Assembly (NCBI RefSeq): GCF_000392435.1
Contig: NC_021219.1
Location: forward strand, 240,001-272,000
Origin: Candidatus Saccharimonas aalborgensis
GTDB lineage: Bacteria; Patescibacteriota; Saccharimonadia; Saccharimonadales; Saccharimonadaceae
DNA length: 32,000 bases
Direction of reading: 5' to 3'
In this document: positions 1 through 32,000 of the stretch, one piece after another
Layout: each line of letters begins with the position of its first letter
Position numbering within the stretch: the first letter of the stretch is position 1
Notes under the pieces: generated by a model
Databases searched by the model: none
What the model was told of the DNA's origin: nothing
What the model saw: only the letters and a program-made list of their open reading frames with translations
Program-made: the position numbers and the translations under genes

Positions 1-755
1 CGGTAGGTGCCAATGGCGCAGCTGTTGTTCTCACCAGCAACGCTGACTACACATTTAGTGGAACTGTCTCGAAATTTAGTAACTTCCCAGCTGGTGATTC
101 CTTTGTCGTCAAAAAAGGTACCGGTACAGCAACTCTCACTGGCGGTCTCGATACAAGCTATATCGCAGGTGTCGCCCCAGTATTTGGCGCCCAAGAAGGA
201 TCACTTATCTTAAATGGTGTATTTACGGAAGCGGGTACGCAGGTCTTGAGTGGCGCGACACTCAAAGGCACTGGAACAGTTGGCGCTGTCACTGTCGATA
301 ACGGCGGCGCAGTGAGTGTTGGCAATAGCCCTGGTTGTATGACCTTCGGCTCACTGACCCTCAACTCTGGCTCCACATACACGCAAGAGATCTCTGGCAC
401 AACCGCCTGTACACAGTACGACCAAGCAACCGTCACCGGCGCCGCAGTGCTTGGCAATGCGACTCTAGCTACTACACTAAGTACAAACCCTGCTGACGGC
501 ACTGTCTTCACAATCTTGACCGCAGCGTCGGTCAGCGGCACATTTAACGGTCTCCCAGACGGCGCTACCGTGAACGTCAACGGCGTTACACTACGTATTA
601 ACTACACCGCAACATCAGTCACCTTGACGAAAGTTGGCGGTAACCTTGCACCAACCGGATCGTCTACCGCTATCTACGGGCTACTCGGTCTATGTATGGT
701 GCTGCTTTCCACTCTTGCACTCAGACGTTATCGATTTAACAATCACACTAATTAG
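1..755 (+). CDS. C-terminal part of a large secreted beta-strand-repeat surface protein with an LAPTG sortase-type sorting signal (5' end outside window)
   Basis: The frame of nt 3 is open from the window edge to TAG 753-755. The track ORF 246..755 is only its TTG-initiated tail. Gly/Thr/Val/Asn-rich repeats (KKGTGTATLTGG, LKGTGTVGAVTVDNGGAVSVGNSPG) resemble adhesin/autotransporter-associated beta-strand repeats. The C-terminus has LAPTG (645-659), a hydrophobic stretch AIYGLLGLCMVLLSTLAL and RRYR, which together form an LPXTG-like cell-wall sorting signal. Confidence 0.75.
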   Translation, partial: VGANGAAVVLTSNADYTFSGTVSKFSNFPAGDSFVVKKGTGTATLTGGLDTSYIAGVAPVFGAQEGSLILNGVFTEAGTQVLSGATLKGTGTVGAVTVDNGGAVSVGNSPGCMTFGSLTLNSGSTYTQEISGTTACTQYDQATVTGAAVLGNATLATTLSTNPADGTVFTILTAASVSGTFNGLPDGATVNVNGVTLRINYTATSVTLTKVGGNLAPTGSSTAIYGLLGLCMVLLSTLALRRYRFNNHTN

Positions 756-768
756 CCGGAGGTAACCT

Positions 769-1407
769 ATGAAAGCTAAGCTACTGATCGCTGCCCTTGT
801 CAGCTGTGCCGTGATTGCTGGAGGAGTATTCCTCTTTGTTAGCAAGAGTAACCCTAACGCACCGAGTGGTGGAGCAACCCCCTCGCAAAATAACACATCT
901 GATACAACACCAGACTCACCAAAACTCAAAGCCCAAACCGTTGGTCAATTAGCCGACTGCTCTACCTACACGTTTGACGAACTCAGCAAGGTCTGGGGTG
1001 TGCCCTTTGTTGATACCGATATCAACAAAGTCTCCGAGTTGTCGACAAGCGGCGGCAAGCTATACTCCTGTACCTACAACCAGACCGATTCCGGCACCGG
1101 TGTGAGCTATGTCATAGAATACCGTGAACATCCGAGCGTTGAAAGCGCAAAGCAAAGCATGAACGACACTCGCAGCACCGAAAAATACGGCGACAAAGTG
1201 TATTACCTCAAAGAGGACAAAGCCGGCGTCGGTGACGAAGCATTTTTCTGGGCGCGTAACCGCACTGACGGCAGTAAGGAGCCCAATCAACAGATGTATA
1301 TCCGGAAGGGAGCTGTCGTATTCCTTCTCTCAGCGATAAATCTCGATGGTGTCAATTCGACCTACAAAGATAAGCTAGTATCTTCTTATAAATTACACTA
1401 TGAATAA
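769..1407 (+). CDS. hypothetical secreted or membrane-anchored protein
   Basis: ATG 769 lies 5 nt after GGAGGT (758-763). N-terminal hydrophobic anchor/signal MKAKLLIAALVSCAVIAGGVFLFV. The rest has no motif I recognise. Confidence 0.7.
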   Translation: MKAKLLIAALVSCAVIAGGVFLFVSKSNPNAPSGGATPSQNNTSDTTPDSPKLKAQTVGQLADCSTYTFDELSKVWGVPFVDTDINKVSELSTSGGKLYSCTYNQTDSGTGVSYVIEYREHPSVESAKQSMNDTRSTEKYGDKVYYLKEDKAGVGDEAFFWARNRTDGSKEPNQQMYIRKGAVVFLLSAINLDGVNSTYKDKLVSSYKLHYE

Positions 1408-1418
1408 ATATTCAGCCG

Positions 1419-2024
1419 TTAGAACTGACTACTAAAGGCGCGTAAGTGGTTCTCGGAACCCCTACGAAGCCCCTCTAGGGTCAAGATAACGTCCTGATCA
1501 CTGGCAGTTTTGAGCTGAGCGTTGATATCTGCAATATCTTTTTCCTCGATTGCAATCCCGGCCTTATATGCCTGGATAACGCTTTTGCTACCTTGAGCGA
1601 TCAGTTGATTATACAGGGTCTGTAGTTCTTGATTACGAAATACTCCGAGTTCGGCCGACCGCGGATCAGCAACATTTCGCGCTTGGAGCAACGTCAGAAC
1701 TCGGCTTTGATGTGCCTGTTCGCTACTAAGTATGTTACCGAATACCCTAACTCCATAGAGCTCATACATCTTTGTGTAGACATCGTGTGCAAGCTTCTCT
1801 TCCTCAATAAGGTACAACAGGAGCGACTCTGTCGTGTCTTTGGTAGCAGAACCTTGTTCAATTGTAGAATCAAACGCATTGGAATTATTTGCTACCATGT
1901 TTGTTTGAATCTTATTCGTGGGAGAGGGCTCATACCGAATGGCGACACTATAACCTACTACACCCGCTAGTATCGTTATTGCTATAGCTATTATAGCGGT
2001 AATTGTTATTCGAAGTTGTGTCAT
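1419..2024 (-). CDS. membrane-anchored ferritin-like protein (DUF2202-like)
   Basis: An N-terminal TM segment is followed by a two-repeat ferritin-like pattern (LIEEEKLAHDVY...SSEQAHQSRV...IAIEEKDIADI...GSENHLRAF). I moved the start to ATG 2024, which has AAAGGA 6 nt upstream. The track ORF starts at 2054. Confidence 0.7.
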   Translation of the reverse strand: MTQLRITITAIIAIAITILAGVVGYSVAIRYEPSPTNKIQTNMVANNSNAFDSTIEQGSATKDTTESLLLYLIEEEKLAHDVYTKMYELYGVRVFGNILSSEQAHQSRVLTLLQARNVADPRSAELGVFRNQELQTLYNQLIAQGSKSVIQAYKAGIAIEEKDIADINAQLKTASDQDVILTLEGLRRGSENHLRAFSSQF

Positions 2025-2097
2025 ATTCTGTCCTTTCAACTTATACGCACACATAAGTGTACATAGTCTCGCTGAAAAACAGCTGAATGATTTTATA

Positions 2098-2433
2098 CTA
2101 ACTGGTGACGCTTTTTAGCTCACTCTCTAGCACATTGGCAGGTCGTGCCCCTACAAGTTCCTTGACAACCTTGCCACCCTTAAAGACTTGCATATTAGGA
2201 ATACCCCGCACGCCATATTTGCTTGCCAACTGGCTATTGTCCGCCGATGCTTCGACATCAATCTTAATGACGTCAAGCACATCATCCATCTTCTTTGCCA
2301 CATCTTCAAGAATTGGCGCCATCACGCGACACGGTGGACACCACGTTGCCCAAAAATCTACGAGCACTATCTTTTTACTTTTTAGAACTTTGTCATCAAA
2401 TTCTTGATTTGTTGTTGTACTATAAAGAGCCAC
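2098..2433 (-). CDS. trxA: thioredoxin
   Basis: 111 aa with active site FWATWCPPC. GTG start with a GGAGGT Shine-Dalgarno 5-6 nt upstream. Confidence 0.95.
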   Translation of the reverse strand: MALYSTTTNQEFDDKVLKSKKIVLVDFWATWCPPCRVMAPILEDVAKKMDDVLDVIKIDVEASADNSQLASKYGVRGIPNMQVFKGGKVVKELVGARPANVLESELKSVTS

Positions 2434-2465
2434 TAAACACCTCCCGATAATTTGTAATACTAATG

Positions 2466-2861
2466 CTAGTGCGTAACGACCTTATCAAGCATTTTGGCAT
2501 CATCAATCCATGCCTGCACCTCAGACTCAGTTGGCAAACGACGTACAAGTCGGGCGTGTGATTGCATGGCCGCAACGAGATTCGCTGCGTTTCGCTGTGC
2601 AAGCTCAGTCGGACTGTCGACACCAACCGCTTCGAGCAGGTCAGAATATTCTTCACCAACACCCTTGATGCGCATGAGGTCTGCACGATTTACCCACTCA
2701 AGTACCGTTGCTTCGCTTGCCCCCACCTGACTCGCTAGGGCAACTCGTCCTGCCTTTGGACCAGCAACCTCTAGTAACTTTTCAGTAGTTCGTATGCCCG
2801 CTTCAGCTAGTTTGTCTGCCCATTTTGCACCGATTCCTTCGATATCTACAATACTTGTCAT
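2466..2861 (-). CDS. DUF4332-like helix-hairpin-helix protein
   Basis: Repeated HhH-like segments (IEGIGAKWADKLAEAGI, IKGVGEEYSDLLEAVGV). AAGGAG lies 8 nt upstream of ATG 2861, and a TATAAT box is at 2895-2900 (minus strand). Confidence 0.8.
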   Translation of the reverse strand: MTSIVDIEGIGAKWADKLAEAGIRTTEKLLEVAGPKAGRVALASQVGASEATVLEWVNRADLMRIKGVGEEYSDLLEAVGVDSPTELAQRNAANLVAAMQSHARLVRRLPTESEVQAWIDDAKMLDKVVTH

Positions 2862-2940
2862 TTCACACTCTCCTTATGATTCGTGATACTTCGTATTATA
2901 CGCCCCCTCGATATACGTTACTAGCATCATTAGTCCACTA

Positions 2941-3606
2941 CTATAAGAGGTGCTTCGTATAGCCACGACGTATTAATTCGTTATAGGCATCAAGTACGTC
3001 TGGTGGTATATCTTGGGTTATTTGGAATCCTTTTTTTGGATATAACATTACCCGTTGAAGATCACCCACCATTGTGTTAACCGTGTGCGAAAAGTCATAG
3101 CGCGCGTCGCTTGTGTACTCATCGAAACTAGCTTTTATAGTAGTGGTCATGATGCGTGGCTTTGGATCCGCTGGCCACTGCTGCATGAAGGTCGCATAGG
3201 TCCGTCTCAGCATAAATGGTTTTTGAACGAGTAGTATACTCGATGCCCTCAGCCCCAATTCGACAATCATTTTATATCCAAAAATAATGTTTTCACCTGT
3301 GTTCGTGGCATGTTCTTCTTTTATAATTACGCTGGGTGGTATGCCAAGTTTAATCATCCTTTGTTCAAGCATCTCCGCTTCACTACGATCAAAAAACTTG
3401 CCTGTTGACCCGCTGTCTCCTGAAACGAGGATGGCAGGAGCATATCCTGCTTGATAGATTTCTGCGGCGCGATCAGCAATCCGTACATCATCACTTCCAA
3501 GCACAAAAATCAGATCAGTCTTTTCGATCGGCTGTTCATAACGCATATAGTCCCAAACGATCTTGGCAAGATCTCGGTCAGACTGCTGCAACACGAGCCT
3601 TCTCAC
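2941..3606 (-). CDS. cytosolic YdcF/DUF218 family protein (paralog 1)
   Basis: DUF218 core motifs: DLIFVLGS, ILVSGDSGSTG, EEHATNTGENIIF, LLVQKPFMLRR. No TM segment. Start uncertain (GTG 3606, GTG 3594 or TTG 3591). All three candidates overlap the end of trhO. Confidence 0.8.
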   Translation of the reverse strand: MRRLVLQQSDRDLAKIVWDYMRYEQPIEKTDLIFVLGSDDVRIADRAAEIYQAGYAPAILVSGDSGSTGKFFDRSEAEMLEQRMIKLGIPPSVIIKEEHATNTGENIIFGYKMIVELGLRASSILLVQKPFMLRRTYATFMQQWPADPKPRIMTTTIKASFDEYTSDARYDFSHTVNTMVGDLQRVMLYPKKGFQITQDIPPDVLDAYNELIRRGYTKHLL

Positions 3607-4477
3607 GACAGGACATAGTATGAAATAGATTTTCTTTATTGTTCATACATGACTTACATATCAGCACCAACTCATTACAGCTTGGCTCAGCACAATTCTC
3701 GTAATTGCTGGTTGGTCCATCACAATGCACACACCTCCCAATAGTCTTGGTATGATCACTAAAGTTCATTCCCATGCGACCATCGAAGACATAGAGCTGG
3801 CCTTCCCACAATCCATCATCACCATATGCCTCACCGTATTTCACGATGCCTCCATCAATTTGGTAAACATCTTTGAAGCCACGCTGCTTCATCATAGCGC
3901 TCAGGAGTTCACAGCGCACACCGCCCGTACAATAACTAATCACTTTTTTGTCTTTGAGATCGTCATATTTACCGCTCTCAAGTTCACGCTTGAAGTCACG
4001 GCTCGTCCGCGTATCGGGCACGACAGCATTTTTGAACTGGCCTACTTTTGCTTCGTAGTGATTGCGTCCGTCAAAAAACACCACGTTATCACCATATTTC
4101 TCAACCATTTCGTTAACCTCATGAGGCTTAAGGTGAGGGCCCCTTCCCACTACTCCGTTTGTGTCGATCTTGATTTCGTCCCATGTTTCAAATGCTACAA
4201 GTTCCTTTTTGACTTTTACGCTCATGCGCGGGAAATCATCGCGTGAACCATCGGACCACTTCCATAAGATATCTTTAAATCCCGGGAATGCTTTTGTGGC
4301 TTTAATGTAGCGCTTGAGATCATCGATATCCCCGCCAACCGTACCGTTGATACCTTGCGTACTTACGAGGATCCGACCTTTTAGATTGAGTGAATCGCAG
4401 AGAGTTTTTTGCCATAACTTTAAAAGCTCAGGATCATCGATTGGGAAAAACTTATAGTACAGCAGTATTTTTTGCAT
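3578..4477 (-). CDS. trhO: rhodanese-domain tRNA uridine(34) hydroxylase (UPF0176/YceA family)
   Basis: MQKILLYYKF...GRILVSTQGINGTVGG N-terminus, rhodanese loop YCTGGVRCE, Cys-rich C-terminus. Start set to ATG 4477. The track's N-terminal extension looks spurious. Confidence 0.85.
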   Translation of the reverse strand: MQKILLYYKFFPIDDPELLKLWQKTLCDSLNLKGRILVSTQGINGTVGGDIDDLKRYIKATKAFPGFKDILWKWSDGSRDDFPRMSVKVKKELVAFETWDEIKIDTNGVVGRGPHLKPHEVNEMVEKYGDNVVFFDGRNHYEAKVGQFKNAVVPDTRTSRDFKRELESGKYDDLKDKKVISYCTGGVRCELLSAMMKQRGFKDVYQIDGGIVKYGEAYGDDGLWEGQLYVFDGRMGMNFSDHTKTIGRCVHCDGPTSNYENCAEPSCNELVLICKSCMNNKENLFHTMSCREKARVAAV

Positions 4478-4483
4478 ACTATT

Positions 4484-4489
4484 ATTGTA
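4484..4489 (-). promoter_or_regulatory. -10 box (TACAAT) 6 nt upstream of the trhO ATG, suggesting a leaderless or near-leaderless mRNA
   Basis: The minus strand reads TACAAT aatagt ATG. No Shine-Dalgarno is present. Confidence 0.4.
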
Positions 4490-4568
4490 CCGTTTTTTTA
4501 TATGTAAGTTCAAACCTATATTTTTACTACTCACCGCTGAGCAAATATGTTTTTTATGCTATAAACTC

Positions 4569-4597
4569 TTGCAAACAATACCTTTACCAGGCATAAT
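4569..4597 (+). promoter_or_regulatory. candidate sigma70-type promoter for the ABC-exporter leader
   Basis: TTGCAA (4569-4574), 17-nt spacer, CATAAT (4592-4597). Confidence 0.5.
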
Positions 4598-4606
4598 GGT
4601 AGGACT

Positions 4607-4675
4607 ATGAACCATTCTAACGGTTCCTCTACTCGCAAATGTTGGGACGGTCCCAACCGCTCGCGGAATAATTAA
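4607..4675 (+). CDS. candidate 22-codon leader peptide (MNHSNGSSTRKCWDGPNRSRNN)
   Basis: The ATG lies 9 nt after the CATAAT box, which is the same leaderless geometry seen at other genes here. The ORF contains a 7-bp hairpin (4641-4657) and ends just before the hairpin at 4676-4688. There is no other support. Confidence 0.25.
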   Translation: MNHSNGSSTRKCWDGPNRSRNN

Positions 4676-4746
4676 CACCTATCAGGTGGTATCGAAAACA
4701 TGGGTTATTTTTTGCCCGTGAACTAATTACTGCCCCAAGGAGAACC

Positions 4747-6516
4747 ATGCAGGAACCAAAAGCCAATACCAAAGCTATCAAAAAAACGCTTCGCCTCTAC
4801 CTTAGTATCATCACGAGGGGTTGGCGCTATACCCTCTCTATTACCATCGCTGTTGCGCTGGGGAGTATTCTTATCTTTTATGTACCCCCTCTCATCATCG
4901 CGGCACTTTTACGACATACAGGCGATCTTCATTTTGAAGCGTTTTGGCCCTACGTCTTTTGGTTTGGCCTCGCGTGGCTGGTGGGTGAACTGTTCTGGCG
5001 CGTCGCCCTCCACTTGATGATCCGTTTTGAGATTAAAACCATTCGCACTCTCTATAAGGACGCGCTTGCTACTTTGCTCGAGAAAGATCTCCTGTTCTTT
5101 CATAACCGTTTTGCTGGCACCATCACAAAGAATACGCTTGCTTACGCACGACGATTTGAGGGATTTTTTGACACCATTGTATTTGAAGTGGTGTCGCAGT
5201 TGTTTCCCGCTATCTTTGCTGCCATTGTCTTATGGACTATCAGCCCGTGGTTATCGGTGACACTTATGATAATGATGTTGGTGGGCGTGGTAATCGTCAT
5301 CCCCCTTGTCACGCGCCGTATCAAACTTGTTCGCGATCGCGAGGATGCACATGCCACGATGTCTGGACATATTGCCGATGTTATCGCAAATGTTGCCGCA
5401 GTGAAGGCCTATGGTGCCGAACAAGATGAACACACGACTCACCGACATCATGTCGATTCATTTATAGAAAAGGCGGCCAAGAGTTGGCACTATCAAAATA
5501 ATCGAATCGACATGGCGATTTCACCACTTTATGTTGCAACAAATGTCGTGGGACTTTGGATCGTACTGAGTCTGGGGGTTGATGCATCCACAAAAGCGAA
5601 TCTTTTTATTGGCTACAGTTACTTTGCAACAGTGACGCGTTTCCTGTGGTCGTTCAATAGTGTGTACCGGCGTCTTGAAGAAGCGATTACTGAGGCTTCG
5701 CTCTTTACTGCATACCTGCTAGAGAAACCAAAAATTTCTGATGCAGCAGATGCAAAACCACTGAACGTTTCGGTTGGGAATATTGTGTTTGACGATGTTA
5801 CTTTCACACATTCAGAAAACCCAGATGCGCTATTTAGAGACTTTACCCTCACTATCGCGCCTGGCGAAAAAGTTGGCCTCGTCGGACCTTCGGGAGCAGG
5901 TAAGTCAACGTTTGTAGCGCTACTACTACGCTTTATGGACATCGATGCCGGTCGGATTACGATCGACGGACAAACTATTGCTGATGTTACCCAACAAAGC
6001 CTTCATAGAAGTATCGCCTATGTACCTCAGGAACCCGTCCTCTTTCATCGAACACTGCGCGAAAATATTGCCTACGGCAAACGGCACGCGAGTGATGCAG
6101 ACATTATTACTGCTGCGAAACAAGCCAATGCCTGGGACTTTATCGCACAACTTCCTCAAGGTCTTGATACCCTCGTTGGCGAACGTGGTGTGAAACTAAG
6201 TGGTGGTCAGCGGCAACGTATTGCTATTGCCCGCGCCATGCTGAAAGATGCACCAATTTTAGTACTAGACGAGGCGACATCTGCCCTCGACAGCGAGAGC
6301 GAGAAACTTATCCAGGCGAGCCTCGGCGACCTCATGAAAGATCGCACCAGTATCGTCATTGCTCATCGACTCTCCACGATTGCAAAGCTTGATCGTATCG
6401 TCGTCCTCGATCGCGGCACCATTGCTGAGAACGGAACGCATGGCGAATTACTACAGCAACATGGCATTTACGCAAAACTGTGGGCGCACCAGAGTGGCGG
6501 ATTTATCGAAGAATAG
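4747..6516 (+). CDS. ABC transporter, fused permease/ATPase (type I exporter, MsbA/multidrug-like)
   Basis: N-terminal 6-TM domain. Walker A GPSGAGKST, signature LSGGQRQR, Walker B ILVLDEATSALD. AAGGAG lies just upstream of the ATG. Confidence 0.95.
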   Translation: MQEPKANTKAIKKTLRLYLSIITRGWRYTLSITIAVALGSILIFYVPPLIIAALLRHTGDLHFEAFWPYVFWFGLAWLVGELFWRVALHLMIRFEIKTIRTLYKDALATLLEKDLLFFHNRFAGTITKNTLAYARRFEGFFDTIVFEVVSQLFPAIFAAIVLWTISPWLSVTLMIMMLVGVVIVIPLVTRRIKLVRDREDAHATMSGHIADVIANVAAVKAYGAEQDEHTTHRHHVDSFIEKAAKSWHYQNNRIDMAISPLYVATNVVGLWIVLSLGVDASTKANLFIGYSYFATVTRFLWSFNSVYRRLEEAITEASLFTAYLLEKPKISDAADAKPLNVSVGNIVFDDVTFTHSENPDALFRDFTLTIAPGEKVGLVGPSGAGKSTFVALLLRFMDIDAGRITIDGQTIADVTQQSLHRSIAYVPQEPVLFHRTLRENIAYGKRHASDADIITAAKQANAWDFIAQLPQGLDTLVGERGVKLSGGQRQRIAIARAMLKDAPILVLDEATSALDSESEKLIQASLGDLMKDRTSIVIAHRLSTIAKLDRIVVLDRGTIAENGTHGELLQQHGIYAKLWAHQSGGFIEE

Positions 6517-6567
6517 GTATAGTCGAGTTTACTAGATTATTGGTTCGTAGCTTGTTAGGCTAGAGGT

Positions 6568-7278
6568 ATGAGTTACGAACCAATTATCCACACCGTTCAG
6601 GCAAGCATATTGCGGCAACTACTGTTTACACCACGGGCATCATTTGCTGACTTGCAAAAAGAGACAAATCTATCGAGCGATCATTTCACCTTTCACATAA
6701 AGAAACTTATCGAATCAGGCCTCATCGAAAAAAATGCCTCCCAGTATCAACTAACTCTCACCGGCAAAGAATATGCCAATCGTATGGACACTGATAGTCA
6801 TGTCATAGAGCGCCAACCAAAAGTTTCCACGCTACTGATTGTCGAGCGCACACTACCTGATGGCACCTACCAGTACCTTGTCCAACAGCGCCTCAAGCAA
6901 CCTTTTTATGGATTTTGGGGACTGTTTGGCGGAAAAGTCGGCTGGGGAGAATCATTTGAGGACACCGCTAGGCGTGAGCTTAAAGAGGAATCAGGTCTTG
7001 ACGGCACCTTTGTCTACAAATTTCTGCACCGAAAACGTGATTACAAAAAATCAGATAATTCCCTGCTTGAGGATAAAGTATTTGCCGTAATGTTCTGCGA
7101 TAATGCGAGTGGCACACTCAAAACTGAGTTTGAGGGAGGTCACAATGAATGGCTCACGATTGACTCATTACGAGCAAAGGACAACTATTTCTCAGATGCT
7201 CCACTCCTGCTTGAAATGGCGCATAGCCCTGAGCAGTATATTGCAAAAGACTATTTCTATACGAGCGAAGAATACTAG
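6568..7278 (+). CDS. winged-helix (MarR/ArsR-like) domain fused to a Nudix hydrolase domain
   Basis: The N-terminus ILRQLLFTPRASFADLQKETNLSSDHFTFHIKKLIESGLIEK looks like a wHTH. The Nudix box is GGKVGWGESFEDTARRELKEESGL. Confidence 0.85.
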   Translation: MSYEPIIHTVQASILRQLLFTPRASFADLQKETNLSSDHFTFHIKKLIESGLIEKNASQYQLTLTGKEYANRMDTDSHVIERQPKVSTLLIVERTLPDGTYQYLVQQRLKQPFYGFWGLFGGKVGWGESFEDTARRELKEESGLDGTFVYKFLHRKRDYKKSDNSLLEDKVFAVMFCDNASGTLKTEFEGGHNEWLTIDSLRAKDNYFSDAPLLLEMAHSPEQYIAKDYFYTSEEY

Positions 7279-9869
7279 CGTCGACGCTTACTTTTTGGAG
7301 GATGAGCTGCCGCATATTCTTTTAACTCAATAGCAGTATGCTCTCGCCGGTCAAATACAAATAGCACCTCACGTCCATCGCGTGTAAACACGTGGTCCGG
7401 AAGTGTTTCAATAACTTCACGGCGAATGCCATGAATTTTCGGCTTGTGATTGCGGAAATCAACTTGATAACTCTTGCCGTTTATCGCGACGAATGGCCAG
7501 GCATCTTCGATGATCTTCTCCGTCTCAGGCTTACTGACATAGCGGGTGTCCAAGCCAGCTTCTTGCATGATAACCCACAGATTATCGTCAATCTGTTGCG
7601 GATCGATCACGTCTAGCGGGGTAGCCTGGTCAATCATCGCTTCGAGCTCACGCTGTGTCATTACTTTGATTGGTGTTGCTGACCGATGATTCAGCTGTTC
7701 AAGCTCTTTTTTTAGATCACGTAGTCGACGCTGCGCTGGACCAGGATGATTCATTGCGTATGCGATCACCTCACGGCGCACCTCTGGAGATGGCGTGATG
7801 GCAGTTTCTCTCAACTGATGCGTGTCTTCGCCAACAATATGCTCAATTTCTTGTCTGAGGGGTCGTCCGTTTCGCCAGACAATTCCGCCTTCGGTCCACT
7901 GCGTCATAGCGATGGCCGCGTCGCCAAGCGTGTGAAGATCAGGAAGTGCTGTCACCGACTCAATAATATCAACTGTTTCCAGTTCTCCTCGCCTTCGACG
8001 TTCCATGCGGTATGGCGAACCAACTACAAATGGTGCCTGACGTCTATCGACAACGCTCCGGTTACTCAGCTCAAATACGGTTTCATCACCTTCTTCAGTC
8101 AGGAGTCGATAGCCAATACGTCCAATTCTTCTATAGACATGTTCGATATAGCCAGCGTAAATACACGATCGTAACTCCGGTGTATGTTCATCGGTCGCCA
8201 CGATAAGTTCCTTGCCATCTACGCCCAACAGTCGACACAGCCGCTCAAATAATTCCTCAGCTCGACGAAAGTTCTTGCTATCGATACCAAGTTGCTTCAA
8301 TTGATAGTCAGTCTTTTCTCGTGTCTTTGTAAATAATTCGAGCTGCATGAGCACATCCGACGAAGACTCCTCAGCAATCTCGCGCCATTTCCGACTGGCA
8401 AATTTGTCGTAAAGAGGCAGACCTCCCGTTTCGATCACTGCCGCTATCGCTGCCACCATTGTGCGGATGTCGGTGTTCATCTGCTCGGCCTTAACCAGCA
8501 TGCGGCCTAGCTGTGGACGAACCGGGTATCGATCCATGCGCATACCTAGTTCCGTCACTTGGTTGTTGTCGTCAAGTGCTCCGAGTGTTCGTAGCGATGC
8601 TTCTCCGACCACGATGAGTTCTGGCGGCACCGGCTCTGGCGGAATATCAAGCTCAGCAAATCGTTCTCCCATAGCAGCGAGCCGTAGTATGTGACGCGAC
8701 ACATCACTTCTCAATATCTCCGGAATCTCATACTCATGGCGCTGCGCCATAGATCGAAACTCACTCTCGGCATTTGGCTTAGTTAGTACGTGTATGCCTT
8801 CGCTTAGCCTGCCACCGCGACCGCCCTGCTGCTTCAAGGCCGATTGAGAGATAGGGCGGCTAAACAATCCTTCGTGCCCACGCTTATCGATCTCAACCAT
8901 GCGCGCTTGTCCGTCGGAAATAACACAATTAATGCCGCTGATCGTCAGACTTGTTTGGGCGATATTGGTTGCGACAACAATTTTAATAGGTGGCGTACTT
9001 TCACAGGCCGCATGTTGCTCCCGCTCAGACAAACGACTATAGAGCGGGTAAATTCCCGCCTGCGTCAAGATATCCTTTGGCAATAATCGCCTGAGTTCAT
9101 CAATGAGATCCCGAATCTCACGCTGTCCCTGCTGAAATACAAGTACGCCCTTGCCCTCTGACGCATATTTTATAGTTTGCTCGAGAACCGTCGAGTTTGG
9201 CTCTTCGATATAGGTGATCGGATAGGTACGACCGGGCACCTCGATAATCGGTGGCATGGTTTCGGTTACTTCTGAGAAATACTGCTGGAGGCGCTCAGCG
9301 TCCATTGTAGCGCTAGTGATTACTAGCTTGAGGTGTGGATTACGACTCAGCTCTCTCTTATATAGCGCAAGCAAAATCGACATATTGGCATTCCACTCAT
9401 GCACTTCGTCGACAATTGCCAATACATCCTGCCTGTCGCGAGGCCTATGCAGCTGATAGACTAATTGTAGTCCGTCGGTATACATCGAGATACGCGTATT
9501 TGGCGTAATTGTACTTTTTTCGGCAGTCTGATAGCCGACGATATCGGGCGGCAACTCAGGCATAACCTGGCGGATTTCGTAACCAATACGTTCAACTACC
9601 TCACGCGCTGCGATGCGTCGTGGCTGCGTATGCTCAATAACATGTCCCATCTCTAGGCCAATCTTTGGTAGCTGCGTACTTTTGCCGCTGCCCGTCTCGC
9701 CGACCACAATCACTACCTGATTCTCACGGATAGCATCGGTGATCTGCTGTTTGTGCTCTGCAATGGGGAGATCAAAGTATTCGGGTTTGACAAACTCGCC
9801 ATACTGATACGGCGTCCAAAGTTGCCGACCGAGGGGTACTTCTTGACCGGGAGAGCGTTCTCTGCTCAT
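7275..9869 (-). CDS. DEAH-box ATP-dependent helicase, HrpA/HrpB-like, with a long C-terminal extension
   Basis: Motifs GETGSGKSTQLP, DEVHE, TSATMD, VATNIAQTSLTI, QQGGRGGR. About 200 C-terminal residues follow that I cannot assign. Confidence 0.9.
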   Translation of the reverse strand: MSRERSPGQEVPLGRQLWTPYQYGEFVKPEYFDLPIAEHKQQITDAIRENQVVIVVGETGSGKSTQLPKIGLEMGHVIEHTQPRRIAAREVVERIGYEIRQVMPELPPDIVGYQTAEKSTITPNTRISMYTDGLQLVYQLHRPRDRQDVLAIVDEVHEWNANMSILLALYKRELSRNPHLKLVITSATMDAERLQQYFSEVTETMPPIIEVPGRTYPITYIEEPNSTVLEQTIKYASEGKGVLVFQQGQREIRDLIDELRRLLPKDILTQAGIYPLYSRLSEREQHAACESTPPIKIVVATNIAQTSLTISGINCVISDGQARMVEIDKRGHEGLFSRPISQSALKQQGGRGGRLSEGIHVLTKPNAESEFRSMAQRHEYEIPEILRSDVSRHILRLAAMGERFAELDIPPEPVPPELIVVGEASLRTLGALDDNNQVTELGMRMDRYPVRPQLGRMLVKAEQMNTDIRTMVAAIAAVIETGGLPLYDKFASRKWREIAEESSSDVLMQLELFTKTREKTDYQLKQLGIDSKNFRRAEELFERLCRLLGVDGKELIVATDEHTPELRSCIYAGYIEHVYRRIGRIGYRLLTEEGDETVFELSNRSVVDRRQAPFVVGSPYRMERRRRGELETVDIIESVTALPDLHTLGDAAIAMTQWTEGGIVWRNGRPLRQEIEHIVGEDTHQLRETAITPSPEVRREVIAYAMNHPGPAQRRLRDLKKELEQLNHRSATPIKVMTQRELEAMIDQATPLDVIDPQQIDDNLWVIMQEAGLDTRYVSKPETEKIIEDAWPFVAINGKSYQVDFRNHKPKIHGIRREVIETLPDHVFTRDGREVLFVFDRREHTAIELKEYAAAHPPKSKRRR

Positions 9870-9955
9870 ACTGCCTTTCGCCCACCCGTCACTGTTTTTA
9901 TTATGCGCCTACCGTCCAGTTGCCGGTACGGTATCTGTCCATAGTCGGTCTATTT

Positions 9956-10678
9956 CTACTCAGTTTTGCCGTCAGATGCGGGGACTTCTGCTGATTCTTG
10001 CTCGCCCTCAGCCGCCACTTCACTCTCATCTTGAGCGGCCCCGGCTGCTGCTTCGTTTGCTGCCTGAAGAGCACTTGGTTCGTAGACCGAAGCAACGACA
10101 AGGTCCATGATAGATGGTTTCTCGGTTTCCTCATCCTCATCAGCGTGTCCATCGCTATGCTCGACGATCTCAACACCCTGCGGCAGCACAATGTTGCCCA
10201 CGGTCACACGATCGCCAGCCTCGGCTAACTCAAGGATAGAAACTTCAAGCGCCTCTGGTAGATCCATCGGCAAGGCTTTGACCTCTAGTTTTTCGATGGT
10301 TTGAAGCACGACGAGGCCCGCGCGCTCAGCAGCTGACTCACCCTCGCCAACCAATCGTACTGGCACCTCAGCATGGACTGGTTCATCGGCTCTGACTGCG
10401 TGAAATGCAACATGACGAATCACACCGTGCTTTGCGGGGTCATACTCAACACTTTTTATCATAGCGATACGCTTTTTTGCACCGGTCAAATTGACAGGCG
10501 TATGCTTGCCGGCCGATGCAACCACCTTTCGCACTTCACCCGCATCAGCCTGTACCGATTGCGGCTCCATGCCGGGTCCATACACAACCGCAGGGGTCAA
10601 TCCCTGTGCACGAAGCTGTGCGACTTTCTTTCCATGTATATCGCGCGCCTCAATCTTGAGACTAATTTTATCTCCCAT
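9956..10678 (-). CDS. rplY: 50S ribosomal protein L25 (Ctc form) with an acidic C-terminal tail
   Basis: The N-terminus LKIEARDIHGKKVAQLRAQGLTPAVVYG is typical of L25/Ctc. The two-domain length fits. GGAG lies 6 nt upstream of the ATG. Confidence 0.9.
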   Translation of the reverse strand: MGDKISLKIEARDIHGKKVAQLRAQGLTPAVVYGPGMEPQSVQADAGEVRKVVASAGKHTPVNLTGAKKRIAMIKSVEYDPAKHGVIRHVAFHAVRADEPVHAEVPVRLVGEGESAAERAGLVVLQTIEKLEVKALPMDLPEALEVSILELAEAGDRVTVGNIVLPQGVEIVEHSDGHADEDEETEKPSIMDLVVASVYEPSALQAANEAAAGAAQDESEVAAEGEQESAEVPASDGKTE

Positions 10679-10754
10679 ACTTCTCCTTTCGGGTACCTTT
10701 TCGGAGGTAAATTGTTGTCCCTACTAGTATATCATGTCTAGGTGGTCTCTATGT

Positions 10755-10760
10755 TAGAAT
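10755..10760 (+). promoter_or_regulatory. -10 box (TAGAAT) 7 nt upstream of the dedA ATG, leaderless geometry
   Basis: Reads TAGAAT agagtgc ATG with no Shine-Dalgarno. Confidence 0.4.
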
Positions 10761-10767
10761 AGAGTGC

Positions 10768-11427
10768 ATGGAAGGATTCATCAATCTTATAACTGGCTTT
10801 GGGGTCTTCGCTATTCTTTTTGTGATATACGCGGAATCAGGGCTTCTGATCGGCTTTCTATTTCCTGGCGACAGCCTGCTTTTTATGTCGGGATTTCTCG
10901 TTCAACAGCAGACGCTGAATATCAACATTCATCTCTTTGTGTTTCTCCTTTTTCTCGCGGCAGCGCTGGGCGAGAGTACGGGCTATCTCTTTGGAAAAAA
11001 GGTGGGAAGAAAACTATTTGAGCGACCAAATACACGGTTCTTTCGCCGAGAAAACTTGGTTCGAACTGAGCAGTTTTACGAAAAACACGGTCCGATAGCC
11101 ATCGTGCTCGCCTGCTTTGTTCCGATCGTCCGAACGTTTGTGCCAATTGTTGCGGGTGTCAGCAAAATGAGCTATCGGCAATTTCTCCCCTACAACATAC
11201 TCGGAGCTGCACTCTGGACGGTGAGTTTCACCTACCTTGGCTACTTTGCGGGTGATTTGCTAAAAAAGATGGGGGTAAATGTCGAAATTGCAGCACTCAT
11301 CATCATCTTTCTCTCAATCTCGCCGATGCTCTACCACGCATTCAAAAGCCCCGAGCGCCGCAAAGGCTTGGTAGAAGGCACTAAGCGCGAAATCCGTATT
11401 TTACTACAACGAAATAGCAAGTCGTAA
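10768..11427 (+). CDS. dedA: DedA/VTT-domain family membrane protein
   Basis: Motifs LFPGDSLLFMSGFL and GYLFGKKVGRKLF, with multiple TM segments. Confidence 0.9.
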   Translation: MEGFINLITGFGVFAILFVIYAESGLLIGFLFPGDSLLFMSGFLVQQQTLNINIHLFVFLLFLAAALGESTGYLFGKKVGRKLFERPNTRFFRRENLVRTEQFYEKHGPIAIVLACFVPIVRTFVPIVAGVSKMSYRQFLPYNILGAALWTVSFTYLGYFAGDLLKKMGVNVEIAALIIIFLSISPMLYHAFKSPERRKGLVEGTKREIRILLQRNSKS

Positions 11428-11431
11428 GACA

Positions 11432-11440
11432 TGCTATAGT
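11432..11440 (+). promoter_or_regulatory. candidate extended -10 promoter (TGcTATAGT) placed 7 nt before the first base of the rRNA-like hairpin
   Basis: TG 11432-11433, TATAGT 11435-11440. The helix starts at G11448. I found no good -35 element. Confidence 0.4.
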
Positions 11441-11447
11441 ATTCTTG

Positions 11448-11544
11448 GTCCCGCGACGACACATTGACAGCCTGGCGCTCATCTTAGAAGCGATGACCGA
11501 TAATGGTGCGTAATAGCTCACTGGCCGAGTGTCTGTCGCGGGAC
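11448..11544 (+). ncRNA. orphan 23S rRNA helix 42-44 (GTPase-associated centre) copy or mimic
   Basis: GACAGCC-TGG...CTTAGAAGC...GCGTAATAGCTCACTGG-CCGAGTG matches, from my memory, E. coli 23S nt ~1045-1115. Both the A1067 and A1095 loops are intact. The H43-equivalent stem has a different sequence but still pairs. A 15-bp closing helix with one bulge (11448-11462 with 11529-11544) encloses it. It lies in the 125-nt gap between the convergent dedA and uvrA genes. Confidence 0.6.
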
Positions 11545-11552
11545 GCTCAACA

Positions 11553-14363
11553 CTACAGCATTTTTTTGAGATATTTCCCCGTAAAACTGGCGGGGATTTT
11601 TGCTATCTCTTCGGGGGTGCCCTGCGCTACAATTGTACCACCCCCTTGACCGCCCTCTGGACCAAGGTCAACGATGTGGTCGGCACATTTTATCACCTCG
11701 AGATTGTGTTCGATAATGATCATTGTGTTACCACCCTCCACCAGTTTCTGCAAAATTTCAAGTAACTTTTTGACATCGTGGGTATGGAGACCGGTCGTTG
11801 GTTCATCGAGAATATAGAGTGTTTTGCCAGTACTGCGCCGACTCAGCTCGCTGGCGAGCTTGATACGCTGTGCTTCACCACCACTAAAGGTTGTGGCTGG
11901 CTGACCCAGTTTGATATAGCCGAGGCCTACCTCATTGAGCGTATCGAGTTTACGCGCGATCGAGGGTACATTGGCAAAAAACTCACAGGCTTGTTCGACT
12001 GTCATATCCAGAACATCACTGATTGTCACACCCTTATATTTTATTTCGAGCGCTTCACGGTTGTAGCGCTTGCCTTTACACTCATCACACGTTACATAGA
12101 CATCAGGAAGGAAGTGCATCTCGATCTTGATAACTCCGTCACCCTGACAATTTTCACACCGACCACCTTTGACATTGAAACTAAATCGCCCTGCTTTGTA
12201 GCCGCGAATATTGGCCTCGGGGGTACCGGCAAACAATTCACGGATTGGCGTAAATACGCCGGTATACGTCGCTGGGTTTGACCTCGGCGTACGACCAATA
12301 GCTGACTGGTCAATCACTATCGCTTTATCGAGATGCTCGATCCCCTCAATATTCTCATGTGCACCCGGAACTTCCTGCGCACGGTGAAGTCGCGCCGATA
12401 ATTCTTTGGCCAAAATATCATTGACTAGCGTCGACTTACCGCTTCCGCTTACTCCTGTCACGACCGTCAAAATACCCAGAGGAAATACGACGTCAAGATT
12501 TTTGAGATTGTTTTCTTTTGCGCCCCTGATGGTAACTGCTCGATCTTTCTGGAGCTTACGGCGCGTGCGCGGCAAGGGAATCGTTTCTTTGCCTGAAAGA
12601 TACTTCCCGGTGATACTTGCTGGATTCTCGGCAACCTCTTTTGGTGTTCCATGAGCCACAATCTGCCCGCCATGCACGCCAGCACCCGGCCCAACATCGA
12701 CGAGATAATCAGCGTGGCGAATCGTGTCTTCATCGTGTTCGACAACAAGTACCGAGTTACCGAGGTCACGCAAATGCTTGAGCGTGCCGATCAGTCGATC
12801 ATTATCGCGCTGGTGCAGTCCGATTGACGGCTCATCAAGTACATAAAGTACTCCTTGTAACCCAGAGCCTATCTGTGTCGCTAGGCGAATACGCTGCGCT
12901 TCGCCACCGCTGAGAGTGTTTGCAGCACGTGATAATTCGAGGTAACTCAGGCCAACATTACTCATAAAGCCCAGACGCGCCATGATCTCTTTGAGAATCA
13001 GCTTTGCTATCACCATTTCATCGTCAGTAAGCTTCAACGCATTAAACAGATCAATCGCATCGTCAACACCTAGATTGCAGATATCCATGATAGATAAGTC
13101 ATGTACTGTCACCGCGAGCACCACCGGTTTGAGACGAGCTCCGTGGCAGGCATGACATTCACGCTCACGCATGAACCGTTCGATGTCTTTACGCATAAAC
13201 TCGCTCTCGGTTTCTTTGTGCCGCCGCTCAAGATTCGGGATAACACCCTCGTAGGTACTATCGTAATAGCGACCACCATTCAAAGTGATTCGATATTTTT
13301 GACTCCCCGTCCCATACAAGACTTTTTGCAAATCGTCAGGATGAAGTTGTTTCACCGGCACCTGCACGCTAAACCCATGCGCTTCAGCGACTGTTGCGAG
13401 GCGTTTCATATACCAAGCATCGCTATTGACTCGGTTATACGGCCGGATGGCTCCCTCGGCAATGGTGAGATTGGGGTTAAATACAAGATCAGGATCTATC
13501 TCTAGTCGACTCCCCAGCCCCGTACAAACCGGACAAGCGCCTTGTGGTGCATTAAAACTAAATAGTCGTGGTTCCAACTCAGGTATATCCTCACCGGGAT
13601 GGTCGATACAGGCATAGCGTTGGCTAAATGTATGCAGTGTATCACTATCGGCATCGAGCAACTGCACTACACCTCCTGCGATATCAAGCGCTTGTTCGGT
13701 CGACTGCGTGACTCGACTCACGGCATCCTGACGAAGCACTAGTCGATCAACAACTACTTCAATATCGTGCTTGAAGCTTTTTTGTAGTTCTGGAAACTCG
13801 TCGAGCGCATACACAACACCGTCAACACGTACTCTTGCAAATCCGAGGCGTCGATACTGCTCAGGAATATGAGCGAACTCACCTTTTTTTTGATTTACGA
13901 TAGGAGCCAGTATCAGCAATTTACTTCCCTCAGGAAGTTTCATAATTTCATCAATAATTGCCTGAGGGGTACGACGATGAACCGCTTTGGCACAAACAGG
14001 ACAGTGCGGTACGCCAATACGAGCATAAAGCAAACGCAGGTAGTCATAGATTTCAGTAACGGTCGCAACGGTACTGCGCGGATTACGGCTCGTCGACTTT
14101 TGGTCTATCGAAATAGCTGGGCTGAGACCATCGATACTATCGACATCTGGTTTGTCCATAATCCCAAGAAATTGTCTCGCGTAGCTACTCAATGACTCAA
14201 CATAGCGACGCTGACCTTCAGCGTAGATAGTGTCAAAGACAAGCGAGGATTTACCGCTCCCGCTCAAACCAGTTACTACCACCAACTGATCTCGAGGAAT
14301 CTCCACGTCGACATTCTTCAGATTATGTTCTCTCGCACCACGAACACGAATTACTTCTGACAT
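11553..14363 (-). CDS. uvrA: excinuclease ABC subunit A
   Basis: 936 aa with two ABC ATPase modules (GLSGSGKSS and GVSGSGKST; LSGGEAQR twice) and Cys4 zinc modules. Confidence 0.98.
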
Positions 14364-14371
14364 GGGTCTAC

Positions 14372-14377
14372 ATTGTA
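14372..14377 (-). promoter_or_regulatory. -10 box (TACAAT) 8 nt upstream of the uvrA ATG, leaderless geometry
   Basis: The minus strand reads TACAAT gtagaccc ATG with no Shine-Dalgarno. Confidence 0.4.
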
Positions 14378-14495
14378 CAGTAGTATGTCATTTTTTTCCA
14401 GACCTTAGGCGCTATCCGTAGTGTAGATAATGCTTATAGTTGCATTATTTTGACATATTTGCTACATTGTTTTTAATTAGAAGTTGTGAAATCCT

Positions 14496-14774
14496 ATGAA
14501 CAAACGTATTCTCCTACTCATTGCTGCCGCCATCGCCCTGATCGTCCTGACACAGGGTCCGGTCGCCGACGCCCTCCTTACCTTTATTGTCACCGGTATC
14601 GTACCGGGAACAGGCGTCGCACTGCCATTTTGGGCTATTGTGACGATGAGCACGATGCTCTCTTTGATAGCTGTCGTGATTCTCGTCGATGACATCGCAC
14701 TCGATCGTCAGAAGTCAAAAGCATCCTCAAAACAGGCTACAAAAATGCCTCGTCGACGCTATAGCCATATTTAA
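14496..14774 (+). CDS. small hypothetical membrane protein (2-3 TM) with a basic tail
   Basis: Hydrophobic segments LLLIAAAIALIVL, IVTGIVPGTGVALPFWAIV and LSLIAVVILV, then a Lys/Arg/Ser-rich tail. Candidate promoter TTGCAT-17-TACATT upstream. Confidence 0.6.
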   Translation: MNKRILLLIAAAIALIVLTQGPVADALLTFIVTGIVPGTGVALPFWAIVTMSTMLSLIAVVILVDDIALDRQKSKASSKQATKMPRRRYSHI

Positions 14775-16186
14775 TCTTCGACTGGAATAATCGATTCGGC
14801 CCAAAGTTGCAACTCCTGCAGAATAAACTGACGAGATTCGTCGACTGATTTTGCAAGTCGATGATACGCAGTCATAAACTGTGGCAGTTGTGCACGGAGA
14901 CGATTTGCTCGCCACTGTTCCCAATCGTTTGTCTCTGATTCACTGAGGGTGCGCGGATAGTTTCGCGCCTTGTAGTGCAACAGAAGCGGCGTCAACCTCT
15001 CATCATTAAAATCAGGGTGGAAATCAGCAAGTTCTGATTCGGCTGCATTTCGCACCGCCTCGACACGCAGACGGTCATGATCACCGAGAAAGCTATCATA
15101 AAGCTGGCCTTCGGGGTCGGGGCAAGCTTTATAGGCCGGTTTGCTCTCATAAAGTGAACGAATATTCTCAGCAAATTCCGGATGAGCAAGCAATAGTTTT
15201 TTGTGACGCTCTATCGTTTGGGCATCGAGTTCAATTTTTTTCCATCCGTCTCCCTGTTCGAGCACTCCAAGCGGCGCAACCGCAGGAGCGCGATTATACT
15301 GAAGTTCCTTAACAGGCAGTGCCACAAACTCTGGCTTTTGACGCTCCTCCCAGGAAGCAAAAAAGGCAGTGGTCCGCTGCTTGCCAGTCATGGTCATAAA
15401 CGGTGTAGGATCGTGACGCAAATCATAGACCACTACATTGCCATTTGTGCCCGACGTCAAAGGAAAGGCCACCGTTGTCTTAGCATACGCCTTGTCATAG
15501 CGCCCGCTGGTATAGACAAATGGTTTTTTGTCGTCGAGATTGATGAGTTGTTGCACCGCCCGCTTATCGCGCATCTTTAAGAGATAGTCAAATAATTGTG
15601 GTTGGCTCGTCTTTATCAGCCGAGTAATGTCGATGAGAGCTACAACATCTGCCAAAGCATCGTGTGCGTTCTCGTGCACAATGTTATTCGCTTTTGTGAG
15701 TAGCTCCAGACGATTACTTGGCTCGCCCTTGTCGTCAGTTGGCCAAATGACACCCTCGGACCTCAGTGCGCGAGTCATACGCACCACATCGAGCATGTCC
15801 CAGCGGCTTCTGCCGTCCTGCCAACTCCAGCTATACGGGTCATGAAAGTTACGCCAGAGGAGATGGCGAATGAATTCATCGTCAAATCGAATGTTGTTGA
15901 AGCCAACCATGATCGTGTCAGGAGTCGCAATCTCCTCTGAAAACAGATTTGCAAACGCCGCCTCGCTATAGCCGTCACTGACGGTCTGCTGCGGTGTGAT
16001 TCCCGTCACCATCAGCGCATCAGGACTCGGCAGGGTATCGTCACACAGCGTCACCAAGATATTGTAGGGTTCCCCGATGAGATTGAGATTAAGATCGGTT
16101 CGCTGCCCAGCAAACTGCATGATGCGGTCCTCACGCGGGTTTAACCCGCTCGTTTCGAGATCATAAAAGAAAAATGTCTGCGCCAT
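14771..16186 (-). CDS. sbcB: exodeoxyribonuclease I
   Basis: 471 aa. DnaQ-like N-terminus FFFYDLETSGLNPREDRIMQFAGQRTD plus HDALADV. Length and layout match ExoI. Confidence 0.9.
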   Translation of the reverse strand: MAQTFFFYDLETSGLNPREDRIMQFAGQRTDLNLNLIGEPYNILVTLCDDTLPSPDALMVTGITPQQTVSDGYSEAAFANLFSEEIATPDTIMVGFNNIRFDDEFIRHLLWRNFHDPYSWSWQDGRSRWDMLDVVRMTRALRSEGVIWPTDDKGEPSNRLELLTKANNIVHENAHDALADVVALIDITRLIKTSQPQLFDYLLKMRDKRAVQQLINLDDKKPFVYTSGRYDKAYAKTTVAFPLTSGTNGNVVVYDLRHDPTPFMTMTGKQRTTAFFASWEERQKPEFVALPVKELQYNRAPAVAPLGVLEQGDGWKKIELDAQTIERHKKLLLAHPEFAENIRSLYESKPAYKACPDPEGQLYDSFLGDHDRLRVEAVRNAAESELADFHPDFNDERLTPLLLHYKARNYPRTLSESETNDWEQWRANRLRAQLPQFMTAYHRLAKSVDESRQFILQELQLWAESIIPVED

Positions 16187-16195
16187 ACTGCTACT

Positions 16196-16201
16196 AGTGT
16201 A
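16196..16201 (-). promoter_or_regulatory. -10 box (TACACT) 9 nt upstream of the sbcB ATG, leaderless geometry
   Basis: The minus strand reads TACACT agtagcagt ATG, directly after the terminator U-tract of the upstream RNA gene. Confidence 0.4.
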
Positions 16202-16203
16202 TC

Positions 16204-16224
16204 AAAAAACACCCCTATAGGGTG
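16204..16224 (-). terminator. intrinsic terminator of the large ncRNA
   Basis: Minus-strand RNA CACCC-UAUAG-GGGUG (16224-16210) followed by UUUUUU (16209-16204). Confidence 0.55.
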
Positions 16225-17037
16225 CTATGAAGTGATAGGCCAAGCCGTATCAGAGAGGTGAGAGGTAGTGGTGGGGGTGCGAGATGCACCCCCACCACAC
16301 CCCTGTCGGAAGACGGTGATCACCCGTGGCGATCCCTATCTTCCGCTATTCGGTTATTGCCCGCTTATACCGGTACGGGCCCCGGGTGCCGTTGTTCAGA
16401 CGGCGGCTGTTTGCCTCTGCGGCGAGGGGGACGCGAGTCCTTGAGTGGGGTCATCCGTCGCGGAGGAGCGCTTTTCTTTGCTCCTCGTTCCTCTTGGATG
16501 CGTGCACTCTACCCTACTTTCAGCCGAAGTGGTCGAACTACTTGGTGTTGACCACCCCGGTACATCGGGTGTTACAACCGGAAGATCGGATCATCCGGGG
16601 GTCCTCCTTTCGGGGGGCGGGTCGAGGCCAGCAGACTGGGATCGGTACAGGGGTACCGATCTAGCCGAAGCCTGCGGTCGCGGAGCTAGGCTCCTTGACC
16701 ACCGGCATTCGCCAACCCCATCGCTGGGTATTGGTGCGCGGCGTCGGGTGCGCGAGGCGGTCGCCGACCTGGAACATCCCGGTCAGGAGGCTGAATCCAA
16801 TCATCCAAAGCATGAGAGGAGAAATCTCACCTCCTTTCTTTTGTAAAGTGGCTAGTATCTCTTCTCTGTGGGGCCCGAAGTGCCCCAGTTGCTCAGGGGT
16901 GATGGTAGAACCCGGGAGCTACCAAGCGACATCGGATTTCACCGATCTCGCCTCGTAGCTCCCGAGTACAATACAGAACAATTTCTCTGATACGACTTGG
17001 TAAATGGCGTCTGCACGAGGGGTTTCCTCACAGAACA
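16204..17037 (-). ncRNA. unclassified large (~0.83 kb) GC-rich structured RNA
   Basis: It has its own perfect promoter and a terminator. No minus-strand ORF of 60 aa or more. A 17-bp helix pairs the ends (17000-16984 with 16256-16240), and its single non-Watson-Crick pair is G-U only on the minus-strand transcript. There are many perfect 7-13 bp internal hairpins. G+C is visibly above the flanks. Confidence 0.7.
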
Positions 17038-17043
17038 TGAATC

Positions 17044-17072
17044 ATTATAGCACTTAGTTGAATAAATGTCAA
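17044..17072 (-). promoter_or_regulatory. perfect consensus sigma70 promoter driving the large ncRNA
   Basis: Minus strand: TTGACA (17072-17067), exactly 17 nt of spacer, TATAAT (17049-17044). Predicted TSS near 17037. Confidence 0.8.
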
Positions 17073-17097
17073 TATGTTTTTGTTTTATTTTGTAAGA

Positions 17098-18390
17098 TTA
17101 CTGCTCTACCAGGGTAAACTGAGGCGAATCGCCAATCTGAATCATGCTGTCGCCTCTCGCACCCATACGCGCCAATTCGTGGCCGATACCAAGTCGTTTC
17201 ATGATATCACGGAGACGGTTGAGACTCTCGAATTGATCGTAATTGGTGCGGATAGCAAATTTTTCGATCTTTTCGCCGGTTACCCTATAAACACTGTTCT
17301 CGTCGTCATATTCCACTTTCCAGCGTGCAGACGCTGCGTGATCTGGGAGACTAATGACAACAGGTTGTTCAGGCTGATTCTCTTTTATTGGTTCATCGCT
17401 CTCACGGACTTGCTGGACTTTGACACGAAGTGCCCGTAAAACCTCAGTAATACCCTGGTGGGACTGAGAGGAAATCACAAAAATATCTGTCGAAGGAGAG
17501 ACCACCGTGCAGAGCGTATCTCGTTGCATGGCAATCATTTCATCGTCCAGACCCTCGCACTTTGTCAGGGCTATTACCTCAGGTCGGTTTACAAGTTCCG
17601 GACTATAACGCTCCAGTTCGTTTCGAATTGTTGTATAGGCGGCTGCCACGTCATCACTGTAGGCATCGATGAGATGCAGCAATACCGCCGTCCGCTCAAC
17701 ATGACGCAGGAACGCATCGCCGAGACCTTTTCCTTCGCTTGCGCCCTCGATCAAGCCAGGGATATCTGCGATCAGAATGCTTGTACCATCACTATCTGCC
17801 ACACCGAGATGGGGGGTCAAGGTCGTAAATGGGTAGTCGGCGATCTCAGGACGGGCATTGCTGACAACAGAGAGAAACGTCGATTTTCCTGCGTTTGGAA
17901 AGCCGACGAGGCCAACGTCTGCGAGTAGTTTTAGTTCAAGCTCAGCCACAAAACCTTCGCCCGGCTCACCAAGTTCAGCCATACGGGGAGTTTGGCGAGT
18001 CGATGATTTGAAGTGCGCGTTGCCAAAGCCACCCCCACCACCCTTAGCAATAATTGCCTCTTGGCCTGGATACGTCAGATCGGCGATTTCCACCCCCTCG
18101 CGCTTGACGAGCGTACCGACAGGCACCTTGACCAACAGATCAGTCCCCCATCGACCGGCCATTTTTTTCTTGCTACCATTGACGCCGTTTTCGGCCTTTA
18201 GCTCTGGCTTATAGCGAAAGTTAAGCAGGGTATTGAGCTGCTCTGTGGCAACAAAAACCACGTTACCACCTCGTCCCCCATCACCGCCATCTGGACCGCC
18301 CTTGTCAACATAAATCTCATGCCGAAAACTGACGGCACCATCGCCGCCTTTGCCTGCCTGTATTGTCACTGTTGCTGTATCGACAAACAT
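17098..18390 (-). CDS. obg: GTPase Obg/CgtA
   Basis: Gly-rich Obg fold (GKGGDGAVSFRHEIYVDKGGPDGGDGGRGG), G1 motif GFPNAGKST, C-terminal OCT-like domain. Confidence 0.97.
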   Translation of the reverse strand: MFVDTATVTIQAGKGGDGAVSFRHEIYVDKGGPDGGDGGRGGNVVFVATEQLNTLLNFRYKPELKAENGVNGSKKKMAGRWGTDLLVKVPVGTLVKREGVEIADLTYPGQEAIIAKGGGGGFGNAHFKSSTRQTPRMAELGEPGEGFVAELELKLLADVGLVGFPNAGKSTFLSVVSNARPEIADYPFTTLTPHLGVADSDGTSILIADIPGLIEGASEGKGLGDAFLRHVERTAVLLHLIDAYSDDVAAAYTTIRNELERYSPELVNRPEVIALTKCEGLDDEMIAMQRDTLCTVVSPSTDIFVISSQSHQGITEVLRALRVKVQQVRESDEPIKENQPEQPVVISLPDHAASARWKVEYDDENSVYRVTGEKIEKFAIRTNYDQFESLNRLRDIMKRLGIGHELARMGARGDSMIQIGDSPQFTLVEQ

Positions 18391-18400
18391 ATCTGTTACC

Positions 18401-18406
18401 AGTATA
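18401..18406 (-). promoter_or_regulatory. -10 box (TATACT) 10 nt upstream of the obg ATG
   Basis: The minus strand reads TATACT ggtaacagat ATG with no Shine-Dalgarno. Confidence 0.45.
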
Positions 18407-18410
18407 GCAA

Positions 18411-18440
18411 AACTGCCTCATTTTTGGCCGAGAGGCAGTT
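18411..18440 (-). terminator. hairpin terminator after the LysM-CHAP gene
   Basis: Perfect 9-bp stem AACTGCCTC/GAGGCAGTT (18411-18419 with 18432-18440) and a 12-nt loop. On the minus strand it runs into UUUUGCU. It lies 24 nt after the stop codon. Confidence 0.6.
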
Positions 18441-18463
18441 GTTTATTGTTTTGTTATTTAGCT

Positions 18464-19648
18464 CTAATGGATATATTTATACATACCGCTGGTTGCTTCA
18501 CCCCAGGAGATTATACCAAATCCAACACGATTCCAGCCGCCGCCCCAGCGATACCCGTTCATCTCCGAGATCGAGATCGATACCCCAGGTACAATACTTT
18601 CGACAATTGCAACGTGTCCGTAGCCGCCGCCGTTTGCCATCACCGCTCCCGGAGTAGGATTGCCGTCGACCAGATAGCTCGACGAGGCCGCGCTAGCCCA
18701 GGTGTTAGCATTGCCCCACATGCCGCCGACCGGGTTACCCAGCTGTAAACGACGTTCATAGGCGTAAAAGGTACACTGACCTGTACCGTATCTGTTGCCA
18801 GGGGAAGTACCTGCAGTCCAGTAGTAGGCGGTACCATTTGCTTGACCACCGCTATAGGTGGCGTAATTGTAGTTATAGGTAACAGCGCGTCGTGGTGCAA
18901 CGTAACCCGGCTGTTCTGTCGCCGGTAAATCACCACCGGGAATAAGAATACGTGAACCCACCACGGGAGTTCCGGTTACCTCAAGATCATTATAGGTGAT
19001 AAGCAGCTGTTTATCTGCCTTGTACTTCGCGGCAATACTATCAACTGTATCCCCAGACTTAACAGTGTACAAAATACCGTCAGTTGGCGGAATAGTAAGC
19101 GTTTTTCCAGGGGCAACAGCATCTGAAGTAAGATTATTCGCCCATTTCACCGTCTGAGCCGAGATATTGTATCGCTGGGCAATGGTAGGAATTGTGTCAC
19201 CTGTAATAGTTGTATACTGCTGAGGCGTGCGTCCGTCTGCTGTTGGCTGCACAATCTGTGGCTTGCTGATGGTATTGGTGTCAGTTTGAGCAAGCGTATT
19301 CTCGATCGACAGAGACTGAGAAAGGCTCAGCACATTGCCAGCAACCGGCAGCTCTGTTCTCTCTGCAATCGTCGCCCCTACACTTGTTGCCAACATAGAG
19401 TCGACCGTAGGCTGAGAAACATCATTGAGGGCGGTGTTGCCCGTCAAACCGCTTGTAGAAGCTAACGCCTGACGCTGTGGCGGCTGATACGTCATCGCTA
19501 CAACAGATACGATAAGTAAAAACACTCCCAGATAAGCTGAGAGCGACGAAAGCGAAAACGGAAAACGAGATGACGAACGGCGTTTTTCAGTCCGCGTCGT
19601 ATCAGATATCGGTGTAAGCACTCGGGCCTTGAATTGCTTCAGAGCCAT
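18464..19648 (-). CDS. secreted peptidoglycan hydrolase with 2 LysM domains and a C-terminal CHAP domain
   Basis: N-terminal TM/signal segment. LysM repeats (YTTITGDTIPTIAQRYNISAQTVKWANNL and YTVKSGDTVDSIAAKYKADKQLLITYNDL). CHAP Cys/His region (GQCTFYAYERR ... GYGHVAIVES). Confidence 0.9.
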   Translation of the reverse strand: MALKQFKARVLTPISDTTRTEKRRSSSRFPFSLSSLSAYLGVFLLIVSVVAMTYQPPQRQALASTSGLTGNTALNDVSQPTVDSMLATSVGATIAERTELPVAGNVLSLSQSLSIENTLAQTDTNTISKPQIVQPTADGRTPQQYTTITGDTIPTIAQRYNISAQTVKWANNLTSDAVAPGKTLTIPPTDGILYTVKSGDTVDSIAAKYKADKQLLITYNDLEVTGTPVVGSRILIPGGDLPATEQPGYVAPRRAVTYNYNYATYSGGQANGTAYYWTAGTSPGNRYGTGQCTFYAYERRLQLGNPVGGMWGNANTWASAASSSYLVDGNPTPGAVMANGGGYGHVAIVESIVPGVSISISEMNGYRWGGGWNRVGFGIISWGEATSGMYKYIH

Positions 19649-19761
19649 TCGTTGATTACGAATAACGATTCTCCTGTGAAACCATTGCTGGAATCACGTC
19701 TACCCCACTCTGTCTTTCTCCTCTCGCAAGGGAGGACTGGCGCGCGCGTGTCGACCGATGT

Positions 19762-19773
19762 TATCAATTGATA
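19762..19773. promoter_or_regulatory. perfect 12-bp palindrome TATCAATTGATA in the hydrolase leader, a possible operator
   Basis: The sequence equals its own reverse complement. It lies about 90-100 nt downstream of the predicted TSS. Confidence 0.3.
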
Positions 19774-19869
19774 TTAGTAAAATCTTTGCTTATTTCGGCG
19801 GCCGTTCGACATTTAAAGGTAAGCAGTACCGTGTTATACATCCGTACACTGGACGATACGTGCTCCACC

Positions 19870-19899
19870 ATTGTAGCAAGCCTGAGCATGATATGTCAA
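19870..19899 (-). promoter_or_regulatory. near-consensus sigma70 promoter for the LysM-CHAP hydrolase
   Basis: Minus strand: TTGACA (19899-19894), 18-nt spacer, TACAAT (19875-19870). This implies a ~215-nt 5' leader. Confidence 0.7.
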
Positions 19900-19905
19900 G
19901 GTCGC

Positions 19906-21141
19906 CTAAAGGGTGCTGCAGAGTTTTTGACAATGAGTTTGAATATTCGCTTCATGTTCAGATTGGGTTTTTGCAAAGTAAATTACGCCATCGTCTCCCG
20001 CCAGAAAGAAGAGGTCATCACCCTGTGCAGGGTCCGCCACTGCCTTTAGTGCGCCCAGTCCCGGTGACGCGATCGGTCCAGGAGGAAGTCCAGCGTGAAT
20101 ACGAGTATTATAGGGAGAATCGACATCAACGCTTGGTGGGATGCCTAACTTATCTGCCCCGTAGATAAACGTCACATCAGAGCCAAGTGTCATGCCAAGT
20201 TCCAAACGGCGATAAAACACCTGAGCGATACGTCGTTGGTTTTCTTGACAGGTTTTCAATGACGCCTCAGTAGTCTTATTTGAGCAACCAAGTTCCCGTT
20301 GAACAATTGACGCTAAGGTGATGGCTTGATAGAGCGTCAGACCGCGCGCTGTGTACTTATCGATCAATTTATTGGACTGGAGCTGGGAATATAATTCATC
20401 AAACGCAGTGCTAAGGACCGTCTCTGGCGAGGCATCTGTCGGCACATAATAGGTCTCTCCAAACACATAGCCCTCGAGTGAACTACCGGCCGGTTTACCT
20501 GCGAAAAGAGGCCCCTTTCTTGAAGCTTCAAGTGTCGCCGTTATCTGTTCGCGAGAAAAACCATATTTTATGAGCTGCGACGTAACATCTCTCCCGCTCG
20601 GACGGAATGTCGAAGCTGTGAGCGTTTCGCCTGGATAAAAGGTGATTACTTTGAAATCATTACACCCCTTTTGTAGCGTATCGACAATTTCCTGTACACT
20701 CTGGCGAGGAGCAAAGCGACAACTACCGGCCTTGAGTTCGCTACGTGTCAGCTTGATGTAGAGTGTGAACGCAAACTCATCGCGTATAAGATGCGCGCTT
20801 TTCAGCGTGCGAGCGATCTGTACCGAACTACTGCCCTGCTCAATCACAACCGATACGCGTCGGTCATCACTAGCGTCAACGGGTTTTAGTTGTTCATGGT
20901 ACCAGGCATAGGATGCCCCCGCCGTTGCTACAATGAAGCTGGCTGCAACGAGCCAAAGCCATTTTAGGCTTTTGCGGGAAGGTGCTGGACTTGCCTTCTG
21001 GCGTACGGGTGCACCGACAGATGATGGTGGACGGGAAGCCGAAACCACCGGACGCGGTAATTGTGCTAGTGTTGGTTGAGTTGGTGCAGGTTGGGGAGTG
21101 GTAGGAGAAGGCTTGCGCACAGGTCGTTTAAATCCGTCCAT
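19906..21141 (-). CDS. mltG: endolytic murein transglycosylase MltG (YceG-like)
   Basis: Pro-rich linker, TM segment, YceG signature SPYNTRIHAGLPPGPIASPG. Start set to ATG 21141, which has GGAG 9 nt upstream and overlaps ruvX by 14 nt. The track ORF starts at 21219. Confidence 0.9.
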   Translation of the reverse strand: MDGFKRPVRKPSPTTPQPAPTQPTLAQLPRPVVSASRPPSSVGAPVRQKASPAPSRKSLKWLWLVAASFIVATAGASYAWYHEQLKPVDASDDRRVSVVIEQGSSSVQIARTLKSAHLIRDEFAFTLYIKLTRSELKAGSCRFAPRQSVQEIVDTLQKGCNDFKVITFYPGETLTASTFRPSGRDVTSQLIKYGFSREQITATLEASRKGPLFAGKPAGSSLEGYVFGETYYVPTDASPETVLSTAFDELYSQLQSNKLIDKYTARGLTLYQAITLASIVQRELGCSNKTTEASLKTCQENQRRIAQVFYRRLELGMTLGSDVTFIYGADKLGIPPSVDVDSPYNTRIHAGLPPGPIASPGLGALKAVADPAQGDDLFFLAGDDGVIYFAKTQSEHEANIQTHCQKLCSTL

Positions 21142-21544
21142 ACTGTTGCTCCAAATAATCTTGCAATATGAGGCTCGCCGCGAGAGCATCGATATCACCC
21201 TTTTGATAGGGTTTGCCACGTGATCTCACTATCTCTTCAGCTTTAACACTTGTCAACGACTCATCCTGAAAGATCACCTCTTTTCCTATCGATTCGATTT
21301 TTTTTGCAAATGCTTCAACACTCTTGGTCTGCTGCGTTGTCTCTCCTGATTGATTGCGTGGGTAGCCGACAATGATCGTACTCACTTTTTCTTGGTTGAC
21401 GATACGTGTTATTTGCTCTAATTCGCTACCGTCGACCAAAAGTGTATCGTAGGCAATAGCAATACGAATGTTGCTCTGTGCGATCGCCACCCCTATGCGT
21501 TTCTCGCCGACATCGAGGGCAAGCAGGGTGGTGCTAGATGCCAT
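21128..21544 (-). CDS. ruvX: YqgF/RuvX Holliday-junction-resolvase-like nuclease (pre-16S rRNA nuclease)
   Basis: 138 aa. LLALDVGEKRIGVAIAQ N-terminus and typical RNase H-like YqgF layout. Confidence 0.9.
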   Translation of the reverse strand: MASSTTLLALDVGEKRIGVAIAQSNIRIAIAYDTLLVDGSELEQITRIVNQEKVSTIIVGYPRNQSGETTQQTKSVEAFAKKIESIGKEVIFQDESLTSVKAEEIVRSRGKPYQKGDIDALAASLILQDYLEQQYGRI

Positions 21545-23156
21545 TTACCTTAAACTCAACCTGTATACGCCTGGTGTCATTTGGGGCTTGGTTTACCCAA
21601 AACGGCGAAAACTTGATATCAGCACTCTCGATGCCGTTGACTGCCTGGACGCGCGATTGAATCTCACCGTATTTCCTGCCCTTTGCAAACTCTTTGATGG
21701 CGTTTTCATCAATTCTTGGGCCCACCTTACCATTCGTTGAGATAGATGCGGTGAAATTACCGTTATCGACCGCATTGACATTTGTGAGTGACAGCGCAGC
21801 AAGGCCATTGTCATATACTTTCTGGTCTGTTTTGCCATCGATTTGCTGTGCAAAATAGGCATCGAGATACTTTGTGGCCTCACTCTTGGAGATAGCGGTC
21901 AGAGAATATCCCACACTCCCAGCCAATGCACCCTTACCATCGGGAGCCTCGGCTCCGACAGCGGGACTCGCTTTTACCGCAGCAGCATCTGTTTTGAATG
22001 AACTTTCGACGATAATATAATCGCTCCCGAAGTCACTGACCAGTTGTTTCTTTGCTTCATCACCGGTCGAAGACTGTGTCACCTGACCCTGTACGGCATC
22101 GATATCGCTCTGCTGTACGGCAGTGACAGTTTTGTCGGTACCGCCAGAAGTAGCGCCACTAAAGGTAGCCGTCATCCCTGAACCCGATAGGCTGCCAGTG
22201 GCGGCATTGTACTTGGTGCCGCTTTCGGCAGCGGTCACACTACCCGTAGCGGTTCCGGCACAAGCAGTCGGGAAACATCCTGGACCAAAGGTGCTCGCAG
22301 GAACACTCACCGCTGTATCAGTAACAAAGATAAGCCCTCCCGTGCTGGTTAATTGTGTTCCAGCCGGGATGGTTGTTGCACTCAACGACTGATGCGAGAA
22401 CTTAACGCTTCCTATGGCCTTATCACCGACGTCCTTCTTGCCTGTCGCTGTAAACGGTATCGAAATATCTTTTTTGAGAGTCTTGGTCTCGGCTTTTATG
22501 GTTCCGGCTTTTAGATCAGTGCCTGCTGTCGCCGTCAGTGTTACGCGGCTATTCAATGCCGTATCAGTAGTGCGAGCGGTGATAATAACACGCGCCGATG
22601 GAGCAAAGATGATCGCCCAGACCAAAAAAAGTATGAGTGCTGCGACGCAGCCAATGATAAGAAATAATTTTTTGCGAAATCTATCGAAATTTGGCACTTT
22701 TGAGGCTGACTGTCTGACGACTGGGGTATCCTCTTTTTCGTCACCATCGGGCAAGGTTGCGGCCACCGCTGCCGCGCCGACACCACCTGCGACAGGTGTT
22801 GCTGATGTTGGAGCTTTCTCAGATAGCACTTCAGTCCCATCGATGATATCCTCGCCATCGTCAATCTCAAGCACGGGTATCTCGGGCATTTCTGGCTTAC
22901 TTTGGAGATTTTTTGCTACTGGGATACCGGCGTTGCTCGCGAGCGCTACCAGCGCCGCGTTATTGGAAATAATAACAAGATGTTTGCCTTCGTGTGTTGC
23001 CGCACGCTGAACGAGTTTGAGGTTGACTGCACTCTGAATCGCCCCCACTCTTTTTGGAGGAACAAGCGCGACAACCTTTTGTTTTGCCGCCTTTACTTTG
23101 CCGATGATGGCAGTAATATCATCTTCGACATCAATATAAAGTACGTCTTTTTGCAT
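21534..23156 (-). CDS. bitopic membrane protein: ~90-aa cytoplasmic N-domain, one TM segment, large Thr/Ala/Gly-rich extracytoplasmic domain
   Basis: 540-aa ORF tightly packed between ftsA (6-nt gap) and ruvX (11-nt overlap). TM segment LFLIIGCVAALILFLVWAIIFAP. No catalytic motif recognised. Confidence 0.8.
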   Translation of the reverse strand: MQKDVLYIDVEDDITAIIGKVKAAKQKVVALVPPKRVGAIQSAVNLKLVQRAATHEGKHLVIISNNAALVALASNAGIPVAKNLQSKPEMPEIPVLEIDDGEDIIDGTEVLSEKAPTSATPVAGGVGAAAVAATLPDGDEKEDTPVVRQSASKVPNFDRFRKKLFLIIGCVAALILFLVWAIIFAPSARVIITARTTDTALNSRVTLTATAGTDLKAGTIKAETKTLKKDISIPFTATGKKDVGDKAIGSVKFSHQSLSATTIPAGTQLTSTGGLIFVTDTAVSVPASTFGPGCFPTACAGTATGSVTAAESGTKYNAATGSLSGSGMTATFSGATSGGTDKTVTAVQQSDIDAVQGQVTQSSTGDEAKKQLVSDFGSDYIIVESSFKTDAAAVKASPAVGAEAPDGKGALAGSVGYSLTAISKSEATKYLDAYFAQQIDGKTDQKVYDNGLAALSLTNVNAVDNGNFTASISTNGKVGPRIDENAIKEFAKGRKYGEIQSRVQAVNGIESADIKFSPFWVNQAPNDTRRIQVEFKVNGI

Positions 23157-23162
23157 TCTAAC

Positions 23163-24443
23163 CTATATTCGTAGCATCCGATTTAGCTTTTCTTTGAGCG
23201 AATCAGCGTTACTAGTGCCTATCATTGTATCATATCCGACCCTTAGCAGGCCCATGGCAGTGATATACGTGTGGTCGCTTGCCTTTGCTGTCATATCTGT
23301 GATTCCCGCTACTTCACTCGGGCGAATTCGTTGAACAGACGGACGCTTGGTAAAAGGTAGCTCCTTATACCACTGGCGCGTTTCGAGCGCTTTTACGAGC
23401 TGTTCAAGGCTCGCGCCGCCTCCACAGAGTAAAATGCGATTTGGCAGGTGGTCAATCGAATCAAACTCTCCAAGTGCTAATTCGACACCTGCCAGCCATA
23501 CCTCAAGTGTTTTGTCGATGGCCTGCTCGACATCTTTTTTGACTGATTCTTTGACATGCTCGTTATCAATATTGACCTTTAGCTTTTCGGCCTGATCATA
23601 GGAAATATTCATATCACCAGCAATCGTATTGGTGAAACTACGGCCGCCGATTCCAAACATTTTTGTCCCCTCGACCCCGCCGTCGTTTACCACTGCGATA
23701 TCGGTCGTTCCGCCACCAACATCTGCCAAGATAGCAGTAAATGAACTATTGGCATCGGTGCCCAGCACACTGCGACTAACGGCAAAGGGTTCAGCGGCCA
23801 CCGCTATTAGTTCGAGCGCCAACTCATCAGCAACCCGTTCGAGTGCACCAATATGCACCATCGGAGCAAATGCGGTATATATCTGCACCGCTACATCTTT
23901 GCCCTGAAACCCAATCGGATTGCTCACTTTGTAACCATCAATATGAATACTGACAAGTGCCGAGTTGACTAACTTCACCTCGACATCGTCATTACCTGTC
24001 TCGAGTGCTATTTGCTTTTGGGCTTTTGCGGCAGCACGAGTTTGGACTTTTTCGATAATGAATTCCATTTCAGATTCGTCGAGCGGTCGATCTGGCTGAG
24101 GACGACGATAGCGAATTGTGTGTGTGACACCTTTGACTAGTTCGCCAGCGATACCGATCACAACATGCTTACCACGCACACCCGCCTCGGTCTCAGCTTC
24201 GGCAAGCGCTGCTTCGCAGTTTTTGACGACACCCGCAATATCTGCGATCGCCCCAGAGTGCATGTCCGCTAGCTCCTGGTGCATTCGCCCGACACCCATG
24301 ATTTCAATTGCATCGCCCTTAACACGAGCGATGAGCGCCTTGACATATTCAGTACCGATGTCTAACCCAACAATGACGTCGTCCCCGGGTTTGGACTTCG
24401 TGGCGAATTTAGATAGTGTTTGCTTGAATGTATCAAGTACCAT
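23163..24443 (-). CDS. ftsA: actin-like ATPase, FtsA-like
   Basis: Phosphate-1 VGLDIGTEYV, DVGGGTTDIAV, LCGGGASL. There is an SHS2-like insert and an amphipathic C-terminal helix (SLKEKLNRMLRI). Start set to ATG 24443. The track ORF starts at TTG 24482. Confidence 0.75.
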   Translation of the reverse strand: MVLDTFKQTLSKFATKSKPGDDVIVGLDIGTEYVKALIARVKGDAIEIMGVGRMHQELADMHSGAIADIAGVVKNCEAALAEAETEAGVRGKHVVIGIAGELVKGVTHTIRYRRPQPDRPLDESEMEFIIEKVQTRAAAKAQKQIALETGNDDVEVKLVNSALVSIHIDGYKVSNPIGFQGKDVAVQIYTAFAPMVHIGALERVADELALELIAVAAEPFAVSRSVLGTDANSSFTAILADVGGGTTDIAVVNDGGVEGTKMFGIGGRSFTNTIAGDMNISYDQAEKLKVNIDNEHVKESVKKDVEQAIDKTLEVWLAGVELALGEFDSIDHLPNRILLCGGGASLEQLVKALETRQWYKELPFTKRPSVQRIRPSEVAGITDMTAKASDHTYITAMGLLRVGYDTMIGTSNADSLKEKLNRMLRI

Positions 24444-24452
24444 ACTTTGATG

Positions 24453-24458
24453 ATTATA
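24453..24458 (-). promoter_or_regulatory. -10 box (TATAAT) 9 nt upstream of the ftsA ATG
   Basis: The minus strand reads TTGTATAAT catcaaagt ATG. A possible -35 TTGCTG lies 18 nt upstream. Confidence 0.45.
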
Positions 24459-24494
24459 CAACGAAACTGCTTGTGCCAGCAAATTAGTGTTGCC

Positions 24495-24613
24495 CGGCTA
24501 TCCCCACTTCCCCGCTCCAGACAACCGGCCCGCCGCTAACTGAATCAGCCTTCGCTCTTGGCGGGCCTTGGCCCATCAGGGCCAACTGTCTGTCGGGAGA
24601 GGTGGGGATAGCC
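24495..24613. ncRNA. unclassified ~120-nt GC-rich three-way-junction element
   Basis: P1 is a perfect 12 bp (24495-24506 with 24602-24613). There is a 4-bp helix (24510-24513 with 24593-24596), P2 of 6 bp (24517-24522 with 24586-24591), P3 of 8 bp (24526-24533 with 24559-24566) and P4 of 7 bp (24567-24573 with 24578-24584). Strand is undetermined. Confidence 0.5.
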
Positions 24614-24629
24614 AGATGATAATGGATTG

Positions 24630-26564
24630 TTATCTCAGCAAGGCTTTAATACGACGGATTCCGGCCGAACTAGCTTCTTCCTTAGTGATAACAAATACCT
24701 TGCCGTCTTCGCCGAGTTGACCAGTGTGATCAACGTGAGGACCACCACAGATTTCGATACTAAAGAGTTCGTCACCCTCGCCAGCCGAGTATACCTTGAC
24801 AGTATCGCCATACTTGTCACCAAACGCACCAAGCGCCCCCCTTGCGAATGCTTCGTCAGTCGGGAGTTCCTGCCAGCTCATCGGTAAATCTTTTTTGATG
24901 ACATCGTTGACGATATCCTCAACGCGTTTGATCTGTTCGGGCGTCATTTTTTCACTATGGCTAAAGTCAAAGCGTAGCCGCTCGGCGGTGATATTGCTAC
25001 CACGTTGGACGACATGATCACCGAGTACCGTACGGAGTGCCTTGTACATCAGATGTGTCGCTGTATGGTATTTCTTGTGGATATCATCGTGTCCCTCAAG
25101 TCCACCTTTGAAGACGCCTTTTGCGGCGGTCTGACTGCGCTCACGCTGCTCTCGCATTTTGGCATCAAATTGCTGACGCCAATCTTCGGGCAGCGAGATT
25201 CCCTGCTTGTACGCTTCCTCAACAGAAAGCTCGACAGGAAACCCATAGGTGTCGTAGAGTGCAAACAGTTGCTCACCACCCATCCATTTGGCCATAGGCT
25301 GCGTTTCGTGAGGCGAATCATGTTCAAACGTTTTGTTAGCCTCTGCCATACGCTCGAGTTCCTTCAGCCCTTTACGAAGTGTTTGGCGAAATACCCTTTC
25401 TTCCTTTACGAGCACCGCTACCACTTCGTCACGACGTTCGGCGACCTCGGGAAAATCGTTATGATAAAGGTCGGCAATTACTGGTACTACTTCTTGCAAG
25501 AAATTTTGCTCGATGCCGAGGTCAAAGGAATGACGAATCGCCCGGCGCAGTAGCCGACGCATCACGTAGCCCTGCTCTTTATTACTTGGCACACAGCCAT
25601 CGACAGCCAAGAACGTTGCCGAACGCAAATGATCGGCGATAACACGCATGCTCTCAGTGTGTGACTCATAGTTTTTACCGCTTAGTAACTGAAGTTTTTC
25701 GATGATCGGCCAGATGAGACTGATCTTGAACATATCAGGATTATTGATGGCCGCAGCCGCGAAACGTTCGAGCCCAGAACCGTGGTCGATATTTGGTTTG
25801 TCGAGTAACTCAAACTTGCCTTCAGCGACTTTTTTGTAGACCATGAAGACGTTGTTGCCGATCTCGATGAAACGACCACAGTCACAGTTCGGATGACAAT
25901 GCTCCCCATAGCTCGTATCATGCTCGACAAAATCAAACTCATAAAACATTTCGCTGTCGGGGCCACAGGGATCGCCAACCGGTGTTTTGGCTTCGTTGCC
26001 ATTTCGGCTCCACCAGTTTTTTGTCCCGTCGTAATAAAATATCCGTTCACCCTCGTGTATACCGCGCGCATAGCCATTTGCCTCAGAACCAATATCTGCG
26101 GTGCCGGTGGATAACCCCTTACCGCCAAAAAGTCGCGACCAGGTTTCGGCAGCTTCAGTGTCCTTCGGAATACCGAATTCGTCGTTACCGATGTAGCAAG
26201 TGATGTATATCTTGCTCAGGTCTAGCTTGACAACGTCGCTGATAAACTCAAACATCCACTCGATTTGCTGGGTCTTACCATAGTCACCCAAACTCCAGTT
26301 GCCGAGCATCTCAAAAAACGTCGTGTGGCGATTGTCCCCAATGTCATCGATATCTTGCGCTCGCAGACACGTCTGGCTGTCGGTAATCCGCACACCTTTA
26401 GGATGCGTCTCGCCGAGTAGATACGGAATCATCGGCTGCATACCACTGCCGGTAAAGAGTGTGGTGGGATCGCCACTGAGCACTAGTTGCGCACGCGGGA
26501 CAACTGCGTGACCGCGCTCAGCAAAGAAATCCAAATAAGCATTTCGTATTTCTTGAGCATTCAT
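24630..26564 (-). CDS. alaS: alanine--tRNA ligase, short form (no C-Ala domain)
   Basis: MNAQEIRNAYLDFFAERGH N-terminus. Editing-domain motifs HTATHLMYKAL and CGGPHV. Start set to ATG 26564, giving 644 aa. Confidence 0.95.
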   Translation of the reverse strand: MNAQEIRNAYLDFFAERGHAVVPRAQLVLSGDPTTLFTGSGMQPMIPYLLGETHPKGVRITDSQTCLRAQDIDDIGDNRHTTFFEMLGNWSLGDYGKTQQIEWMFEFISDVVKLDLSKIYITCYIGNDEFGIPKDTEAAETWSRLFGGKGLSTGTADIGSEANGYARGIHEGERIFYYDGTKNWWSRNGNEAKTPVGDPCGPDSEMFYEFDFVEHDTSYGEHCHPNCDCGRFIEIGNNVFMVYKKVAEGKFELLDKPNIDHGSGLERFAAAAINNPDMFKISLIWPIIEKLQLLSGKNYESHTESMRVIADHLRSATFLAVDGCVPSNKEQGYVMRRLLRRAIRHSFDLGIEQNFLQEVVPVIADLYHNDFPEVAERRDEVVAVLVKEERVFRQTLRKGLKELERMAEANKTFEHDSPHETQPMAKWMGGEQLFALYDTYGFPVELSVEEAYKQGISLPEDWRQQFDAKMREQRERSQTAAKGVFKGGLEGHDDIHKKYHTATHLMYKALRTVLGDHVVQRGSNITAERLRFDFSHSEKMTPEQIKRVEDIVNDVIKKDLPMSWQELPTDEAFARGALGAFGDKYGDTVKVYSAGEGDELFSIEICGGPHVDHTGQLGEDGKVFVITKEEASSAGIRRIKALLR

Positions 26565-26592
26565 ATCTGTTATTGTAGCATGCCCCTGACAT

Positions 26593-27633
26593 TTACCGCA
26601 CCAGCCCACTTCCAAGACAGACTTCATCGTTATAGACAACAGCAGATTGGCCAGGGGTCACAGCACGCTGCGGCTCAGAGAGATCAAGCAGTACGGCATC
26701 GTCCTCCCCATGCTGTAGCGTAGCCTCGACTAGCTCGGCGCGGTGACGGACACGAACCTTGTATGTCCCTTCTAGCGGCATGCTATTGATCCAGTGAACA
26801 TGGTCAAGGCTCAGTTGCGCCCTCCATAGCTCTTGGCTATTGAGATTGGTGCTGACATAGACCTCATTTTTTTCCATATTTTTCCCCACAACATAGTATG
26901 GTAGTCCGCCACCCACATCGAGTCCATGGCGCTGCCCCAATGTGTAGAAAATTGCCCCATCATGCTGTCCGATTGTCTTTTTTGTCTGCTCGTCAATAAT
27001 CGGCCCAGCATGTGTCTCGACATACTGGCTCAAAAACTCCCGCATGCCGACGTTTCCGACGAAACACACCCCCATACTCTCAGCCTTTTTTGCCGTCCAA
27101 AGACCCCTCTGGGCCGCCATGTCTCGCACCTCGGATTTCAAAAAATCACCGAGGGGAAACAGTACTTTCTTGAGTGCGTCTCCAGATATTCGACCAAGGA
27201 AATAGGTTTGATCTTTGTCAGTATCTTTTGCACATTTCAACAGGCTATTTTCAACCCTTGCATAGTGCCCTGTAGCAATCATATCGGCGCCATCACCAAG
27301 CGCTGTCTCCAAAAAAAGCTTAAACTTCACTTCTTGATTGCACATGATATCTGGATTCGGTGTGCGACCGGCCTCATATTCATCGATCATATACTGCACA
27401 ACTTTTTGGCGATACTCCTGTTCAAAATCGTAGACCTTGAAATCTATTCCTAACTGCACTGCCACTCGCTTGGCGTCAGCGAGATCATCTGCCCACGGAC
27501 AACGTACCCCAGGCAAATCTTGCGTCCAGTTCTTCATATACACACCCGTGACATCGTAACCTTGCTCAACCAAAAGCGCTGCGACAACTGACGAGTCGAC
27601 GCCACCACTCATACCCACATAGACACGGGTCAT
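26593..27633 (-). CDS. mnmA: tRNA 2-thiouridine(34) synthase
   Basis: PP-loop VGMSGGVDSSV, catalytic Cys regions and typical length. Start set to ATG 27633, in a TAATG overlap with the upstream stop codon. Confidence 0.95.
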   Translation of the reverse strand: MTRVYVGMSGGVDSSVVAALLVEQGYDVTGVYMKNWTQDLPGVRCPWADDLADAKRVAVQLGIDFKVYDFEQEYRQKVVQYMIDEYEAGRTPNPDIMCNQEVKFKLFLETALGDGADMIATGHYARVENSLLKCAKDTDKDQTYFLGRISGDALKKVLFPLGDFLKSEVRDMAAQRGLWTAKKAESMGVCFVGNVGMREFLSQYVETHAGPIIDEQTKKTIGQHDGAIFYTLGQRHGLDVGGGLPYYVVGKNMEKNEVYVSTNLNSQELWRAQLSLDHVHWINSMPLEGTYKVRVRHRAELVEATLQHGEDDAVLLDLSEPQRAVTPGQSAVVYNDEVCLGSGLVR

Positions 27634-28244
27634 TAGCGCACTACTCCACCCGATGCAACAATCAGTATTTTTACTAGCTCGCTCAACGCCAAATACCAGC
27701 CCGTGGGCGTTAGCCACCACCAGGCTCCCCACTGGTTATCACTTGCTACCGGATGCGCGCGAAAGGTGATAGAGGGCGCCCGATGGCTAAACTCCATCAC
27801 CGCACGTCGTTCATGATACGCAGAAGTCACAACAATTGCCGATGTAACGCGATACTTGTCGAAGATATTCTTTGTTTTTACAGCGTTTTGCTCTGTCGTC
27901 TCACTCTGGTCTTCAATAACGATACTATTTTCAGAGATACCGGCCCGAACGGCATGCTGCTGCATCACCTCGGCATTGCTGGGACCTGATTTGTCGGCCG
28001 CCGCGCCAGAAAAAATGATGAGAGGCGCCCAACCTGATTTATACAGAGCAATCGCCTCGTCGGCCCGTGCCAACGTATCACCACCACTTACCGCTACAAT
28101 CGCGTCGGCTCTCTCACAACCCTTTGTCTCACTGGGTTTGTCCCCACAGGATTTCAAATCATTAGGACCAAGGTAGGCCGAAATACCAGCGACAAGCAAG
28201 AAATAGCCACCAACGATGCTAGAGATGATGATTATTTTTTTCAT
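27633..28244 (-). CDS. membrane-anchored DUF218/YdcF(ElyC)-family protein (paralog 2)
   Basis: N-terminal TM segment IIIISSIVGGYFLLVAGISAYL. DUF218 motifs AIVAVSGG, LIIFSGAAA, SETTEQNA, VVTSAYHERR. Confidence 0.8.
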   Translation of the reverse strand: MKKIIIISSIVGGYFLLVAGISAYLGPNDLKSCGDKPSETKGCERADAIVAVSGGDTLARADEAIALYKSGWAPLIIFSGAAADKSGPSNAEVMQQHAVRAGISENSIVIEDQSETTEQNAVKTKNIFDKYRVTSAIVVTSAYHERRAVMEFSHRAPSITFRAHPVASDNQWGAWWWLTPTGWYLALSELVKILIVASGGVVR

Positions 28245-29395
28245 CGATCCATCCTCGTGCGCTCACTAAGAACAGCCCCGACAATATACTCAAGCGCTCG
28301 CTCACACCCTAGCTTGTCTGTACCCCTTCCCAACGTGATCCGTAAACTTCCATCAGCTACCGAAGGATCAAGTCCCAGTGCAATGAGCACATGAGACCGC
28401 GTTCCCTTATTTGCGGCACACGCACTCCCTGTCGCCACAAAAACTCCCTTAGCCTCTAGCAAAAAGACTATTCGTTCGGCGTCGATATTTGGAAACGAAA
28501 TCGACAGATAGTTAGCGAGACGGTGACGTTGGTTACCAGAGATAACTGCATCGGGAAAGTTATGGGTGAGCCTAGATTGCATCATATCTCGCAACTCTCC
28601 CAATCGCACTACCTCTGATTTACGACCACCAACTGCCAATTCGAGGGCGAGCGCAAACCCAACCGTACCGGCAACTTGCTCAGTTCCGCTACGCAGCCCT
28701 CTTTCTTGACCGCCACCAACAATAAGCGGGTTCAGTCTGACATGACTATCGATCCACAACAGCCCAACTTGCTTGGGCCCATACAGTTTGGCGGCATTGA
28801 GCGTGAGCGCATCGACCCCGAGCCGTGCGACATTGATGTCACAAAGTCCGGCACCCTGCGATGCATCGCTGTGAAAATACAGTGGTGTCTGATTGCCGGT
28901 AGCGTGGCGCTCACGTTTTACCTCTTGTATCACCTCACTAATGTTGCGAAGCGGCTGAATGGTACCAATTTCGTTGTTTGCGAGTGAGATACTGACGAGC
29001 ACCGTATCCTCGCGTATGGCAGCTCGCACATCTGCAGCCGCAACTCGTCCGGTCGAATCAACCGCCACCAGACTATGCTCGTGCAGACGAGCGGCGGCAA
29101 GGACAGCGATATGCTCGATAGCGGTCGTGACGACGTGCCCAGTCACTCCTGCAAACATGAGATTGATAGACTCTGTCGCACCAGCAGTCATGATAATATC
29201 ACTGCCTTTTGCCCCAATACATTCGGCGATGCGCTGTTTTGCCGCTTCATAGTGGTGACGTACCTCTACGGCAGGCGCATACGGGCTAGAGGGGTTATAA
29301 AACTTGTCACCAAAAAAAGGCAGCATTGCTGCCATGACTCGTTCATCAACAGGGGTAGCTGCAGCGTAATCTAGATATACAGTATCACTATTCAC
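28241..29395 (-). CDS. cysteine desulfurase (class V aminotransferase, NifS/IscS/YrvO-like)
   Basis: PLP-lysine region LNAAKLYGPKQVG and catalytic Cys loop ATGSACAAN. ATGA overlap with the downstream DUF218 gene. Confidence 0.9.
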   Translation of the reverse strand: MNSDTVYLDYAAATPVDERVMAAMLPFFGDKFYNPSSPYAPAVEVRHHYEAAKQRIAECIGAKGSDIIMTAGATESINLMFAGVTGHVVTTAIEHIAVLAAARLHEHSLVAVDSTGRVAAADVRAAIREDTVLVSISLANNEIGTIQPLRNISEVIQEVKRERHATGNQTPLYFHSDASQGAGLCDINVARLGVDALTLNAAKLYGPKQVGLLWIDSHVRLNPLIVGGGQERGLRSGTEQVAGTVGFALALELAVGGRKSEVVRLGELRDMMQSRLTHNFPDAVISGNQRHRLANYLSISFPNIDAERIVFLLEAKGVFVATGSACAANKGTRSHVLIALGLDPSVADGSLRITLGRGTDKLGCERALEYIVGAVLSERTRMDR

Positions 29396-29403
29396 TGATC
29401 GTA

Positions 29404-29835
29404 TTATACCAGTTTGGCACCGGTATCAGGGTCAAAGCCGTAGATCTGGCGTGCAACCTGCTCATAATAAAGTTTGACGGCGAGCATAAAATGCTGCAGC
29501 TCATCACCATCGAGGTAGCTGTAGCGAGCGCCCTCTTGTACTTTAAATATTCCCTTGTCATGGACCTCATAGCGAATAGTGCTCGTTTGCAGTTTACGCT
29601 TTTCGTTGATCCACTCTTCGTGCCAAATCCAAGTTCGCTCATCGAGATTGAAGAACTCTCGGCGATGTCCCTCGGGGACTGCACCAAAAAGCTTCGAGCC
29701 TATTTCACTTTCAAGTCGTATGAGATCGCGCTCAGTTAGTGATTTTAGCGGACGATTCTTTGGGATATGTAACAGATCGGCTTGATCAGGATCACCTGTC
29801 AAGAGTGAGAGTGCTTTTTGGAGGATATTTCCCAC
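29404..29835 (-). CDS. hypothetical protein (143 aa)
   Basis: Clean ORF tightly packed in the operon, with 8-9 nt gaps on both sides. No motif recognised. Confidence 0.65.
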   Translation of the reverse strand: MGNILQKALSLLTGDPDQADLLHIPKNRPLKSLTERDLIRLESEIGSKLFGAVPEGHRREFFNLDERTWIWHEEWINEKRKLQTSTIRYEVHDKGIFKVQEGARYSYLDGDELQHFMLAVKLYYEQVARQIYGFDPDTGAKLV

Positions 29836-29844
29836 AATGTTTCC

Positions 29845-30225
29845 TTATCCTAGCCGGTTAAGCCGAGCTACACCAAGATTGGCACCGATAGTTCGCACAT
29901 AGGTTGCGTGAGGTGCTACACCGATGGTCTCTGGCCTACGAGGAGCCGTTTGGTGAAGCGGTGCCGTAGCGGCTACGAGACGCCCGGCAGCCGAACCAAC
30001 TGTTCCGGTCAGGCGTGGTGCACCCTCGATACGTCCCTCATCAATATCTCTAGGATCAACAACACGCTCATGCGCAGCAGCGGCGCGCAGAGCTAGCTCA
30101 GTCAAGACCCCTACAGGAGGGAATTCAGCAGTTCGTGAGTCAGGGGGTTGGTCATGAGAAAATGGAGCCGTCCCGTCTGGAAAGGCTTCGTCTCTTGGTG
30201 TATACGGTGTCATTACATCTGTCAT
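29845..30225 (-). CDS. hypothetical Ala/Pro/Arg/Gly-rich, probably disordered protein (126 aa)
   Basis: The ORF exactly fills the gap. Its ATG overlaps the tatD stop codon (ATGA). The locally elevated G+C and low-complexity composition keep confidence modest. Confidence 0.45.
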   Translation of the reverse strand: MTDVMTPYTPRDEAFPDGTAPFSHDQPPDSRTAEFPPVGVLTELALRAAAAHERVVDPRDIDEGRIEGAPRLTGTVGSAAGRLVAATAPLHQTAPRRPETIGVAPHATYVRTIGANLGVARLNRLG

Positions 30226-30983
30226 GTCATTTTCCCAAACACTCTCTCGGCGTTGTCAGTAGTTGCCTGCTCGACATCCTCGACGCGTACTCCTTTGAGG
30301 GCGGCTTGGTGTCTAGCAACCAGACCAACATACGCTGGTAAGTTCATTTTACCACGGAAAGGCTTTGGTGTCAAGAACGGAGCATCTGTCTCAAGGACTA
30401 TTTTTTCGAGCGGCACCTCAGTATAGAGACGCTGTTGACTCTCTTCCTTTGTAAACGTACTGATGCCATTTATACCGACAAGCAGTCCCCGTTTTAGCCC
30501 TTGCTCAAGGTTGTGCTGCGTATCAGTAAAACTGTGCATAATACCTCTGATGCCGCTAAAGGAATCAAAAATAGGCCAGAAGTCATCGTAGGCATCTCGC
30601 ACATGAAAACTGACTGGCAAGTTAAACTCCTGTGCTAAGGCCAATTGATCATGCAGTAGCTGTCGCTGCACGTCACGCGGGCTGTGTTCATAAAAATAAT
30701 CAAGGCCGATCTCTCCAATAGCGACAATTTTTTTATGACCCTCTTCAAGAAGCTGGCGAATACCGGCAACGTCCTCATCTTTACCATCGTGAGGATGAAT
30801 CCCGACAGCCGCATAACAGCCCTCATGTGTCTCGGCAAACGCGACTGCTTCCCGAGAACTACGCACGGTTGTCCCAATACAAAGCATCACAACACCAGCA
30901 TCACGTGATTGCCGATAAACATCCTCTCTATTCTCTGGGTAGAACTCACTGTCGTGAATATGACAATGGGTATCGATCACCAT
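30222..30983 (-). CDS. tatD: TatD-family metal-dependent hydrolase/DNase
   Basis: VIDTHCHI motif and conserved His/Asp/Glu pattern (GEIGLDY, SFHVRDA, MHSF, LETDAPF). Confidence 0.9.
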   Translation of the reverse strand: MVIDTHCHIHDSEFYPENREDVYRQSRDAGVVMLCIGTTVRSSREAVAFAETHEGCYAAVGIHPHDGKDEDVAGIRQLLEEGHKKIVAIGEIGLDYFYEHSPRDVQRQLLHDQLALAQEFNLPVSFHVRDAYDDFWPIFDSFSGIRGIMHSFTDTQHNLEQGLKRGLLVGINGISTFTKEESQQRLYTEVPLEKIVLETDAPFLTPKPFRGKMNLPAYVGLVARHQAALKGVRVEDVEQATTDNAERVFGKMT

Positions 30984-32000
30984 TAGTTTGCCTTTGGTGC
31001 GCGGGGATCGGGGGTATGGAGATATAATTTGGGGAAAAGTGGCGAGGCTTGCTCAGATGGTACGACTCCTGATTCAAACAGATTTCGAATCGCATCAGCG
31101 GTAGCGGGCATGAAGGGCGTGAGCAAGTCGGCAATTTGTAGCAACGTACTCACGGCGTGTGCCAAAACTTCCTCTAGGTGACCAGCAGCCTCCGCATCCT
31201 TCTCGCGCTGCTTTGCAATTTCCCAGGGTTTGACGTGCTCAAGATATTGATTGAGTGAGCGCACCATCACCCATGTTTCATCAAATGCTTTGTTGAACTC
31301 GAGATCTTCGACAGCTTTGCGATAAGGTCCCATGTCGTGCTCAGCCCTCGGCGCATCCCCGATCACGCCTGCCTGGTATCGCGTAATCATCGCCGCAACG
31401 CGCTGAACCAAGTTACCAAGATCATTGCCCAACTCGGTGTTGTAGGCTGTCTCAAACTTTTCCCACGTAAAGTCACCGTCTTCTTGGGTCGGAATATGCC
31501 TCATAAAGTAATAGCGAAACGCATCAGTACCATACTGGGTAATTACTTCTGTCGGACTGACACCGTTCCCCAGTGATTTGCTCATTTTTGTCCCACCAAC
31601 ATTAACAAAACCATGTACCAATAATACTTTTGGCAGTGATAGCTCAAGGCCCATCAGCATTGCCGGCCATATGCCAGCATGAAAACGCAGGATATCCTTG
31701 CCGATAACCTGTAGATCGGCCGGCCAATACTCTTGCCACGCGGGATTATCTGGATAACCAAGCACCGTGATGTAATTTGACAGCGCGTCGAGCCACACAT
31801 ACATTACCTGTGTATCATCTCCGGGAACACTGACACCCCAGCTAAGATTTTTGCGCGGGCGAGATACCGAAACGTCCTGGAGACCATCTTTTATGAGTTC
31901 CAGGAACTCGTTTTTGCGGAACTCTGGTACGATCTTCATGCGCCCGGTTTCGATGACTTCTCGAATCTTGTCGGAGAATGCACCTGTCTTGAAATAGTAG
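30983..32000 (-). CDS. metG: methionine--tRNA ligase, C-terminal two-thirds (5' end outside window), short form
   Basis: The frame stays open to nt 32000 (…YYFKTGAFSDKIREVIETGRMKIVPEF). KMSKS loop GGTKMSKSLGN and anticodon-binding helices. It ends without a Trbp111/EMAPII-like extension. TAATG overlap with tatD. Confidence 0.95.
   Translation of the reverse strand, partial: YYFKTGAFSDKIREVIETGRMKIVPEFRKNEFLELIKDGLQDVSVSRPRKNLSWGVSVPGDDTQVMYVWLDALSNYITVLGYPDNPAWQEYWPADLQVIGKDILRFHAGIWPAMLMGLELSLPKVLLVHGFVNVGGTKMSKSLGNGVSPTEVITQYGTDAFRYYFMRHIPTQEDGDFTWEKFETAYNTELGNDLGNLVQRVAAMITRYQAGVIGDAPRAEHDMGPYRKAVEDLEFNKAFDETWVMVRSLNQYLEHVKPWEIAKQREKDAEAAGHLEEVLAHAVSTLLQIADLLTPFMPATADAIRNLFESGVVPSEQASPLFPKLYLHTPDPRAPKAN

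Follow-up and report, generated by a model that had tools for sequence, protein, structure and literature searches.

The window analysed here is a 32-kb stretch of DNA from Candidatus Saccharimonas aalborgensis, whose habitat is wastewater. Within it, a dedA-like gene for a VTT-domain membrane protein (10768..11427, plus strand; Pfam VTT_dom, E 2.6e-21) converges on uvrA (11553..14363, minus strand; Pfam UvrA_inter and UvrA_DNA-bind), and the spacer between the two (11428-11552) measures 125 nt, as a first-pass annotation of this DNA had reported. The spacer holds, on the plus strand, a 97-nt three-way junction (11448..11544) resembling the arm of 23S rRNA which forms the GTPase-associated centre (GAC, helices H42-H44). 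Genes for rRNA are absent from the 32-kb window, in line with the earlier remark that no rRNA operon is nearby, and the sole ribosomal-protein gene near the element, L25, lies on the opposite strand. The rRNA operon of TM7 (Saccharibacteria) adjoins gyrA in 54 loci; for the two TM7 rRNA operon loci closest in composition (L098 and L199), synteny with the window was not found.

The likeness to H42-H44 was recovered in several ways. Rfam LSU_rRNA_bacteria (RF02541) matches 11450-11541 (plus strand) with its model positions 1072-1164, i.e. H42-H44, at 35.9 bits (E 1.1e-9), an isolated 92-nt local match which stays below the gathering score of 50 bits; the comparison with the LSU model proposed in the first-pass annotation was in this way borne out. 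Our own covariance model, trained on 11 real GACs, scores the element at 47 bits (E 8e-10) against 101-119 bits for real GACs, and the element is its sole match in the window with filters switched off. The minimum free energy (MFE) fold likewise gives H42, H43 and H44, so that the LSU match, the match to our own model and the fold together support the initial reading as a stand-alone mimic of H42-H44. This reading had been based on the sequence given there for E. coli 23S rRNA 1051-1108, which proved 100% correct in the 23S of all 5426 complete E. coli genomes. No Rfam family besides LSU was matched at E<=10, and the L10-leader model, the second one suggested for comparison, did not match the element at this threshold either.

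The base of the element, equivalent to the H42 lower stem, pairs 11448..11462 with 11529..11544 in the MFE fold and in our own model, with U11534 bulged and all pairs Watson-Crick; the near-perfect 15-bp helix with one bulged U described previously is therefore confirmed, and G-U pairs are absent too. It continues into the 5' strand of kink-turn 42, AUUGACA (11463..11469), opposite CGA(G) at 11526-11529, in which all five invariant columns are retained and which is of the general bacterial and not of the TM7 type (AAACA/CAAG). The H43 equivalent, CGCUCAUC-UUAGAAGC-GAUGACCG (11476..11499), combines a retained loop with a re-coded stem: the invariant stem of real GACs (GUUGGC...GCCA) has been replaced and only 4 of 14 invariant columns persist, yet six of the seven pairs are canonical and five are altered on both sides, which bears out the earlier observation of a stem of different sequence that still pairs. 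In the junction AUAAU (11500..11504), the UAA is retained (11501-11503) and the closing pair U1082-A1086 is flipped to A-U. The H44 equivalent, GGUGC-GUAAUA-GCUC (11505..11519), keeps 7/8 invariant columns in the stem and 5/5 in the loop, but is without A1088. The positions equivalent to A1067 and A1095 are 11486 and 11512, respectively. Both functional loops had been described as intact, which holds for the A1095 loop, whereas the A1067 loop has kept 8 of its 9 invariant nucleotides. A U at the 1054 equivalent and the lack of A1073 had been noticed correctly; the loss of A1088 had been overlooked, so that altogether two universally conserved adenines are missing.

Identity of the element to real GACs (those of TM7 included) amounts to 51-59%, compared with at least 70% among real GACs of different phyla. 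Nevertheless, 24 of the 26 model pairs are canonical, 11 pairs being altered on both sides; the pairs A1054-U1105 and G1059-C1079 are broken, and G-C or C-G stands in place of the three G.U pairs conserved in real H42. The divergence is unevenly distributed when the H43 stem is compared with the retained parts (Fisher p 6e-4). As judged from this comparison, the pattern is of the kind that selection on RNA produces: kink-turn, UAA, 1067 loop and H44 are kept, and the helices are re-coded but still paired. Both strands fold alike (plus -43.4 kcal/mol, minus -46.0 kcal/mol with a z of -3.0), and, as G-U pairs are completely lacking too, the structure does not favour either strand.

A canonical and near-invariant GAC is carried by each of the 22 Saccharibacteria 23S genes retrieved, and the gene of S. 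aalborgensis itself, outside this set, is expected to have one too. These TM7 GACs (51-58% identity) differ from the element over the full extent of H42, H43 stem and junction. Alignment thus indicates that the element derives from some LSU H42-H44, but not from that of the resident TM7 23S, and the proposal of a decaying copy of the resident rRNA is refuted as stated, considering the low identity to any real GAC and the strongly uneven divergence.

Other copies or family members were found neither in the 238 fetched loci and 671 kb of TM7 DNA nor in viral contigs, phages or plasmids. Scans of the viral contigs with exact and degenerate patterns returned chance matches only, and BLAST against phages just H44-block matches to contaminating rRNA; phage Pd_22F contains a whole 23S gene, not a fragment. 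The best natural match among plasmids was 75% over 70 nt, to Deinococcus 23S. The element does not resemble a MITE or repeat, being a single copy in the window, in the 238 loci and in the 671 kb of TM7 DNA, and the possible direct repeats CTATAGTA / CTACAGCA stand 6-8 nt off the inverted arms instead of abutting them. One orphan rRNA fragment, like the element an LSU-like piece outside an rRNA operon, was found in a phage-like contig (L217). This GAC fragment, however, is canonical (88 bits, UUGGC/GCCA stem, A1073 and A1088 present), whereas the element is selectively re-coded, unlike ordinary debris.

Comparison of the dedA/uvrA junction between strains revealed the element in one species only, in which it is polymorphic. 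Alleles of the same species, with flanks 96-99% identical, include an empty site, a cassette for a Cys-rich peptide, the same type of cassette accompanied by an IS, and a degraded variant. The Cys-peptide cassette has its own promoter, RBS and terminator; the peptide was considered as a thiopeptide/RiPP precursor and rejected, as it has no NCBIfam match and is without Ser. In related lineages, the slot between dedA and uvrA is occupied by other small promoter-bearing ORFs. The search of relatives advocated in the first-pass annotation was successful in several strains of the same species, but the spacer of more than 20 other Saccharibacteria lineages contains nothing GAC-like. Taken together, these alignments identify the dedA/uvrA junction of Saccharimonas as a cassette hotspot. 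The cassette includes the last ~32 codons of dedA (from ~11330, plus strand), which are allele-specific; identity to other alleles of the species ends at 11330-11350. Since the flanks are 96-99% identical, there was too little time for such divergence in place, and the alleles are best read as showing that the element arrived already diverged, together with the allele-specific dedA tail. Because other strains of the species lack it, the element is dispensable, and any function of a strain-variable insertion in a cassette hotspot must be accessory.

Variation inside the element is limited to a single SNP at 11491, the equivalent of the universally conserved C1072. This corresponds to one segregating site in 97, compared with 17.8% at four-fold sites, in loci which were selected by identical DedA; the low-diversity valley is regional (10,900-11,600), includes synonymous sites of dedA and is not specific to the element. 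In the sole divergent version (locus L230), which scores 24.5 bits, the 1067 loop is interrupted by a 13-nt insertion and the top of H42 is damaged; the lower stem is retained, and the sequence also includes a poly-G tract.

Regarding expression, an extended -10-like box, TGcTATAGT (11432..11440, plus strand), ends 7 nt upstream of the helix and is the only TGNTATAGT in the window. It was not called in a promoter scan requiring a -35 hexamer; the use of sigma-70-type promoters by TM7 is shown by the MDR-NUDIX RNA in the window. The first-pass annotation was right about the presence of the box, but a role as promoter is uncertain because it resembles a duplicated uvrA terminus (CTACAGTA in the empty-site allele); at the uvrA stop this allele has CTACAGTAAATTTTTGAG, and TGcTATAGT may be a relic of such a target duplication. 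At the element itself, no intrinsic terminator was called on either strand, the nearest T-run being 19 nt past the helix. A terminator scan did find an intrinsic-terminator-like hairpin with T-run inside the 3' coding end of uvrA (11576..11603, plus strand), whose stem covaries across alleles and species (TCCCCG/CGGGGA, TCCCAG/CTGGGA, TACCCG/CGGGTA) and which is the probable end of plus-strand transcripts, namely the dedA mRNA and any spacer RNA. On these sequence signals, the element probably is transcribed on the plus strand.

Among the closest known systems is the leader of the rplJL (L10) operon in E. coli and B. subtilis, an autoregulatory mRNA that mimics the L10(L12)4 site; like the predicted RNA of the element, it is a non-rRNA transcript resembling this rRNA arm. 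Both share a kink-turn (GACA/CGAG at 11466-11469 / 11526-11529 in the element) and an unpaired UAA. Differently from these leaders, the element is not located 5' of rplJL or of any ribosomal-protein gene, is not recognised by Rfam L10_leader, is strain-variable and also reproduces the loops 1067 and 1095, with which L10 leaders can dispense. The 23S GAC arm itself (E. coli ~1030-1124) has in common with the element the three-way junction, the kink-turn 42 loop, the UAA, the UUAGAAGC loop with A1067 and the H44 hairpin with A1095; what sets the element apart is its location outside any rRNA gene, the replaced H43 stem and the lack of A1073, A1088 and G-U pairs. Expressed rRNA fragments have served as ligand decoys in the laboratory, the idea being that an RNA version of a ribosomal binding site competes for what binds there, and Tre23 shows that natural toxins target H44; a natural chromosomal GAC decoy was not described in the literature we found.

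Based on these data, we tentatively propose, at somewhat less than even confidence, that horizontal transfer brought in the element as an accessory cassette, which encodes a stand-alone, selection-shaped and re-coded mimic of the GAC arm. The plus strand would be transcribed either as part of the dedA 3' UTR or from a start at G11448 directed by the element's own extended -10 box, and the transcript would end at the terminator embedded in uvrA, at about 11603. The RNA would fold as a three-way junction presenting the stalk-base face (kink-turn and UAA) and the two GAC hairpin loops, but the loss of A1088, A1073 and the invariant H43 stem presumably prevents it from forming the L11-CTD/tertiary core. 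For a ligand recognising this arm, it might then serve as a dispensable decoy or sponge, or have done so in the donor. Binding of L10(L12)4 is determined by the kink-turn and the unpaired UAA (PMC4538822), and among the known ligands the L10(L12)n stalk complex is the only one with all documented determinants present in the element. Since kink-turn and UAA are retained, binding of the L10 stalk is possible; because the kink-turn is of the general bacterial and not of the TM7 type, however, the element is not tuned to the resident L10. The main alternative ligand would be a toxin directed against the GAC, for example an ADP-ribosyltransferase like the T6SS toxin Tre23, which targets H44 at 1095-1098 (PMC8661411). 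Observations counting against a mimic function are the single known lineage, the existence of empty-site strains, the SNP at the C1072 equivalent and the degraded state of the only divergent version, as well as the regional extent of the low diversity, the lack of a strand signal, the possible origin of the -10 box as a relic and the absence of further copies from the TM7, viral, phage and plasmid sequences searched.

A strong rival, though in our estimation itself rather doubtful, is that a foreign piece derived from rDNA was caught in the insertion hotspot and is now an inert passenger without any GAC-related function. Its sole effect would be that of a very stable, strand-symmetric hairpin between convergent genes, situated in the 3' UTRs of both dedA and uvrA, which may stop read-through or 3' exonucleases; the perfect stems would result from quasipalindrome (template-switch) correction at the DNA level instead of selection on RNA. 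In agreement with this, the element is present in only some strains of one species and was missing from every other member of the Saccharibacteria that was examined; the SNP in an invariant loop nucleotide, the loss of two universally conserved adenines and the regional nature of the diversity valley fit as well. The divergent version has lost GAC features but kept the lower stem, and exclusively Watson-Crick pairing, the conversion of the three conserved G.U pairs of H42 and the equal folding of both strands also speak for this reading. Neutral decay, on the other hand, cannot spare ~33 of the 35 invariant positions in loops, kink-turn and H44 and at the same time replace 10 of 14 such positions in the H43 stem, and the near-identical flanks of the alleles leave no time for divergence in place. 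As regards the hairpin, the ancestral arrangement and many strains do without it, and, lacking a T-run behind it on either strand, it is not a terminator.

Far less probable is a full functional GAC mimic which titrates L11 or sequesters thiopeptides of the thiostrepton/micrococcin class. The equivalents of A1067 and A1095 and both loop sequences are present, and as both adenines occur in the real TM7 GAC too, TM7 ribosomes are predicted to be thiopeptide-sensitive. In the 58-nt GAC domain, however, A1088, A1073, the H43 stem and U1082-A1086 hold the compact tertiary fold which L11 and thiostrepton need. In the element, A1073 is deleted (paired with U1065 in the real GAC), the invariant H43 stem bound by L11 is replaced, U1082-A1086 is flipped, and A1088 is deleted, whose pair with U1060 is a contact of the L11-CTD (PMC2175356). 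On quantitative grounds, moreover, it is implausible that an antibiotic would be countered by a stoichiometric RNA decoy. Of the earlier suggestion of a protein-titrating mimic or thiopeptide decoy, the L11 and thiopeptide parts are weakened by these losses, and the L10-stalk part is left standing by the retained kink-turn and UAA.

We give equally little credence to a functional minus-strand transcript, whether as a hairpin in the uvrA 3' UTR or as an RNA antisense to the 23S GAC loops, although the hairpin begins 9 nt past the stop codon of uvrA and folding is slightly more stable for the minus strand. Continuous complementarity to TM7 23S is limited to a 9-nt loop segment (CUUAGAAGC) and an H44 block of ~16 nt (GUGCGUAAUAGCUCAC), and most TM7 have a C at position 1097 as the one mismatch to the H44 block; the minus strand has no terminator tail, and the retention of kink-turn and junction would be left without explanation. 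Finally, a trans-encoded piece of a fragmented 23S rRNA, as considered in the first-pass annotation, or an assembly chimera can practically be dismissed: sequence resemblance alone speaks for them, whereas the 22 TM7 23S genes retrieved all have their own H42-H44, and strains of the same species carry an empty site or other alleles. A chimera is ruled out by the recurrence of the identical sequence in the three closed genomes CP065015.1, CP065017.1 and CP064959.1 as well as in over 10 assemblies made independently; in CP065015.1, window 11400-11650 corresponds to about 69.6-69.9 kb.

To our knowledge, RNAs that mimic ribosomal sites have been described almost exclusively in leaders of ribosomal-protein operons. 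Even if inert, the sequence would document the dedA/uvrA junction of Saccharimonas as a cassette hotspot, and the persistence of an rRNA-derived sequence with re-coded helices and intact loops would call for explanation. Should the mimic reading, in contrast, be true, a free-standing and near-complete mimic of the GAC arm, unlinked to ribosomal genes and strain-variable, would represent a new use of rRNA mimicry, with possible roles as a decoy shielding the factor-binding site of the ribosome or in titration of the stalk; it is also directly testable, given an RNA of 97 nt, known candidate ligands and the natural occurrence of strains that carry or lack the element. More speculatively, and in our opinion unlikely, the element might stand for an undescribed class of trans-encoded, horizontally mobile decoy RNAs, which possess the kink-turn/UAA and the 1067/1095 loops but lack the L11-binding core and would serve as accessory 'immunity' cassettes that absorb a ligand directed at the GAC, for instance an rRNA ADP-ribosyltransferase of the Tre23 kind, a different interbacterial toxin or the stalk complex of L10. 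The re-coded helices would then point to a donor not yet sampled, in which the RNA was under selection for long, and hence to a wider family, and the setting of such an immunity would be that of an epibiotic CPR bacterium living in contact with other bacteria.

The 125-nt spacer (11428-11552) between the convergent genes for a VTT/DedA-family protein (dedA, 10768-11427, + strand; product identical to AGL61958.1 of Candidatus Saccharimonas aalborgensis) and UvrA (uvrA, 11553-14363, - strand) carries on its + strand, at 11448-11544, a 97-nt three-way junction resembling the GTPase-associated centre (GAC, H42-H44) of 23S rRNA. This resemblance, proposed in the first-pass annotation, is confirmed by Rfam: when the spacer was scanned permissively, LSU_rRNA_bacteria matched 11450-11541 (+) at model positions 1072-1164, corresponding to H42-H44 (35.9 bits, E 1.1e-9, consensus pairing mostly formed), with no other meaningful match. 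A custom covariance model, built with the Rfam pairing from 11 real GAC arms (Saccharibacteria (TM7), Enterobacteria, Paenibacillus and two other bacteria), gave 47 bits (E 8e-10) and, with filters off, the sole match in the whole window; the minimum-free-energy fold of the + strand recovers the long lower helix and the H43 and H44 hairpins. The E. coli 1051-1108 sequence given in the annotation is exact in the 23S rRNA of 5426/5426 complete E. coli genomes and, as was also stated there, no rRNA operon is near: at gathering scores, Rfam finds no rRNA gene in the 32-kb window, its only matches being two Saccharibacteria motifs, lysM-TM7 (19671-19824, -, 92.3 bits, upstream of LysM/CHAP genes) and MDR-NUDIX (4604-4666, +, 69.5 bits, upstream of NUDIX/ABC genes). 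The observation is genuine as well as unusual, and its first description was largely right. rRNA mimicry and orphan rRNA-derived elements are already known and the element is a variant of these; neither Rfam nor the searched literature holds a described member of its kind.

We tentatively read the element as a GAC-arm mimic which was imported as an accessory cassette and shaped by selection, is probably transcribed on the + strand and may act as a decoy or sponge; that it is an inert relic or a mere hairpin appears more doubtful, but nearly as likely. Bearing on both is the unevenness of its divergence. Of 60 columns invariant in the 11 real GACs (E. coli numbering), 41 are kept: all in the kink-turn loop (5/5) and the 1095 loop (5/5), 8/9 in the 1067 loop (A1073 deleted), 7/8 in the H44 stem (A1088 deleted), 5/6 in the H42 lower stem, 2/4 in the junction (U1082-A1086 flipped to A-U, UAA kept), but 4/14 in the H43 stem (Fisher p 6e-4 versus the rest of the element). 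Thus, of the two functional loops that the annotation had called intact, only the 1095 loop is so; the alignment does bear out the missing A1073 equivalent that it reported, as well as its re-coded yet paired H43, in which five of seven pairs are double changes with pairing retained. In total, 24 of 26 pairs are canonical and 11 are changed on both sides. The element is 51-59% identical to the real GACs, whereas these share at least 70% between phyla; among plasmids, the closest natural match reaches 75% over 70 nt. Judging from this pattern, an rRNA fragment that decays neutrally and uniformly cannot keep loops and kink-turn while its H43 stem is replaced with pairing maintained. The element rather looks like an RNA with constrained loops and architecture and helices free to change, a helix-specific process at the DNA level being the alternative source of the pattern. 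G-U pairs are absent, the three conserved G.U of real H42 having become G-C or C-G, so that the opposite strand folds just as well (-46.0 versus -43.4 kcal/mol for the + strand).

An origin from the resident 23S rRNA does not hold up. Scanning metagenomes for the TM7-specific 16S signature, the target of probe TM7905, retrieved rRNA operons with flanking gyrA genes assigned by the sources to Saccharibacteria, which validates the signature. H42-H44 was reached in 22 of these loci, two of which (L098, L199) fit the window in composition as well as its halves fit each other. In all of them the GAC is of the canonical form and varies hardly at all (...CUUAAACAGCUAGGAUGUUGGCUUAGAAGCAGCCAUUCAUUUAAAGAGUGCGUAACAGCUCACUAGUCAAGAG..., 115-119 bits with the custom model); it differs from the element throughout the H42 lower stem, in the type of kink-turn (AAACA/CAAG versus GACA/CGAG in the element), in the entire H43 stem and in the junction. 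Both a recent duplicate of the resident 23S gene and the trans-encoded piece of a fragmented 23S rRNA suggested in the annotation therefore fail, an inference resting on 22/22 TM7 sequences and not on S. aalborgensis's own operon. An assembly chimera is excluded, since the same spacer recurs in three closed genomes (CP065015.1, CP065017.1, CP064959.1) as well as in numerous independent assemblies from ENA, Logan and NCBI. It varies by two SNPs only, G>A at 11447, immediately outside the helix, and C>T at 11491, which corresponds to C1072.

The Saccharibacteria rRNA loci have peculiarities of their own. Kink-turn 42 is non-canonical in 21 of the 22 sequences (e.g. L098 7232-7328), A replacing both G of the tandem G.A (UUAAACA / CAAGAG), the exception being L193 with GGACA on the 5' strand; H44 loop position 1097 is C in most. 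In 54 loci (L098 66-2591 and 53 others of L098-L216), the 16S gene has gyrA directly upstream, with a probable gyrB before gyrA and a ~144-aa ORF after it, a strongly conserved operon neighbourhood. In L102, 6.75 kb separate 16S position ~905 from 23S H43 (signature 4939, GAC 11692), as against 2.7-3.2 kb in other TM7 loci (L098 and L170 being compared), which suggests large insertions or introns in the rRNA genes of L102; in L218, an AT-rich insertion of ~55 nt follows 23S position ~1200. Separately, a phage-like contig with DNA polymerase-like and MazG-like genes (L217, IMGVR_UViG_2721755776_000002) contains at ~1749-1822 (+) an isolated canonical GAC fragment (H42 top-H43-H44, 88 bits with the custom model), which a 14-kb Rfam search did not pick up. 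Its flanks are AT-rich and not rRNA, and immediately downstream of it come GAGGUGAUAUUAUG and a hydrophobic ORF of ~57 aa.

Although the dedA/uvrA arrangement is conserved across Saccharibacteria, the element is not: the spacer measures 0-35 nt in most lineages, and in some related ones it holds other small genes. In the closest other species (UBA669, with a UvrA ~90% identical), the spacer is unrelated and 175 nt long (L012 4664-4840); it contains a CCTACAGTATACC box as well as a hairpin, CCCCCUC...GAGGGGG, and gives no match to the custom model. Within S. aalborgensis, the junction has four alleles: the GAC-like one (L001-L010, L221-L229; flanks 96-100% identical to the window); a Cys-peptide allele (L092, L093; 99.4% left of ~11350, 96.4% right of ~11564); an empty site (L231-L236; 97.3% and 96.6%), with the two stop codons 1 nt apart (L231 2157-2159); and a degraded GAC-like allele (L230; ~98%, 24.5 bits), in which 13 nt are inserted after the 1067 loop and the 3' strand of H44/H42-top has deletions. 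Confidence in the latter is lowered by an adjoining ~55-nt poly-G run directly upstream (4186-4240, GCA_964267585.1), probably an assembly or sequencing artefact. The Cys-peptide cassette (L092 6655-6898; also L093, L091, L094) comprises a TATAAT-like box, a GGAGG RBS, an ORF (6728-6856, +) for a Cys-rich 42-aa peptide, MQFKTFGPLGDEEEDACGCWCATCCGNEGLHCQNRERGCDER, without NCBIfam match, and its own terminator. In some strains with this allele (L091 6903-7991, L094), the TCTAGA adjoining the uvrA stop has been entered by an IS, which encodes a DDE transposase (Pfam DDE_5/DDE_Tnp_1) and is bounded by terminal inverted repeats CACGCATTTCGCACTTT. The DedA C-terminal tail is specific to each allele, which indicates exchange of whole cassettes. 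The most similar tails occur in L254, L255 and L256, where the slot holds a lipoprotein-like ORF (2221-2919), a small membrane ORF (2179-2435) and a 229-aa ORF without Pfam match (2723-3412), respectively, all in dedA orientation, the first two with their own TTGCAT-17-TATAAT promoters. The junction is thus a cassette hotspot across Saccharimonas, and the element is a dispensable insertion in it, found in one species only among the lineages examined. As flanks are 96-99% identical between alleles, its large divergence from any rRNA cannot have been acquired in place; it was already diverged on arrival.

Only 1 of its 97 nt segregates, against 17.8% of flanking 4-fold sites, but these loci were ascertained by identical DedA and the low-diversity valley (10,900-11,600) is regional, taking in synonymous dedA sites. 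The single SNP in an invariant loop nucleotide and the damaged 1067 loop of L230 both speak against the element being strictly constrained today to stay GAC-like. Among candidate ligands, L10(L12)4 recognises in 23S rRNA as well as in the leader of rplJL a kink-turn together with an unpaired UAA (PMC4538822), and both determinants are present in the element. The native L11 site differs: the U1060-A1088 pair contacts the L11 C-terminal domain (PMC2175356), and with A1088 and A1073 deleted and the H43 stem replaced, L11 binding and the compact fold needed by thiostrepton are unlikely. GAC-directed toxins such as Tre23, which ADP-ribosylates H44 at 1095-1098 (PMC8661411), could also be ligands; it is H44 that the element preserves best.

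Regarding expression, an intrinsic-terminator-like hairpin with a T-run (ATTTTTG) lies at 11576-11603 (+) inside the 3' coding end of uvrA, its stem covarying across alleles and species (TCCCCG/CGGGGA, TCCCAG/CTGGGA, TACCCG/CGGGTA). It is probably the dedA terminator, placed within the coding part of the convergent neighbour, dedA and uvrA being genes that ancestrally abut; in that case, the element would be at least part of the dedA 3' UTR. The extended -10 of the annotation is indeed there (TGcTATAGT, 11432-11440, +, ending 7 nt before G11448), but it has no -35, a consensus scan calls no promoter, and it resembles a duplicated copy of the uvrA terminus, which reads CTACAGTAAATTTTTGAG in the empty-site allele. 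The MDR-NUDIX RNA, in turn, starts 6 nt after a TTGCAA-17-CATAAT, which shows the use of sigma-70-type promoters by TM7 and offers a useful promoter reference for S. aalborgensis.

What the first reader, a model, noticed from the sequence alone, without database searches (positions are those of the whole stretch)
16204..17072. Unclassified ~0.83-kb GC-rich, ORF-free, highly structured RNA gene with its own perfect promoter (obg-sbcB spacer)
About 0.9 kb lies between obg (stop at 17098) and sbcB (start at 16186). It has no minus-strand ORF of 60 aa or more, and only overlapping nonsense ORFs in three plus-strand frames.

- G+C is visibly above the surroundings. I count 43 G/C in the 60 nt at 16381-16440.
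- On the minus strand the region is bracketed by a perfect consensus promoter (TTGACA 17072-17067, 17-nt spacer, TATAAT 17049-17044) and a hairpin plus U6 terminator (16224-16204).
- The predicted 5' and 3' ends pair in a 17-bp helix: RNA CCAAGUCGUAUCAGAGA (17000-16984) with UCUCUGAUACGGCUUGG (16256-16240). That is 16 Watson-Crick pairs plus one pair that is G-U on the minus transcript but a C-A mismatch on the plus strand. This independently supports the minus strand.
- Strong internal helices: a perfect 13 bp (16268-16280 with 16286-16298), a perfect 9 bp (16640-16648 with 16653-16661), a 10 bp enclosing a second hairpin (16913-16922 with 16955-16964), a 7 bp with an A-rich loop (16463-16469 with 16480-16486), and a 7 bp (16307-16313 with 16339-16345).
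- There are several UUCG- and GAAA-type loops.

Perfect consensus promoters are typical of abundant stable RNAs. I could not find the signature strings of RNase P RNA, tmRNA, SRP RNA, 6S RNA or rRNA. The size and ornate architecture put it in the size class of the large bacterial ncRNAs (GOLLD, ROOL, OLE), but I cannot assign it to any of them.

An alternative is horizontally acquired GC-rich DNA, for example from a high-GC host. That would not explain the promoter, the terminator and the end-to-end helix together.
Basis: partly seen in the sequence, partly recalled or inferred. Interest (0 to 1): 0.88.

Follow-up and report, generated by a model that had tools for sequence, protein, structure and literature searches.

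The report
Structured RNA gene carrying two mini-ORFs
Between two housekeeping genes of a Saccharibacteria (TM7) genome sits a real, unclassified ~0.83-kb transcription unit: a very tightly folded RNA with strongly conserved ends and a fast-evolving middle that appears to encode two tiny peptides, so it looks like a dual-function RNA rather than a purely non-coding giant RNA.

Summary
The region matches no Rfam family, tRNA/tmRNA or Pfam domain.

It is a lineage-specific insert in the variable obg-sbcB spacer of an activated-sludge Saccharibacteria species complex. The closest sister species in the set have only 41-50 nt there.

Among strains about 94% identical in the flanking genes:
- The first ~100 nt and the last ~300 nt are 97-100% identical, more conserved than sbcB. 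A 2-nt indel rules out coding in the 3' part.
- The middle (16960-16475) is a recombining, hypervariable cassette, 52-88% identical.

The cassette is not ORF-free. A 50-aa ORF and an 18-21-aa ORF are intact in every haplotype recovered and show coding signatures. The same changes also preserve RNA helices; 4 pairs covary.

Four other Saccharibacteria carry unrelated sequences of similar layout at the same site.

Best reading: a highly expressed, nuclease-protected, dual-function structured RNA, or a heavily structured small-ORF mRNA, of unknown role. It belongs to no known large-RNA family and is not a multicopy mobile element. Transcription and translation are untested.

The parts
17044..17072 (-). 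Promoter: -35 TTGACA (17072-17067), 17-nt spacer with TGC extended -10 (17052-17050), -10 TATAAT (17049-17044). The predicted start of transcription is about 17037.
   Evidence: It scores 12/12 and is the only 12/12 site in the window. It is identical in L112 and L162, while the obg 3' end differs. Transcription itself was not tested.
17010..17034 (-). 5'-terminal hairpin (UCUGUGAGG-AAACC-CCUCGUGCAGA), starting 2-3 nt after the predicted 5' end.
   Evidence: Seen in the MFE, centroid and alifold structures. All four analogous elements also begin with a hairpin. A role as a 5' stabiliser is inferred.
16984..17000 (-). 5' arm of the 17-bp closing helix (CCAAGUCGUAUCAGAGA).
   Evidence: Invariant in all haplotypes. 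The G.U pair is valid only on the minus strand.
16910..16969 (-). Long hairpin P2 (24 pairs, GAAA-type apical loop).
   Evidence: helix 4. One compensatory CG->UA pair, plus CG->UG and GC->GU changes among haplotypes.
16475..16960 (-). Hypervariable, recombining central cassette. It is 52-88% identical between strains that are about 94% identical in the flanking genes. Indels of 16, 1, 2-6 and 8 nt lie outside the ORFs.
   Evidence: L162 has a window-identical Obg protein and flank but a B-type middle.
16827..16837 (-). SD-like AAAGGAGGUGA, 11 nt complementary to the canonical 16S 3' tail. It lies 13 nt upstream of the ORF1 AUG and is predicted to pair with upstream GCCACUUU in a 19-pair irregular hairpin.
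   Evidence: (helix 7). Sequestration is a prediction.
16661..16813 (-). ORF1, 50 aa: MLWMIGFSLLTGMFQVGDRLAHPTPRTNTQRWGWRMPVVKEPSSATAGFG. Small peptide with a variable N-terminal two-thirds and an invariant C-terminal third.
   Evidence: - Called as a gene by JGI.
- Intact in six distinct alleles.
- 9 synonymous to 12 non-synonymous codons in this frame, against 1:19 and 3:14 in the other sense frames (Fisher p = 0.008).
- Codons 35-50 have 6 synonymous and 0 non-synonymous changes.
- The only indel inside the ORF is 3 nt.
- GC3 is 0.82.
- No homolog outside the lineage.
16640..16661 (-). Perfect 9-bp hairpin (GAUCGGUAC-CCCU-GUACCGAUC) immediately after the ORF1 stop.
   Evidence: helix 13. 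The stem is invariant and the loop varies.
16602..16610 (-). SD2 (G)AAAGGAGGA, invariant inside the most variable stretch.
   Evidence: It lies 7-8 nt from an in-frame AUG in both allele classes, despite an 8-nt indel.
16538..16594 (-). ORF2, 18 aa: MIRSSGCNTRCTGVVNTK. It is 21 aa (MVCLIRSSGCNTRCTGVVNTK) in B-type alleles.
   Evidence: Three consecutive synonymous third-position changes, and the start codon is relocated in frame.
16257..16520 (-). Conserved 3' structured domain. It has about seven hairpins, including the perfect 13-bp GC hairpin 16298-16268 and the 17-pair hairpin 16326-16288.
   Evidence: - 97-100% identical among three lineages that differ by 5-7% in sbcB.
- Estimated from those profiles, about 5 differences in 320 nt against about 22 in 360 nt of sbcB (Fisher p = 0.003).
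- A 2-nt indel near 16366 excludes coding on either strand.
16240..16256 (-). 3' arm of the closing helix (UCUCUGAUACGGCUUGG).
   Evidence: helix 2, 17/17 pairs in all sequences.
16202..16226 (-). Intrinsic terminator: 8-bp stem, 3-nt loop, U6.
   Evidence: Invariant in the haplotypes.
16196..16204 (-). sbcB's own extended -10 promoter (TGATACACT), 9 nt before the sbcB ATG (leaderless type). It is not part of the element but abuts it.
   Evidence: Sequence. The same TGnTAnnnT-N6-9-ATG arrangement occurs in relatives that lack the element and at other window genes.

Best explanation
An independently transcribed, very stable, highly structured RNA of about 0.83 kb that works at two levels: a dual-function RNA, or a small-ORF mRNA embedded in a functional RNA scaffold.

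Shown by computation:
- A perfect sigma-70-type promoter with extended -10, and an intrinsic terminator, bracket the unit.
- The RNA is predicted to start with a 5'-terminal hairpin.
- Its nt 37-53 pair with the 17 nt just upstream of the terminator.
- The 5' ~100 nt and the 3' ~300 nt are under stronger purifying selection than the adjacent sbcB gene, and the 3' part cannot be coding.
- The central ~490 nt is a hypervariable, recombining cassette in which two short ORFs remain intact and show coding-type substitution patterns, while local helices are also preserved.

Inferred:
- The 5' hairpin, the closing helix and the terminator protect the transcript from exonucleases. The closing helix may also serve as an RNase III processing stem, as in rRNA precursors. 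Together with the consensus promoter this would give a high steady-state level.
- Both Shine-Dalgarno sequences are partly sequestered in local helices, so peptide synthesis is gated by RNA folding.
- The conserved 3' domain is the RNA-level effector (protein binding or base-pairing).
- The variable N-terminal part of the 50-aa peptide suggests strain-specific interaction: signal, toxin/immunity, or contact with the host bacterium.

The biological role is unknown.
For: - Transcription signals.
- Fold z = -11.9 on the minus strand against -7.1 on the plus strand.
- Strand: 12 pairs use G.U, valid only on the minus strand, and 97.7% of cells are paired. Four pairs changed on both sides, against 0-1 in slid controls.
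- Conservation profile: ends 97-100%, middle 52-88%, flanking genes 91-98%. The 3' domain is more conserved than sbcB (Fisher p = 0.003).
- A 2-nt indel lies in the 3' domain.
- ORF1 and ORF2 are intact in all haplotypes, with six distinct ORF1 alleles.
- Synonymous excess in the ORF frame relative to the other sense frames (p = 0.008 and 0.006).
- ORF1 codons 35-50: 6 synonymous, 0 non-synonymous.
- The SD2-AUG spacing of 7-8 nt is preserved across an 8-nt indel by use of a new in-frame AUG.
- The genome does use GAAAGGAG-type SDs at real genes.
- No known RNA or protein family matches.
- Four other species carry elements of similar layout at the same site.
Against: - There are no expression data. 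The promoter, terminator, structure and translation are all predictions.
- The coding signal rests on one species complex with heavy recombination, so substitutions are few and not independent.
- The antisense frame that shares the wobble position scores equally well over the whole element.
- Most 'synonymous' changes are also G-C to G-U changes in helix 12, so RNA constraint alone explains part of the signal. My hand count gives about p = 0.002 for all six changes falling in one codon phase.
- ORF1's SD lies 13 nt from the AUG, and the peptide has no homologs.
- Long-range core helices of the MFE model are not conserved.
- 100% identity of the ends could partly reflect recent recombination rather than selection.
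- One natural haplotype has lost the promoter to an IS30-like insertion, so the unit is dispensable at least in the short term.
Confidence: 0.45

Rival explanations
1. Pure non-coding structured RNA. The two short ORFs are incidental, and the apparent coding signal is a by-product of G-C to G-U drift in helices and of recombination.
For: - Extreme structure and covariation.
- The 3' and 5' domains are conserved although non-coding.
- ORF1's SD is poorly spaced (13 nt) and is sequestered.
- The peptides have no homologs.
- The short ORFs of the analogous elements are 3-35 aa and unrelated to each other.
- The antisense wobble-sharing frame scores as well as the ORF frame.
Against: - ORFs are intact in six alleles of a region that otherwise accumulates non-3n indels.
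- All six changes in ORF1 codons 35-50 are third-position and synonymous.
- The ORF2 start codon is relocated in frame at optimal SD spacing.
- GC3 is 0.82 against GC1/GC2 of 0.58/0.56.
Confidence: 0.22
2. Type I toxin-antitoxin-like, hok-type small-ORF mRNA. A small, partly hydrophobic peptide is encoded on a stable mRNA. The mRNA is held translationally inert by 5'-3' fold-back pairing and SD sequestration, and is activated by processing.
For: - A 5'-3' closing helix and a sequestered SD.
- A hydrophobic N-terminus in ORF1.
- The analog in L006 encodes a strongly hydrophobic 23-aa peptide (MEYITVFLWVANLFVTYVLPLFG) behind a good SD.
- The location is a variable hot spot, and the distribution is lineage-specific.
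Against: - No antisense promoter-like site on the plus strand.
- By hand Kyte-Doolittle calculation, ORF1's hydrophobic stretch is only about 14-17 residues. It is the variable part and becomes less hydrophobic in B alleles.
- At 0.83 kb the transcript is 2-4 times longer than known type I toxin mRNAs (own knowledge).
- No toxin family match in Pfam or NCBIfam.
- Single copy.
Confidence: 0.13
3. Non-functional foreign DNA or a mobile-element relic: a MITE or decayed IS with 17-bp terminal inverted repeats, or a decayed GC-rich protein gene acquired horizontally. It happens to sit behind a strong promoter.
For: - G+C is 0.60-0.62 against a 0.49 genome.
- Absent from the closest sister species in the set.
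- The site is an insertion hot spot.
- The ends are 17-bp inverted repeats.
- An IS30-like transposase abuts one haplotype.
- Weak 3-periodicity of G+C across the element.
Against: - Only one locus in the metagenome collection has both arms, and it is the same obg-sbcB site. No extra copies were found.
- No target-site duplication (my reading of the sequence) and no transposase remnant. Six-frame Pfam is empty.
- The conserved block extends beyond the inverted repeats, to the promoter, 5' hairpin and terminator.
- The ends are more conserved than the neighbouring genes, which junk would not be.
- The IS30-like gene is a secondary insertion that removes the promoter. The same allele class keeps the native promoter in L112 and L162.
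- No phage or plasmid match.
Confidence: 0.1
4. Cis-acting leader or regulatory region of sbcB, or a 3' UTR of obg.
For: It is co-oriented with both genes and ends 16 nt before the sbcB start.
Against: - It has its own promoter and a strong terminator.
- sbcB keeps its own extended -10, leaderless-type promoter. The same arrangement is seen in relatives with a 41-50-nt spacer and no element.
- The element is absent from most relatives, which still have obg-sbcB synteny.
Confidence: 0.04

Closest known systems
Dual-function (coding + regulatory) bacterial RNAs, e.g. Staphylococcus aureus RNAIII/hld, Bacillus SR1/SR1P, SgrS/SgrT (own knowledge)
   Same: - An independent transcription unit of several hundred nt with many hairpins.
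- Long-range pairing that brings the 5' and 3' regions together.
- A short ORF embedded in a structured RNA.
- A non-coding 3' domain that is conserved.
   Different: - No sequence or structure homology.
- At 0.83 kb it is larger than RNAIII (514 nt).
- It has two ORFs.
- No linked quorum-sensing or regulator genes.
- No targets are known, and translation and regulation are untested.
- The central part is allelic and hypervariable.
Large ornate bacterial RNAs GOLLD, ROOL, OLE, raiA, HEARO (Rfam; cryo-EM paper PMC12286853)
   Same: The size class (0.6-0.8 kb), very high predicted structure and unknown function. It is found by the same kind of signal, a GC-rich ORF-poor intergenic region.
   Different: - All Rfam covariance models are negative even at E <= 10.
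- It is restricted to one species complex, not a broad family.
- Many long perfect hairpins rather than intricate multi-junction conserved cores.
- It contains ORFs with coding signatures.
- It is not phage- or tRNA-associated.
Type I toxin mRNAs with fold-back inhibition (hok/sok family; own knowledge)
   Same: A 5'-3' end pairing, a sequestered SD, a small ORF with a hydrophobic start, and a stable structured mRNA.
   Different: - No antisense gene was detected.
- The peptide is not convincingly membrane-spanning.
- The transcript is 2-4 times longer.
- No family match.
STAB-SD mRNA stabiliser of Bacillus thuringiensis cryIIIA (GAAAGGAGG; own knowledge, Agaisse & Lereclus 1996)
   Same: The nonamer GAAAGGAGG occurs twice in the RNA (16838-16830 and 16611-16603). 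It is invariant at the second site despite hypervariable flanks.
   Different: - Here the second copy is followed at 7-8 nt by an in-frame AUG and a conserved ORF, so it probably acts as a true ribosome-binding site.
- A stabiliser role is only a possibility.
- The motif also serves as the SD of ordinary genes in this genome.
rRNA-type processing stalks (RNase III stems formed by 5' and 3' flanks of a stable RNA; own knowledge)
   Same: A consensus-strength promoter, a leader, a 17-bp closing duplex that encloses a GC-rich structured RNA, and a terminator.
   Different: No rRNA, tRNA or other stable-RNA homology. RNase III cleavage is untested.

Membership tests
GOLLD / ROOL / OLE / raiA / HEARO (large ornate RNAs) | Match to the family covariance model (conserved sequence plus structure core). 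| tested here: not met
   cmscan of the whole window at gathering thresholds finds only lysM-TM7 and MDR-NUDIX elsewhere. cmscan of 16100-17150 at E <= 10 finds only hairpin-level chance hits. The best is 26.4 bits against a 52.5-bit cut-off. The variants and analogs are also negative.
RNase P RNA, tmRNA, SRP RNA, 6S RNA, rRNA | Match to the Rfam model. For tmRNA, a tRNA-like domain plus tag ORF. | tested here: not met
   (no hit). ARAGORN finds no tRNA or tmRNA in the window.
Group I / group II introns, known ribozymes, riboswitches | Match to the Rfam model. | tested here: not met
Type I toxin-antitoxin (hok/sok-like) | Small toxin ORF with a membrane-spanning hydrophobic segment. | tested here: inconclusive
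   ORF1's N-terminal hydrophobic run is about 14-17 residues. It is the variable part and is less hydrophobic in B alleles. By hand Kyte-Doolittle calculation the mean over 19 residues is about 0.9. No toxin family hit.
Type I toxin-antitoxin (hok/sok-like) | Antisense RNA gene with its own promoter overlapping or adjacent to the toxin mRNA. | tested here: not met
   No promoter-like site on the plus strand in 15900-17400 at 9/12 or better. RNA-seq would be needed to exclude it fully.
Type I toxin-antitoxin (hok/sok-like) | Long-range 5'-3' pairing and SD sequestration in the full-length mRNA. | tested here: met
   The 17-bp closing helix. SD1 is paired in helix 7. These are predictions only.
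MITE / insertion sequence | Terminal inverted repeats at the element ends. | tested here: met
   17-nt arms CCAAGYCGTATCAGAGA at 17000-16984 and 16240-16256. However, the conserved unit extends about 40-70 nt beyond both arms.
MITE / insertion sequence | Multiple copies with different flanks; target-site duplication; transposase or its remnant. | tested here: not met
   - The pattern scan of 241 M metagenome records gives one locus with both arms, and it is the same obg-sbcB site.
- The viral collection gives 2 single-arm chance hits.
- There are no repeats in the window.
- The flanks CCATTTA and CCTATCA are not a duplication (my reading of the sequence).
- Six-frame Pfam is empty.
- The complete source genome could not be scanned.
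Decayed protein-coding gene | Frameshift-tolerant similarity to a protein family across the region. | tested here: inconclusive
   - Pfam on all ORFs of 40 aa or more and on all six full frames finds nothing.
- Non-3n indels outside ORF1 and ORF2 argue against a long ORF.
- The two searches of the 5.8-billion-protein database with joined frames failed their positive control, so they are uninformative.
Dual-function RNA (RNAIII-like class; a functional class, not a homology family) | Translated short ORF within the RNA. | tested here: inconclusive
   Coding-type substitution pattern, intact ORFs in all alleles and preserved SD-AUG geometry. There are no translation data, and RNA-structure constraint is a confounder.
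Dual-function RNA (RNAIII-like class; a functional class, not a homology family) | RNA-level regulatory activity of the non-coding part. | not testable with these tools
   The only indirect evidence is that the 3' domain is more conserved than sbcB and cannot be coding.

The most novel reading that the evidence does not exclude
The element is the best-resolved member of an unrecognised class of large (0.55-0.85 kb), rapidly diverging, very strongly promoted RNAs. They occupy the obg-sbcB spacer of environmental Saccharibacteria.

The proposed common build is:
- a 5' hairpin;
- a closing helix starting about 36-45 nt from the 5' end;
- a long second hairpin;
- one or two SD-miniORF modules starting about +190 to +225;
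- a GC-rich 3' domain;
- a terminator.

In this reading the central peptide-coding cassette is allelic and recombines between strains. That resembles the pherotype or specificity regions of peptide-signal or toxin/immunity loci, and would mediate strain-specific interactions among these epibionts or with their host bacteria.
Probability: 0.2. Interest if true: 0.8.

Novelty: new variant of a known kind. Interest (0 to 1): 0.58.

Why it matters
- No small or structured regulatory RNA has been validated in Saccharibacteria. A TM7x transcriptome preprint says so explicitly (doi 10.1101/2022.03.25.485537).
- These bacteria are obligate epibionts with genomes of about 1 Mb and little spare DNA. A 0.9-kb non-housekeeping unit with the strongest promoter in a 32-kb window therefore probably pays for itself.
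- If it is a dual-function RNA with an allelic peptide cassette, it gives a concrete, testable handle on strain-specific signalling or antagonism in candidate-phyla-radiation (CPR) bacteria.
- It would also be a new example of protein-coding and RNA-structure constraints acting on the same nucleotides.
- If it is only an orphan structured transcript, it is still a useful caution. 'ORF-free' intergenic RNAs found by G+C and structure can hide translated mini-ORFs.

Tried and rejected
1. Known RNA families. Rfam at gathering and at E <= 10 on the window, variants and analogs, and ARAGORN, found nothing.

2. Sequence homologs next to obg in 80 Saccharibacteria species. nhmmer found none. Each analogous element is also unique, and the five share no k-mers above chance, so no cross-species alignment or covariance model could be built.

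3. Phage and plasmid collections. blastn in distant mode found no match.

4. Protein remnants. Pfam on ORFs and on six full frames was empty. NCBIfam and Pfam on the peptides were empty.

5. Two searches of the 5.8-billion-protein set with stop-masked joined frames. They returned nothing but also failed to return the known exact 50-aa entry P0001, so they are uninformative. That was a wasted use of the cap.

6. ORF1 homologs:
   - The word-indexed search found one sister cluster only.
   - The exhaustive profile search of 1.84 billion representatives found only ORF1 itself plus three repetitive low-complexity hits.

7. MITE/IS idea. The inverted-repeat pattern scan of the viral and metagenome collections found no additional copies. 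Rejected as a multicopy element.

8. Decayed long GC-rich gene. G+C shows 3-periodicity, strongest over ORF1. But there are 8-11 stops per frame and non-3n indels. Rejected for the whole region.

9. CsrB-like GGA sponge. The GGA count is about what base composition predicts (hand estimate). Not pursued.

10. Relation to the ~125-nt obg-linked sRNA of other Saccharibacteria. They share only an 8-mer in the closing helix, with the arms flipped. Judged chance.

11. L034 6240-7030 as a further class member. It has no strong promoter on that strand. Not counted.

12. mafft Q-INS-i structural alignment was unavailable.
Full report
**Observation**

- obg ends with UAA at 17098, and sbcB starts with AUG at 16186.
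- On the minus strand there is a 12/12 sigma-70 consensus promoter: TTGACA 17072-17067, a 17-nt spacer, a TGC extended -10, and TATAAT 17049-17044. It is the only 12/12 site on either strand of the 32-kb window.
- An intrinsic terminator (16226-16208 plus U6) closes the unit.
- The 17-bp end-to-end helix has 16 Watson-Crick pairs and one G.U. That G.U is a C-A mismatch on the plus strand. Its length exceeds the longest comparable helix in 100 shuffles, 13 bp.
- The five internal helices are perfect as listed, and 16381-16440 holds 43 G/C.
- G+C is 0.60-0.62 in the core against about 0.48-0.52 around it.
- The minus-strand transcript folds to -395 kcal/mol, z = -11.9. The plus strand gives z = -7.1.

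**Not a known RNA or protein**
- Rfam finds only lysM-TM7 (19671-19824) and MDR-NUDIX (4604-4666) in the window. This identifies the organism as Saccharibacteria/TM7.
- A permissive scan of 16100-17150 gives only hairpin-level chance hits. The best is 26.4 bits against a 52.5-bit cut-off.
- ARAGORN finds no tRNA or tmRNA.
- Pfam finds nothing in any ORF of 40 aa or more, or in any of the six full frames.
- There is no similarity to phage or plasmid records and no repeat in the window.

**Where it comes from and who has it**
- The exact SbcB and Obg proteins are encoded on two complete Saccharibacteria genomes (CP065015.1, CP065017.1), a UBA MAG, and several JGI, Logan and ENA contigs. The element there is 99.3-100% identical.
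- I fetched 80 Saccharibacteria species by their Obg protein. obg-sbcB synteny is common among them, but nhmmer finds no homolog of the element.
- The closest sister species in that set (SbcB 71-74% identical) have only a 41-50-nt spacer, which carries sbcB's own extended -10 promoter.
- In other species the spacer holds unrelated cargo: pilin-like genes, a DAHP-synthase-like gene, a photolyase-like gene, a membrane protein and others. I judged these by sequence only, not by a family search.
- So the site is a variable hot spot, and the element is a lineage-specific insert, or a survivor of repeated loss.

**Variants within the species complex**

JGI calls a 50-aa ORF inside the element (P0001). 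Its single sister cluster, P0002 (76% identity), led to contigs L087-L089. A scan of the metagenome collection for the inverted-repeat arm led to L112. The exact-Obg look-up led to L162.

The three lineages with sbcB sequence (window, L089, L112) are about 93-95% identical to one another in the flanking genes. The element does not follow that background:

| Segment | Coordinates | Pairwise identity |
|---|---|---|
| Promoter and first ~100 nt | 17060-16961 | 97-100% |
| Middle | 16960-16475 | 52-88%, with indels of 16, 1, 2-6 and 8 nt |
| Last ~300 nt | 16520-16200 | 97-100% |

- By my estimate from those profiles, the 3' domain has about 5 differences in 320 nt against about 22 in 360 nt of sbcB (Fisher p = 0.003).
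- A 2-nt indel inside the 3' domain excludes coding on either strand.
- The middle is mosaic. L082 carries a B-type patch. L112 mixes A and B segments. L162 has a window-identical Obg protein and flank but a B-type middle.
- It therefore behaves as a recombining allelic cassette between strongly constrained ends.
- In L087-L089 an IS30-like transposase gene (HTH_38, weak rve) replaces everything upstream of about +9, removing the promoter. The same allele class keeps the native promoter in L112 and L162, so this is a secondary insertion.

**RNA-level evidence**

I counted pairs on six distinct sequences using the RNAalifold consensus.
- 97.7% of cells are paired.
- Four pairs changed on both sides: in hairpin P2, in a hairpin inside ORF1, and in the SD2 region. 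Slid controls give 0-1.
- Twelve pairs use G.U, which is valid only on the minus strand.
- L162 adds a further G-C to G-U change in P2.
- In L112 a cluster of changes at 16540-16515 re-forms the hairpin with a different bulge (my reading).
- Several long-range helices of the single-sequence MFE model break in the B alleles and should not be trusted.
- The sample is small, and the structure was derived from these same sequences. This is therefore supportive, not conclusive.

**Coding evidence**

The element is not ORF-free on the transcribed strand.

ORF1 (16813-16661, 50 aa):
- It is intact in six distinct alleles.
- The only indel inside it is 3 nt.
- Window against L089 gives 9 synonymous to 12 non-synonymous codons in this frame. 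The other two sense frames give 1:19 and 3:14 (Fisher p = 0.008).
- Codons 1-34 show 3 synonymous and 12 non-synonymous changes. Codons 35-50 show 6 synonymous and 0 non-synonymous.
- GC3 is 0.82, against 0.46-0.53 in the window's ordinary genes.

ORF2 (16594-16538, 18 aa):
- It follows an invariant GAAAGGAGGA by 8 nt.
- In B alleles an 8-nt insertion creates a new in-frame AUG 7 nt after the same SD (21 aa). The next three differences are consecutive synonymous third-position changes.
- The genome uses GAAAGGAG-type SDs at some real genes, while many others look leaderless.

Caveats:
- Over the whole element, the antisense frame that shares the wobble position scores as well as the ORF frame.
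- Four of the six 'synonymous' changes in ORF1's C-terminal part are G-C to G-U changes in helix 12. By my hand count, only 6 of 13 C positions in that helix that could change to U are in codon phase. All four changes plus two unpaired ones falling in phase has a probability of about 0.002. Coding constraint is therefore likely, but rests on few, non-independent events.
- Neither peptide has a homolog or a family.

**Analogous elements**

The ORF-poor obg-sbcB spacers of four other species show a similar build, with no sequence similarity to the window or to each other. They are L006 5354-5905, L011 5358-5925, L014 5345-5965 and L073 5379-6010.
- A TTGACw-17-TAnAAT promoter lies just after obg.
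- Each starts with a 5'-terminal hairpin.
- Each has a closing helix whose 5' arm begins 36-45 nt from the predicted 5' end. The uninterrupted length is 18 bp in L014 and 15 bp in L073, at or above the shuffle maxima. In L006 and L011 the closing helices are interrupted and are not significant alone.
- A long second hairpin follows.
- In L006, L011 and L014 there are SD-AUG modules, with the first mini-ORF starting at +192 to +207; it starts at +224 in the window. GC3 of the first mini-ORF is 0.87 in L006 and 0.79 in L011, and about 0.76 in the window covering L014's. L073 has no convincing module.
- Each has a structured 3' part with a long GC hairpin, then a terminator.
- Fold z-scores are -6 to -13 against mononucleotide shuffles.
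- L006 has two near-identical RBS modules (AAGGGGGUGUYGUCAUG) and a 23-aa hydrophobic peptide.
- This suggests a class defined by architecture and position. It could also be convergence among strongly expressed cassettes in a hot spot.

**Interpretation**

The data fit best an independently transcribed, nuclease-protected, highly structured RNA. Its conserved 5' and 3' domains act at the RNA level. Its fast-evolving centre encodes two mini-proteins whose ribosome-binding sites are partly masked by local helices.

It works like a dual-function RNA of the RNAIII type. It also shares the fold-back and SD-masking logic of type I toxin mRNAs. It is a member of neither by any testable criterion. It is not a member of the GOLLD, ROOL or OLE families, and it is not a multicopy mobile element.

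Expression, processing, translation and function all remain untested. A TM7x transcriptome preprint notes that no small RNA has been validated in Saccharibacteria, and the literature searches found no description of this element.

**Verdict**

The finding is real and unclassified but narrowly distributed. The 'ORF-free giant ncRNA' label should be replaced by 'structured RNA with embedded mini-ORFs and an allelic core'.

Noticed in passing
L023 5405-5545, L027 5348-5500, L037 2358-2515, L042 5387-5535, L052 5370-5505, L043 5545-5395 (-), and 13 further loci: A conserved RNA of about 125 nt, with its own TTGAC-17-TAnnAT promoter and terminator, lies within 4 kb of obg in 19 of 80 Saccharibacteria loci, including Nanosynbacter and Nanosyncoccus. 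It has a closing helix GCUGAU/AUCAGC, a 16-pair hairpin, a ~45-nt A-rich single strand and a second hairpin. The terminator stem covaries. It has no Rfam match at gathering or at E <= 10, and it is absent from the window.
   Followed up: partly
obg-sbcB spacer in L003, L004, L008, L012, L016, L018, L051, L059, L064, L069-L071, L076, L078, L079: The spacer between obg and sbcB is an insertion hot spot. It ranges from 41 nt to 3.3 kb and carries unrelated cargo in different species, judged by sequence only: pilin-like genes, a DAHP-synthase-like gene, a photolyase-like gene, a TerC-like membrane protein and orphan ORFs.
   Followed up: partly
L087 41-1030 (-), L088 20-1009 (-), junction at L089 ~55: An IS30-like transposase gene (HTH_38 plus weak rve) is inserted divergently just upstream of the element in one haplotype found in three independent samples. 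It replaces obg-proximal DNA and the perfect promoter up to about +9 of the transcript.
   Followed up: partly
window 16196-16204 (sbcB), 18391-18410 (obg), 14364-14380 (uvrA) and others: Many genes in the window and in relatives appear leaderless. An extended -10 box (TGnTAnnnT) sits 6-9 nt before the start codon with no Shine-Dalgarno. A minority use GAAAGGAG-type SDs.
   Followed up: partly
window 19671-19824 (-) and 4604-4666 (+): Clear Rfam hits to lysM-TM7 RNA (92 bits, upstream of the LysM/CHAP gene 19648-18464, with an 11/12 promoter at 19899) and to MDR-NUDIX RNA (69.5 bits). lysM-TM7 recurs upstream of the same gene in L003, L006, L011, L014 and L112.
   Followed up: no
window 30374 (-) and 14450 (+): Two further 11/12 consensus promoters. 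The one at 14450 precedes the 92-aa hydrophobic ORF 14496-14774, which overlaps the sbcB 3' end. The one at 30374 lies inside or next to ORF 30222-30983 and was not examined.
   Followed up: no
L056 7183-7752 and L061 6720-7164 (downstream of sbcB): ORF-poor, AT-rich, strongly structured regions (z about -9 to -12) that share a conserved block (…UAUYGGUGCCKGGRHUAUYCCUAGGACUA…). They may be another RNA motif, or a small gene on the other strand.
   Followed up: no
window 16984-17000 / 16240-16256 versus the sRNA closing helix (e.g. L027 5353-5362): The 8-mer CUGAUACG and its complement CGUAUCAG occur in the closing helix of both the window element and the ~125-nt obg-linked sRNA, with the arms swapped. 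The rough chance probability is about 0.006, but this is a post-hoc observation. It is probably coincidence.
   Followed up: partly
tool behaviour: Protein-database searches with stop-masked (X) concatenated reading frames returned thousands of word candidates but no scored hit. They did not even return the exact 50-aa entry known to be in the database. Such queries are not a valid negative test.
   Followed up: yes
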